Positions 1 to 28,467 of a stretch of DNA of 28,467 nt are shown here, piece after piece. A program made the translations under genes and the position numbers. Below the pieces are notes generated by a model. That model saw only the letters and a list, made by a program, of their open reading frames with translations. It did no database searches and had not been told where the DNA came from. Positions within the stretch are counted from its first letter, which is position 1. Each line of letters begins with the position of its first letter. The DNA is from an uncultured Ignavibacterium sp. GTDB taxonomy: Bacteria > Bacteroidota > Ignavibacteria > Tepidaquicellales > Tepidaquicellaceae. The DNA is taken from the NCBI GenBank assembly GCA_964602825.1, contig CAZRSU010000001.1, forward strand, positions 8,836 through 37,302, in the 5' to 3' direction.

Positions 1-34
1 GTTCGTAATTATAATCTTCAATTTTTATGCTCAT
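1..34 (-). CDS. 5' end of a gene running off the window edge (MSIKIEDYNYE...), resembling the N-terminus of QueA
   Basis: ATG at 34-32 on the minus strand, open to the edge; D-Y-x-Y-E resembles the QueA N-terminal 'DF.Y.LP' motif. Only 11 codons are visible. Confidence 0.35.
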   Translation of the reverse strand, partial: MSIKIEDYNYE

Positions 35-125
35 AAATAGCAATATACAAATTGCAAAAAAAACAATGTAGGTGAATCATAAGTCCGCGTCTGCTCTTAA
101 CTATGGGATAAACAAATCTTATGCA

Positions 126-154
126 TTGCAGATTTAAAAATAATGTTTTATTTT
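126..154 (+). promoter_or_regulatory. Candidate sigma70-type promoter for the cold-shock gene (TTGCAG-N17-TATTTT), implying a ~175-nt 5' UTR
   Basis: Hexamer spacing seen in sequence; long 5' UTRs are typical of cspA-type genes. AT-rich context makes chance matches likely. Confidence 0.3.
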
Positions 155-335
155 AAAATCGAAGTACATTGTTTTTGAAAGTAACATTTTAATTGCCCGA
201 CGCTGTAATCATTTTCCAAGAATTCACCAATAAGGTACTTTGAAATTGAATATTGAAGCAGGAGAGATGTAAACCGAAATTTCAGGTACTTTCACTTTGA
301 AATAATTTTACAAAATTTTTAAAGGAGCTCTTTTA

Positions 336-536
336 ATGGAAAAGGGAACTGTTAAGTGGTTCAATAACACAAAGGGCTTTGGCTTTATCTCTAGAGAAGA
401 AGCACCGGACGTATTTGTTCATTACAAAGCAATAATTACGGAAGGATACAAATCGCTGAACGAAGGCGATACAGTAGAGTTCGAAGTTGAAGATGGACCA
501 AAAGGACCACAAGCAGCCAATGTTAAGAAAGTATAA
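336..536 (+). CDS. cspA: Cold-shock protein (CSD, CspA family)
   Basis: 66 aa; GTVKWFN, RNP1 KGFGFI, RNP2 [22 protein letters not shown]; AAGGAG RBS upstream. Confidence 0.97.
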
Positions 537-555
537 TACAACTTTTTTTTTATTG

Positions 556-589
556 AAAAGCGGAGACCGTAAAACTCCGCTTTTTTTTT
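556..589 (+). terminator. Intrinsic terminator of cspA
   Basis: AAAAGCGGAG-accgtaaaa-CTCCGC followed by T9; the A-run on the left side allows bidirectional use. Confidence 0.85.
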
Positions 590-676
590 GCATCATTCCG
601 TATTTTATTTGTCGATAGTTTCTAATGGTGAACCATTTTTCCCCTATAATCAATTCAAAATTATTGAATTCATATT

Positions 677-702
677 CTACAAACGTATTATGCCTGCGGC
701 AT
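677..702 (-). repeat. Solo REP-like unit of the ATGCCGTAGGCAT family
   Basis: ctacaaacgtattATGCCTGCGGCAT, matching the array units at 9714-9925 and 20836-21075. Confidence 0.7.
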
Positions 703-740
703 AATCTATTAATTTCTTCATCTCATTTTAATTTTTAATC

Positions 741-1022
741 AAACAGAATTGCCACGCCATTTATGGCGCTTCTATATAAATTTTCTTAAATAAACAGAAT
801 TGCCACGCCATATAGAGGCTGTGTGAAAATTAAGTTTTTTAATGTAAAAATGTTAAGTCAAAAATTTAAACTAATTGTTTTATAAGTGTGCGTGCCGACG
901 CTCCCGACAAGTCGGGATAAATTCCGCATCGGCACGAGGGTTTTTTGGCTTGTTTTCACACAGCCTCTCTATGGCGTGTATTTATGAATGACATTCTCCT
1001 ATACTTCAGGGCTTCAGCCCTT
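741..1022. repeat. REP-like element (CCACGCCAT-NN-ATGGCGTGG ... GGGCTTCAGCCC): one partial copy at 741-768 and one full copy at 792-1022 interrupted by a MITE
   Basis: AAACAGAATTGCCACGCCAT at 741 and 792; an uninterrupted homolog lies in reverse orientation at 28261-28332. Confidence 0.8.
815..967. mobile_element. 153-bp MITE with perfect 15-bp terminal inverted repeats (IS5/IS1182-like ends, inferred)
   Basis: GAGGCTGTGTGAAAA (815-829) and TTTTCACACAGCCTC (953-967); flanks TATA/TCTA fit a 4-bp TSD with one mismatch; no ORF; inserted at the centre of a REP palindrome. Confidence 0.8.
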
Positions 1023-1078
1023 CACTTTACACATCACATTTTACATTTCACATTGATATGGCATTAACACGAATTGTC

Positions 1079-1107
1079 TTTACTTTCTAATAAAAACCAT
1101 ATATATT
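1079..1107 (+). promoter_or_regulatory. Candidate promoter for dinB (TTTACT-N17-TATATT)
   Basis: Hexamers with a 17-bp spacer; the same TTTACT -35 occurs at 2473. Confidence 0.45.
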
Positions 1108-1138
1108 TATGGTATAAAATAATAAGCCATTTAATTAT

Positions 1139-2437
1139 ATGGAAAAGCCAAGTTCATTTTTCTTTATAAGCAGGGAAGGGGATTCGTATTCGGAGACATT
1201 CAAGCGCGTCAGGATGATGCCGCTTTACTCCTTTCCGCATTTCAAGGAATTAAATCCCCTTCAGAGAAACCGCGGGACGAGATATTTTCTTCATCTGGAT
1301 TTTGATGCCTTTTACGCGCAGGTGGAGCAGCGCGACAATCCGAAACTTCGCGGCAAACCCGTTGCTGTGGGCTCGAGTCCCGGCGGTAAAGGCATTGTGA
1401 TGACTGCTTCGTATGAAGCACGCGCGCTCGGGGTGGAAACCGGAAGCAGTATGTACGAAGCAAAAAAAATCTGTCCGTCTCTGATTGACCTGCCGTGTTA
1501 CGGCACAAAATACGAGAGCATTCTGCAGAATATTCAGAACGAACTCAAACAGTTTGTTCCGGAAGAATTTATAGAGCAGTACAGCATTGACGAATGCTTT
1601 CTCGACCTAACGCCCGTGGTGAAGGACTGGGAAGATGCCCGCCGCACAGCGTCTTTCATCAAATTCCGAATACTCGAAATCGAAAATCTCACGGCGTCAA
1701 TCGGATGTTCCTGGAATAAAACTTACGCTAAAATTGCAACAAAACTTCAGAAGCCAAACGGGCTGACGGTGATAACTCCGGAAGACAAAGCGCGCATATA
1801 TGCGCTGCCCGTGAAAAAGATGTGGGGCATCGGCACGAGAATTGAGCGGCGGCTTTCGCTATTCGGAATCAAAACCATCGGCGACCTTGCAGAGTTCGAT
1901 GAATACGTGCTTAAGCGTGAGTTTGGAATAAACGGAATTGTATTCAGAAAACTCGCGCGCGGCGAAGACACATCGGGGATTTTCCGTAAGCAGCAGCCGG
2001 AAAAATGCCTCTCTCATCAGCATTCGATGTCGCAGGCGATTTATAAAGCCGCAGATATGCAGAGTGAAATCCGCCGCATTTCGGAATACATCTGCCGCAA
2101 ACTCCGGGACAAGGAACTCGTTGCTGGCGGAATGTTCCTGACGCTGCGGTACGAAAATCTGCGTTACGCGGGAGACGACATAAAACTGCGCACATACACT
2201 AATGATGACAGGGAAATTTACGAGCACGCGCTTGAACTCTTCAGCCGCTTTCCGAAGCCGCGAAAGAGTCTGCGCGGACGGGCATTCGGCATTGCTGTCT
2301 TTGACCTGCTGAAAGATCCGCGCCGTAATAACCTCGAACTTTTTGAACAGAAAACGAATCTTCCGTATTACGCGCTTGATAAACTTAAATACAAATACGG
2401 CGAAGGCATAATACGCGTGGGGCTGAACAGAGTTTAA
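1139..2437 (+). CDS. dinB: Y-family DNA polymerase (DinB/Pol IV-like); true start may be the ATG at ~1214
   Basis: HLDFDAFYAQVE, ASYEAR..GV, YSIDE catalytic motif, AKIA.K..KPNG, HhH 'MWGIG', little-finger domain, C-terminal clamp-binding-like NLELF. Confidence 0.92.
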   Translation: MEKPSSFFFISREGDSYSETFKRVRMMPLYSFPHFKELNPLQRNRGTRYFLHLDFDAFYAQVEQRDNPKLRGKPVAVGSSPGGKGIVMTASYEARALGVETGSSMYEAKKICPSLIDLPCYGTKYESILQNIQNELKQFVPEEFIEQYSIDECFLDLTPVVKDWEDARRTASFIKFRILEIENLTASIGCSWNKTYAKIATKLQKPNGLTVITPEDKARIYALPVKKMWGIGTRIERRLSLFGIKTIGDLAEFDEYVLKREFGINGIVFRKLARGEDTSGIFRKQQPEKCLSHQHSMSQAIYKAADMQSEIRRISEYICRKLRDKELVAGGMFLTLRYENLRYAGDDIKLRTYTNDDREIYEHALELFSRFPKPRKSLRGRAFGIAVFDLLKDPRRNNLELFEQKTNLPYYALDKLKYKYGEGIIRVGLNRV

Positions 2438-2472
2438 AGGCGTTAAAGTTCCCCGGAAAAAAAATAATATGC

Positions 2473-2501
2473 TTTACTTTTATAATTATCTTATTTAATT
2501 T
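2473..2501 (+). promoter_or_regulatory. Candidate promoter (TTTACT-N17-TAATTT) placing +1 at G2507
   Basis: The predicted start coincides with the first base of the predicted RNA closing stem. Confidence 0.45.
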
Positions 2502-2506
2502 ATAAC

Positions 2507-2645
2507 GGATGAGCCCGGCTGCCTTGCATTGGGCTTAGAATACAATGCAACGAGGTAATCCTCATTAGCCGTCTTCGGACAGCTCATATATGGCGAATTC
2601 ATCGCGTAACTTCTTCGGAAGTAAGCCGGCTCGTCCAATTTTTTT
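2507..2645 (+). ncRNA. Candidate structured ncRNA or cis-regulatory leader, ~130 nt, six-way junction, family not recognised
   Basis: 13-bp closing stem (2507-2520 with 2624-2636), five internal hairpins of which two have cUUCGg loops, then a T7 tract; GC-rich island in AT-rich intergenic DNA. Confidence 0.7.
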
Positions 2646-2695
2646 ATCCGAAAATTTTCATATCAATATAAATCAGGGTTTAGTATTTTATTCTT

Positions 2696-3169
2696 ATGGA
2701 CGACATCAGAACAGGTACAGGCATAGATATACACAGGTTTGCGGATGACCGCAAATTTATTTTAGGCGGCGTGGATATTCCTTATGAAAAAGGGCTTCTC
2801 GGACACTCGGACGCGGATGCGCTCCTGCACGCACTTTGCGATGCACTGCTTGGAGCTGCGGGATTCGAGGACATCGGACATCAGTTCCCCGACACAGATA
2901 TGAAGTACAAGGATATCAGCAGTCTGATTCTTCTGGAAAAAACAATGTCGCTTGTAAAAAGCAGGTCATACAAGGTTATGAATGCAGACTGCACGATAGT
3001 TCTTCAGGCGCCGAAGATTTATAAATACATCCCTGAAATGAAAAAAAATATTTCTGCAATTCTTGATTCGGAAAATATTTCCATCAAAGCAACAACATCG
3101 GAAAATCTGGGATTTACGGGCAGAGGCGAAGGTATTTATTGTATGGCGTCGGTATTAATTTATAAATAA
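2696..3169 (+). CDS. ispF: 2-C-methyl-D-erythritol 2,4-cyclodiphosphate synthase
   Basis: G.D.H (GIDIHRF), HSDADALLHA..DA.LGA, DIG..FPDTD, KATT.E, GRGEG motifs. Confidence 0.97.
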   Translation: MDDIRTGTGIDIHRFADDRKFILGGVDIPYEKGLLGHSDADALLHALCDALLGAAGFEDIGHQFPDTDMKYKDISSLILLEKTMSLVKSRSYKVMNADCTIVLQAPKIYKYIPEMKKNISAILDSENISIKATTSENLGFTGRGEGIYCMASVLIYK

Positions 3170-3172
3170 GCA

Positions 3173-3739
3173 ATGATTGATTTTTTATATCACATAGATG
3201 TACAGGTTTTTTATTTCATAAATGTAATTCTTGCAAATCCGTTAACGGACAAGTTTATGCCGTTTATCACCGAGCGTGAAAACTGGTATATATTTTTTGC
3301 CATAATGTGGTTTGCTATGGTAATCAAGGGAGGCAGGCGCGGCAGAATCGCCGCGGTGATGATGATTCTATGCATCATTGTCAGCGATCAGGTGTCAAGC
3401 ACATTGATAAAGCATCTCGTTATGCGCGAGCGCCCGTGCACAGTACTTCAGGGCGTACACCTGCTTGTACCGTGTCTTAATTCTTTTTCATTTCCGTCTT
3501 CCCATGCGGTGAATCATTTTGCGGGTGCGGTTGTGCTTTCGCATTTCTTCCCCGAATACAGAGTGCCGGTTTACGGAACCAGTTTTATCATCGCACTGTC
3601 ACGGGTTTTTGTCGGCGTTCATTATCCTTCCGATATGATTGGCGGCATCGCGATAGGAATTTTAATAGGAATGTTTCTGATATATCTGTGGAGTCTGGTA
3701 AATAAAGGTCTGAAGATTGATTACAAAAAAAAGAAATAG
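3173..3739 (+). CDS. PAP2-family membrane phosphatase (undecaprenyl-PP or lipid phosphatase-like)
   Basis: K..V.RERP, SFPSSH, SRV.VGVHYPSD motifs; hydrophobic segments. Confidence 0.9.
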   Translation: MIDFLYHIDVQVFYFINVILANPLTDKFMPFITERENWYIFFAIMWFAMVIKGGRRGRIAAVMMILCIIVSDQVSSTLIKHLVMRERPCTVLQGVHLLVPCLNSFSFPSSHAVNHFAGAVVLSHFFPEYRVPVYGTSFIIALSRVFVGVHYPSDMIGGIAIGILIGMFLIYLWSLVNKGLKIDYKKKK

Positions 3740-5369
3740 CATACTGCTCAGCATTGCCTGCGGAATATCCATCGGACTGTCGTTTCCGCCGTTTTATCTA
3801 AGTTACCTGATTTTTGCGGGATACGGACTTCTTGCATTTTTGATTTACACTTCTGAAAATTACAAACAGTTATTCACGCGCACATACCTTGCTTTTTTTG
3901 TGCTTGACCTTGTTGCAATCTCATGGCTGCCGCTTAGCGGAATGCGCGAAAATGCTGACAGGTTTCTGATTCTCGGCGGGGTTGTTACCATCATTCTCCA
4001 CAGCATCACGCTTCAGATTCCCGTATTCCTTTTTTATATTTTCTACCGGCGCGCATCACTCGCTGCAAAGAAAAATTCATACTTGCTTTTTTTACTGTAT
4101 CCGTTTTTTCAGGTTGGATTTGAATACCTGACTACATCGCAGGAGTTCAGTTTCCCCTGGCTAAGCGCAGGTCACGCATTCACAAACGTGCTTGTAAAAA
4201 TTCAGTTCGCCGACATCACGGGTTTATTCGGCGTATCGCTCTGGGCAGTATTTACCGGCATAATGTTTTTCTATTTATACCTCGCGCTTTTTACGGATAT
4301 TATATCCCGCAAAAAAGTTTTGCCGCTTTTAATTTTTACTCTGATATTTTTTATGCTGCCAGATTTGTATAATTATTCAAACAGGTGCAGCGGAAAATAT
4401 TCTGAAAATAAATCAACTGATACTCTGAGGGCGGCAATTATACAGCCGGACATTAATCCGTGGAGTAAGTGGAGTTCCGCACCGAAAGACCTGATGAAGG
4501 AATATATCAGGCAGATTGAGTCGCTCACCGACACTGCAAAGCGTCCCGACATCATCATTCTTCCCGAAACGGCAATGCCTTATTATCTTTTATATCCGGC
4601 TTACAAAGACCGTATGGACGAACTCACACATTTTGTGGATTCGCTGAACATACCGCTGCTGACGGGATTTGTTAACCTCCAGACTTATTCAAATCCGAAG
4701 GACATACGCCCCGATTCTAAAAGATTTTCAGACGGAACGTACTATGATGTTTTCAATTCAGCGCTTCTGATTACAAAAAATAAACTTCAGATTTATAATA
4801 AAATCAAACTGGTTGTCGCAAGCGAGAGAATGCCGTATCAGGAAAAAATTCCTTTCATCAGAAATCTGGTTAACTGGAGCGTCGGCATAAGCGCATTCCA
4901 GACGGGCAAAGACACAACGGTATTTTCCGTTGATAATAAGTTTAAATTCAATACCGCAATTTGCTATGAATCGGTTTATCCCGAATTTTTTTCGCAATTT
5001 ATAAAACGCGGCTCGCAGGCCGGCGTGGTGATTACAAATGACGGATGGTGGGGAAAACTTGCGGGCACATACCAGCATAACCGCTATGCGGTTTTCAGGG
5101 CGGTGGAAAACAGGAAATGGATTTTAAGGTGCGGAAATACGGGCATCTCGGGGAGCATTGACCCGTACGGAAATTTGTATTCGCAGAGCGAAGTTAATGA
5201 AAAAGAAAATTTGCTTGTGAACTTCGGAACGGGCTCGCCGTCAATGACATTTTACACTATGCACGGGGATTACATCGGCAGATTCAGCCTATGCCTGATG
5301 CTGGCTCTTGCGGTGATATCGCTGATTATAAAATTTGTTTTGCTGCTTTTTAAAAAGAAATCATCATAA
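3717..5369 (+). CDS. lnt: Apolipoprotein N-acyltransferase (TTG start)
   Basis: N-terminal TM bundle plus nitrilase domain with catalytic E (LPETA), K (YNKIKLV), C (ICYES); NDGWW; R.VEN..W..R..NTGIS. Confidence 0.93.
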   Translation: MITKKRNSILLSIACGISIGLSFPPFYLSYLIFAGYGLLAFLIYTSENYKQLFTRTYLAFFVLDLVAISWLPLSGMRENADRFLILGGVVTIILHSITLQIPVFLFYIFYRRASLAAKKNSYLLFLLYPFFQVGFEYLTTSQEFSFPWLSAGHAFTNVLVKIQFADITGLFGVSLWAVFTGIMFFYLYLALFTDIISRKKVLPLLIFTLIFFMLPDLYNYSNRCSGKYSENKSTDTLRAAIIQPDINPWSKWSSAPKDLMKEYIRQIESLTDTAKRPDIIILPETAMPYYLLYPAYKDRMDELTHFVDSLNIPLLTGFVNLQTYSNPKDIRPDSKRFSDGTYYDVFNSALLITKNKLQIYNKIKLVVASERMPYQEKIPFIRNLVNWSVGISAFQTGKDTTVFSVDNKFKFNTAICYESVYPEFFSQFIKRGSQAGVVITNDGWWGKLAGTYQHNRYAVFRAVENRKWILRCGNTGISGSIDPYGNLYSQSEVNEKENLLVNFGTGSPSMTFYTMHGDYIGRFSLCLMLALAVISLIIKFVLLLFKKKSS

Positions 5370-7046
5370 CTTCGAAAAAATATCATCCATACTTTTCGGA
5401 AAATCGTCATCATCTTTTTCGCTGCTTTCGTGTTTAGATTTATTGCCCGAAAAATCGCCGAGGTCTATATCATCATCCCATATATCAAGGTTTGACATAT
5501 CGCTTTCGGGAGGTATTATATTTACGGGCGGTTTAATTTCTTCTTCAGGTTTTATCTGCGGTGCAGGCGGTTTCATTACGGGAACAGGAGCATCCGATTT
5601 TATAAGCCTTTCGAATTCTTCTTCGATTTTTCTGCGCTCTTCTTCGAATTTCCTTATAGTTTCATTGTACTTTTCCTCCAGTTTATTCTTTTCTTCTGCA
5701 GTCTGGTCTTCCAGTGAAAAATCCGGCATGGATAATTGTTCGGGTTTCTGCTCGTTCTGCTCTAAAGGTTTTGAATACGATTCAAATTTTATCTTCGGCG
5801 GAATATTTCCCTTTCCCGAAAGATAATTTTCAAAATCTTCCCTTTCTTTTGCGAAACGCTCTTCACTTTTCCTGTATTCCTCTTCAAATAATTTCTCTTC
5901 GATTGACAGTTCTTCTTCAAGGGATTTCGGCTGCTCAGTCACTTTTTCTTCCGTGATATTCTCAACCGGCGCGGGCTCAGCAGCGGTCTGCTGCGGTTCG
6001 CGCTCAACGATAGGCTGCTGCGGTTCTGGTTCAACAAATGTACGCGGCGGCTCGGAAACCACAACCGGTTCCGGTTCCTTCCGTATAATAACAGGCGCCG
6101 GAACTTCCGGCTCTGTGGATATGAAGGGCTCTGTAATTTCTTTATGTGATACTTCTTTAACGGGTTCTTTGATTACCTGAGGTTCAACCTTGAAATCAAA
6201 ATCTTCAAACACTGAAATTGGTTCATCAATCGGAAGTGAATCGGTTTCATATTCGGGAATATACACAGGTTCGACTTTCATCCACGGCTCTGCAGCAGAT
6301 TCGGTCTTCTTTTTCTCGGGCGGGCGCACAGGCGCGGGCGGGGTTTCAGGCTGGGGAGGAATTTCAGGTGCGATGACCGGAATTATTTCAGGAGGGACAT
6401 ATTCGGGTACCGGCGGAATAAACTGCGGTTCAGGCGGAAATATTTCTTCAGGTTTTTCCTCCGGCTCCGTAATTTTTTCTTCGGGAATTATTTTCTGCTC
6501 TTCATCTTCTTCCGGTTTTTCAAAAAACTTTACAATTGACTGCTTAAGGTCATTGAAATTGAAATTAACTTCCTTTGCAAATTTACGGGCAGGCGAAAAT
6601 TTTATTTTGTCATTTTTGATTCTGAATTTTCCGAATTCCGCAATATTAACATTCTTGCCCTTAAGAATTGCTTTCGAAATTTCGCGGAAAAGAGACACAT
6701 AATATTCGTAAACTTTGTCCTCGGATATCGAAAGTTCGGCGGCGGCTGACTTAACTATTTCCAGCCCCGAAAATTCTTTTCTTTCATCAGCTTTTTCACC
6801 CTGAAATACAAAAACGATTTTATCCTTCGGAGGTATTAAAACAAGAGCATTTAATTTGTAATCTTCCCTTGTTTCCATTCTTCGCCGCTGAACGGCAAAT
6901 TCGCCGAGATAATCCGCAAAAAAATATTTTTGCTCCGTTATCCTGTCTTTTATCTGATTAATGATATAATCAAATACCATTTCACAGAGATGCCTGCTGA
7001 TTCGTGCATCCTTGTTAGCCTTATTGATAAGACTGTATTTATTCAT
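5364..7046 (-). CDS. Protein with two N-terminal HU/IHF-like (HU-CCDC81-like) domains and a long Pro/Glu-rich acidic disordered tail
   Basis: Two helix-helix-beta segments with 'LGEF.V' and 'FGKF.I' HU-like motifs; ATG at 7046 overlaps the upstream stop (ATGAATAA) and is preferred over 7073. Confidence 0.65.
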   Translation of the reverse strand: MNKYSLINKANKDARISRHLCEMVFDYIINQIKDRITEQKYFFADYLGEFAVQRRRMETREDYKLNALVLIPPKDKIVFVFQGEKADERKEFSGLEIVKSAAAELSISEDKVYEYYVSLFREISKAILKGKNVNIAEFGKFRIKNDKIKFSPARKFAKEVNFNFNDLKQSIVKFFEKPEEDEEQKIIPEEKITEPEEKPEEIFPPEPQFIPPVPEYVPPEIIPVIAPEIPPQPETPPAPVRPPEKKKTESAAEPWMKVEPVYIPEYETDSLPIDEPISVFEDFDFKVEPQVIKEPVKEVSHKEITEPFISTEPEVPAPVIIRKEPEPVVVSEPPRTFVEPEPQQPIVEREPQQTAAEPAPVENITEEKVTEQPKSLEEELSIEEKLFEEEYRKSEERFAKEREDFENYLSGKGNIPPKIKFESYSKPLEQNEQKPEQLSMPDFSLEDQTAEEKNKLEEKYNETIRKFEEERRKIEEEFERLIKSDAPVPVMKPPAPQIKPEEEIKPPVNIIPPESDMSNLDIWDDDIDLGDFSGNKSKHESSEKDDDDFPKSMDDIFSKL

Positions 7047-8415
7047 TATTGTAAATTTTGATAACTGAATCAATTTCGTTTAAAGATTCATATCTCCCGA
7101 AACGAACCTTATACACAGTTCCCTTTACAGAATCCTGTACGTCCAGTATATTTACATCAAAACCCATATTTTCAAGTGCGCTTGCTCTGGCATCCGCCGC
7201 CTGTTTATCCCTGAATGAACCTGCCTGCACGCATAACCCGCTGTCAATGCGGACAACCATCATACCCGCAGATTTGAGCGATGAATCAAGCCCGGCAGGA
7301 ATCGTAAGCGCAGTGGCGTCGGATAATTTTTCATTTAACACATTTTCATTTTTCACCGGTGCGGCAGCCTGCTGCTGCGGCCTTCTGGAAATTACCAGAG
7401 AATAATAAACTCCGTATATTATAAGAAAAATAAATGCAACAAGTAACGCCAGAATTAATATATTTTTGAATATCGTAGGCTTGCCTTTGGACTCTTGCAG
7501 ATAAATATTTGCAAGTTTCTGAGCGGGCTTATCCGACACGAAATGCGGCGGCTGTTGCTTATGTTCTTCCTGCTGCGGATAAATCACTCCCTCGATTTCA
7601 TAATGCAGGCGCTTTAACTCCTCGGGAATTTCCACCTTTGCAATTTCATTTTCAAGTTCAATTTGTTCTGCAGTATGAATATTTTCTTCTTTACCGGTAT
7701 CCGCTAAAATATTTTTATTAAAAATTTTGTCTATAGAAAAATCCGGAATATCATCAGGTTTTGGCTGCGGCGCGGTCTTCTTCTGCAGAAGTGAATTAGC
7801 CGTATCCCAGTCCTGACGGGCTTTTGCGGAATCGCCCAGCAATTTCTGATAAACATTTCCGCGGTTGTGATATGCCTGCGCATAATCCGGCTTAAGGTTT
7901 ATCGCTGAAGTAAAGTCCGCAAGCGCTTCATTCGCTTTTGATAAATACATATAGCAGATTCCGCGCGCATTAAATGCTGCGGCGCTGCCGGGTTCGATGG
8001 TTACGGCACGCTCCGCGTCTGCAAGTGCCTCGCTGTATTTTTTCAGATTGCGGTATGCCTTTGACCGCTGAATGTATGCTTCGTGATTTAAGGGTTCGGA
8101 ATTTATTGCACGGGAAAAATCCGAGAGAGCGTCTCCGGGTTTATTCTGCTTTGATTTGCATAACCCTGACTTAGTGAATAATATTGATAAAAATTTTTCG
8201 CTTCCCTGCTGGTTTTTATCCGCAAAATCAATTGCAGAAGTGTATGAATCAATCGCTGCATCAAGGTCATTCAGTCCGTAATAGCAGTCTCCCCGCAATT
8301 CAAATGCTTCGGAGTTTCCAGGATTTTCCTGAATTAATTTGTTGCAGAGTTTGAGGGCGTTTTCGAAGCGGTGTAAACGGATTTCAGAAAAAATTTCATC
8401 AATTGATTTTGTCAT
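7039..8415 (-). CDS. TPR-repeat, single-TM, SPOR-domain protein (septal peptidoglycan-binding candidate)
   Basis: Several TPRs (A...RG..Y..L.....A..D...AI), hydrophobic TM ILILALLVAFIFLIIYGVYY, C-terminal SPOR motif VQAGSF....A...A..L...G......YKVRFG.Y. Confidence 0.85.
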   Translation of the reverse strand: MTKSIDEIFSEIRLHRFENALKLCNKLIQENPGNSEAFELRGDCYYGLNDLDAAIDSYTSAIDFADKNQQGSEKFLSILFTKSGLCKSKQNKPGDALSDFSRAINSEPLNHEAYIQRSKAYRNLKKYSEALADAERAVTIEPGSAAAFNARGICYMYLSKANEALADFTSAINLKPDYAQAYHNRGNVYQKLLGDSAKARQDWDTANSLLQKKTAPQPKPDDIPDFSIDKIFNKNILADTGKEENIHTAEQIELENEIAKVEIPEELKRLHYEIEGVIYPQQEEHKQQPPHFVSDKPAQKLANIYLQESKGKPTIFKNILILALLVAFIFLIIYGVYYSLVISRRPQQQAAAPVKNENVLNEKLSDATALTIPAGLDSSLKSAGMMVVRIDSGLCVQAGSFRDKQAADARASALENMGFDVNILDVQDSVKGTVYKVRFGRYESLNEIDSVIKIYNNE

Positions 8416-8499
8416 TTCAAAGTAGAATTATTCTTATAATTTTAATTTAATTTATTTTATATCAAATTTAAAGGATTTTATTCATTGCCCACCGCACAT

Positions 8500-8528
8500 T
8501 TGACGGAAAAACAAGCCGCCCTTATAGT
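8500..8528 (+). promoter_or_regulatory. Sigma70-type promoter (TTGACG-N17-TATAGT) for the metallophosphoesterase
   Basis: Near-consensus hexamers with 17-bp spacer, ~58 bp upstream of the TTG start. Confidence 0.65.
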
Positions 8529-8586
8529 ATGAAATTGAATATTAATAAATTCAAAATATAATTACTTTAACGGAAAGTTTAATAAA

Positions 8587-9684
8587 TTGAAAAAACTTTT
8601 ATTAATATTAGCATTACTGATTAATTCCGCCGCACTGCCTCAATCAGGCGGAACACTTAAAATTGATTCGCTTTACAGCAGTGACGGTCCCGTTGTTATA
8701 TATGAAAACGGGAAAATTTTTGAAGCGGGTATTGTGCCTGACGGCAGCACATTCAGGATGTACACAAAATACATTTCATACGGCGATACGCTTTCCTGCT
8801 ATGTGGACGAAACGGGGCAGAGTTTTAAATTCACTCTGAAAGATAAAATCGAAACGGAAAAAGACGTTTACGAAATGCCGGAAAAAATCCTGATGATATC
8901 CGATATTGAAGGAAACTTCAACGGCTTTCAGATGATTCTGAAAGGTGCAGGCGTGATTGACGGAAATTTCAACTGGACATTCGGCAAGGGACACCTTGTA
9001 ATTGACGGCGATATGTTCGACCGGAGTTTGAACGTAACCGAATGCCTGTGGCTTATTTATAAACTCGAAGGCGAGGCGGAAAAAGCCGGAGGCAAAGTGC
9101 ATTTCATAATGGGCAATCACGACGTTATGAACCTCAAAGGCGATTACAGGTATTTAAGGGAAAAATATCTGATAAACTCAGACTCGCTGAAGATTCCCTA
9201 TGAGCACCGGTATTCGGGCGACACGGAACCCGGCAGATGGCTCCGAAGCAAAAACTGCGTTGAACGTATCGGAAATATTCTGTTCGTTCACGGCGGAATA
9301 GGCGGCGCATTTCCCTTTTCAAAATATACGCTTGAGGAAATTAACACCGGATTCAGAAAGCATCTCGACTCCTCTCTCACGAAGCAGCAGTTAAGGGAAG
9401 ACATATTTCTCGGCAGCGTCAGTCCCGTATGGTACAGGGGAATAGCCGAAAGCAAAGCCCCGCAGGAGCAGGTGGACAGCGTTCTGGAACATTTCAATGC
9501 GGACGTAATGATACTCGGGCACACAATTCTCGACACAATAAAATATCTATACAACTCAAAAGTAATAACCATAGACCTCGAGCACAAACAAAATTCCGAC
9601 AATGGATTTATGAAAGCCCTCTACTATGAATCCGGACATTTTTACATAATAGACGACAAAGGCGCCAAAGAAAAATTAAAATAA
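8587..9684 (+). CDS. Secreted calcineurin-like metallophosphoesterase (Shewanella-like phosphatase type)
   Basis: Signal peptide MKKLLLILALL; SDIEG, GD.FDR, GNHD, HGG, GHT motifs. Confidence 0.85.
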   Translation: MKKLLLILALLINSAALPQSGGTLKIDSLYSSDGPVVIYENGKIFEAGIVPDGSTFRMYTKYISYGDTLSCYVDETGQSFKFTLKDKIETEKDVYEMPEKILMISDIEGNFNGFQMILKGAGVIDGNFNWTFGKGHLVIDGDMFDRSLNVTECLWLIYKLEGEAEKAGGKVHFIMGNHDVMNLKGDYRYLREKYLINSDSLKIPYEHRYSGDTEPGRWLRSKNCVERIGNILFVHGGIGGAFPFSKYTLEEINTGFRKHLDSSLTKQQLREDIFLGSVSPVWYRGIAESKAPQEQVDSVLEHFNADVMILGHTILDTIKYLYNSKVITIDLEHKQNSDNGFMKALYYESGHFYIIDDKGAKEKLK

Positions 9685-9713
9685 ATGTAAATTATCAAAT
9701 ATATATTTTTCTT

Positions 9714-9925
9714 ATGCCGTAGGCATCAAATGTTTGTAGATTCACAAAAACGTATTTTATTCTTATGCCGTAGGCATAAAACATTTGTAGAATTACGAAT
9801 ACATATTTCTTTTAATGCCGTAGGCATAAAACGTTTGTAGATTTGCGAATACATATTTCCCCGTATGCCGTAGGTATTAAACGTTTGTAGAATTACGAAT
9901 ACATATTTCCCCGTATGCCGTAGGT
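9714..9925 (+). repeat. Tandem REP-like array, 5 units, period 50-51 bp (ATGCCGTAGGCAT-N9-GTAG)
   Basis: Palindrome starts at 9714, 9765, 9815, 9865, 9915. Confidence 0.9.
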
Positions 9926-10005
9926 CTTGTACATCTGCCTTCCTGCTGAACATTCTGATTATTGGCTTTGAACCTCCGATATGAACCACTGATAATTTTA
10001 TTATT

Positions 10006-10071
10006 GAACTCCTACGGAGTTCCTTAGAAAAATAAAATCTTTTGCTATAATATTAAACTCCTACGGAGTTT
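10006..10071. repeat. Pair of 17-bp palindromes AACTCCTACGGAGTT, period 49 bp
   Basis: 10006-10022 and 10055-10071; a third copy lies at 20764-20780. Confidence 0.85.
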
Positions 10072-10099
10072 ATTTTACTTGTTCAAATATTGCAAGAAG

Positions 10100-10310
10100 C
10101 CCCATCGGGGTTCAATAATGTAGCATCATCCTGTAATGTTTTCCTGAACCCCATCGGGGTTCAATAATGTAGCATCATCGTATAATTTTTTTCCTGAACC
10201 CCATCGGGGTTCAATAATGTAGCATAATCCTATAATGTTTTCCCGAACCCCGTAGGGGTTCAATAATGTAGCATCAATATTATCATTACAACACAACCCT
10301 GTAGGAGTTG
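10100..10310 (+). repeat. Tandem REP-like array, 4 units plus 1 degenerate, period 49-50 bp (CCCCATCGGGGTTCAATAATGTAG)
   Basis: Units start at 10100, 10149, 10199, 10248; degenerate unit at ~10297. Confidence 0.9.
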
Positions 10311-10458
10311 AATATTCCATCTCGTGACGGCACGCATACCGCATTTATCATCTCGCTGACGCAAGGGCCAGGGCAAGCCCACCAGCTGCAAATATTTTTT
10401 CAAAAATTACAAATCACATTTCACAAATTACATACCACATATTACATTTTAAGCCATT

Positions 10459-10530
10459 ATGCCACAGGCATAAAACGTTTGAAGCCGGTGATATTATTAT
10501 TACAATTATGCCGTAGGCATAAAACGTTTA
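10459..10530 (+). repeat. Pair of ATGCCGTAGGCAT-family units, period 49 bp
   Basis: ATGCCACAGGCATAAAACGTTT at 10459 and ATGCCGTAGGCATAAAACGTTT at 10508. Confidence 0.8.
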
Positions 10531-10680
10531 TATTTTCGCTTAGTTCCTTTCCTCTCCGCTCTGTAAATCGGAAGTGAGCAGATAAAATATGTTGTAATAA
10601 AACAATGAAATAAGTAAGTTATAATTGTTACTTTTTAGTTTTAATTGAAACTCGCTTAATACAAAAAGTAAAAGATATAA

Positions 10681-12363
10681 ATGGCAAAGAAAAACGGAAG
10701 CGGGACCGAAGAACCTTTAGAAAAACAATTGTGGAAAGCAGCTGATAAGTTAAGAAAAAATATTGACGCTGCTGAATATAAGCACATTGTCCTTGGGTTG
10801 GTCTTTCTAAAATACATCTCCGATGCATTTGAAGAATTGTTTGCTAAGCTGAAAGCCGAAGAAGCGCAGGGAGCCGACCCCGAAGACAAAGACGAATACA
10901 AAGCCGAGAATGTTTTTTTTGTTCCACCTGTGGCACGTTGGAGTTTGTTGGTTTCGTATGCCAAACAACCTTCCATTGGAATTACAATTGATGCGGCCAT
11001 GGATGCCATTGAAGCTGAAAATCCATCATTGAAAGGTGTATTGCCAAAAGTATATGCCCGACAAAATCTCGACCCGACAAGTTTGGGCGAATTGATTGAC
11101 TTAGTTGGCAACATTGCACTTGGCGATACCAAAGCCCGGAGTGCCGATGTGCTCGGGCACGTTTTTGAATATTTCCTTGGTGAATTTGCCCTTACCGAAG
11201 GCAAAAAGGGCGGACAATTCTACACCCCACGGAGTGTTGTTGAATTGTTGGTTGAAATGTTGGAACCCTATCAGGGACGTGTTTTCGACCCCTGTTGTGG
11301 TTCGGGCGGCATGTTTGTGCAATCGGAAAAATTTGTAGAAGAACGAAAAGGAAGAGTAAACGATATTTCCATATACGGACAGGAAAGCAACCAGACCACA
11401 TGGCGTTTGTGTAAAATGAATCTTGCCATTCGTGGCATTGACAGTTCGCAGGTAAAATGGAACAACGAGGGTTCGTTTTTAAACGATGCACACAAAGACC
11501 TGAAAGCCGATTATATTATTGCCAATCCCCCCTTTAACGTGAGCGACTGGGGAGGCGATTTACTTCGCAAAGACGGACGCTGGCAATATGGCGTACCGCC
11601 AACCGGTAACGCCAACTATGCCTGGATTCAACATTTCCTTTATCATTTAGCACCCAACGGACAAGCCGGTTTTATATTAGCTAAAGGTTCGCTTACAAGC
11701 AAAACTTCGGGCGAAGGTGATATTAGAAAAGCATTGATTGAAAATAATTTGATTGATTGCATTGTAAACCTGCCTGCCAAACTTTTCTTGAACACACAAA
11801 TACCAGCCTCACTTTGGTTCTTAAGAAGGAACCGGAAAAAATTCCCCTCCGTTGGAGGGGTGTCCGCCGCGGGCGGACGGGGTGGTGCATTCCCCTCCGG
11901 CGGAGGGGTGCCCGAAGGGCGGGGTGGTGAAATCCTATTTATCGATGCCCGAAACCTCGGACATTTAATAAATCGCAGAACAAAAGAGCTTTCTCAAGAA
12001 GATATACAAAAAATTGCACAAACCTATCACTCCTGGAAATTCCCCTCCGATGGAGGGGTGTTCGCTGCAGGCGAACGGGGTGGTGCATTCCCCTCCGATG
12101 GAGGGGTGTCCGAAGGACGGGGTGGTTACAAAGATATTGCCGGTTTTTGTGCAGCCGTTCCAATTAATAAAGTAAAAGAACTGGATTATGTACTTACTCC
12201 CGGGCGGTATGTAGGTTTGCCGGATGATGAAGACGACTTTAATTTTAACGAGCGTTTCACAAACCTAAAAGCCGAACTGGAAGCGCAACTAAAGGAAGAA
12301 GAGCGATTGAATAAAATAATTGCAGAAAACCTGTCCAAAATAAAACTGAATGATGAAAAGTAA
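10681..12363 (+). CDS. hsdM: Type I R-M methyltransferase subunit, carrying two 87-bp in-frame repeat insertions
   Basis: LW.AADKLR, GQFYTP, motif [10 protein letters not shown], motif IV NPPF, LF.NT.IP..LW, C-terminal LTPGRYVG. Confidence 0.96.
11842..11928 (+). repeat. In-frame coding double-hairpin repeat dimer 1 (45+3+39 bp; [29 protein letters not shown])
   Basis: Read directly from sequence; length 87 = 29 codons. Confidence 0.92.
12040..12126 (+). repeat. In-frame coding double-hairpin repeat dimer 2 (45+3+39 bp; [29 protein letters not shown])
   Basis: Read directly from sequence; same architecture as dimer 1. Confidence 0.92.
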
Positions 12364-13192
12364 AAACAGCATTATTGCAGTAAAAGGTGTAGAAGTTTCA
12401 TTTCTTCAAACTAATCGGGAAGACTATATCTGCATTACAGATATTGCAAAATTTAAAAATCCCGAAGCCCCTGCCGACATTATCAAAAACTGGCTGCGTA
12501 CTAAAAACACCATTGAACTGCTTGGACTTTGGGAAAAGTTGCATAATCCGGATTTTAAACTGGTCGAATTCGACCAGTTTAAAAACGAAGCAGGGTACAA
12601 TCACTTTGTGCTGTCACCTCAAAAATGGATAGAAACGACAAATGCCATCGGTTTGCAATCGAAATCGGGGCGATATGGCGGCACCTTTGCCCATGTGGAT
12701 ATTGCCATGGAATTCGCCTCGTGGGTTTCGGTTGAATTTAAATTCTACCTGATTAAAGAATTCCAGTATCTGAAAAACCAGCAGGATAAAGAACTCGACT
12801 GGAATATTAAACGGAAACTCACAAAAATAAATTACCGCATACACACCGATGCCATAAAGGAGAACCTGATTCCGGGCTATCTTACCCCCCAGCAAATCAG
12901 TTACGTATATGCCAACGAAGCTGATGTGCTCAACATGGCACTTTTCGGCAAAACAGCAAAACAGTGGCGCGACGAAAACCCCGAAGAAAAAGGAAATATC
13001 CGCGACTATGCCAACGTATCCCAATTGGTTTGCCTGGCTAACCTCGAAAATCTTAATGCCGTTTTTATTATCGAAGGAATGCCCCAAAATGAACGCCTGC
13101 AAAAGCTTAACCAGATTGCTATAGGGCAAATGAGGATATTACTGCAAACCGATACCGCAAAATCGCTAAAACAAGGAGGTGAAAGTGAGTGA
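12350..13192 (+). CDS. KilA-N domain DNA-binding protein
   Basis: YI.ITDIAK, NWLR...TIE.LG.WE, SPQKWI, GRYGGT.AH.DIA.EFA.W motifs; overlaps the hsdM stop and hsdS start. Confidence 0.85.
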
Positions 13193-14348
13193 GTGGAAAG
13201 AGTACAAATTTTCTGATTTCGTTGAAATAAATCCAACCGTATCATTACCTGCGAATGAGAGTATTCCTTTTGTGGAAATGAAAGATTTGAATGAAAGCCA
13301 GAAGCATTGTTATCCAAGTTCTGAAAGATACAATAGGAATGGTTCTAAGTTCCAAAATAATGATACCTTGTTTGCACGGATTACTCCTTGTCTTGAAAAT
13401 GGGAAAATATGTAAAGTTACAGGATTAAAAAACAATTTTGGATTAGGCTCGACTGAATTTCTCGTATTCAGAGGAAAAGGAGGCATTTCTGATACGAATT
13501 TTGTTTTTTATTTAGCTCGCTGGGACGATGTCAGGTCTCATGCTGAAATTAATCTTGATGGAACTTCGGGAAGGCAAAGAGTTCCCAAAGCCTGTTTTGA
13601 TGATTTAATTATAAAGGTTCCTGCTGATTTCGGAGAACAACGCTCCATTGCCTCCATCCTTTCCAGCCTTGACGACAAAATAGAACTGCTCCACCGCCAA
13701 AATGCCACCCTCGAGAAAATGGCTGAAACGCTTTTTAGGCAGTGGTTTGTGGAAGAAGCGAAGGAAGAGTGGGAAAATACAAAAATTGGTAAAATTTTGA
13801 AGACAATATTAGGGGGTACTCCTTCTACAAACAAACCAGAATATTGGGATGGAATTATTCCATGGATAAACTCAGGAGAAGTAAACAATTTTAGAATACT
13901 AAAAGGGACTAAGTTTATTACAGAACTTGGTTTGAAAAAGTCGAACACTAAATTACTACCCAAAGGGACAACGGTAATTGCAATTACGGGAGCTACACTA
14001 GGGCAAGTTAGCTTACTTGAAATTGAAACCTGTGCCAATCAATCTGTAGTGGGTATTTTACCTAATGAAATTCTTCCAAAAGAATTCATATTTCTGTGGG
14101 TAAAATTAAAAATTAAAGAAATTATTCTAAGTGAAACAGGCGGAGCTCAACCTCACATTAATAAAAATGATATTAATGAAACTGATATAATCATACCTGA
14201 TCCTGATTATTTAAAAAAGTTGAAGGAACAAATAGAACCTCTTTTTGATAAGATAACAAAAAACAGTTTTCAAATAATAAAACTACAACAACTTCGTGAA
14301 TCATTGCTGCCAAAATTAATGAGTGGGGAAGTAAAAGTTGAAATTTAA
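13185..14348 (+). CDS. hsdS: Type I R-M specificity subunit (two TRDs); GTG start at 13185 preferred over 13179
   Basis: TRD1, conserved EQ..IA.IL..LDDKIEL....N.TLE..A..LF..WF, TRD2, LR..LLPKLMSGE; AAGGAGG lies 5 nt upstream of GTG 13185. Confidence 0.93.
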   Translation: MSEWKEYKFSDFVEINPTVSLPANESIPFVEMKDLNESQKHCYPSSERYNRNGSKFQNNDTLFARITPCLENGKICKVTGLKNNFGLGSTEFLVFRGKGGISDTNFVFYLARWDDVRSHAEINLDGTSGRQRVPKACFDDLIIKVPADFGEQRSIASILSSLDDKIELLHRQNATLEKMAETLFRQWFVEEAKEEWENTKIGKILKTILGGTPSTNKPEYWDGIIPWINSGEVNNFRILKGTKFITELGLKKSNTKLLPKGTTVIAITGATLGQVSLLEIETCANQSVVGILPNEILPKEFIFLWVKLKIKEIILSETGGAQPHINKNDINETDIIIPDPDYLKKLKEQIEPLFDKITKNSFQIIKLQQLRESLLPKLMSGEVKVEI

Positions 14349-14351
14349 TAT

Positions 14352-15344
14352 ATGGAAAAAGCATCTTCAGAAAATATCGAACTGTATTGTGTAAGAGCCG
14401 AATTCGGAACTTACACTAAACAATTTATTGATGGTAATTATGTTGCAATCGGTTGGTTACCGAAAAATGACCTTTCAGGAATCACTAGCCGTGACGAATT
14501 ATATCAATTGTATAAAAAGGAATATCCAAAGGATACCAGCAATGTGGTGATTGGTCAGCAAGTTGGGCAGATCGCACGTTTTCTCTTAGAAATAAAAGCA
14601 GACGATTTTGTGATAACACCTGCACAAGACACAGAATTTATTTATTACGGTATTATGGAAGAAAATGCATATTATTTTTCTGATGGTTCAGATGGATGCC
14701 CCTATCTACACCGTAAAAAAGTTAAATGGCACAAAGAACCCATTCGGAGAAGCCAATTTTCTGTTCCTTTTCAAAACACAATCCGTTCTTCGTTGACTGT
14801 TTTTTACATCAGCCATAAAAAGAACTTTTTTACAACGATTGGAAAACCTGACTTAATTCCTGACAGCGAAAAGAAAACGGAGTTCGATTATTACACATCT
14901 GTACTTAATCGAATTCTGGAACTGGATGACAAAGAATTTGAAATATTAATCACTCATATTCTAAACGCACTGGGTTTCGAAGGTTCGGAACACAAAGGTA
15001 AAGTGGGCGATGGTGGAGTGGATGCTACCGGTGAACTAAATGTGGCAAATATGGCCAAAATAAAGCTTTTTGTACAGGCCAAACGCTATAAACGTGATTC
15101 AAGAATATCGGCTAATGTAGTAAAAGCATTAAGAGCAAATATTCCTGCAGGAGGGCAAGGTGCATTTATTACTACTGCTGATTTTCAAAAGCAGGCAAAA
15201 GATATTGCGGTAGAACAGGGCTTTCCAAGAATAGGTTTAATTAATGGCGAACAATTGGTTGATATACTTGCAGATCATTGGAATGATATACCCGTTGAGT
15301 TTCAGGAAAAGTTATCTTTAAAAGTAGGATTAGTTCCAAATTAA
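14352..15344 (+). CDS. Mrr-family (type IV-like) restriction endonuclease with an extra N-terminal domain, possibly EVE/PUA-like
   Basis: C-terminal Mrr_cat motif FE.L...L..LGF...DGGVD...VQAKRY...G.FITT..F..A...IGLI.GE.L; the N-terminal domain assignment is inference. Confidence 0.8.
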   Translation: MEKASSENIELYCVRAEFGTYTKQFIDGNYVAIGWLPKNDLSGITSRDELYQLYKKEYPKDTSNVVIGQQVGQIARFLLEIKADDFVITPAQDTEFIYYGIMEENAYYFSDGSDGCPYLHRKKVKWHKEPIRRSQFSVPFQNTIRSSLTVFYISHKKNFFTTIGKPDLIPDSEKKTEFDYYTSVLNRILELDDKEFEILITHILNALGFEGSEHKGKVGDGGVDATGELNVANMAKIKLFVQAKRYKRDSRISANVVKALRANIPAGGQGAFITTADFQKQAKDIAVEQGFPRIGLINGEQLVDILADHWNDIPVEFQEKLSLKVGLVPN

Positions 15345-15345
15345 A

Positions 15346-18300
15346 ATGACCCGAATCACAGAAAATACTATCGAATCGTTTGCAATTGAGTTATTGGACA
15401 AACTCGGTTACGAATACATTTATGCTCCGAATATTGCCCCCGATGGTGAAACACCTGAAAGGGAAACTTACGAACAGGTTTTGTTGGTTGAACGTTTACA
15501 AAATGCCGTAAAACGCATAAACAAATACATTCCTGCCGATGCACAAACCGAAGCAGTAAAAGAGATTCAGCGCATTGCTTCACCCGAACTATTGGCAAAT
15601 AATGAGGCTTTTCACCGACTTTTAACCGAAGGTATTCCGGTTTCAAAACAATTAGATGGAAACGAACGGGGCGACCGTGTCTGGCTAATTGATTTTAAAG
15701 ATCCCTACAACAACGATTTTGTAGTTGCCAATCAGTTTACAGTGGTGGAGAACAACAATAACAAACGCCCCGATGTAATTTTGTTTGTTAATGGTATTCC
15801 GTTGGTGGTAATAGAATTAAAAAATGCAGCAGACGAAAATGCTACTATTCATTCGGCATTCAAACAAATTGAAACTTATAAAACCATAATTCCAACACTT
15901 TTCACTTACAATGGGTTTGTAGTAATTTCCGACGGATTAGAAGCCAAAGCGGGTTCTATCTCGGCGGGGTTTAGTCGTTTTATGGCGTGGAAGTCAGCCG
16001 ATGGAAAAGCAGAAGCATCGCATTTGGTAAGCCAGTTAGAAACCCTTATTTTGGGTATGCTCAATAAAGAAACACTGATTGACTTAATTCGTCATTTTAT
16101 TGTATTTGAAAAATCAAAACGAGAAGACCCCGAAACGGGAATTATAACAATTACCACCGTTAAAAAACTTGCAGCTTATCATCAATATTATGCTGTAAAC
16201 CGTGCTGTGGAATCCACATTACGAGCCGCCGGTTATTCCCCTCCCTCGGAGGGGTGGCTGAAAGCCGAGGTGGTAGAAGACCCGTATGGCATCTATCGCA
16301 ACGCTCAAAACTACTTCGATCTTCCATATAACCCAAAACTTAAAGAACGCGCACGGGCATTGCGTCAAGCCGGAAACTTAACGGAAGTACTTTTCTGGAA
16401 TCAGGTTAAAAACAAAAAATTTAAAGGTTATGACTTCGACCGTCAAAAAATAATTGGAAGCTACATAGTTGACTTTTATTGCAGCAACTGTAATGTAGTG
16501 ATAGAAATAGACGGGAGCAGTCATGATGACAAAGTAGATTATGATGCAGACAGAGATGCTTATTTAAGAAGCTTGGGGTTAGAGATTATTCATATTCCTG
16601 CAACAGATGTATTGCAGAGAATGGGGAGTGTTATGGATATGCTTTACGACCACCCCGCCCTAAAGGGCACCCCTCCAGAGGAGGGGAATGAACCACCCCG
16701 TCCGCCTATGGCGGACACCCCTCCAGAGGAGGGGAATATGGTGATGGAATCACCAGAAAGTTACGGTGTACCGGGTGTAAAAAAGCAACCTGTTGGCGAC
16801 CGTAAAGGGGGGGTAGTTTGGCACACACAAGGCAGCGGTAAATCGCTTTCAATGGTTTTCTATACGGGTAAAATCGTGTTGGCAATGGATAACCCTACCA
16901 TTGTGGTTATTACCGACCGCAACGATTTGGACGACCAGCTTTTTGATACATTTGCGGCATCTAAACAGTTATTACGTCAAGAACCGGTACAAGCCGAAGA
17001 TAGAAACCAACTGAAAGAGCTTTTAAAAGTTGTTTCGGGCGGTGTAGTTTTTACAACCATTCAAAAATTCCAACCCGATAATGGCAATATTTACGAATTG
17101 CTTTCCAATCGTGAAAACATTGTGGTGATTGCTGATGAAGCACACCGCACCCAATACGGATTTAAAGCCAAAACCATTGACGATAAAAATGAAAATGGCG
17201 ATGTAATTGGTAAAAGAATAGCTTACGGTTTTGCAAAATATATGCGTGATGCTTTACCTAATGCAACCTATCTGGGTTTTACAGGCACACCCATTGAAAA
17301 TACTGATGTAAACACCCCGGCCGTCTTCGGGAATTATGTGGACATTTACGACATTGCCCAAGCCGTTGAAGACGGGGCAACTGTCCGCATTTATTACGAA
17401 AGCCGTTTGGCAAAAGTAAACCTTAGCGAAGAAGGCAAGAAGTTAGTTGATGACTTGGACGATGAACTCGACCAGGAGGATTTAACCGATACCCAAAAAG
17501 CAAAAGCTAAGTGGACACAATTGGAAGCATTGGTTGGCAGCGAAAATAGAATTAGCCAGATTGCAAAAGATATTATAGAACATTTCGAGCAACGGCAATA
17601 TGTTTTTGAAGGCAAAGGGATGATTGTTACCATGAGCCGCCGTATTGCAGCAGATTTATACGAAGCCATCATCAAGCTAAAACCCGAATGGCATTCCAAT
17701 GAGTTGAACAAAGGTGTTATCAAAGTGGTAATGACTTCTTCATCGTCCGATGGTCCAAAGATTTCACGACATCATACAACCAAGGAACAACGCCGTACTT
17801 TAGCCGAACGCATGAAAAACCCGGATGATGAACTGAAACTCGTTATCGTTCGGGATATGTGGCTCACTGGTTTTGATGCACCATGTTTACACACCCTTTA
17901 CATTGACAAACCTATGAAAGGGCATAATTTGATGCAAGCTATCGCACGGGTAAACCGTGTTTATAAGGACAAGCCGGGCGGTTTAATTGTAGATTATCTC
18001 GGCATAGCATCCGATTTAAAAAAGGCACTTTCGTTCTATTCTGATTCAGGTGGAAAAGGCGACCCGACTATTTTACAGGAACAAGCAGTTCAATTAATGT
18101 TGGAAAAACTGGAAGTCGTTTCTCAAATGTTTAATGAATTCCCCTCCACTGGAGGGGTGGACAGCGAAACTGGACGGGGTGGTTTTAACTACGAAGATTA
18201 TTTTGCAGCCGAAACATCCAAAAAGCTTTCGATGATTTTAGCAGCCGAAGATCACATTTTAGGTTTGGAAGATGGCAAGAAAAGATACATAAATGAAGTT

Positions 18301-19095
18301 TCGGCATTATCAAAAGCCTTTGCAATAGCAATTCCGCACGATAAGGCAATGGATGCCAAAGATGAAATTTCATTCTTTCAGGCAGTAAAAGCACGATTAG
18401 CAAAATTTGACGGTACAGGTTCGGGCAAAACCGATGAAGATATTGAAACAACAATCCGTCAGGTAATAGACAAAGCATTGGTTACAGAAAAAGTAATTGA
18501 TGTATTTGATGCCGCAGGGTTAAAAAAACCCGACATTTCAATACTTTCAGAAGAATTCCTTCTGGAACTAAAGGGGATGGAACATAAAAATATAGCCCTC
18601 GAAGTATTGAAAAAATTACTCAACGATGAAATAAAATCAAGGGCTAAAAAGAATCTTGTAAAGAGTAAGTCCTTGATGGAAATGTTAGAGAACGCCATTA
18701 AGAAATACCATAATAAAATACTTACAGCAGCTGAAGTTATTGAAGAACTGATAAATCTGAGTAAAGACATTGTAGAAATGGATAACGAGGCCAAAGCAAT
18801 GGGGTTATCAGATTTTGAATATGCTTTTTATACAGCAGTTGCAAACAACGACAGTGCAAGAGAACTCATGCAAAAGGACAAATTGCGTGAATTAGCCGTT
18901 GTTTTGACAGAAACTATAAAACAAAATGCCTCGATTGACTGGACTATAAAAGAAAGCGTGAAAGCCAAACTTAAAGTTGCCGTAAAAAGACTATTAAGAA
19001 AATATGGTTATCCGCCCGACATGCAAATGCTCGCAACCGAAACCGTATTGAAACAAGCTGAAATGATTGCAAATGAATTAACAAATAAGGAGTAA
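15346..19095 (+). CDS. hsdR: Type I R-M restriction subunit with an inserted DUF559 cassette and a solo repeat
   Basis: RPD..L.VNGIPLV.IELK nuclease motif, YQYYAV, Walker A HTQGSGKS, DEAH, FT.TP, MWLTGFD.P, QA.ARVNR, C-terminal DWT..ES..A. Confidence 0.96.
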   Translation: MTRITENTIESFAIELLDKLGYEYIYAPNIAPDGETPERETYEQVLLVERLQNAVKRINKYIPADAQTEAVKEIQRIASPELLANNEAFHRLLTEGIPVSKQLDGNERGDRVWLIDFKDPYNNDFVVANQFTVVENNNNKRPDVILFVNGIPLVVIELKNAADENATIHSAFKQIETYKTIIPTLFTYNGFVVISDGLEAKAGSISAGFSRFMAWKSADGKAEASHLVSQLETLILGMLNKETLIDLIRHFIVFEKSKREDPETGIITITTVKKLAAYHQYYAVNRAVESTLRAAGYSPPSEGWLKAEVVEDPYGIYRNAQNYFDLPYNPKLKERARALRQAGNLTEVLFWNQVKNKKFKGYDFDRQKIIGSYIVDFYCSNCNVVIEIDGSSHDDKVDYDADRDAYLRSLGLEIIHIPATDVLQRMGSVMDMLYDHPALKGTPPEEGNEPPRPPMADTPPEEGNMVMESPESYGVPGVKKQPVGDRKGGVVWHTQGSGKSLSMVFYTGKIVLAMDNPTIVVITDRNDLDDQLFDTFAASKQLLRQEPVQAEDRNQLKELLKVVSGGVVFTTIQKFQPDNGNIYELLSNRENIVVIADEAHRTQYGFKAKTIDDKNENGDVIGKRIAYGFAKYMRDALPNATYLGFTGTPIENTDVNTPAVFGNYVDIYDIAQAVEDGATVRIYYESRLAKVNLSEEGKKLVDDLDDELDQEDLTDTQKAKAKWTQLEALVGSENRISQIAKDIIEHFEQRQYVFEGKGMIVTMSRRIAADLYEAIIKLKPEWHSNELNKGVIKVVMTSSSSDGPKISRHHTTKEQRRTLAERMKNPDDELKLVIVRDMWLTGFDAPCLHTLYIDKPMKGHNLMQAIARVNRVYKDKPGGLIVDYLGIASDLKKALSFYSDSGGKGDPTILQEQAVQLMLEKLEVVSQMFNEFPSTGGVDSETGRGGFNYEDYFAAETSKKLSMILAAEDHILGLEDGKKRYINEVSALSKAFAIAIPHDKAMDAKDEISFFQAVKARLAKFDGTGSGKTDEDIETTIRQVIDKALVTEKVIDVFDAAGLKKPDISILSEEFLLELKGMEHKNIALEVLKKLLNDEIKSRAKKNLVKSKSLMEMLENAIKKYHNKILTAAEVIEELINLSKDIVEMDNEAKAMGLSDFEYAFYTAVANNDSARELMQKDKLRELAVVLTETIKQNASIDWTIKESVKAKLKVAVKRLLRKYGYPPDMQMLATETVLKQAEMIANELTNKE
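16236..16736 (+). mobile_element. 501-bp in-frame cassette: DUF559 (Vsr-like PD-(D/E)XK) endonuclease domain flanked by inverted double-hairpin repeats
   Basis: Left unit 16236-16274 (+); right dimer 16649-16688 and 16692-16736 (-); core LPYNPKLKERAR.LR....E..FW, FDRQK.IG.YIVDFYC, VIEIDG.SH; 501 = 167 codons. Mobility is inferred. Confidence 0.8.
18139..18183 (+). repeat. Solo in-frame coding double-hairpin repeat in hsdR (FPSTGGVDSETGRGG)
   Basis: 45 bp; hairpin A intact, hairpin B partly degraded. Confidence 0.88.
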
Positions 19096-19222
19096 AATTT
19101 ATATTGTAAATCCGGCACTTTTCAACAAAAAGGTAAATTCACAGAACAGTGTTTTAACGGTAATTTGAACAACAATAAAAAGGCATTGAACAACAAGATT
19201 TTCTTTTCAACACACAAAGAAT

Positions 19223-19251
19223 TTGACATTTTATTAAATTGGGATTACTTT
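19223..19251 (+). promoter_or_regulatory. Sigma70-type promoter (TTGACA-N17-TACTTT) for the MATE gene
   Basis: Perfect -35 hexamer and TAnnnT -10 at 17-bp spacing. Confidence 0.6.
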
Positions 19252-19335
19252 TATCTTTTGTTTATTTTTGTTAAATGAATAACTGATTCTAAAAGTATGG
19301 CGAAGCGTAGTTATAAATGTTAATATTAGAAAATA

Positions 19336-20697
19336 ATGGTCTCAACACTTGATAATACATCCGACAGAAAAATAATATTCAATCTCTCGTTTCCGGCGGT
19401 GATGCAGACGGTGATGAGGTCTATGTTTATCATCATTGATGCGTACTGGGTGGGCAAACTAGGTAGCCAGCCGCTGGCAGCTCTGACCGTGGCGACGTTT
19501 ATCGTGTGGGGCGTTATCGCGCTCGGAGAGGTGATTGCAACGGGTACGAATTCCCTCGTGGCGCAGGCGAGCGGCGCAAAATCACTCGAACTTGCACGGA
19601 ACATTTCCACGGAGAATATTGTGAATTCACTGGTGTACACTTTTATCGTAGGTGTATGCACCGTACCTGCACTGCCGTTTCTGTACGGCGTGATAAATCT
19701 TTCGCCCGATATCGCAGCGCTTGCGGATGAATATCTGAAAGTTTTTCTCTACGGACTGCCTGCGATACTTGTGCTGTCAACCGTTACGGCAATCTTCCGC
19801 GGATATGAAGACACGAAAACGCCGTTCAAACTGCTTTTCGTGGCGCTTACTCTGAACTTTTTTCTCGCGCCGCTTTTTATTTTCGGAATCAACGGATATT
19901 TTAAATGGGGAATTGCCGGCTCCGCAGTGTCCACTATGATTTCATTTTTTATCGAATCGGCTGCGGGATATTTTATACTGCTGAAAAGAAAATTAATTTA
20001 TGCGCTTCACAAATATAAATTCGATTTTGCGAAACTGAAAGAAACTTTCAGAATCGGTTTTCCGATTGCACTGAACGGAGTTTTCTTTTCTTTTATATAT
20101 GTTTTGATTTCGCGCATCGTGAGCGATTATGGTACTGTCGGATTTGCCGCCATCGGAATTTCAAACCGGAGCGAATCGCTGTCGTATCAGATATGTGTCG
20201 GATTTTCACTAACCGCAACAATTCTAGTCGGACAGTTTGTGGGTGCGGGCGATTACAAAAAAGCTGAACGCCTTGCTTGGAAAACATTGCTGCTTACAAT
20301 TAACGTTATGGTCGTAATCGCTGTGCTGCTTTTTGCATTCAGCACGCCGGTAGCAGAGGTTTTTTCAAGCGACTATGAGGTGATTCCCGTCGCTTCGCTT
20401 TTCAATAAAATCACGTCGCTTGTGCTTGTGTTTTCCGCCTGCGAAGTGGTGCTCAGCGGGGCTTTCGCTGGTGCAGGCGATTCGTTCCCGCCGTTTATTA
20501 TTGCCACGCCGCTTAATCTTGCAAGAGTGCCTTTCGTATGGCTATTCTCTCATCTTTGGGGGCTTACAGGGCTATGGGCAGCTGTCTGTATGACCGTTGT
20601 GCTTAAGGGCATTATCATTACTTTGTGGTTTAAAAAAGGCAGCTGGAAAAATAAACGGTCTAAACTGCTTGATATCACATCAAGCGGACCTTTCTGA
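19336..20697 (+). CDS. MATE-family efflux transporter
   Basis: D...VG.LG..LAA, LVAQ..GA, RG..DT.TP, 12-TM pattern, R.GAGD...A, G..G.W.A. Confidence 0.93.
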   Translation: MVSTLDNTSDRKIIFNLSFPAVMQTVMRSMFIIIDAYWVGKLGSQPLAALTVATFIVWGVIALGEVIATGTNSLVAQASGAKSLELARNISTENIVNSLVYTFIVGVCTVPALPFLYGVINLSPDIAALADEYLKVFLYGLPAILVLSTVTAIFRGYEDTKTPFKLLFVALTLNFFLAPLFIFGINGYFKWGIAGSAVSTMISFFIESAAGYFILLKRKLIYALHKYKFDFAKLKETFRIGFPIALNGVFFSFIYVLISRIVSDYGTVGFAAIGISNRSESLSYQICVGFSLTATILVGQFVGAGDYKKAERLAWKTLLLTINVMVVIAVLLFAFSTPVAEVFSSDYEVIPVASLFNKITSLVLVFSACEVVLSGAFAGAGDSFPPFIIATPLNLARVPFVWLFSHLWGLTGLWAAVCMTVVLKGIIITLWFKKGSWKNKRSKLLDITSSGPF

Positions 20698-20763
20698 AAA
20701 ATTGATATTTTTATTTTTTTCGTTCCGGCGACTGTGTAAAACATGTACAGCATCCCAATTATT

Positions 20764-20799
20764 CAACTCCTACGGAGTTGCTTGCAATATTTGAACAAG
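20764..20799. repeat. AACTCCTACGGAGTT palindrome plus a 19-bp segment that is the exact inverse of 10078-10096
   Basis: 20781-20799 CTTGCAATATTTGAACAAG is the reverse complement of CTTGTTCAAATATTGCAAG. Confidence 0.85.
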
Positions 20800-20835
20800 C
20801 GATATGCGAAACATCGGGAGTGACGCCATAAGAAG

Positions 20836-21075
20836 AAAACGTTTTATGCCTACGGCATAAAGAAAGAAGTAGTTCTCCGGCTACAAACATTTTATGCCTA
20901 CGGCATATTGAAATAACCTGAATTCTTTTTCTACAAACATTTTATGCCTACGCATAAAGAAAGAAGTAGTTCTCCGGCTACAAACGTTATATGCCTACGG
21001 CATAAGGAGGGAAAATGTAATCCTGAATCTACAAACGTTATATGCCTACGGCATAAGGAGGGAAAATGTAATCCT
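20836..21075 (-). repeat. Tandem REP-like array, 5 units, period 47-51 bp, inverted relative to 9714-9925
   Basis: ATGCCTACGGCAT at 20846, 20894, 20944 (1-nt deletion), 20991, 21042. Confidence 0.9.
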
Positions 21076-21096
21076 GCAAATATTCAATTATTATTA

Positions 21097-21292
21097 GTAG
21101 GGGCGGGGCTCGCCCCCGCCCATTTGAGCGTTGACTGCCGGTTGAAACAAGATACGGTGACCACGCATTTGGCTCGCCCCGCCCATTTGAGCGCTGACTG
21201 CCGGTTGAAACAAGATACGGTGACCACACATTTGGCTCGCCCCCGCCCATTTGAGCGTTGACGCGCAGGGCAGCGGCAAGCGCTGCCCCTAC
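21097..21292. repeat. GTAG-type REP doublet (REPIN-like) with an internal 63-64-bp tandem amplification
   Basis: GTAGGGGCGGGGCTCGCCCCCGCCC ... GGGCAGCGGCAAGCGCTGCCCCTAC; internal units start at 21107, 21171, 21234. Confidence 0.85.
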
Positions 21293-21325
21293 ACTTTTAG
21301 TGAGGGGTTTTACACTTTTTATAAT

Positions 21326-22444
21326 TCAGCTTACTTTTTTGTAACGCCATATTGCCAGAGAAAGTACGATTACCGAAAAAGCGGATAATGTATAAATAAT
21401 GCTCAATAATTCTTTGAGTCCTGACCCTTTCAGCATAATCATTCTTAAAGCGCGGTTAAAGTATGCGGTGGGTATAAACTTCGTGATGAGCTGTGCCCAG
21501 TCAGGCATATTTTCTATGGGAGTGAATATACCGCCCATCAGAATAAAAAGCACCATAATAAACCAGGCAATGAACATCGCCTGCTGCTGCGTGTGTGTTA
21601 CTGTCGAAACGAACAGACCAATTCCCAATACAACCAATAAATATAATGATGCAGTAATAAATATCCAGAACGGATTTCCCAAAAACGGGATGTCATATAA
21701 TATAATCCCCAGCACTATACCTGCGAGCAATTCAATTATTCCGATAATCCAGAAAGGAAATAATTTTCCTATTATGAACTGATATTTTTTAATCGGAGTT
21801 ACGTTCAGCTGCTCAATAGTGCCGATTTCTTTTTCACGGGCTATATTCATTCCCGTCAGGAACATGCCGATTATCGAAACAAGAATCACAAGAATTCCCG
21901 GCACCATATATGTTTTGTAATTCAGTTCGGGATTGTACCAGTTTGAATATTCAATATTGATGGGCATCGAGACGCCGTCCGGAGAAACTGTGCCGGTTTC
22001 CACGAGTACGCCGCTGTTGAAATCCTTTATGATATTAACGCTGTAATTCATAATCACGCCCGCCGTCATTCCGTCTTCGGCGTTGATGAGCAGCTGCACT
22101 TTGCTTTTTTCGCCGAGCCTGAAATTCTTCTCAAAATCCGGCGGAATATTTAAAATCATTTTAAAATTATTCTCCTTGAATTTCTCGACAGCTTTATCTG
22201 CATTGAAATCGTAACCCTGCAGCTGAAAATATCCGCTTGATGAAAATTTTGAAACAAGGTCGCGCGAAAATCTGCTGTTATCCAAATCAACAACTTCAAA
22301 TTTTATATTCCTTATTTCATAAGTAACCGCATGAGCCAATATCAAAAGCTGAAAAAGCGGCATGAAAAAAATAAGCGGTATCATTGACTTATTTCTGAAA
22401 ATCTGAAGAAATTCTTTGCGCAATATATAAATAATAGTCCTCAT
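21326..22444 (-). CDS. ABC-2 type permease (YbhR-like)
   Basis: KEF.Q..R, YNP.L.Y...MVPGI, AREKE.GT.EQL..TP, LSG..TPIE.MP.W. Confidence 0.92.
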   Translation of the reverse strand: MRTIIYILRKEFLQIFRNKSMIPLIFFMPLFQLLILAHAVTYEIRNIKFEVVDLDNSRFSRDLVSKFSSSGYFQLQGYDFNADKAVEKFKENNFKMILNIPPDFEKNFRLGEKSKVQLLINAEDGMTAGVIMNYSVNIIKDFNSGVLVETGTVSPDGVSMPINIEYSNWYNPELNYKTYMVPGILVILVSIIGMFLTGMNIAREKEIGTIEQLNVTPIKKYQFIIGKLFPFWIIGIIELLAGIVLGIILYDIPFLGNPFWIFITASLYLLVVLGIGLFVSTVTHTQQQAMFIAWFIMVLFILMGGIFTPIENMPDWAQLITKFIPTAYFNRALRMIMLKGSGLKELLSIIYTLSAFSVIVLSLAIWRYKKVS

Positions 22445-22445
22445 G

Positions 22446-23552
22446 TTATTGCAGTCTGATTTTAAATTTTTTAACGCTCATTATCATAAAAAATAAATTC
22501 ATCAGAAACAAAACGAGCGTTTCTTTCCAGATATAAATAAATTCCGAGCCCTTAAGCATCAATGCTTTCATGATTATGATAAAATATTTCGCAGGCACAA
22601 TGTAACTTATATACTGCAGCAGGCGCGGCATGTCTTCAACGGGGAAAATATACCCTGAAAGCAGAATCGTCGGCATCATTAATGCGCCGAGTGAAATCAT
22701 CATTGCGGTCTGCTGGTTTCCGACAAGAGTGGAAATAAGTATTCCGAGCGAAAGCGATGTCATTACGAATAAAATCGTTTCAAGCAGAATAAGTATGATA
22801 GAACCCGCAATCGGAATTGCGAACACAAATTTTCCGAGCAGAAGTATTACAATCGCATTCACAAACGACAGGAAAAAATAAGGCAGTACCTTGCCGAGTA
22901 TTATCTGAAGCGGATTAAGCGGAGATACAAGCAGAATTTCCATCGTGCCGAGTTCTTTTTCGCGCGTGATGGAAATTGAGGTCATAAGCGTGCAAATCAA
23001 CAGCAATATCACGGCAATAAGTCCCGGCACAAAAAGAAATACGCTTTTCAGATTCGGATTGTAAATCATTTTTACTTCGGTGTCAATCTGCGGTAAGCCG
23101 TCACCGGGCTTTGTCAGCGACATCTGATAGTCATTGATTATCGCGGAAGTGTAATTGATAATCATATTTGCATAGTTCGGGTCTGACGCATCGGCAATGA
23201 GCTGCACGGACGCTTTGCCCGTGTGATAAAGGTTGTCTGAAAACTGCGGCTCGAAAATTATTACTTCCTTTACAATTCCTTTTTTAAATTCCCTGTCAAT
23301 GTCATTTATGCTTTTCAGGTTGTCATAGAGTTTGAAATACCCCGACGAAAGAAGTTTGTTTGAAATTTCCAGTGTAATATTGTCTTTTGATTCATCAAGA
23401 ATCGCAATGCTTGAATCACGGATTTCGTTTGAAATTGCAAAACCGAAAATCAGAATCTGCACGATGGGCATTCCGAATAAAATCAGGAGCGTTCTGTAAT
23501 CCCTGAAAATGTGAAGAAATTCTTTCCAGAAAAATGCGAGAAACTTTTTCAT
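22446..23552 (-). CDS. ABC-2 type permease (YbhS-like)
   Basis: KEF..I.RD, YNP.L.S...VPGL, REKE.GT.E.L..SP, LSG.IFP...MP. Confidence 0.92.
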   Translation of the reverse strand: MKKFLAFFWKEFLHIFRDYRTLLILFGMPIVQILIFGFAISNEIRDSSIAILDESKDNITLEISNKLLSSGYFKLYDNLKSINDIDREFKKGIVKEVIIFEPQFSDNLYHTGKASVQLIADASDPNYANMIINYTSAIINDYQMSLTKPGDGLPQIDTEVKMIYNPNLKSVFLFVPGLIAVILLLICTLMTSISITREKELGTMEILLVSPLNPLQIILGKVLPYFFLSFVNAIVILLLGKFVFAIPIAGSIILILLETILFVMTSLSLGILISTLVGNQQTAMMISLGALMMPTILLSGYIFPVEDMPRLLQYISYIVPAKYFIIIMKALMLKGSEFIYIWKETLVLFLMNLFFMIMSVKKFKIRLQ

Positions 23553-24280
23553 TTCTGTTCTCCCCTTGCAAGTTTAACGAACACATCGTGCATATCGGCT
23601 GCCTGATATTTTTCTTTCAATTTTGAAGTGGCATCCAGCGCTGCAATTTTTCCGTCAACCATCATCAGCACGCGGCTGCAATATTCCGCCTCATCCATAT
23701 AGTGTGTTGTTACGACAACGGTAATGCCTCTGTCCGCTGCTTCGTAAATCATCTGCCAGAACTGCCTGCGCGTTATCGGGTCAACGCCGCCTGTCGGCTC
23801 ATCAAGAAAAACAATTTTCGGATTATGAATTATCGCGATAGAAAATGCAAGTTTCTGTTTCCATCCAAGAGGAATATCTTTCAGCAATTTGTTTCTGACA
23901 TCTTCGAGTCCGAATTTCTGCATCAGTTCGTTCGTTTTTGCTGTAATTTCTTTGCGGGGCAGTCCGTATATGCCCGCATAAAATCTGATGTTTTCCGAGG
24001 CGGTAAGGTCTTCATACAGTGAAAATTTCTGGCTCATATATCCGATGGATTTTTTTATATCTTCGGGATGCCTGTAAACATCGAAGCCCGCAACGCACGC
24101 AGTACCCGAAGTCGGCGAAAGAAGGCCCGTGAGCATTTTCATTGCAGTGGTCTTGCCGGCGCCGTTTGCACCGAGGAACCCGAACACTTCGCCCTTTTCT
24201 ATATTAAACGAAATGCTGTCCACCGCAGTAAAACTGCCGAATTTTTTAGTGAGGTTATTTGCTTTAATTACATTTTCCAA
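23549..24280 (-). CDS. ABC ATP-binding subunit (resembles the C-terminal NBD of YbhF)
   Basis: Walker A GANGAGKT, degenerate signature PLGWKQK, Walker B FLDEPT, H-loop TTHY. Confidence 0.93.
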   Translation of the reverse strand: MENVIKANNLTKKFGSFTAVDSISFNIEKGEVFGFLGANGAGKTTAMKMLTGLLSPTSGTACVAGFDVYRHPEDIKKSIGYMSQKFSLYEDLTASENIRFYAGIYGLPRKEITAKTNELMQKFGLEDVRNKLLKDIPLGWKQKLAFSIAIIHNPKIVFLDEPTGGVDPITRRQFWQMIYEAADRGITVVVTTHYMDEAEYCSRVLMMVDGKIAALDATSKLKEKYQAADMHDVFVKLARGEQK

Positions 24281-24292
24281 TTCATTAAAAAT

Positions 24293-25207
24293 TTAATTTT
24301 TCATAAGGGATATAAAGCAGTCCTCAATTCCCGGATTAATTTTTTTGACTTCAACATTATTCAGATTTCTGCTTTCAAGATATTGCTTTAATTTATTAAT
24401 ATCCGCCTGTGCGTTTTTATCTACATAGTGCACGTATTCGCCGAAGAGTTCCGCCGAATAAGCATATTCATATTCTTCAAGAATTTTCATTAACCCGTGC
24501 ATATTATCAGCCTTAACGGCAAAAAGTTCTTTTGTGAACCCGTCAATTATTTTTTGCGGTGTTTCCACATCGAGAAGTCCGCCTTTCTGTATCAGAGCAA
24601 TTTTGCCGCACCTCAGCGCTTCGTCCATATACGGCGTTGATACAATTATTGTAATGCCTTCATTTTTTAAAGATGAAAGCATATCCCAGAATTCATCGCG
24701 CGACACGGGGTCAACGCCCGTAGTCGGCTCGTCAAGAATCAGAAGTTCCGGCTTGTGAATCAGTGCGCAGCTAAGTGCGAGTTTCTGTTTCATTCCGCCC
24801 GAAAGCGCTTTTGCTTTTCTGTGTTTAAATGGTTCAAGCAGGCTGTATATCGGTTTAATTAACTGGTAATTTTTTTCAACGGCCGTACCGAAAATTTTTG
24901 CAAAAAATTTCAGATTTTCTTCAACGCTCAAATCCTGATACAGCGAAAATCTGCCCGGCATATATCCCACTAATGAACGGATTTTTTTGAAATCCTTTAC
25001 CACATCATATCCAAGCACTTTTGCGCTTCCTTCATCGGGAATGAGAAGCGATGTGATAATTCTGAACAGCGTTGTCTTTCCTGCGCCGTCCGGTCCGATA
25101 AATCCGTACAGGTCGCCGCTTTCAACATTAAAGGAAATGCCGTTAAGCGCCGCCACATCACCGAATGATTTTTTTAAATCTTTTATTTCAATTACTGTAT
25201 CCATCAT
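24293..25207 (-). CDS. ABC ATP-binding subunit (resembles the N-terminal NBD of YbhF)
   Basis: Walker A GPDGAGKT, LSGGMKQK, ILDEPT, H-loop replaced by STPY. Confidence 0.93.
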   Translation of the reverse strand: MMDTVIEIKDLKKSFGDVAALNGISFNVESGDLYGFIGPDGAGKTTLFRIITSLLIPDEGSAKVLGYDVVKDFKKIRSLVGYMPGRFSLYQDLSVEENLKFFAKIFGTAVEKNYQLIKPIYSLLEPFKHRKAKALSGGMKQKLALSCALIHKPELLILDEPTTGVDPVSRDEFWDMLSSLKNEGITIIVSTPYMDEALRCGKIALIQKGGLLDVETPQKIIDGFTKELFAVKADNMHGLMKILEEYEYAYSAELFGEYVHYVDKNAQADINKLKQYLESRNLNNVEVKKINPGIEDCFISLMKN

Positions 25208-26098
25208 TTAATCAAATAAAACTTCACCCGGCATTCCGATTTTGAGTTCACCGTTGTTTTTAACGCGGATTTTTACTGCATAAACCAGATTCACGCGCTC
25301 TTCCTTTGTCTGCACAATCTTTGGAGTGAATTCCGCCTTGGATGATATCCAGCTGATTTCGCCTTCAAGTGTTTTGCTTGTTTCCCTGCCTGCGTCAATA
25401 AGCACTTTCACTTTCTGTCCGAGCTTAATGGATGAGAGCTGCGCGCCGCTTACATATACTTTCAGTTCCAGAACGCTAAGGTCTGCAATTTTGTAAAGCG
25501 GTTTGCCGAATGAAACAACTTCTGAAGGCTCGGTCAGTTTCATCAGCACCGTGCCTTTCACCGGATTTACGATATAGCATTTTTGAATTTTATCGTTAAT
25601 GGATTTAATCTGCGTTTCAACATTTCCGAGTTCTTCTTTGGTTGTACTGTTCTGCGAAAGCACTGAACTTTTCTGCTTATCGAGCACACTGATGCTGCCG
25701 TTTATATCGTCAAGCTGCTTCTGCGATGCCGCCTTATCCTGAAGGAGTTTTTCAATTCTGTTTTTTTCGGTTTCATTAACTTTTTTCTGCTCTTCAAGTA
25801 CATCCGTCTGCGCTTTTACATTTGAAAATTTTGTTGATACAACTTTTTTCTGCGATGACAATTGCTGCTTCTGCAGATATAACTGTGATGTGTCCACCAC
25901 AGCAATCAGTGCGCCTGAATCCAATTGCATTCCTTCTTCCACAGTGAAGTAAATCAGTTTGCCCGATGCCTCGGATGAAACGATGGTTTCCACCGCCTCA
26001 AAGTTTCCGTAAGCGTCAGACTTCCGCTCTGAATTCGAACAGGAAGTAAATGCCGCCGCAAGCAGCAATACCGGTAATGTCAGTTTGAAAAATTTCAT
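25208..26098 (-). CDS. HlyD-family membrane fusion lipoprotein (YbhG-like)
   Basis: Lipobox-like FTSC; lipoyl halves around a coiled coil; AEFTPK..QT..ER.NLVY. Confidence 0.9.
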   Translation of the reverse strand: MKFFKLTLPVLLLAAAFTSCSNSERKSDAYGNFEAVETIVSSEASGKLIYFTVEEGMQLDSGALIAVVDTSQLYLQKQQLSSQKKVVSTKFSNVKAQTDVLEEQKKVNETEKNRIEKLLQDKAASQKQLDDINGSISVLDKQKSSVLSQNSTTKEELGNVETQIKSINDKIQKCYIVNPVKGTVLMKLTEPSEVVSFGKPLYKIADLSVLELKVYVSGAQLSSIKLGQKVKVLIDAGRETSKTLEGEISWISSKAEFTPKIVQTKEERVNLVYAVKIRVKNNGELKIGMPGEVLFD

Positions 26099-26102
26099 TT
26101 TA

Positions 26103-27368
26103 TTAATATCCTTGATTGGTTAAAAAATTAATTTTTGATTGAATGAGCTGCAGTCTGTGAATGTTTTTTGTAAGCATCGCCTGATTGTAATTGTTCAGTT
26201 CCGTAACATAATTTGTTGCGGTAATTATTCCGTTGTCAAGCTGCGATTTCGTTACTTTCATAATGTCCTGCCTCACATTTAAAATTTCATCATCCTTGTT
26301 TAAAAGTGCGCTGTACTTTTCAATGTCGGATTTATACCGCTGCTCCGTTACGGTCAGATTTTTATAAAATGTTTCGCGCTGAATGTCAACGATGCTCCGG
26401 TTAACATCATATATCTGGCTCTGCAGCGATTCTGAGCCCCAGTCAACCGGACTCCACGAAAAATTAAGTCCGACTATATAAAACGGCTGAAAAGTATTGT
26501 CGAGCATATTAAGTCCCGGCCTGCCGTATCCCGCCTGACCGAAAGCGCTGAACTTCGGGTTTTTAGACGAGTGCAGATTTCCTTTAAGCGAAGTGAGATA
26601 ATTTTTCTGAAGGTCATACAATTGATTTTCGGGACGGCCGGCATAATTTATTTTATTAGCAGAAACATTTATATTTTCGGGTACAGTAAAGTCCGCATCC
26701 GGCTGTATCGCATCGCCCGTGAGTTCGGATAGTGAATTTATCGCAGCCAGTATATCGTTACCGGCTTCGGTCATCTGCGACTGCACCTGCAAGAGCTGCG
26801 CTTTTAAAATGTAAACATTTCCCTCTGCGGTAGCGCCGCCTTTAACTTTGGATTCCTGCTCTGCGATCCTGTCGCTTATATCGGATGCGGTGATATCAAG
26901 CGATTTGCTTTTTTCTTTTAAAATAAGGACATTGAAATAAAGGTCGTTCACCCGCTGCTTCAGTGCATAAAGTTCAACTTCGATTTTCTGCTGTTCAACC
27001 TGCAGAGAGCTTTTTTCAATATCCTTAAGCGAACTGATATTTCCGCCGTCGTATATCAGCTGCTTAACGTCCATTGTAATCTGGTACCTGTCTTTACTGA
27101 TATCCGGCATTTGAATAAACGGAACGTTGATGTTTAATTTCGTAACGTCAGACTGATAACTCGCCTGTGCACCAAAAGAAATCTTCGGAAGATATCCGAT
27201 GCCATAGTTGTTAATTTTATTATTTGACAGTGAATCGTTGAATGATTTCTGCTTCAGCGACGGATAGTTTTTCCTTGCCGAAGAATAACATTCGTCGAGC
27301 GTAAGGATTTGCTGTGCGCTAAGCTTCAGCGATAAAATCAGTAAGAAAATTGTTATTGTGCGTTTCAT
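26103..27368 (-). CDS. TolC-family outer membrane efflux protein
   Basis: Signal peptide; LTL.EC...A..NYP; P..S..Q..Y; Q.IYDGG; C-terminal G.....Y repeat. Confidence 0.88.
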   Translation of the reverse strand: MKRTITIFLLILSLKLSAQQILTLDECYSSARKNYPSLKQKSFNDSLSNNKINNYGIGYLPKISFGAQASYQSDVTKLNINVPFIQMPDISKDRYQITMDVKQLIYDGGNISSLKDIEKSSLQVEQQKIEVELYALKQRVNDLYFNVLILKEKSKSLDITASDISDRIAEQESKVKGGATAEGNVYILKAQLLQVQSQMTEAGNDILAAINSLSELTGDAIQPDADFTVPENINVSANKINYAGRPENQLYDLQKNYLTSLKGNLHSSKNPKFSAFGQAGYGRPGLNMLDNTFQPFYIVGLNFSWSPVDWGSESLQSQIYDVNRSIVDIQRETFYKNLTVTEQRYKSDIEKYSALLNKDDEILNVRQDIMKVTKSQLDNGIITATNYVTELNNYNQAMLTKNIHRLQLIQSKINFLTNQGY

Positions 27369-27372
27369 AAAA

Positions 27373-27999
27373 TTATTTTATTCTGATTGAACGGATGATA
27401 AATTCGGCTGCGGACTTTTTTCTTGAGTCCAGAAATTTATTGTATTTATTTTCACTCATTGAGAACATTGATTTCATAATCTGTTTGTTAAGAATCGGAA
27501 AAACATTCAGCGAAACAATATTTATTATAAGTTCAAAAGGCTCAATGTCTATGATTAAGCCCTTTTTTCTTGCGTCATTCACCTGGTCAATAAATATTTT
27601 CGGAAGAAACCTGCCTTCGTGTGAAAATAGCTTTACGGCCTTTTCCGGATTCTGATTGAATTCATTTACTATAAATGCGGCTATATAAGTATTATCTTTC
27701 AGCATCTGAATCTGATAATCCACAAATTTTCTTATCTTGTCAAACAGTGAAACATTTTCTTCCGAGACAATTTCCAAAAGCGGCGGAAAAAATTTATTGA
27801 TTGCATCAGTAAATACCGCATTGAACAGTTTTTTCTTGTCCCTGAAATAGTAGTGGAGCAGCGCCTTGTTTATGCCGGCTTTGTCTGCAATCTGCTGCAT
27901 CCTTGCACCCGGAAACCCGTAAACGTGGAATATTTCCTTCGCAGCCTGAAGGATTTTTGTTTCAGTGCCTGTGTCTTTATTTTCCAATATATTAACCAT
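27373..27999 (-). CDS. TetR/AcrR-family transcriptional regulator
   Basis: IL.AA..F...GF..ARMQ.IA..AG.NKALLHYYF.DK..LF HTH; first gene of the efflux operon. Confidence 0.93.
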   Translation of the reverse strand: MVNILENKDTGTETKILQAAKEIFHVYGFPGARMQQIADKAGINKALLHYYFRDKKKLFNAVFTDAINKFFPPLLEIVSEENVSLFDKIRKFVDYQIQMLKDNTYIAAFIVNEFNQNPEKAVKLFSHEGRFLPKIFIDQVNDARKKGLIIDIEPFELIINIVSLNVFPILNKQIMKSMFSMSENKYNKFLDSRKKSAAEFIIRSIRIK

Positions 28000-28003
28000 A
28001 TTA

Positions 28004-28021
28004 TTTAACTAAATAGTTAAA
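28004..28021. promoter_or_regulatory. Candidate TetR operator TTTAACTA-AA-TAGTTAAA
   Basis: Perfect 8-bp inverted repeat directly upstream of the tetR start codon; TetR autoregulation is established for the family. Confidence 0.7.
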
Positions 28022-28080
28022 CCAAATTGTTAATATTTAAGTTCAAAGTCAAGGAGTATTTTCATTCCTTATAATATTAT

Positions 28081-28099
28081 TGAACCCCGCTGGGGTTCA
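28081..28099. repeat. Solo GAACCCC-N3-GGGGTTC palindrome (family of the 10100 array)
   Basis: TGAACCCCGCTGGGGTTCA preceded by ATATTATT. Confidence 0.75.
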
Positions 28100-28176
28100 G
28101 GAAGGGAGCGTCGGGCGAGGGGGATATTTATTTTTTTTATTCTTAATTCTTAATTTTTGATTTTTAATTGAATAAG

Positions 28177-28201
28177 GCAGGGGCAGGGCTTGCCCCTGCC
28201 C
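28177..28201 (+). repeat. Solo GTAG-type REP (GCAG variant)
   Basis: GCAGGGGCAGGGCTTGCCCCTGCCC, the same family as 21097. Confidence 0.7.
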
Positions 28202-28260
28202 TGCGCGCGAGCGCAATAAAAATATTTTTAGTTCTGCCACTTAAAAAAAATGTTATGTTT

Positions 28261-28332
28261 AAGGGCTGAAGCCCTGATGGAAAAAATGTCATTCAGGTAT
28301 CCACGCCATAAATGGCGTGGCAATTCTGTTTG
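28261..28332 (-). repeat. Uninterrupted copy of the REP element that carries the MITE at 792-1022
   Basis: Reverse complement reads AAACAGAATTGCCACGCCATTTATGGCGTGG...GAATGACATT...TCAGGGCTTCAGCCCTT. Confidence 0.85.
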
Positions 28333-28426
28333 ATTGTGATGTATATTCTAAAAAAGTTTGGAAAAAAGATAAAAAAAAAGAAAGGGCAAGACATCTTATT
28401 CTTAATTTTTATTTTAATAACGTATA

Positions 28427-28439
28427 ATGCCTACGGCAT
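28427..28439 (-). repeat. ATGCCGTAGGCAT-family unit, probably the start of another array running off the window
   Basis: ATGCCTACGGCAT followed by a linker TATTGAATTCATAATCTACAA that matches 662-682 with one mismatch. Confidence 0.7.
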
Positions 28440-28467
28440 ATCTTTATATTGAATTCATAATCTACAA

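What the first reader, a model, noticed from the sequence alone, without database searches (positions are those of the whole stretch)
2473..2645. Unassigned 130-nt multi-branched RNA between dinB and ispF with its own promoter and U-tract
Seen: P1 2507-2520 pairs with 2624-2636 (13 bp, one G-U pair, one bulge). It encloses P2 TTGCATTG/CAATGCAA (2524-2550), P3 GAGG-TAAT-CCTC (2552-2563), P4 AGCcGTC-TTCG-GACaGCT (2567-2584), P5 GCGA-ATTCA-TCGC (2593-2605) and P6 ACTTC-TTCG-GAAGT (2609-2622), followed by T7. A TTTACT-N17-TAATTT promoter would start at the first G of P1. The two cUUCGg tetraloops indicate selection at the RNA level on the + strand. By eye it lacks the SRP GNRA/AGCAG motif, tRNA T-loop, 6S rod shape and FMN consensus. 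Inference: either a stand-alone sRNA or an attenuator/riboswitch ~50 nt upstream of an isoprenoid/lipid operon (ispF-PAP2-lnt); an isoprenoid-linked riboswitch would be new.
Basis: partly seen in the sequence, partly recalled or inferred. Interest (0 to 1): 0.72.

Follow-up and report, generated by a model that had tools for sequence, protein, structure and literature searches.

The report
New clade-specific structured RNA before ispF
A roughly 135-base RNA gene with its own promoter and terminator, folding into a long closing stem around five small hairpins, is conserved with many compensating base changes just upstream of an isoprenoid/lipoprotein operon in one small group of uncultured wastewater Ignavibacteria; it matches no known RNA family and is more likely a stand-alone small RNA than a riboswitch.

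Summary
The minimum-energy fold is P1 enclosing P2-P6 (z = -5.05), followed by U7.

The element is a real RNA family. I recovered 7 distinct sequences in 3 deep lineages of one Ignavibacterium-like clade. Between these lineages ispF is about 78% identical in protein and 46-58% identical at third codon positions. Each lineage folds on its own into the same six-helix shape. On the joint alignment 95.7% of cells pair, and 21 of 37 pairs carry double changes (0 of 500 shuffles reach this; slid controls give 34-50% pairing). G-U pairs, the promoter and the U-tract all fit the + strand only.

The element is single-copy and matches no Rfam family, tRNA, phage or plasmid. No credible match appeared in about 240 other genomes of the family, order and class.

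It always lies 40-57 nt upstream of ispF, even where the upstream neighbour is not dinB. A fourth sister lineage lacks it while keeping the conserved ispF-proximal box.

Four points favour a stand-alone sRNA (about 0.55) over a cis attenuator or riboswitch (about 0.28):
- the junctions vary in length and sequence;
- no antiterminator better than chance was found;
- the distribution is very narrow;
- ispF appears to have its own promoter downstream of the terminator.

Function is untested, and no RNA-seq was available.

The parts
2456..2469 (+). A-rich tract upstream of the -35 hexamer (possible UP element)
   Evidence: An A-rich run sits at the same place in all three lineages. Calling it an UP element is inference only.
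2473..2478 (+). -35-like hexamer TTTACT of the RNA's own promoter
   Evidence: It is kept as TTTACT or TTTACA in all lineages, while the 17-nt spacer diverges (4 of 17 changed between window and G001).
2496..2501 (+). -10/-7-like hexamer TAATTT
   Evidence: It is kept as TAATTT or TATTTT at a constant 17-nt spacing in all lineages. It also fits the Bacteroidota-type TAnnTTT motif (that comparison is from my own knowledge). It was not called by the strict sigma-70 scan.
2507..2646 (+). The predicted RNA, about 135-140 nt, from the first G of P1 to the end of the U-tract
   Evidence: Fold z = -5.05. Covariance-model hits of 159-185 bits here and 52-168 bits in homologues. The body is 94.6% identical to G001, against 78-83% at third codon positions.
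2507..2520 (+). P1 5' strand
   Evidence: 13 pairs, 5 with double changes, 98.9% of cells paired. The outer GGAU.AG is invariant.
2524..2550 (+). P2 hairpin with an 11-nt apical loop (2532-2542) of consensus GGCUUNNAAUA
   Evidence: The loop and inner stem are sequence-conserved across lineages whose third codon positions are near saturation. The outer stem covaries.
2552..2563 (+). P3 hairpin, GAGG/CCUC stem with a variable loop
   Evidence: The stem sequence is kept and the loop is UAAU, CUCGA or UAUGA in the three lineages.
2567..2584 (+). P4 hairpin with an internal mismatch or 3' bulge
   Evidence: The stem sequence differs completely among the three lineages but always pairs, always with a defect on the 3' side.
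2593..2605 (+). P5 hairpin
   Evidence: All four modelled pairs carry double changes, and loop length and sequence vary.
2609..2622 (+). P6 hairpin, CUUC-UUCG-GAAG
   Evidence: Sequence-conserved; four of five pairs never vary.
2624..2636 (+). P1 3' strand
   Evidence: It pairs with 2507-2520 and is followed directly by the U-tract in every lineage.
2640..2646 (+). U-tract (U7 here, U7-U9 in homologues); with P1 it forms an intrinsic-terminator-like end
   Evidence: Present in all 7 sequences. The simple terminator scan does not call it because the 'loop' of P1 is the whole 103-nt junction.
2655..2695 (+). Conserved ispF-proximal box, probably the ispF promoter (TTCATA-N18-TAGTAT) and a very short leader; not part of the RNA
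   Evidence: 98% identical to G001. Nearly identical in the RNA-less G002/L063 lineage. The two hexamers are kept and the spacer is changed in L074. The promoter reading is inference.
2696..5369 (+). Downstream operon ispF (2696-3169), PAP2 phosphatase (3173-3739), Lnt apolipoprotein N-acyltransferase (3717-5369)
   Evidence: Pfam YgbB, PAP2, and LNT_N plus CN_hydrolase. The same order is found in relatives.

Best explanation
This is a clade-specific, independently transcribed small structured RNA gene. Transcription starts from its own promoter (TTTACw-N17-TAwTTT) at the first G of P1. The RNA folds into a 12-13 bp closing stem (P1) that holds both ends together and encloses five short hairpins (P2-P6). 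Transcription stops at the U7-9 run that directly follows P1, so P1 plus the U-tract acts as a constitutive intrinsic terminator. The parts under sequence selection, rather than only structural selection, are the outer P1, the GCC in junction J1/2, the P2 inner stem with its 11-nt loop GGCUUNNAAUA, the GAGG/CCUC stem of P3, and the CUUC-UUCG-GAAG hairpin P6. These are the likely contact surfaces for a protein or a target RNA acting in trans. Shown here: the structure, the covariation, the strand, the single copy, the conserved promoter hexamers and U-tract, and the distribution. Inferred: that a discrete transcript exists, that termination is efficient, and that the RNA acts in trans.
For: (1) The architecture is real. 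It is the minimum-energy and centroid fold, z = -5.05. L062 and L074-76 fold independently into the same P1 plus five hairpins.

(2) Covariation on 7 distinct sequences: 95.7% of cells paired, 21 of 37 pairs with double changes, 0 of 500 shuffles as good, and slid controls at 34-50% paired with 0-4 such pairs.

(3) Purifying selection. Against G001 the RNA body has 7 differences in 130 nt, against about 18% expected at third codon positions (P about 2e-5). Between deep lineages third positions are 46-58% identical, yet blocks of the RNA are invariant.

(4) The + strand. Eight G-U cells would be A-C on the other strand, and the promoter and U-tract point the same way.

(5) An own transcription unit. 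The -35 and -10 hexamers and their 17-nt spacing are kept in three lineages while the spacer diverges. Both RNA ends lie in P1, as in stable stand-alone RNAs. In L062 the upstream gene is divergent, so the RNA cannot be a 3' UTR there.

(6) A constitutive terminator. In transcripts truncated before the P1 3' strand, the 5' strand is no more sequestered than shuffled 5' strands (fraction as good 0.11-0.94).

(7) A separate conserved promoter-like box lies between the terminator and ispF. It persists in the lineage that has lost the RNA.

(8) It is not a repeat: single copy, and none of the hairpins is a genomic repeat.
Against: No transcript data of any kind exist. The strict sigma-70 scan does not call the promoter. 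No convincing trans target was found: full-length complements of the P2 loop occur at chance frequency in the genome. The element has stayed directly upstream of ispF, on the same strand, in all three lineages, even where the upstream neighbour changed; this is what a cis element would do. A closing stem around a 103-nt junction is an unusual intrinsic terminator, so its efficiency is unknown. Only three independent lineages exist, all from one clade, so synteny and function are confounded.
Confidence: 0.55

Rival explanations
1. The element is a cis-acting leader (a transcription attenuator, either a riboswitch or protein-dependent) of the ispF-PAP2-lnt operon. Transcripts from the upstream promoter either stop at P1 plus the U-tract or read through into ispF. 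A ligand or protein that organises the five-hairpin junction favours P1 and hence termination.
For: The element is on the same strand, 40-57 nt upstream of ispF, in all 7 sequences of 3 lineages, including L062 where the upstream gene is not dinB. It ends in a terminator-like stem plus U-tract, so read-through would enter ispF. A GCC in J1/2 and a GGC at the start of the P2 loop are both invariant and could form a pairing mutually exclusive with P2; in L062 that alternative hairpin is part of the minimum-energy fold.
Against: The distribution is extremely narrow. No credible match was found in 86 family, 116 order or 150 class genomes, although all 30 nearest relatives checked carry ispF. A sister lineage (G002 and L063) has the same operon and the same proximal box but no element. 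Junctions J4/5 and J6/1 vary in length and sequence, unlike a ligand pocket. No alternative helix sequesters the P1 5' strand better than chance. A promoter-like box lies downstream of the terminator. P2-loop pairing with the ispF start region is not conserved.
Confidence: 0.28
2. The element is a structured terminator or insulator. Its job would be to stop transcription arriving from upstream (for example from the damage-inducible polymerase gene) before the ispF promoter, and perhaps to protect upstream mRNA 3' ends.
For: P1 plus the U-tract lies between dinB and ispF, and no simple terminator follows dinB.
Against: It has its own conserved promoter. In L062 the upstream gene is divergent, so there is nothing to terminate. 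Five internal hairpins with covariation and sequence-conserved loops are not needed for termination.
Confidence: 0.07
3. The element is a remnant or domesticated copy of a small mobile element (MITE/REP-like, with P1 as terminal inverted repeats), or a DNA-level cruciform, with no RNA function.
For: The genome is rich in REP/MITE-like palindromes according to earlier notes. P1 looks like terminal inverted repeats. The element is present or absent between sister lineages. The minus strand also folds well (z = -3.84).
Against: It is single-copy in the genome, and none of its parts is repeated. The two-hairpin pattern scan found the element in the public collections only at this same locus; its other hits were chance matches that the covariance model does not score. 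There is no phage or plasmid match. G-U pairs work on the + strand only. Selection is strong relative to synonymous sites. The promoter and U-tract are conserved.
Confidence: 0.04
4. The element is a highly divergent member of a known housekeeping RNA class (6S, Y RNA, tRNA-like, SRP).
For: No 6S RNA was detected in G000-G002 with either Rfam model, so that slot is formally open. Both ends are paired in P1, as in such RNAs.
Against: There is no Rfam hit even at E up to 10. The shape is a multi-hairpin junction, not a 6S rod. SRP RNA is elsewhere. No TROVE/Ro protein was found. ARAGORN finds nothing. A housekeeping RNA would not be missing from the sister species.
Confidence: 0.04

Closest known systems
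Bacterial trans-acting or protein-binding small RNAs with their own promoter and intrinsic terminator
   Same: Size of about 135 nt, an own promoter, a stem plus U-tract 3' end, a conserved exposed loop, and clade-restricted distribution with loss in a sister lineage.
   Different: The terminator stem is the closing helix of a six-helix junction rather than a simple 3' hairpin. No target or partner is identified. Linkage to one downstream operon is strict in the few lineages known.
Transcription-terminating riboswitches and leader attenuators
   Same: Position in front of, and on the same strand as, a metabolic operon; a multi-helix junction closed by P1; a U-tract after a stem.
   Different: There is no separate expression platform and no antiterminator better than chance. 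Junction nucleotides are not conserved. The element is found in one genus-level clade only and is dispensable in a sister lineage. It matches no Rfam riboswitch.
lnt RNA motif of Chlorobi (recalled from Weinberg et al. 2017, PMC5737381; recall only, because the main text does not name it and no supplement was held)
   Same: As I recall, it is a candidate cis-regulatory RNA upstream of lnt in the sister group of Ignavibacteria. Here lnt is the third gene of the downstream operon.
   Different: No Rfam family, whatever its name, matches this region even at E up to 10. I could not find the family's accession to test it alone, so homology is neither shown nor likely.
6S RNA and Y RNA (stable RNAs with paired termini)
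   Same: The 5' and 3' ends are clamped in one long stem, and the size is similar.
   Different: The shape is not rod-like with a central bubble. There is no Rfam 6S or 6S-Flavo match. No Ro/TROVE gene was found.

Membership tests
Any Rfam 15 family | Covariance-model score at or above the family's gathering threshold | tested here: not met
   There were 0 matches in the whole window at gathering thresholds. At E up to 10 on 2420-2720 the only hits were three noise matches of 14-19 bits, all on the minus strand.
Riboswitch / transcription attenuator | Sits in the 5' region of, and on the same strand as, the regulated gene in independent lineages | tested here: met
   It lies 40-57 nt upstream of ispF in all 7 sequences of 3 lineages, including one with a different upstream neighbour. 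All lineages belong to one clade, so independence is weak.
Riboswitch / transcription attenuator | Conserved unpaired nucleotides in the junction core that could form a ligand pocket | tested here: inconclusive
   J1/2 GCC and the P2 loop are conserved, but J4/5 (3-11 nt) and J6/1 (1-11 nt) vary in length and sequence.
Riboswitch / transcription attenuator | Mutually exclusive terminator and antiterminator structures | tested here: not met
   The terminator is present. Sequestration of the P1 5' strand in truncated transcripts is no better than for shuffled strands in any lineage.
Riboswitch / transcription attenuator | Ligand-dependent change of structure or termination | not testable with these tools
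   This needs in-line probing or in vitro transcription.
Stand-alone bacterial sRNA | Own promoter | tested here: met
   The hexamers TTTACw and TAwTTT and the 17-nt spacing are conserved in 3 lineages while the spacer diverges. This is by conservation only; the start site is not mapped.
Stand-alone bacterial sRNA | Intrinsic terminator at the 3' end | tested here: met
   A 12-13 bp P1 is followed within 0-2 nt by U7-9 in all sequences. Efficiency is untested.
Stand-alone bacterial sRNA | Discrete transcript of the predicted size | not testable with these tools
   No RNA holder was listed, and the runs labelled RNA-Seq look like DNA duplicates.
Stand-alone bacterial sRNA | Conserved accessible seed with conserved target complementarity | tested here: inconclusive
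   A conserved 11-nt loop exists. Genome matches to its complement are at chance level, and the pairing with the ispF start region is not conserved.
MITE / REP dispersed repeat | Multiple dispersed copies | tested here: not met
   One copy in G000 by BLAST and by covariance model. The parts are not repeated. Pattern scans of the public collections find only the same locus.
6S RNA | Rod-like helix with a central bubble; match to RF00013 or RF01685 | tested here: not met
   The fold is a six-helix junction. The 6S models find nothing in G000-G002.
Y RNA | Ro/TROVE protein encoded in the genome, usually nearby | tested here: not met
   PF05731 is absent from G000-G002. These genomes are 88-93% complete.
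tRNA / tmRNA-like | Cloverleaf or tmRNA recognised by ARAGORN | tested here: not met
   0 genes in 2300-2800.
lnt RNA motif (Chlorobi) | Match to its covariance model | tested here: inconclusive
   The all-Rfam scan gives no hit. I could not confirm the family's accession or its presence in the library.

The most novel reading that the evidence does not exclude
The RNA is a new riboswitch-like attenuator in which the aptamer's own closing stem P1 is the terminator. It would sense an isoprenoid (MEP pathway, for example MEcPP) or a lipid-carrier or lipoprotein-maturation metabolite, and gate read-through into ispF-PAP2-lnt. No RNA sensor is known for that chemistry.
Probability: 0.1. Interest if true: 0.85.

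Novelty: new member of a known kind. Interest (0 to 1): 0.42.

Why it matters
Covariation supports six helices, and the gene anatomy is clear: promoter, paired termini, terminator. If it acts in trans, it is one of the first candidate regulatory RNAs for this class. If it acts in cis, it would be the first RNA control element tied to the MEP/isoprenoid and lipoprotein-acylation genes. Its narrow range, and its loss in a sister lineage with an otherwise identical locus, give a natural with/without comparison for experiments.

Tried and rejected
- **Rfam.** The scans at gathering thresholds and at E up to 10 found nothing relevant.
- **Weak covariance-model hits in other genera.** L005, L006, L052-55, L065-73, L077 and L078 lie inside long ORFs, have many broken pairs, or are bare stem plus U-tract terminators. 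I rejected them as chance.
- **Two-hairpin pattern scan.** The other hits in genome and metagenome contigs (Mycobacterium, Clostridia, Rhodospirillales and so on) are chance; the model does not score them. Viral contigs gave 0 hits.
- **Phage and plasmid BLAST.** No match.
- **RNA evidence.** No RNA holder was listed. The runs labelled 'RNA-Seq' have the same sizes as DNA runs and are kept as contigs. Laying them on the window showed only that relatives carry the same locus.
- **Minus-strand 47-aa ORF across the element (2495-2638).** No support. It is an incidental open frame in a structured region.
- **Pairing of the P1 3' strand with the ispF start codon region.** It is lost in G001, so I rejected it (read).
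- **P2 loop as mimic of, or partner for, the ispF-proximal box.** The pairing is -9.2 and -10.9 kcal/mol in two lineages but is not kept in the third. The similarity of the loop to the box does not covary.
- **Genome-wide complements of the P2 loop.** There are 4 non-self hits against about 4.6 expected. The one next to an ATG belongs to a 44-aa ORF.
- **Alternative helix in the window clade (2509-2514 with 2582-2587).** It looked like an antiterminator with one co-varying pair, but the energy gain is no better than for shuffled 5' strands, and it is absent in the other lineages.
- **Literature.** Searches for an ispF- or lnt-linked RNA motif, or for Ignavibacterium sRNAs, gave nothing usable. 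Guessing the Rfam accession of the lnt motif failed: RF02999 is ivy-DE and RF03000 is LOOT.
- **Earlier-findings index.** It has no look-alike.

Full report
**Observation.**
The helices are:
- P1: 2507-2520 with 2624-2636
- P2: 2524-2550
- P3: 2552-2563
- P4: 2567-2584
- P5: 2593-2605
- P6: 2609-2622

The T7 run is at 2640-2646, and TTTACT-N17-TAATTT is at 2473-2501. ViennaRNA gives this architecture as both the minimum-energy and the centroid structure: -54 kcal/mol, shuffles -35.4 +/- 3.7, z = -5.05. The reverse strand folds less well (z = -3.84). Pfam confirms the neighbours: a Y-family polymerase upstream at 1139-2437, then ispF, a PAP2 phosphatase and Lnt downstream.

**Known families.**
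cmscan against all 4227 Rfam 15 families finds nothing in the window at gathering thresholds. At E up to 10 on the 301-nt region it finds only three noise hits, all on the wrong strand. ARAGORN finds no tRNA or tmRNA. The genome's SRP RNA is on another contig. The 6S and 6S-Flavo models find nothing in the three genomes of the genus, but the fold here is not 6S-like. No Ro/TROVE gene is present.

**Copy number and organism.**
The element is single-copy in the 2.42-Mb, 521-contig genome, by BLAST and by covariance model. None of its arms or hairpins is a repeated word. There is no phage or plasmid match. A pattern scan identifies the sister genome G001 as an 'uncultured Ignavibacterium sp.' MAG. 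The DNA is found in sludge, wastewater, biofilm and bioanode metagenomes.

**Homologues.**
A model built from the window and G001 (R1) found nothing credible in 86 family, 116 order or 150 class genomes. The two-hairpin pattern scan of the metagenome collection recovered only two contigs of the G001 type.

I then followed the ispF protein into the large protein collection and fetched the contigs of its closest clusters. This gave four further lineages:
- **P0003 cluster (L056-61).** This is a close variant of the window's own lineage.
- **P0005 cluster (L062).** It carries a diverged copy scoring 43.8 bits with R1 and 112.9 bits once it had been added to R2.
- **P0004 cluster (L074-76).** It carries another diverged copy, 52-59 bits with R2, E about 1e-12 to 1e-14.
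- **P0006 cluster.** Its contig L063 is identical in this spacer to G002's L012, and it lacks the element.

These lineages are about 72-79% identical to one another in ispF protein and 46-58% identical at third codon positions, which is near saturation. The improved models R2 and R3 still found nothing credible elsewhere, and nothing anywhere in G002.

**Structure support.**
Each lineage, folded alone, gives P1 plus five hairpins in the same order, with z = -5.6 for L062.

On the 7-sequence alignment A10:
- 95.7% of cells form standard pairs.
- 21 of 37 pairs show changes on both sides.
- No shuffle out of 500 reaches any of these measures.
- Sliding the partners by 1-3 columns drops pairing to 34-50% and leaves 0-4 double-change pairs.

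The alignment was fitted to the model, which inflates these numbers somewhat. The independent single-sequence folds make the same point.

P4 and P5 have entirely different stem sequences in the three lineages, and inner P1 also covaries. Eight G-U cells fit only the + strand.

Against G001, the RNA body has 7 differences in 130 nt. One is a full compensatory pair (2516/2628), and two are one-sided changes that keep pairing. The expectation from third codon positions is about 18% differences (P about 2e-5).

**What is conserved in sequence.**
The invariant blocks are:
- the outer P1 (GGAU.AG with CU.AUCC);
- GCC in J1/2;
- the inner P2 stem and its 11-nt loop GGCUUNNAAUA;
- the GAGG/CCUC stem of P3;
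- P6 (CUUC-UUCG-GAAG);
- the U-tract.

Junctions J4/5 and J6/1 vary from 1-3 nt to 11 nt.

**Gene anatomy.**
The promoter hexamers TTTACT/TTTACA and TAATTT/TATTTT are kept at a 17-nt spacing in all three lineages, while the spacer and the discriminator diverge. The predicted start is the first G of P1. P1 is followed within 0-2 nt by U7-9 everywhere.

Downstream of the U-tract lies a 40-nt box (2655-2695). It is 98-100% conserved within the clade, including in the RNA-less lineage. In L074 its two hexamers (T[T/C/G]CATA and TA[G/C]TAT, 18 nt apart) are kept while the spacer changes. I therefore read it as the ispF promoter with a very short leader.

**Cis or trans.**
Three things argue for cis. 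The element is always 40-57 nt upstream of ispF on the same strand. It stayed there in L062, where the upstream gene is different and divergent. The invariant GCC and GGC could form a pairing exclusive with P2.

Six things argue against cis:
- The distribution is extremely narrow.
- A sister lineage with the same operon and proximal box has lost it.
- The junctions are variable.
- ispF appears to have a separate promoter.
- No antiterminator was found. In transcripts cut before the P1 3' strand, the 5' strand gains no more pairing energy than shuffled versions do in any lineage. An attractive alternative helix in the window's own lineage fails this control.
- P2-loop pairing with the ispF start region is not conserved.

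No trans target emerged either; loop complements occur at chance frequency.

**Verdict.**
This is a real, new, clade-specific structured RNA family. I rate a stand-alone sRNA (trans-acting or protein-binding, with a constitutive P1/U-tract terminator) at about 0.55. A cis attenuator of ispF-PAP2-lnt gets about 0.28, of which a true metabolite riboswitch is about 0.1. The remaining readings (insulator, mobile remnant, divergent housekeeping RNA) share the rest. No expression data could be obtained.

Noticed in passing
window 2655-2695; L012 and L063 (G002 lineage), L062:1172-1210, L074:2452-2500: A roughly 40-nt box directly upstream of ispF is almost invariant across lineages whose third codon positions are near saturation, including the lineage without the RNA. 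The hexamers T(T/C/G)CATA and TA(G/C)TAT, 18 nt apart, are kept while the spacer changes in L074. It is probably the ispF promoter, giving a leader of only about 2-12 nt.
   Followed up: partly
L013-L016, L021, L024, L025 (upstream of ispF in other genera of the family): At least seven other genera share a different conserved motif of about 45 nt directly upstream of ispF (TTTCGGATTG.ATTAAA ... AAAAATAATA.GTTA). It is a family-wide promoter or operator candidate that genus g1 has replaced.
   Followed up: no
window 2650-2659: A perfect 10-bp palindrome, GAAAATTTTC, lies between the U-tract and the ispF-proximal box. It is present in the window, G001 and L056, but not in L062, L074 or G002. It could be a protein operator or mean nothing.
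   Followed up: no
window 2521-2534 and homologous positions in L062 and L074: The invariant GCC in J1/2 and the invariant GGC at the 5' end of the P2 loop could pair only if P2 opens. In L062 this alternative hairpin (AGCCU with GGGCU) is part of the unconstrained minimum-energy fold, only 0.9 kcal/mol better than the P2 form. No explanation yet.
   Followed up: partly
window 2532-2542: The two variable positions of the P2 loop (AG, AA, CU) sit in a heptad CU-UNN-AA that looks like an anticodon loop (Y32, U33, three bases, then two purines). This may be coincidence.
   Followed up: no
window 5364-7073 (minus strand): A 569-aa protein with an N-terminal HU (Bac_DNA_binding) domain and a long tail converges on lnt. 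The relative in L064 is 838 aa with an added weak SPOR hit.
   Followed up: no
L074:3545-3634 versus window 3717-3739: In the P0004 lineage lnt is called 41 residues shorter (509 aa) and is separated from PAP2 by 89 nt. In the window, PAP2 and lnt overlap by 23 nt. Either the start was called differently or the junction really differs.
   Followed up: no

Follow-up and report, generated by a model that had tools for sequence, protein, structure and literature searches.

In-frame dimers of a triplex-motif hairpin repeat as probable selfish insertions in two loops of the type I methylase HsdM

The window, a stretch of 28,467 nucleotides from an uncultured Ignavibacterium sp., holds a type I restriction-modification operon whose hsdM gene contains two G/C-rich blocks that are read in frame (Table 1). 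These blocks are probably selfish triplex-hairpin dimers that were brought in with the operon and survive, translated, in two indel-tolerant loops of the protein. Each unit of the repeat would comprise a perfect 7-bp hairpin (hairpin A), a hairpin of free sequence (hairpin B) and a G-rich mirror tail, a single strand of which would fold into a triplex. The mobile piece in this operon would be a dimer of 87 nt, one long unit followed by one short unit, which is also found as the right end of a cassette around a DUF559 domain in hsdR. Its copies would have inserted into two indel-tolerant surface loops of HsdM, or else have persisted in these alone. There they would simply be translated into disordered Gly/Pro-rich loops, as the unit spans a multiple of three nucleotides and its G/C-rich sequence is free of stop codons in all frames.

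Table 1. The restriction-modification operon of the window and the repeat units located within it
Feature	Position	Strand	Description
hsdM	10681-12363	+	560 aa; Pfam N6_Mtase 1.4e-104, HsdM_N 3.7e-25
Block 1 (dimer 1)	11842-11928	+	HsdM residues 388-416
Unit 1, long type, 45 nt	11842-11886	+	Hairpin A, 7-bp hairpin B, tail GGGGTGGT
Unit 2, short type, 39 nt	11890-11928	+	Joined to unit 1 by GCA linker 11887-11889
Block 2 (dimer 2)	12040-12126	+	HsdM residues 454-482
Unit 3, long type, 45 nt	12040-12084	+	Stem changes relative to unit 1 compensated
Unit 4, short type, 39 nt	12088-12126	+	Joined to unit 3 by GCA linker 12085-12087
KilA-N gene	12350-13192		Operon member
hsdS	13179-14348		Operon member
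Mrr-like nuclease gene	14352-15344		Operon member
hsdR	15346-19095	+	1249 aa; Pfam HSDR_N, SWI2_SNF2, T1RH-like_C, DUF559; hosts DUF559 cassette and one solo unit
Single unit, left end of DUF559 cassette	16236-16274	+	Other frame, SPPSEGW
DUF559 domain, in frame in HsdR	16336-16647	+	Residues 331-434; Pfam 1.3e-27; Vsr-like nuclease fold
Long and short dimer, right end of cassette	16652-16737	-	Read as TPPEEGN...
Solo unit in hsdR	18138-18183	+	FPSTGGV..GRGG

The operon consists of five ORFs, all of which are intact according to the ORF listing and Pfam analysis. HsdM possesses the domains HsdM_N and N6_Mtase, is encoded beside hsdS and hsdR, and has a predicted fold matching that of a known M subunit (PDB accession no. 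3khk). SAM motif I (DPCCGSGG) and the NPPF motif were read intact from its translation. Both blocks are 87 nt long (a 45-nt unit, GCA and a 39-nt unit), are separated by 111 nt and are identical to one another at 78 of 87 positions, with a G+C content of 67-76% versus 41% in the window. Each adds 29 Gly/Pro-rich codons in frame, block 1 directly 5' of the codons for EILFIDA and block 2 directly 5' of those for YKDIAGFC. This architecture, with its spacing, its 29 residues per dimer and its placement before EILFIDA and Y.DI.GFC, had been proposed in an earlier sequence-only reading of the window; every detail checked holds and the positions are exact. That reading had also found unit 1 to be without stop codons in six frames, which is true of every hsdM unit and dimer. 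It had further judged the 502 aa that are left on removal of both blocks to be near the usual size of HsdM, in agreement with a modal ortholog length of 511-513 aa. An intein, an intron and translational bypass were each rejected as identities for the blocks, these being 29 codons in length, stop-free and devoid of any such motif.

As single-stranded DNA, the hsdM blocks fold far better than shuffled sequences (z of -4.1 to -5.1, for Watson-Crick folding only). Of the nine positions at which the two dimers differ, four are in loops, four make up two compensated stem pairs (C-G to T-A, in the long and the short hairpin B alike) and one creates a G-T wobble; hairpin A and the tails are untouched. 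Because these differences fall in loops, compensated pairs and a wobble, and because translation of the unit elsewhere uses at least four frames, the conserved entity is judged to be the DNA structure and not the peptide.

Searches beyond the window identified the exact motif TTCCCCTCC-N3-GGAGGGGTG at more than 120 genome loci, with hosts among the Bacteroidota, Cyanobacteria, Clostridia, Patescibacteria, several proteobacterial classes, Verrucomicrobiota and others. The 122 full units share a constant build of hairpin A, TG, hairpin B and then (A/G)CGGGGTGGT, and the base preceding the unit is A in 106 of 118. The core of hairpin A is invariant in the eight copies of the window and in 195 copies elsewhere. 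Hairpin B is free in both sequence and length, giving units of 37-66 nt, and lies within a second loop of 14-40 nt. The tail, GGGGTGG, has no Watson-Crick partner. It is instead the mirror image of the purine arm GGAGGGG of hairpin A with the A changed to T, and this mirrored tail is perfect in 164 canonical copies. Among the variant types of hairpin A (4-5 in number) the tail is changed correspondingly with 0 mismatches: CCCCTTC/GAAGGGG is accompanied by GGGGTTG (three copies), CTCCTCC/GGAGGAG by GAGGTGG (three loci), CCCCTCT by GGGGTGT (one copy) and CCCTCTT by GGGTGTT (one copy). A mirrored arm of this kind is what would serve as an antiparallel purine-motif third strand, with G·G:C and T·A:T triplets here and A·A:T triplets also admitted in this class of motif. 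The mirror covariation, drawn from about ten variant copies and from sequence only, reads as the signature of an intrastrand triplex, not of a duplex or of a binding site for a dimeric protein. As the tail both mirrors hairpin A and covaries with it, the unit would be a triplex-motif repeat of the BoxC/PIT/TMECO kind and not a plain palindrome, and it may fold as a purine-motif intrastrand triplex in vivo.

Translation of the unit in other genes gives FPSxGGV, SPPxEGW/C, TPPxEGN or HPSxGGE according to strand and frame, with at least four frames in use. Stop-free spans of 150 aa or more enclose only 26 of the 122 units elsewhere; the other 96 appear to lie outside long ORFs. Restriction-modification genes account for six of the twelve annotated host ORFs (Type ISP, HsdR, N6_N4 MTase), and the housekeeping hosts include HemD, an MFS protein and a glycosidase.

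Evidence that the blocks are insertions comes from the best 120 orthologs of HsdM (76-86% identity) in a search of 5.8 billion proteins. Most of these are 511-513 aa in length and empty at both sites, reading WFMNRNRTNGKFRNRSNEILFIDA at site 1 and YHNWRNPDGKYEDIAGFC at site 2; relatives from the same order (62-77% identity) and the solved homolog 3khk are empty too. Five or more extra residues are present at site 1 in 30 of the 120 orthologs and at site 2 in 41. In filled orthologs the same two loops contain one to four units, of either orientation, or unrelated hairpin repeats. DNA alignment of an empty locus (L121) with a filled one (L123) shows a clean 39-nt insertion at site 1, between GGAAAA and TTYAGAGAC. 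Since most close orthologs lack an insert at either site, the blocks are, on this comparison, insertions and not native protein sequence, as the sequence-only reading had supposed when setting them apart from conserved native loops. In hsdM of the window some native loop residues are gone beside the inserts, which accounts for the remainder of 502 aa compared with the 511-513 aa of orthologs.

The exact core occurs in hsdM at four of 82 loci (80 metagenome loci plus L121 and L123). All four possible occupancy combinations of the two sites are present among close relatives, and a tree of 119 orthologs contains at least nine changes between presence and absence of the triplex motif (TM) at each site. 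As this is a quick FastTree of very similar sequences with the insert columns left out, these counts stand for several events and are not exact. Taken together, the alignments and the tree indicate recurrent gain and loss at both sites, although part of the recurrent occupancy could reflect recombination between alleles and not independent insertions. The empty site 2 contains CCCC-GAT-GG, which resembles a hairpin A with the GAT loop of the site-2 units of the window. It was considered as a footprint or microhomology landing pad and rejected as a coincidence, other empty orthologs reading V/L/T-D-G and other filled orthologs having different loops.

The positions of the inserts in the protein were determined with an AlphaFold model (AF2) built from 63 diverse homologs (pLDDT 88.5, pTM 0.85), which replaced an earlier, poor model from 31 near-identical orthologs (pLDDT 48). 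It matches the M subunit 3khk with a TM score of 0.84 on target. The sole internal segments with a pLDDT below 50 are residues 388-411 and 462-480, both of which lie within the inserts. In the model, site 1 is the turn of a beta-hairpin before EILFIDA, between strands 376-382 and 417-422, and site 2 is the loop leading from helix 439-453 to strand 490-494. Among 62 diverse homologs, site 1 varies from 10 to 38 aa and site 2 from 0 to 43 aa, whereas two control stretches barely vary. The model and these lengths place the inserts in disordered, indel-tolerant surface loops. The surface-loop location put forward from the sequence is thus borne out by low model confidence at the inserts and by variable loop lengths among homologs.

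At least five other, unrelated hairpin families occupy the two loops in other orthologs. These include a family read as TVPEVLEGT, GGFENL repeats, an A/T-loop family with GGGGCAAATAA stems and a REP with a 20-bp stem; in locus L155, a canonical BoxC-like motif (CCCTCTCCC-TCG-GGGAGAGGG-CAG-GGTGAGG) is found in frame at site 1. Judged by these occupants, the two HsdM loops are general sinks for many families of hairpin repeats. That unrelated families fill the same loops favours a permissive-site filter, by which insertions survive only there, and speaks less for a target specific to one element; with the 5' flank being A-rich, some target preference is still conceivable. Neither the use of the loops as sinks for at least five unrelated hairpin families nor the mirrored, covarying tail had been part of the sequence-only reading.

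The hsdR gene of the same operon carries the unit as well. Its DUF559 domain is bounded by a single unit and by a dimer in the opposite orientation, and in a contig of run X4 the solo unit further downstream is replaced by 16 other letters. The 45+3+39 build is shared by dimer 1 of hsdM and the right-end dimer of the cassette; their stems and tails are identical, and every loop differs. The hsdM blocks had earlier been proposed to be non-autonomous copies of the repeat flanking DUF559. Of this proposal the shared family stands, the comparison of builds, stems and tails placing both sets of repeats in one family; the non-autonomous part, with movement by DUF559 or any other enzyme, is not supported, as no target-site duplication was found and this genome shows no sign of activity beyond the operon and none of current mobility. 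The motif is without a match in either of the same-genus genomes and is present in one of 24 family genomes, and the operon is accordingly likely to have carried its repeats along; arrival of both together by horizontal transfer is the most likely origin.

How the copies came to be distributed within the operon allows two accounts. The first assigns the copying to ordinary host processes with no dedicated enzyme (template switching at stalled forks, or gene conversion among the structured G/C-rich repeats of the operon), with DUF559 as a mere passenger. We consider this possible but rather unlikely. It is in keeping with the confinement of all copies of the genome to 6.4 kb of one operon and with the structure of the unit: its ends are not terminal inverted repeats, and no target-site duplication beyond that of shuffled flanks was found among 112 solo units (196 offset/length tests, best z of about 3). 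The tandem unit number of one to four among orthologs is as expected of slippage, TM motifs are reported to cause local instability (PMC4666352), and 84 of 94 loci elsewhere are without a nearby DUF559. However, hairpin A and the tail are near-identical across many phyla and a nuclease gene is adjacent at 10 of the 94 loci, which points to a specific partner, and slippage fails to explain a first arrival 111 nt or 4 kb away or in opposite orientation. For change in copy number, and perhaps for spread, a serious alternative nonetheless lies in host slippage or template switching where a repeat is able to form a triplex.

In the second account DUF559 is a candidate for the enzyme that copies the repeat. 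The one in this operon is the sole DUF559 found in a search of the genome, and its three Y1_Tnp genes are located on other contigs. At the 10 loci mentioned, a DUF559 coding segment (53-71% identical) is found less than 200 nt from a unit. Among 38 metagenome loci with a whole hsdR, two have units in hsdM together with DUF559 in hsdR, none has units only, three have DUF559 only and 33 have neither, an association that involves few, related loci. It is tentatively suggested, and with more doubt than confidence, that the ends of the folded triplex-hairpin are recognised by the DUF559 nuclease domain within hsdR, which would copy them to new sites either by themselves or along with the cassette. 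If true, the arrangement would represent a novel type of mobile element, driven by a nuclease and guided by structure, which either favours restriction-modification genes or persists in them and reshapes the surface loops of their products.

The survival of selfish dimers in a gene that is still in use also has to be set against the possibility that the operon is decaying, with hsdM non-functional and the inserts tolerated without selection against them. The operon appears foreign to the lineage, and both inserts are flanked by losses of native loop residues (502 versus 511-513 aa), as decay would have it, but this explanation is improbable given that all five ORFs are intact and that the reading frame is kept by both hsdM inserts, by three insertions in hsdR and by the inserts of dozens of orthologs. 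The catalytic motifs are likewise intact, and comparison of hsdM with its orthologs gives a dN/dS of 0.05-0.08, which gauges long-term constraint and not constraint since insertion. The filled HsdM may well be an active methylase. A run labelled RNA-Seq (X2) gave figures equal to those of DNA run X1, and the two are probably the same data.

Retention of the inserts for a benefit to the host is very unlikely, whether this be structured DNA or RNA by which hsdM expression is tuned, a hot spot for diversification of the enzyme, or flexible loops that obstruct anti-restriction proteins. Repeated filling of the same two loops in a family of restriction-modification genes, together with the share of such genes (6/12) among annotated in-ORF hosts elsewhere, could be read in its favour. 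Yet the peptide is not conserved, with at least four frames and both orientations in use, unrelated repeat families fill the same loops, most orthologs are insert-free, and 96 of the 122 units elsewhere are outside stop-free spans of 150 aa or more.

Chance does not account for the copies. At this base composition, about 0.001 occurrences of the core CCCCTCC-N3-GGAGGGG would be expected in the 2.42-Mb assembly, and eight were found, all within this one operon and in frame, with four copies in hsdM and four in hsdR. A search for copies lost at assembly breaks gave one half-motif match less than 80 nt from a contig end, which is isolated, has no partner arm and is chance-like. Logan contigs produced by another assembler from two sludge-metagenome runs cover positions 11070-12582 and 11070-12328 with 0 differences; being contigs, they are blind to rare excision or copy-number variants in the population. 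An assembly artefact is excluded by the identity of these independently assembled contigs over the region. Proteins often contain Gly/Pro-rich linkers, and the assembly of G/C-rich repeats can go wrong, but the idea that the blocks are native low-complexity linkers of this HsdM lineage, or such an artefact, is hardly credible, being already refuted by the empty sites of most close orthologs and by the independent contigs, and at odds with the presence of the same DNA unit outside long ORFs in many phyla.

Comparison with known systems places the preferred explanation, that of selfish triplex-hairpin dimers brought in with the operon, beside several classes of small repeat. A scan of the window against Rfam gave no family, and a literature search with the letters of the motif returned only unrelated eukaryotic papers. 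No description of this cassette was found in the literature on DUF559 with repeats or mobility, nor was a paper found that reports triplex-motif repeats lying in frame within genes or having a link to DUF559. MITEs (Correia, ERIC, Nezha) are small dispersed elements that are sometimes fused in frame with host ORFs (PMC10969869). The present unit resembles them in being small, non-coding and dispersed with occasional in-frame fusion. It differs from them in that no terminal inverted repeats or target-site duplication were detected, and we know of no related DDE transposase for it.

With REP/REPIN sequences and their RAYT the unit has in common short, structure-conserved hairpins, a lack of target-site duplications, occurrence in arrays and a single repeat-flanked, nuclease-type gene as proposed mobiliser. 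The dimers described here are direct (head to tail), whereas REPINs are inverted pairs, and the associated gene is DUF559 (PD-(D/E)xK, Vsr-like fold) and not a Y1 transposase.

Rickettsia palindromic elements, reportedly described by Ogata et al. in 2000 and 2002, are selfish palindromes that are found in frame in unrelated protein genes, where they are translated as loops compatible with the protein fold. The units of this study behave alike, having inserted in frame at fold-compatible sites, and the precedent cited in the sequence-only reading is apt in this respect; as that reading had also remarked, the sequence families are unrelated, and the units are not members of the Rickettsia family. 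Rickettsia palindromic elements (reviewed in PMC10969869) are approximately 100-150 bp in length, encode a family-specific peptide and are confined to Rickettsia. In contrast, the units described here are 37-66 nt, use at least four frames without a conserved peptide, possess a triplex tail and are spread over many phyla.

Intrastrand triplex motifs of the BoxC/PIT/TMECO kind, which are said to have been treated by Hoyne and Maher in 2000, have been known for decades and are, to our knowledge, without known origin, mover or role. Like these, the unit is a dispersed G/C-rich repeat with a C-rich arm, a complementary G-rich arm and a mirrored second G-rich arm (class II purine motif), and has conserved arms, variable loops and both tandem and inverted pairs. 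BoxC, PIT and TMECO were described as intrastrand triplex motifs by Holder et al. 2015 (PMC4666352), in which TMECO follows the pattern CCCTCNCCC-N3-6-GGGNGAGGG-N3-GGGNGAGGG, is in E. coli 'always located intergenically' and was not found to be associated with mobile elements. The arms of the present unit are 7 nt long and read CCCCTCC, not CCCTCNCCC, and its second loop of 14-40 nt contains hairpin B. ITxF searches are limited to loops of 1-6 nt (PMC4666352) and would miss the present family, as its second loop exceeds this range. Unlike the intergenic TMECO, the units here are in-frame parts of genes and have a DUF559 cassette linked to them. On account of the 7-nt arms of other sequence and the long second loop with hairpin B, the unit would belong to a related family and not to TMECO itself.

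Several consequences follow for such repeats. The mirror covariation offers comparative evidence that conservation acts on the triplex itself, and the operon and dimer design shared with the sole DUF559 of the genome make this protein a testable candidate for the spreading enzyme. For annotation, Gly/Pro-rich blocks of 13-29 aa in restriction-modification proteins would be better regarded as repeat insertions than as domains or linkers. The allele series amounts to a natural experiment on which protein loops are able to absorb selfish DNA. What this operon adds to the BoxC/PIT/TMECO motifs is a probable relative that is translated within a working-looking enzyme gene and is accompanied by a dense series of filled and empty alleles.

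The dimer that fills the first of two surface loops of HsdM (dimer 1, 11842-11928) and the dimer at the right end of the DUF559 cassette in hsdR (16652-16737) are identical in their stems and tails. All five of their loops and linkers differ, namely (hsdM dimer first) GTT/TCT, GCG/ATA, GCA/TCA, GGC/TCT and GAA/TTTA, and loop turnover in this pair seems far quicker than random drift permits. The solo unit of hsdR was also compared with a low-depth contig of run X4, from a different sludge sample: across 18122-18184, sixteen other letters replace the 45-nt unit, and the contig appears to represent an allele or ortholog that lacks it.

At three genome loci (L009, L027 and L061), these units also flank DUF559 domains that are in frame within other restriction-modification (R-M) enzymes, the hosts being a Type ISP enzyme, an MmeI-like methylase-nuclease and another HsdR. 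R-M genes thus look to be preferred hosts of the cassette.

Hairpin arrays of a REP-like kind, distinct from the triplex-motif unit, flank the R-M operon on both sides in inverted orientation, with 102-nt arms that are 76% complementary; the operon may lie within a repeat-bounded island. Two genes are unusual additions within a type I operon (see table); in the orthologous operons of L121 and L123, their places are taken by other genes.

Repeat arrays and additional genes in and around the R-M operon
Feature	Position	Location or types
REP-like hairpin arrays	9711-10540 and 20837-21064	types ATGCCGTAGGCAT, CCCCATCGGGG, ACTCCTACGGAGT; period ~50 bp
KilA-N domain gene	12350-13192	between hsdM and hsdS
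Mrr_cat restriction endonuclease gene	14352-15344	between hsdS and hsdR

Among the HsdM orthologs, P0002 (639 aa) possesses no repeat inserts; instead, its catalytic region (LLVNMLEPY...AWIQH) is duplicated internally over 130 residues. At the second loop (site 2), ortholog L127 (G007:C308) has the sequence WRYSPSGEGKWEEY, which may be a decayed unit remnant with an SPPxEGW reading frame. Ortholog L155:872-2497 (metagenome contig Ga0007882_10022587) has other kinds of repeat, in frame, at both sites: a REP-like hairpin with a stem of 20 bp at site 2, and at site 1 a canonical BoxC/TMECO-like motif, CCCTCTCCC-TCG-GGGAGAGGG-CAG-GGTGAGG. The published location of TMECO-type motifs is intergenic (PMC4666352).

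Follow-up and report, generated by a model that had tools for sequence, protein, structure and literature searches.

The eight repeat units of the window (the whole 28,467-nucleotide stretch of DNA analysed here) are, judged by their sequence, structured DNA repeats of the BoxC / PIT / 'intrastrand triplex motif' class, and three of them, units 5–7, are on the same footing the terminal inverted repeats of a DUF559 nuclease cassette read in frame within the type I restriction gene hsdR. The whole arrangement probably represents a homing-like DUF559 cassette with folded-DNA ends, accompanied by solo units and tandem dimers.

Eight repeat units in one restriction-modification operon

There are eight occurrences of the pattern CCCCTCC-N3-GGAGGGG in the window, where 100 shuffles give an expectation of 0. 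A covariance-model search of the genome, as proposed in an earlier, sequence-only reading of this DNA, was carried out with a model built from 27 units. This recovered the same eight full units, and none besides, in the window and in the whole genome (46-70 bits; 2.42 Mb in 521 contigs), in agreement with regular-expression scans. The eight are the genome's only units, and all lie in frame within hsdM and hsdR, in one type I restriction-modification operon, as follows.

10681..12363, + strand: hsdM, type I methyltransferase subunit, host of units 1-4 (Pfam N6_Mtase, E 1e-104; HsdM_N).
11842-11928, + strand: tandem dimer 1 (units 1 and 2), 87 nt = 29 codons.
11841-11886, + strand: unit 1, first half of tandem dimer 1; CCCCTCC-GTT-GGAGGGG, hairpin B GTCCGCC-GCG-GGCGGAC, third block GGGGTGG; peptide FPSVGGV; 68.5 bits.
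11889-11928, + strand: unit 2, short form; hairpin B GCCC-GAA-GGGC; 51.5 bits.
12040-12126, + strand: tandem dimer 2 (units 3 and 4), 87 nt.
12039-12084, + strand: unit 3, first half of dimer 2; hairpin B GTTCGC-TGCAG-GCGAAC with a 5-nt loop; 65.3 bits.
12087-12126, + strand: unit 4; hairpin B GTCC-GAA-GGAC; 53 bits.
15346..19095, + strand: hsdR, type I restriction subunit, host of the cassette and unit 8 (Pfam HSDR_N, SWI2_SNF2, T1R_D3-like and T1RH-like_C, all full length).
16237..16737, + strand: composite cassette of unit 5, DUF559 and inverted units 6 and 7; 501 nt, 167 codons, read through in frame.
16235-16274, + strand: unit 5, forming the cassette's left end; hairpin B GGCT-GAA-AGCC, third block GAGGTGG (one change); peptide SPPSEGW; 46 bits.
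16336..16647, + strand: DUF559 (Vsr-like PD-(D/E)XK nuclease) domain, Pfam PF04480, E 1e-27, aa 331-434, with neither start nor stop codon of its own.
16649-16689, - strand: unit 6, inner unit of the right end, inverted; hairpin B GCCC-TTTA-GGGC; translated as part of ..HPALKGTPPEEGN; 53.6 bits.
16692-16737, - strand: unit 7, outer unit of the right end, inverted; hairpin B GTCCGCC-ATA-GGCGGAC; 69.8 bits.
18138-18183, + strand: unit 8, solo, in hsdR; 45 nt from TT to GGT, 15 codons; hairpin B degenerate (CAG-CGAAA-CTG, pairing CAG/CTG only); 65.1 bits.

Each unit follows the layout ATT-CCCCTCC-N3-GGAGGGG-TG-(variable hairpin B)-GGGGTGG-T, with all three blocks unchanged in 7/8 units. The 3-nt loop of hairpin A reads GTT, GGC, GAT, GAT, CTC, TCT, TCT and ACT (the two minus-strand copies turned round). 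Purine block and third block are joined by a linker that folds as hairpin B and measures 12-18 nt in the window, 10-30 nt elsewhere. The tail is GGGGTGGT in seven of the eight copies and GAGGTGGT in copy 5, and an A precedes all eight, as it does 88% of 145 units from other genomes. The sequence-only reading had listed this hairpin A count, the loops, the hairpin B stems, the tail, the preceding A and three peptide readings (FPSxGGV, SPPSEGW and TPPEEGN); shuffles, covariance-model searches and checked translations bear all of these out in the window. Units are commonly 39 or 45 nt long and contain few stop codons, so that insertions can be read through.

Selection acts on folded DNA

In single-stranded DNA folding, the two hairpins were the minimum-energy structure of every unit (z -1.5 to -4.5), two hairpins being all that the energy models used predict. 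Covariation was analysed in 64 units from many phyla. Among the 27 with an 18-nt B segment, six of the seven hairpin B pairs change on both sides, giving 35 two-sided cells against 9.4 in shuffles (0/500); the 37 with a 12-nt B segment gave 18 such cells against 3.4 (0/500), and in slid controls the covariation collapsed. The two-sided changes, 53 in total, run from one Watson-Crick pair to another, with G-T in just 1-3 cells. Since the search pattern fixed hairpin A in this set, its invariance there is uninformative; in 26 loci picked by DUF559 similarity alone, hairpin A is CCCCTCC or a 6-nt version in 25. Furthermore, 140 of 193 hairpin-A sites in other genomes fall outside open frames of at least 200 aa, and identical bases, third codon positions included, are kept across three frames and both strands. 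The strong covariation of hairpin B, the scarcity of G-T and the position of most copies outside long frames argue that selection acts on DNA structure rather than on peptide. This had been claimed from the eight copies alone, and in the larger alignment the covariation is significant and conservation does not follow codon position.

We gave the possibility that the repeat is a Gly/Pro-rich flexible linker useful to its hosts almost no weight. All eight window copies are translated, in surface loops of intact genes, and the blocks (87, 87, 501 and 45 nt) are multiples of three. The same invariant nucleotides nonetheless yield unrelated peptides from different frames and strands, relatives in E. 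coli are always intergenic (Holder 2015, PMC4666352), and a peptide explains neither the mirror block described below nor the stem covariation. Together with the non-coding copies, this refutes peptide as the main constraint. In-frame length and the absence of stops are best seen as a filter on surviving insertions.

An RNA element affecting stability, translation or termination of the restriction-modification mRNA is very improbable. The hairpins would form in RNA too, GGAGG resembles a ribosome-binding site, and the AT-rich, long-stem forms of Chryseobacterium look like terminators. However, both unit orientations occur within one hsdR transcript, G-U pairs are nearly absent from the two-sided changes, and no Rfam family reached its gathering score, the sole match being anti-hemB at 21.5 bits against 49.5. 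In addition, purine-motif triplexes cannot form in RNA (Holder 2015, PMC4666352), and earlier work found neither promoter nor terminator activity in the E. coli repeats (PMC4666352). The constrained structure is DNA, not RNA: the "structured ssDNA or RNA" of the sequence-only reading stands in its first half, whereas the second fails on the scarce G-T pairs, the two orientations in one transcript and the purine-motif triplex design.

The third block is a mirror repeat of the purine arm

The third block, GGGGTGG, is a mirror repeat of the purine arm GGAGGGG in which T stands in for A. In units of other block families that flank DUF559, a mirror block lies 3' of the arm in about 45 of 49 asymmetric hairpins (controls: direct-repeat 13, upstream 3), and the third block covaries with the purine arm across many block families. 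The tail, first taken as a possible mark of the cut or integration end, is better read as the third block of a triplex motif. It faces inward in the cassette, which makes CCCCTCC the cassette's outer end, and no target-site duplication was found.

Repeats of this design are known as BoxC, PIT, TM_ECO or HPG1-HPG2 (Bachellier 1990s; Hoyne 2000; Holder 2015, PMC4666352; Kaplan 2016, PMC5100583). The TM_ECO consensus is CCCTCNCCC-N3-6-GGGNGAGGG-N3-GGGNGAGGG (PMC4666352), and for the E. coli repeat the triplex was not seen in double-stranded DNA or in vivo (Holder 2015, PMC4666352). Nothing in the window matches this consensus, and a generic scan of the whole genome gives the CCCCTCC type only. 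It is matched at loci L151 (E. coli) and L126, the latter a homologue that carries a classical triplex-motif unit at the same HsdM loop.

Inverted units bracket a DUF559 nuclease domain

HsdM comprises 560 aa here and 511-513 aa in homologues lacking the insert; HsdR comprises 1249 aa, against 1075-1085 aa in close homologues without the cassette (77-85% identity). The cassette replaces a 27-nt loop (TLEKETPTS) seen in an empty hsdR homologue, and comparison with empty homologues of both hsdM and hsdR revealed no target duplication, the native loop codons having been replaced. We found no intein or Hint domain (Pfam) and no Rfam intron, and the frame is open throughout. By family alignment, the near-invariant DUF559 residues D61, E72, D74 and H78 (numbered on the 122-aa segment 16291-16656) are present. 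The predicted structure (pLDDT 92.9) best matches 3HRL, a solved DUF559 protein, followed by the catalytic domain of I-Bth0305I (TM 0.75, rmsd 2.4 A).

The same hsdR site, after AVESTLRA.G(Y/F), is filled in 75 HsdR homologues (53-96% host identity). Close hsdR relatives are empty, and empty and filled alleles were found within one genus. Besides HsdR, in-frame cassettes occur in type ISP, MmeI-like and N6_N4 methyltransferase genes and in QueA, the window-type DUF559 clade being almost wholly confined to restriction-modification genes. Identity between hosts rises with identity between their DUF559 domains (r = 0.53), so vertical descent may account for much of the spread within hsdR. The domain could be a useful addition to a restriction enzyme and not a selfish gene. 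In some genomes, between 16 and at least 41 near-identical units lie dispersed; G020 and G082 are multi-copy genomes for units.

Units and DUF559 are associated well beyond the window, with the proviso that the genomes in these tallies are mutually related and the counts therefore overstate independence. A DUF559 domain 54-70% identical lies beside or between inverted units at 11 of 120 loci selected by pattern. Conversely, units lie within 260-300 bp at 25/26 loci chosen by DUF559 similarity and at 25/30 chosen with the Pfam model, and unit density near DUF559 is 13.5-fold above that in the rest of the same loci. The peptide signature of hairpin A stands at the domain border in 118 of 120 long DUF559-bearing proteins versus 0 of 61 insert-free HsdM proteins. 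In a 151-genome sample, DUF559 is present in 16/18 unit-bearing genomes versus 74/151 overall. E. coli K-12 has 23 TM_ECO repeats, and one of them is found 168 bp downstream of the DUF559 gene ycjD, which shares 37% identity with the domain in the window. Counting against the cassette reading, about 90% of units in other genomes are far from any DUF559 of the window's clade, and the DUF559 copy in the window brings no start codon with it. In the literature we found no paper linking DUF559 to these repeats, and no report of DUF559 cleaving, binding or transferring unit DNA.

The hairpins might instead be single-stranded substrates of a Y1 (HUH) transposase such as RAYT, in the manner of REP/REPIN or IS200/IS605, with DUF559 irrelevant. 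Small GC-rich hairpins, frequent inverted pairs (12-27 nt spacer), a single-copy gene between inverted repeats and Y1_Tnp proteins encoded in the genome all fit such a scheme. We nevertheless think it improbable: the three Y1_Tnp matches are on contigs C14, C23 and C24 while units are found only in the window operon, the gene flanked is DUF559, no GTAG-type 5' tetranucleotide is conserved, and the copy number is 8 rather than hundreds.

A proposed homing-like route for the cassette

In the homing-like reading, the putative nuclease would recognise either the folded ends (a hairpin, or a hairpin plus a predicted third strand) while the DNA is transiently single-stranded or extruded, or else the site in the empty allele. 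After the break, repair from the filled allele would copy the cassette in, amounting to homing-like gene conversion without splicing. Outside the cassette, units persist as two tandem dimers in hsdM and one solo unit in hsdR. Solo units would be either left behind or copied in trans, and selection would keep only those insertions that are read through in tolerant surface loops.

Such units could also spread without a dedicated enzyme, as non-B DNA prone to form triplexes, hairpins or quadruplexes, through replication stalling, slippage, illegitimate recombination and gene conversion, a mechanism proposed for the E. coli repeats (Holder 2015, PMC4666352), with DUF559 a passenger or a useful domain shuffled between genes. 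We regard this as unlikely. TM_ECO loci are tied to local instability, and neither a mobile-element link nor a partner gene was found for the E. coli repeats (Holder 2015, PMC4666352); the same two HsdM loops carry between 1 and 4 tandem copies and also house other, unrelated GC-rich repeat families, units are mostly solo, and host and DUF559 identities are correlated. What such spread leaves unaccounted for is the bracketing of DUF559 by inverted units at independently chosen loci, the pairing of distinct DUF559 clades with distinct block sequences, and the nuclease residues kept in hundreds of read-through copies.

More tentatively, and at slightly less than even chances, DUF559 nucleases could be the long-missing partner enzymes of BoxC / PIT / triplex-motif repeats in general, the two together forming a widespread class of homing-like cassettes. 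If so, such cassettes sit unspliced and in frame in conserved genes, those of restriction-modification in this clade and MetH, LeuRS, Acs and QueA in others, and the solo units they shed pepper genes and intergenic DNA. A large domain of unknown function would thereby acquire a role, and so would a repeat family that is 30 years old and an orphan, which gains in DUF559 a candidate partner enzyme. Introns and inteins would be joined by a third means of accommodating a nuclease gene inside a host gene without harm.

Comparison with known systems

With BoxC, PIT and TM repeats the window family shares a pyrimidine block, a 3-6 nt loop, a purine block, a linker and a mirror purine block with T opposite A, as well as GC-richness, single or inverted paired copies, moderate copy number and presence in many phyla. 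It differs in having 7-nt blocks (CCCCTCC) rather than blocks of 9-10 nt (CCCTCNCCC), and in its second loop, a covarying hairpin of 10-30 nt rather than 2-3 nt, which exceeds the loop limits of published searches (ITxF 1-6 nt; Hoyne 0-10 nt; PMC4666352), whereas the first loop, at 3 nt, falls within them. Its copies in the window are all inside genes and translated, unlike those of E. coli, and published work on those repeats names neither a partner protein nor mobility.

REP/REPIN elements with RAYT resemble it in their short GC-rich hairpins, inverted doublets, mostly non-autonomous copies and a cognate single-copy nuclease gene between inverted copies. The gene flanked in the window, however, is PD-(D/E)XK Vsr-like and not HUH Y1, the GTAG motif is absent, and the copies are few and lie in frame in genes. 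Many phyla share the conserved repeat, where REP is species-specific. A miniature element (MITE) of a DDE transposon was rejected, the terminal inverted repeats having no target-site duplication and the native loop codons being replaced relative to empty hsdM and hsdR.

The Rickettsia palindromic elements (RPE), reportedly described by Ogata in 2000, are, with some other palindromic repeats, translated inside genes; the window family is unrelated in sequence, much shorter (39-46 nt), and distinguished by its third mirror block, its association with a nuclease cassette and its occurrence in many phyla. The attC sites of integrons have short conserved end motifs and a palindromic centre free in sequence and length, and work as folded single-stranded DNA. 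The window units likewise combine short conserved ends with a free yet palindromic centre, but they differ in sequence, have a third mirror block, and come without an integrase or cassette array.

Unlike I-Bth0305I and the EDxHD homing endonucleases (PMC3239194, PMC2677866), the window cassette lies in neither an intron nor an intein and is translated, unspliced, within its host protein; its inverted ends are structured DNA, a feature that homing endonuclease genes can do without, and it showed no N-terminal DNA-binding region of the I-Bth0305I kind. What they have in common is the catalytic fold, one fixed position in a conserved gene even where alleles have diverged, presence or absence in close relatives, and no target duplication.

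Eight repeat units lie within a type I restriction-modification operon

The pattern CCCCTCC-N3-GGAGGGG matches eight times in the window, where none would be expected by chance, confirming the eight repeats described by an initial sequence-only reading, whose loops, stems, tail in seven of eight copies, preceding A and three peptide readings all agree with the window DNA. As read from that DNA, the unit is 40-46 nt long and has the layout A-TT-CCCCTCC-NNN-GGAGGGG-T-G-hairpin B-(C)GGGGTGG-T, in which CCCCTCC and GGAGGGG form hairpin A and GGGGTGG is the tail. Six units are on the plus strand and two on the minus strand. A covariance model built from 27 units, taken from the window and from other genomes, recovers exactly these eight full units (46-70 bits), and neither this model nor looser regular expressions identified further units, whether within the window or across the entire assembly (2.42 Mb, 521 contigs). 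The predicted minimum-energy fold of every unit as single-stranded DNA consists of two hairpins.

This region of the window is a type I restriction-modification (R-M) operon with two extra genes:

Features of the operon (window coordinates)
10681-12363: hsdM
12350-13192: KilA-N domain gene, extra gene between hsdM and hsdS
13179-14348: hsdS
14352-15344: Mrr_cat (restriction endonuclease-like) gene, extra gene between hsdS and hsdR
15346-19095: hsdR
16237-16737: 501-nt block within hsdR
16649-16689, minus strand: repeat unit
16692-16737, minus strand: repeat unit

All eight units fall within hsdM or hsdR, both of which are open frames with full-length Pfam coverage. hsdM contains two tandem dimers, each made of a long unit, GC and a short unit and spanning 87 nt from TT to GGT, while hsdR contains one 45-nt solo unit together with the 501-nt block. 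In this block, which we call the cassette, a complete DUF559 (Vsr-like nuclease) domain (Pfam E 1e-27) lies between a single unit and two units in inverted orientation; the CCCCTCC ends point out of the cassette and the GGGGTGG blocks point towards the nuclease domain. The genome has a single DUF559 domain, and its eight units are all in this one operon. Recent horizontal acquisition of the operon is unsupported by composition, the GC content of the contig (0.406) lying inside the genome range (0.389 +/- 0.021).

The units are selected as DNA structures

Scanning one genome per species for TTCCCCTCC-N3-GGAGGGGTG yielded at least 120 loci, from Bacteroidota, Cyanobacteria, Firmicutes, Patescibacteria, Cloacimonadota, Acidobacteriota, several proteobacterial classes and others. 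Since hairpin A was set by the search pattern, its invariance in this set is uninformative; in 25 of 26 loci picked solely by DUF559 protein similarity, however, hairpin A read CCCCTCC or a 6-nt form of it. Among the canonical units of the loci listed, the segment from GGAGGGG to GGGGTGG takes 101 distinct forms of 10-30 nt, nearly all of them palindromic, with a frequent GAA, GCA or GTA loop closed by C-G. A contiguous-stem count is misleading for hairpin B because of a conserved G.A mismatch at its second pair, so we counted pairs in two gap-free length classes, picked by length and not by pairing, with shuffled and slid controls.

Covariation in hairpin B by length class of the B segment
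18 nt: 27 units; two-sided changes in 35 cells, at 6 of 7 pairs; shuffles 9.4; 0 of 500 shuffles reach the observed value; 85% of cells paired in hairpin B
12 nt: 37 units; two-sided changes in 18 cells; shuffles 3.4; 0 of 500 shuffles reach the observed value; 98% of cells paired in hairpin B

Slid controls stayed at background level in both sets, and the covariation proposed in the sequence-only reading persists in larger alignments. The G.A mismatch (alignment columns 23/37) occurs in 19 of 27 units, and some units have tandem G.A/A.G mismatches, hence GGAC on both flanks of the inner hairpin.

One-sided changes and G-T pairs are nearly lacking in hairpin B, a pattern expected of a DNA palindrome and usually not of an RNA helix. 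The possibility that the unit is instead an RNA element is disfavoured by the orientation of the units, this scarcity of G-U pairs, an Rfam search that matched no family, and negative results in earlier promoter and terminator tests. Selection on the encoded peptide as the main constraint is refuted: conservation is independent of codon position, the window copies being read in three frames and on two strands, and 140 of 193 hairpin-A sites elsewhere lie outside any open frame of at least 200 aa. The initial proposal of selection on nucleic-acid structure was right; the nucleic acid concerned is DNA.

The third block places the units in the BoxC/PIT/triplex-motif class

The tail GGGGTGG is GGAGGGG reversed, with A replaced by T. 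Pairing between the tail and the CCCCTCC arm was considered as an alternative and rejected, as it would include one C-T mismatch and one G-T pair. The same logic is found in an E. coli repeat, CCCTCNCCC-N3-6-GGGNGAGGG-N3-GGGNGAGGG, in which a pyrimidine block is followed by its complement and by a mirror purine block, and whose single strand forms a purine-motif intrastrand triplex in vitro (Holder et al. 2015, PMC4666352). According to the same study, K-12 has 23 copies, always intergenic and commonly in inverted pairs, without promoter or terminator activity, a link to mobile elements or a partner protein, and the triplex was not found in duplex DNA or in vivo (PMC4666352). The same sequences have also been presented as a quadruplex-hairpin switch (Kaplan et al. 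2016, PMC5100583). The window unit shares the three-block logic of this class, known as BoxC, PIT or triplex-motif repeats (TM_ECO in E. coli), but has 7-nt blocks and a hairpin where the class has a second loop of 2-3 nt; as published searches were limited to loops of 1-6 or 0-10 nt, the hairpin-linker variant fell outside them. The suggestion that the tail may mark a cut or integration end is thus not supported as such; the tail is the third block of this known class of repeats.

To examine the mirror rule in loci that had not been selected for it, we used 30 DUF559 genes picked by Pfam model from 150 genomes of the phylum. Units with many different blocks were present within 260 bp of 25 of the 30, some of them also with hairpin linkers.

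Examples of block families flanking DUF559 genes (further families exist)
CCCTCTCC / GGAGAGGG / GGGTGAGG
CCCTTCTCCT / AGGAGAAGGG / GGGATGAGGT
CCCCCCTT / AAGGGGGG / GGGGGGAT
CCCCTCCTC / GAGGAGGGG / GGGGTGGTG

For asymmetric blocks, a mirror block lay 3' of the purine arm in about 45 of 49 hairpins, against 13 in a direct-repeat control and 3 in an upstream control, which indicates that the third block covaries with the arm across families. This comparison supports the three-block architecture as the conserved feature, though it does not thereby prove a triplex in the cell.

DUF559 loci are commonly flanked by units

Among 120 pattern-selected loci listed, 11 have a DUF559 domain 54-70% identical to that of the window beside or between inverted units. 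When loci were instead selected by protein, units flanked 25 of 26 found by similarity as well as 25 of 30 found by Pfam model, and the density of pyrimidine/purine hairpins at up to 260 bp from DUF559 was 13.5 times that of the remainder of these loci. At the protein level, a hairpin-A peptide signature is present at the expected distance in 118 of 120 long proteins with this DUF559 clade (on both sides in 90), and in 0 of 61 insert-free HsdM proteins. In a sample of 151 genomes of the phylum, 18 have units, in numbers from 1 to at least 41, and DUF559 is present in 16 of the 18 and in 74 of the 151 overall, tallies that are descriptive only, as the genomes are related to one another. In E. 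coli K-12, ycjD is a DUF559 gene (37% identity to the domain of the window), and Holder repeat no. 9 sits 168 bp downstream of it. We found no description of the DUF559-repeat pairing in the literature searched on the motif, DUF559 mobility, R-M, homing and ycjD.

Several arrangements were seen besides the canonical one. At the 3' end of ycjD (K-12 locus L151, 8240-8440), a degenerate triplex-type unit comes first, then a partial copy of the last ~45 nt of ycjD and, after it, the intact TM_ECO no. 9. In an Oscillospiraceae MAG the units around DUF559 are reversed, with third blocks outward and CCCCTCC inward. Eight loci contain head-to-head unit pairs spaced 12-27 nt apart with no intervening nuclease, REPIN-like doublets in which the GGGGTGG blocks are outermost.

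The serious rival to a functional pairing is enzyme-free spread of the units, driven by the instability of non-B DNA; DUF559 would then be either a passenger or a domain whose addition is useful. This would account for changes in tandem copy number and for the abundance of solo units, but leaves unexplained both the specific, oriented bracketing of DUF559 genes and the fact that block sequences differ with the nuclease clade.

The cassette occupies a fixed hsdR site for which empty alleles exist

The cassette is found at one hsdR site, after AVESTLRA.G(Y/F), in 75 homologues whose host proteins are 53-96% identical; in two of these, HsdR is just 53-67% identical to that of the window while DUF559 is 76-77% identical. 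In 63 further genomes of the phylum that encode an hsdR homologue, the close homologues (77-85% identity) mostly have frames of 1075-1085 aa, implying that the cassette is absent, and empty and filled alleles are both present in one genus. DNA comparison of an empty allele (RATGY / TLEKETPTS / MVMESPESYG) with the window (RAAGY / cassette / MVMESPESYG) shows conserved flanks, with the 501-nt cassette in place of 27 nt and without duplication. None of the three sites examined had a target-site duplication, an apparent AAT...AAT flank at one locus (L122) being non-recurring.

The two hsdM insertion sites behave in the same way. About 120 HsdM homologues, at roughly 80% identity, have 0-4 units, in either orientation, at the same two loops, where other repeat families also occur, including a classical BoxC-type unit. 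Peptides encoded by such repeats in HsdM homologues P0004-P0105, in loops that follow core positions of about 387-391 and 435, include PLEGAGGG, TVPEVLEGT/EAPEG and GGFENLS, indicating that several GC-rich repeat families share these sites. In one HsdM homologue (P0003, 639 aa), about 130 aa of the methyltransferase core are duplicated internally.

In-frame hosts of this clade's cassette are mutually unrelated proteins, namely HsdR, type ISP enzymes, MmeI/Eco57I-like enzymes, N6_N4 methyltransferases and, in one case, QueA. Other copies are free-standing and start with a Met of their own (L077, a Serratia microhaemolytica gene downstream of hsdS; L084; and L092). The modelled DUF559 domain (pLDDT 92.9) is closest in fold to 3HRL, a DUF559 protein, and next to the catalytic domain of the I-Bth0305I homing endonuclease; the nearly invariant acidic and His residues of the family are present. 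Given the fixed site, empty alleles, absence of duplication, replacement of adjacent sequence and homing-endonuclease-like fold, a putative spread of the cassette via break repair between alleles fits better than cut-and-paste transposition. In three HsdR homologues (P0125, P0158 and P0163), the open frame with the DUF559 cassette also encodes a GIY-YIG domain (PF01541), which looks like a second kind of nuclease insert.

In some genomes dozens of near-identical units are dispersed, suggesting recent amplification in bursts. Five genomes of the phylum have 16 to at least 41 units, many of them equal-scoring on different contigs; elsewhere there are 2-16 copies. Mobilization by a REP/RAYT-type system is disfavoured in the window's genome, as its Y1 transposase genes are on other contigs with no units nearby.

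Significance and choice of host genes

While the repeat class itself is known, the hairpin-linker variant, the existence of units within genes and their position as the termini of a DUF559 cassette in R-M genes appear undescribed in the papers searched. BoxC/PIT/triplex-motif repeats have been catalogued since the 1990s, with no origin, partner or function given in the literature searched, and DUF559 is a very common domain of unknown function. Their consistent physical pairing, seen in block sequences that differ between nuclease clades and in an architecture kept by three-way covariation, offers a directly testable hypothesis for both. The cassettes, in frame and unspliced, inflate and diversify R-M proteins and may influence the recombination and spread of R-M defence genes. 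Their inverted repeats can also be misread as sites of programmed inversion: predicted targets of such inversion show an enrichment of DUF559 proteins with an odds ratio of 14 (PMC9881135), which may simply stem from the flanking inverted units.

The best 120 long hosts of this DUF559 clade are nearly all R-M enzymes, and among the pattern-selected loci listed R-M hosts make up 11 of about 19 identifiable host frames. Other DUF559 clades of the phylum are in frame in MetH, LeuRS, Acs and other HsdR genes; three genomes from different families share one MetH insertion site. At three MetH loci, two LeuRS loci and one Acs locus, DUF559 is flanked by other triplex-type units. Host choice thus looks clade-specific. 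As R-M genes are often transferred horizontally, a homing element residing in them would meet many empty alleles. A similarly clade-specific choice of host is found in inteins and homing endonucleases.

What the first reader, a model, noticed from the sequence alone, without database searches (positions are those of the whole stretch)
16236..16736. Candidate new mobile system: DUF559 endonuclease flanked by inverted double-hairpin repeats, inserted in frame into HsdR
Seen: a 501-bp (167-codon) block starts TTCCCCTCC and ends GGAGGGGAA. It has one repeat unit on the left and an inverted 40+3+45 dimer on the right, the same long-plus-short dimer design found in hsdM. Between them is a complete DUF559/Vsr-like domain with no start or stop of its own. 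Excising the block rejoins RAAGY-MVMESPESYG and restores a normal spacing from YQYYAV to Walker A; removing both hsdR inserts leaves 1067 aa, a usual HsdR size. Known: RAYT genes are flanked by inverted REPs that also spread as non-autonomous REPINs, but RAYTs are HUH enzymes, and DUF559 is a PD-(D/E)XK nuclease of unknown role. Inference: DUF559 is the mobiliser (or homing nuclease) of this repeat family, and the stop-poor, frame-preserving repeats let the element live as a protein-domain passenger. I know of no formal description of this system but cannot check the literature.
Basis: partly seen in the sequence, partly recalled or inferred. Interest (0 to 1): 0.92.

Follow-up and report, generated by a model that had tools for sequence, protein, structure and literature searches.

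The report
In-frame DUF559 nuclease cassette in HsdR
A 501-bp block that encodes a small DNA-cutting domain and ends in folded G/C-rich repeats sits in frame inside a restriction-enzyme gene; it belongs to a widespread, apparently undescribed family of selfish cassettes that have been gained and lost many times, but it is not shown that the nuclease itself moves them.

Summary
Window 16236-16736 is a 501-nt in-frame block in hsdR. It holds a full DUF559 (Vsr-like) domain, with one repeat unit on the left and an inverted long+short pair on the right. The "double hairpin" is better described as an intrastrand triplex motif of the BoxC/PIT/TM kind.

This is not a recent one-off insertion. HsdR with this cassette at this site is a large subfamily found in many phyla. 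Empty alleles exist at 80-96% identity. On a tree of 106 alleles, filled and empty states change at least 12 times, always with the same junction. The cassette replaces 27 native bases and there is no target duplication. Footprint alleles also exist.

The DUF559-repeat link is general. Hairpins are about 15 times denser next to DUF559 than further off in the same loci. Solo repeats occur in operons with a filled hsdR (36 in 386 kb) and almost never in empty ones (2 in about 370 kb). In this genome all 8 copies lie in this one operon.

Against the bold reading, three other genomes carry amplified copies of such repeats without a matching DUF559, two of them with no DUF559 at all. The reading is partly supported.

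Earlier agents of this scan reported the same cassette class on other DNA. I found no paper that describes it.

The parts
10681..12363 (+). hsdM (type I methylase), carrier of two solo repeat dimers
   Evidence: Pfam N6_Mtase and HsdM_N
11841..11930 (+). Repeat dimer 1 in hsdM (48-nt long unit + 42-nt short unit). It is read in frame and replaces a native loop of about 9 residues.
   Evidence: the same site is hit in other operons in either orientation
12039..12128 (+). Repeat dimer 2 in hsdM (48 + 42 nt), read in frame, replaces 4 native codons
15346..19095 (+). hsdR, 1249 aa, host gene of the cassette
   Evidence: Pfam HSDR_N, SWI2_SNF2, T1R_D3-like, T1RH-like_C
16236..16736 (+). The cassette: 501 nt, in frame, between the YHQYYAV motif and Walker A. 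It stands in place of 27 native bases.
16235..16276 (+). Left terminal repeat unit (short type): pyrimidine arm, purine arm, mini-hairpin, G/T third arm
16336..16647 (+). DUF559 / Vsr-like PD-(D/E)XK nuclease core (HsdR aa 331-434)
   Evidence: Pfam E 1e-27. PDB 3HRL by sequence, E 2e-14. Model pLDDT 75-93 in the core, with fold match to 3HRL (TM 0.84) and to I-Bth0305I (TM 0.66-0.74). D, E-x-D and H invariant in 24 homologs.
16649..16737 (-). Right terminal repeat pair (short 16649-16690, long 16691-16737), inverted relative to the left unit
18138..18185 (+). Solo long repeat unit in hsdR (48 nt, in frame). It is absent from empty operons and present as 3 units in L204.
12350..15344 (+). Rest of the operon: KilA-N protein, hsdS, Mrr_cat nuclease-like gene. 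None carries a repeat.
   Evidence: repeat scan

Best explanation
The block is one member of a widespread family of small selfish cassettes. Each is a DUF559 (Vsr-like) nuclease reading frame bounded by inverted copies of a G/C-rich intrastrand-triplex-type repeat. The cassette lodges in surface loops of proteins and is translated through as part of the host protein, with no intron or intein.

In this HsdR lineage the cassette occupies one fixed site between the Q-like motif and Walker A. It spreads and is lost allele by allele through homologous replacement (homing-like gene conversion), not by cut-and-paste. Every filled allele has the same junction, 27 native bases are missing, and there is no target duplication. 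Loss by slippage between the palindromic end hairpins leaves a one-hairpin footprint.

The repeat-coded Pro/Gly-rich stretches act as flexible linkers. The type I restriction operon, itself horizontally mobile, is the vehicle; that would explain why all 8 repeat copies of this genome lie in it.

Shown: the anatomy; the general DUF559-repeat link; repeated gain and loss; purifying selection on the nuclease; solo repeats only in operons that carry the cassette.

Inferred: that the DUF559 domain is the nuclease that starts these events, by cutting the empty site or the folded repeat.
For: - Anatomy.
- Subfamily size: all 120 best HsdR relatives (60-85% identity) carry DUF559 at the same site, with 1-6 left and 1-4 right translated repeat units. 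Filled alleles occur in Bacteroidota, Cloacimonadales, Calditrichia, Cyanobacteria, Brocadiaceae, Elusimicrobia, Verrucomicrobiota and a Methanophagales archaeon.
- Empty alleles: 80-85% identity by tblastn. G024 sits next to filled alleles on branches of 0.015-0.025.
- State changes: on 106 alleles, 19 changes are needed and 12 are forced by branches with at least 95% support.
- Junctions and footprints.
- Independent insertions: a different DUF559 lineage in the same loop (L149) and a second site near aa 265.
- Other hosts: cassettes of the window's own lineage sit in Type ISP/IIG enzymes and N6_N4 methylases; other lineages sit in MetH, LeuRS and UvrC.
- Selection: the core is as conserved as the host (aa identity 0.853 against 0.828). 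dN/dS is 0.09 where synonymous sites are not saturated.
- Hairpin density beside DUF559: 3.1/kb within 260 nt against 0.20/kb further off, in 28 loci chosen by HMM score.
- Solo hairpins: 36 in 386 kb of filled loci against 2 in about 370 kb of empty ones. In the operons fetched from the 401-genome sample, the 14 empty ones (150 kb) hold none.
- Confinement: G000 has 8 of 8 and G221 has 5 of 5 genome copies inside the operon.
- Fold: resembles the catalytic domain of the homing endonuclease I-Bth0305I.
Against: - No nuclease activity, cut site or target preference is known.
- Repeats of the same design have amplified recently in genomes with no DUF559 (G332, G324).
- In G001 the 70-copy family does not match the ends of its DUF559 genes.
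- Plain recombination between restriction-gene alleles could give the same filled/empty mosaic without any nuclease.
- Strong, long-lasting purifying selection on the domain is equally what a domesticated, host-useful domain would show.
- In G185 the flanking repeats are decayed while the DUF559 core is intact.
- No empty variant was seen in the two source-like samples, though only contigs were available.
Confidence: 0.55

Rival explanations
1. Passenger model. The triplex-type repeats are the primary unstable or mobile entity. They are spread by replication slippage, template switching or an unknown enzyme. The DUF559 frame is cargo caught between two of them, and its own job is something else, for example processing the odd DNA structures the repeats form.
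For: G332 and G324 hold 19 and 11 near-identical copies and no DUF559. G001 holds 70 dispersed copies of this family with no cognate DUF559. Twelve of the 57 genomes with 3 or more hairpins lack a strong DUF559 hit. Holder et al. 2015 found no mobility genes near the E. coli copies and linked the motif to local instability (PMC4666352). Insertions replace 12-27 native bases without duplication, as repair or slippage events would.
Against: Hairpins are 15-fold enriched right beside DUF559. They flank it as inverted pairs in many phyla. Solo copies are nearly absent from homologous operons without the cassette. The nuclease is under strong purifying selection inside very different hosts. A cargo with no role in spread would be expected to decay.
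Confidence: 0.25
2. Domesticated-domain model. An old insertion has become a working part of this HsdR subfamily, for instance a second nuclease or a sensor of mismatched or modified DNA. Filled and empty alleles are swapped by ordinary recombination between restriction systems.
For: The subfamily is large and present in many phyla, with an invariant catalytic motif. dN/dS is 0.09. The core is intact where the repeats have decayed (G185). The window's DUF559 lineage prefers restriction-modification genes.
Against: Cassettes with the same architecture sit in MetH, LeuRS, UvrC and an acetyltransferase, where an HsdR-specific role makes no sense. There are at least 12 supported state changes and footprint alleles within one close clade. 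Different DUF559 lineages entered the same loop independently.
Confidence: 0.17
3. REP/RAYT-like system with a new enzyme. DUF559 recognises the folded repeat, moves it in trans and keeps the scattered copies alike, as RAYT does for REPINs.
For: Inverted repeats bracket the gene. Genomes with 5 or more hairpins carry DUF559 in 82% of cases against 41% of the others (odds ratio 6.7, not corrected for kinship).
Against: In G001 the scattered family differs from the ends of the gene. In this genome there are no scattered copies at all. Bursts occur without DUF559.
Confidence: 0.12

Closest known systems
BoxC / PIT / TM (TMECO) intrastrand triplex repeats (Holder et al. 2015, PMC4666352; earlier Hoyne and Maher, as cited there)
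   Same: Same layout as the class II purine motif: 5' pyrimidine arm, purine arm, then a 3' G/T arm that mirrors the purine arm. G/C-rich, multi-copy, found in many phyla, linked to local instability, and no known protein partner.
   Different: Here the second loop holds an extra hairpin. The copies lie inside genes and are translated, whereas TMECO is described as 'always intergenic'. They bracket a nuclease frame, whereas the paper reports that no mobility functions were ever found nearby. I did not test identity to the E. coli consensus.
Vsr-like (EDxHD) homing endonucleases such as I-Bth0305I (PMC3239194; 'fractured genes', PMC2677866)
   Same: Related fold (3R3P, TM 0.66-0.74). A fixed site in a conserved gene. 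Presence/absence polymorphism. Spread compatible with gene conversion.
   Different: Those enzymes sit in group I introns or between split-intein halves, so the host protein is restored. Here nothing is removed and the nuclease stays inside the protein. Here the ends are inverted structured repeats. No cleavage data exist.
REP/REPIN-RAYT systems
   Same: A small enzyme gene bracketed by inverted structured repeats, which also occur alone.
   Different: The enzyme is PD-(D/E)XK, not an HUH Y1 transposase. The scattered copies do not match the ends of the gene in the one genome tested (G001). In this genome the copies are confined to one operon.
Rickettsia palindromic elements (in-frame repeats; reviewed in PMC10969869, seen by title and search hit only; the rest from my own knowledge)
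   Same: Short palindromic repeats inserted in frame in protein-coding genes and tolerated as extra loops.
   Different: RPEs carry no gene and have no known partner enzyme. Here the repeats bound a nuclease frame, and solo units recur at the same loops.
Inteins with homing endonuclease domains
   Same: In-frame selfish insert with a nuclease in a conserved protein, near a nucleotide-binding motif, with empty alleles in relatives.
   Different: No Hint/splicing domain was found. The insert must stay in the mature protein.

Membership tests
DUF559 (PF04480), Vsr-like PD-(D/E)XK nuclease | Match to the family profile above the curated cut-off, over nearly its whole length | tested here: met
   96-100 bits against a cut-off of 20.6, profile positions 2-105 of 109
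DUF559 (PF04480), Vsr-like PD-(D/E)XK nuclease | Fold of the solved family member | tested here: met
   3HRL: E 2e-14 by sequence; TM 0.84 and rmsd 1.5 A by fold; core pLDDT 75-93
DUF559 (PF04480), Vsr-like PD-(D/E)XK nuclease | Conserved acidic/His active-site motif (..VDF.. / ..E-I-D-G..H) | tested here: met
   D152, E163, D165 and H169 of alignment A1 are invariant in 24 homologs. The motif is visible in all 120 listed loops. Activity was not tested.
Intrastrand triplex motif repeats (BoxC/PIT/TM, class II) | Order of arms: pyrimidine arm, purine arm, 3' reverse-Hoogsteen G/T arm that mirrors the purine arm | tested here: met
   A mirror arm lies downstream in 422 of 930 strand instances (about 90% of hairpins), against 158 for a direct-copy control. 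This also holds for variant arms.
Intrastrand triplex motif repeats (BoxC/PIT/TM, class II) | Many dispersed, intergenic copies in a genome | tested here: not met
   In this genome there are 8 copies, all inside hsdM and hsdR. The feature is met elsewhere: G001 has 70 dispersed copies.
Intrastrand triplex motif repeats (BoxC/PIT/TM, class II) | Forms a triplex as an isolated strand | not testable with these tools
   Needs CD/NMR as in PMC4666352
REP/REPIN-RAYT | HUH Y1 transposase between the repeats | tested here: not met
   The enzyme is PD-(D/E)XK. G001 has only a weak Y1_Tnp hit, with no such repeats beside it.
REP/REPIN-RAYT | The repeats flanking the gene are the same family as the scattered copies | tested here: not met
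   G001: the 70 scattered copies are of one variant. The 11 copies of the gene-flanking variant cluster at the two genes and one further site.
Homing endonuclease element | Fixed insertion site with filled and empty alleles interleaved among close relatives | tested here: met
   At least 12 supported changes on 106 alleles; one junction throughout
Homing endonuclease element | Intron or intein that restores the host product | tested here: not met
   No Hint or intron-related domain. No RNA family match. The frame is read through.
Homing endonuclease element | Nuclease cuts the empty allele | not testable with these tools
   Needs a cleavage assay on the E65 site
In-frame palindromic repeats of the RPE type | Non-coding palindromic repeat inserted in frame into ORFs and tolerated | tested here: met
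   Solo units in hsdM and hsdR are 42 or 48 nt long and nearly stop-free in six frames

The most novel reading that the evidence does not exclude
DUF559, one of the large 'unknown function' families, is the dedicated nuclease of the 30-year-old orphan BoxC/PIT/TM triplex repeats. It recognises the folded repeat or the empty site. It drives homing and occasional ectopic insertion of an in-frame, splice-free cassette into restriction genes and housekeeping genes. It seeds solo repeats around itself.
Probability: 0.3. Interest if true: 0.9.

Novelty: new variant of a known kind. Interest (0 to 1): 0.72.

Why it matters
If the cassette reading holds, a very common domain of unknown function gets a role. 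A class of conserved bacterial repeats known since the 1990s gets a candidate protein partner. A third way for a nuclease gene to live inside a protein-coding gene is added to introns and inteins: it simply stays in the protein on flexible repeat-coded linkers.

It also bears on genome annotation. "Fusions" of DUF559 with HsdR, MetH, LeuRS, UvrC and methylases would be parasites, not domain architectures. And it bears on the evolution of restriction systems, which here serve as vehicles for the cassette.

The filled/empty allele pairs at 87-91% DNA identity found here give a directly testable target site.

Tried and rejected
- Rfam scan of 10000-19200 at E <= 1: only one sub-threshold chance hit, so this is no known RNA.
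- RAYT as the enzyme: only a weak Y1_Tnp hit in the repeat-rich genome G001, with no repeats beside it.
- Reads: two sludge runs hold the identical filled allele. All runs are kept as contigs, which drop rare variants. The joints in other runs have short sides and low likeness. This says nothing for or against excision.
- Host-versus-cassette identity as a test of horizontal movement: Spearman 0.39, but the core is short and my extraction was uneven for a few rows. Not decisive.
- dN/dS: synonymous sites are saturated in 224 of 231 pairs, so only 7 pairs were usable.
- Structure of the fragment 225-545: only the DUF559 core folds with confidence. The low confidence of the flanks partly reflects the cut context and the shallow alignment, so I do not use it as proof of disorder.
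- Literature: searches on DUF559, Vsr-like with repeat, HsdR with very short patch, and in-frame palindromic elements found no description of this cassette. The 'DUF559' hit in the S. suis preprint is DUF5590.
- I did not run complex prediction, because no protein-protein claim is made.

Full report
WHAT IS THERE

The window carries a type I restriction operon: hsdM 10681-12363, a KilA-N gene, hsdS, an Mrr_cat gene, and hsdR 15346-19095. The finding's coordinates are exact. 16236-16736 is 501 nt, begins TTCCCCTCC and ends GGAGGGGAA. It encodes a full DUF559 domain (PF04480, E 1e-27, profile positions 2-105 of 109) between the HSDR_N nuclease domain and the SWI2/SNF2 motor.

One repeat unit lies on the left (16235-16276, + orientation). 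An inverted short+long pair lies on the right (16649-16737). The same long+short dimer occurs twice in hsdM, and one more long unit lies at 18138-18185 in hsdR. Units are 42 or 47-48 nt long and almost free of stops in all six frames.

In the 2.42-Mb, 521-contig genome these 8 units are the only copies, and this is the only DUF559.

WHAT THE REPEAT IS

The unit has a pyrimidine arm (CCCCTCC), a short loop, a purine arm (GGAGGGG), a small variable hairpin, and then GGGGTGG. That last arm is the mirror image of the purine arm, with T opposite A. This is the rule for a purine-motif intrastrand triplex.

Over all hairpins in the loci fetched, a mirror arm lies downstream in 422 of 930 strand instances, which is about 90% of hairpins. 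A direct-copy control gave 158. The relation also holds for variant arms such as GAGGGGG/GGGGGTG.

This is the layout that Holder et al. 2015 call a class II triplex motif (BoxC = PIT = TM). They report it as conserved in over 260 genomes, 'always intergenic' in E. coli, linked to local instability, and never found with mobility genes (PMC4666352). The lead to that literature came from earlier notes of this scan. I tested the mirror rule myself. Rfam has nothing here.

NOT A YOUNG ONE-OFF INSERTION

All 120 best relatives of the HsdR loop region (60-85% identity) carry DUF559 at the same place. They have 1-6 translated repeat units on the left and 1-4 on the right, in both reading frames. Filled alleles occur in many phyla and in one archaeal MAG.

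The DUF559 core is as conserved as the host protein (mean identity 0.853 against 0.828). Its D / E-x-D / H motif is invariant. Where synonymous sites are not saturated, dN/dS is 0.09, against 0.055 for the host (7 pairs).

The core folds confidently (pLDDT 75-93). It matches 3HRL (TM 0.84) and the catalytic domain of the homing endonuclease I-Bth0305I (TM 0.66-0.74).

EMPTY ALLELES AND TURNOVER

I searched 401 genomes of the phylum. Many HsdR genes matched residues 1-296 and 466-1246 but not the block, at 73-85% identity.

The common empty type keeps a conserved native stretch, RATG[FY]-T[LV]E[KH]ETPxS-MVMESPESYG. Filled alleles have the cassette in place of those 27 bases, with the same junction throughout and no target duplication. 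The DNA right of the block is identical between the window and the empty G024 allele for 26 bases.

Two alleles (L251, L252) read N-[LS]-P-[PT]-x-E-G-N at the site. That is one hybrid hairpin, the product expected if the cassette is deleted between its two palindromic end hairpins.

On a maximum-likelihood tree of the host parts of 106 alleles (59 filled, 47 empty; the loop left out), the states need 19 changes, and 12 are forced by branches with at least 95% support. Filled and empty alleles sit side by side on very short branches, and the footprint allele L251 is sister to a filled one (a smaller tree).

A native 27-base stretch cannot be restored by deletion. These changes are therefore allele replacements: gain by copying from a filled allele, or loss by copying from an empty one. 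That is the pattern homing produces. Ordinary recombination between restriction alleles would produce it too.

INDEPENDENT INSERTIONS AND OTHER HOSTS

- A different DUF559 lineage, with different end hairpins, sits in the same loop of a distant HsdR clade (L149).
- A second site near aa 265 is used in another clade.
- A solo hairpin of another family occupies the loop in L148.
- On a DUF559 tree, the window's lineage includes free-standing genes from several phyla and in-frame cassettes in Type ISP/IIG enzymes and N6_N4 methylases.
- Other lineages sit in MetH, LeuRS, UvrC, a UvrA paralog and an acetyltransferase.

So the cassette has entered unrelated genes. The window's lineage seems to favour restriction-modification genes.

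IS DUF559 TIED TO THE REPEAT?

Evidence that it is:
- In 28 loci picked by DUF559 HMM score alone, 22 have a perfect pyrimidine/purine hairpin within 260 nt of the domain and 14 have one on both sides. The density is 3.1/kb near the domain against 0.20/kb further off.
- Starting from the repeat instead, 13 of the 120 loci fetched by the repeat pattern hold a DUF559, about 10 of them directly beside the repeat. Free-standing genes have a + unit upstream and - units downstream.
- Across 401 genomes, 82% of those with 5 or more hairpins have a strong DUF559 hit, against 41% of the rest. The odds ratio is 6.7; it is not corrected for kinship.
- The cleanest contrast uses homologous operons. Outside the cassette, 30 filled loci hold 36 hairpins in 386 kb, while 32 empty loci hold 2 in about 370 kb. 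In the operons fetched from the 401-genome sample, the 14 empty ones (150 kb) hold none.
- The solo units recur at the same few loops: HsdM near aa 390 and 455, and HsdR near aa 35, 725 and 930-1000. They differ between operons in orientation and number, and each replaces 12-27 native bases.
- In G000 and G221 every genome copy lies in the operon.

IS DUF559 THE MOBILISER?

This is not shown, and there is evidence against its being necessary:
- G332 has 19 copies and G324 has 11, alike over 100 nt or more, which points to recent bursts. Neither has any DUF559 hit at E <= 1e-3 in a genome scored 100% complete.
- G001 has 70 dispersed copies of the very family seen here. Its two DUF559 genes are flanked by another variant, and the 11 copies of that variant cluster at the two genes and one further site.
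- The picture that fits both sets of facts is this: repeats tied to a DUF559 cassette stay local, while large dispersed families spread by some other means.
- Reads did not help. Only contigs were available.

VERDICT

The block is a mobile, in-frame, repeat-bounded nuclease cassette with clear empty and footprint alleles. The role of its nuclease as the driver, and above all as the mobiliser of the whole repeat family, remains an inference with real counter-evidence.

Earlier agents of this scan reported the same class in leuS, queA, an aminotransferase, an RNase H gene and at E. coli ycjD. I found no paper that describes it.

What this window adds:
- a large natural series of filled, empty and footprint alleles at one site;
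- the replacement-type junction;
- the matched-operon contrast for solo repeats;
- the preference of one DUF559 lineage for restriction-modification genes.

Noticed in passing
window 9703-9924 and 10100-10314: Two arrays of 49-50-nt tandem repeats lie just upstream of hsdM, each unit with a small hairpin (TATGCCGTAGGCATA; AACCCCATCGGGGTT). Their cores occur 94 and 17 times in the genome on 35 and 11 contigs. These are other, A/T-richer repeat families, unrelated in sequence to the one studied.
   Followed up: partly
P0107, P0111, P0117 (HsdR homologs): Some filled HsdR alleles carry a second in-frame insert, a GIY-YIG nuclease domain (PF01541), a few residues downstream of the DUF559 cassette. 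This is another small nuclease living in frame in the same loop.
   Followed up: no
P0048, P0049, P0073-P0075 (HsdR homologs, 1394-1462 aa): These longer filled alleles also list PF15143 among their Pfam hits. I did not check what that extra stretch is.
   Followed up: no
L148 (G194) and L149 (G354), HsdR loop: The same HsdR loop holds a solo hairpin of another family (CTCTCCCC / GGGGAGAG) in L148. In L149 it holds a different DUF559 subtype with CCTCTCCC-type ends. The loop is a hot spot for several repeat families.
   Followed up: partly
L163, L166 (MetH), L160 (LeuRS), L159 (UvrC), L086 (UvrA paralog): Housekeeping genes of the same phylum carry in-frame DUF559 cassettes, read through in open frames of 860-1110 aa.
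   Followed up: partly
G001 (OW818676.1) C1:3013218-3013769: A third inverted pair of the DUF559-type hairpin variant lies 532 nt apart, with no DUF559 hit between the arms. It could be a dead or emptied cassette.
   Followed up: no
window 12350-13192 and 14352-15344: The type I operon is interrupted by a KilA-N domain gene and an Mrr_cat restriction-nuclease-like gene. Related operons carry other genes in between (RhuM-like in L284; Peptidase_M78 just upstream of hsdR in L285).
   Followed up: no
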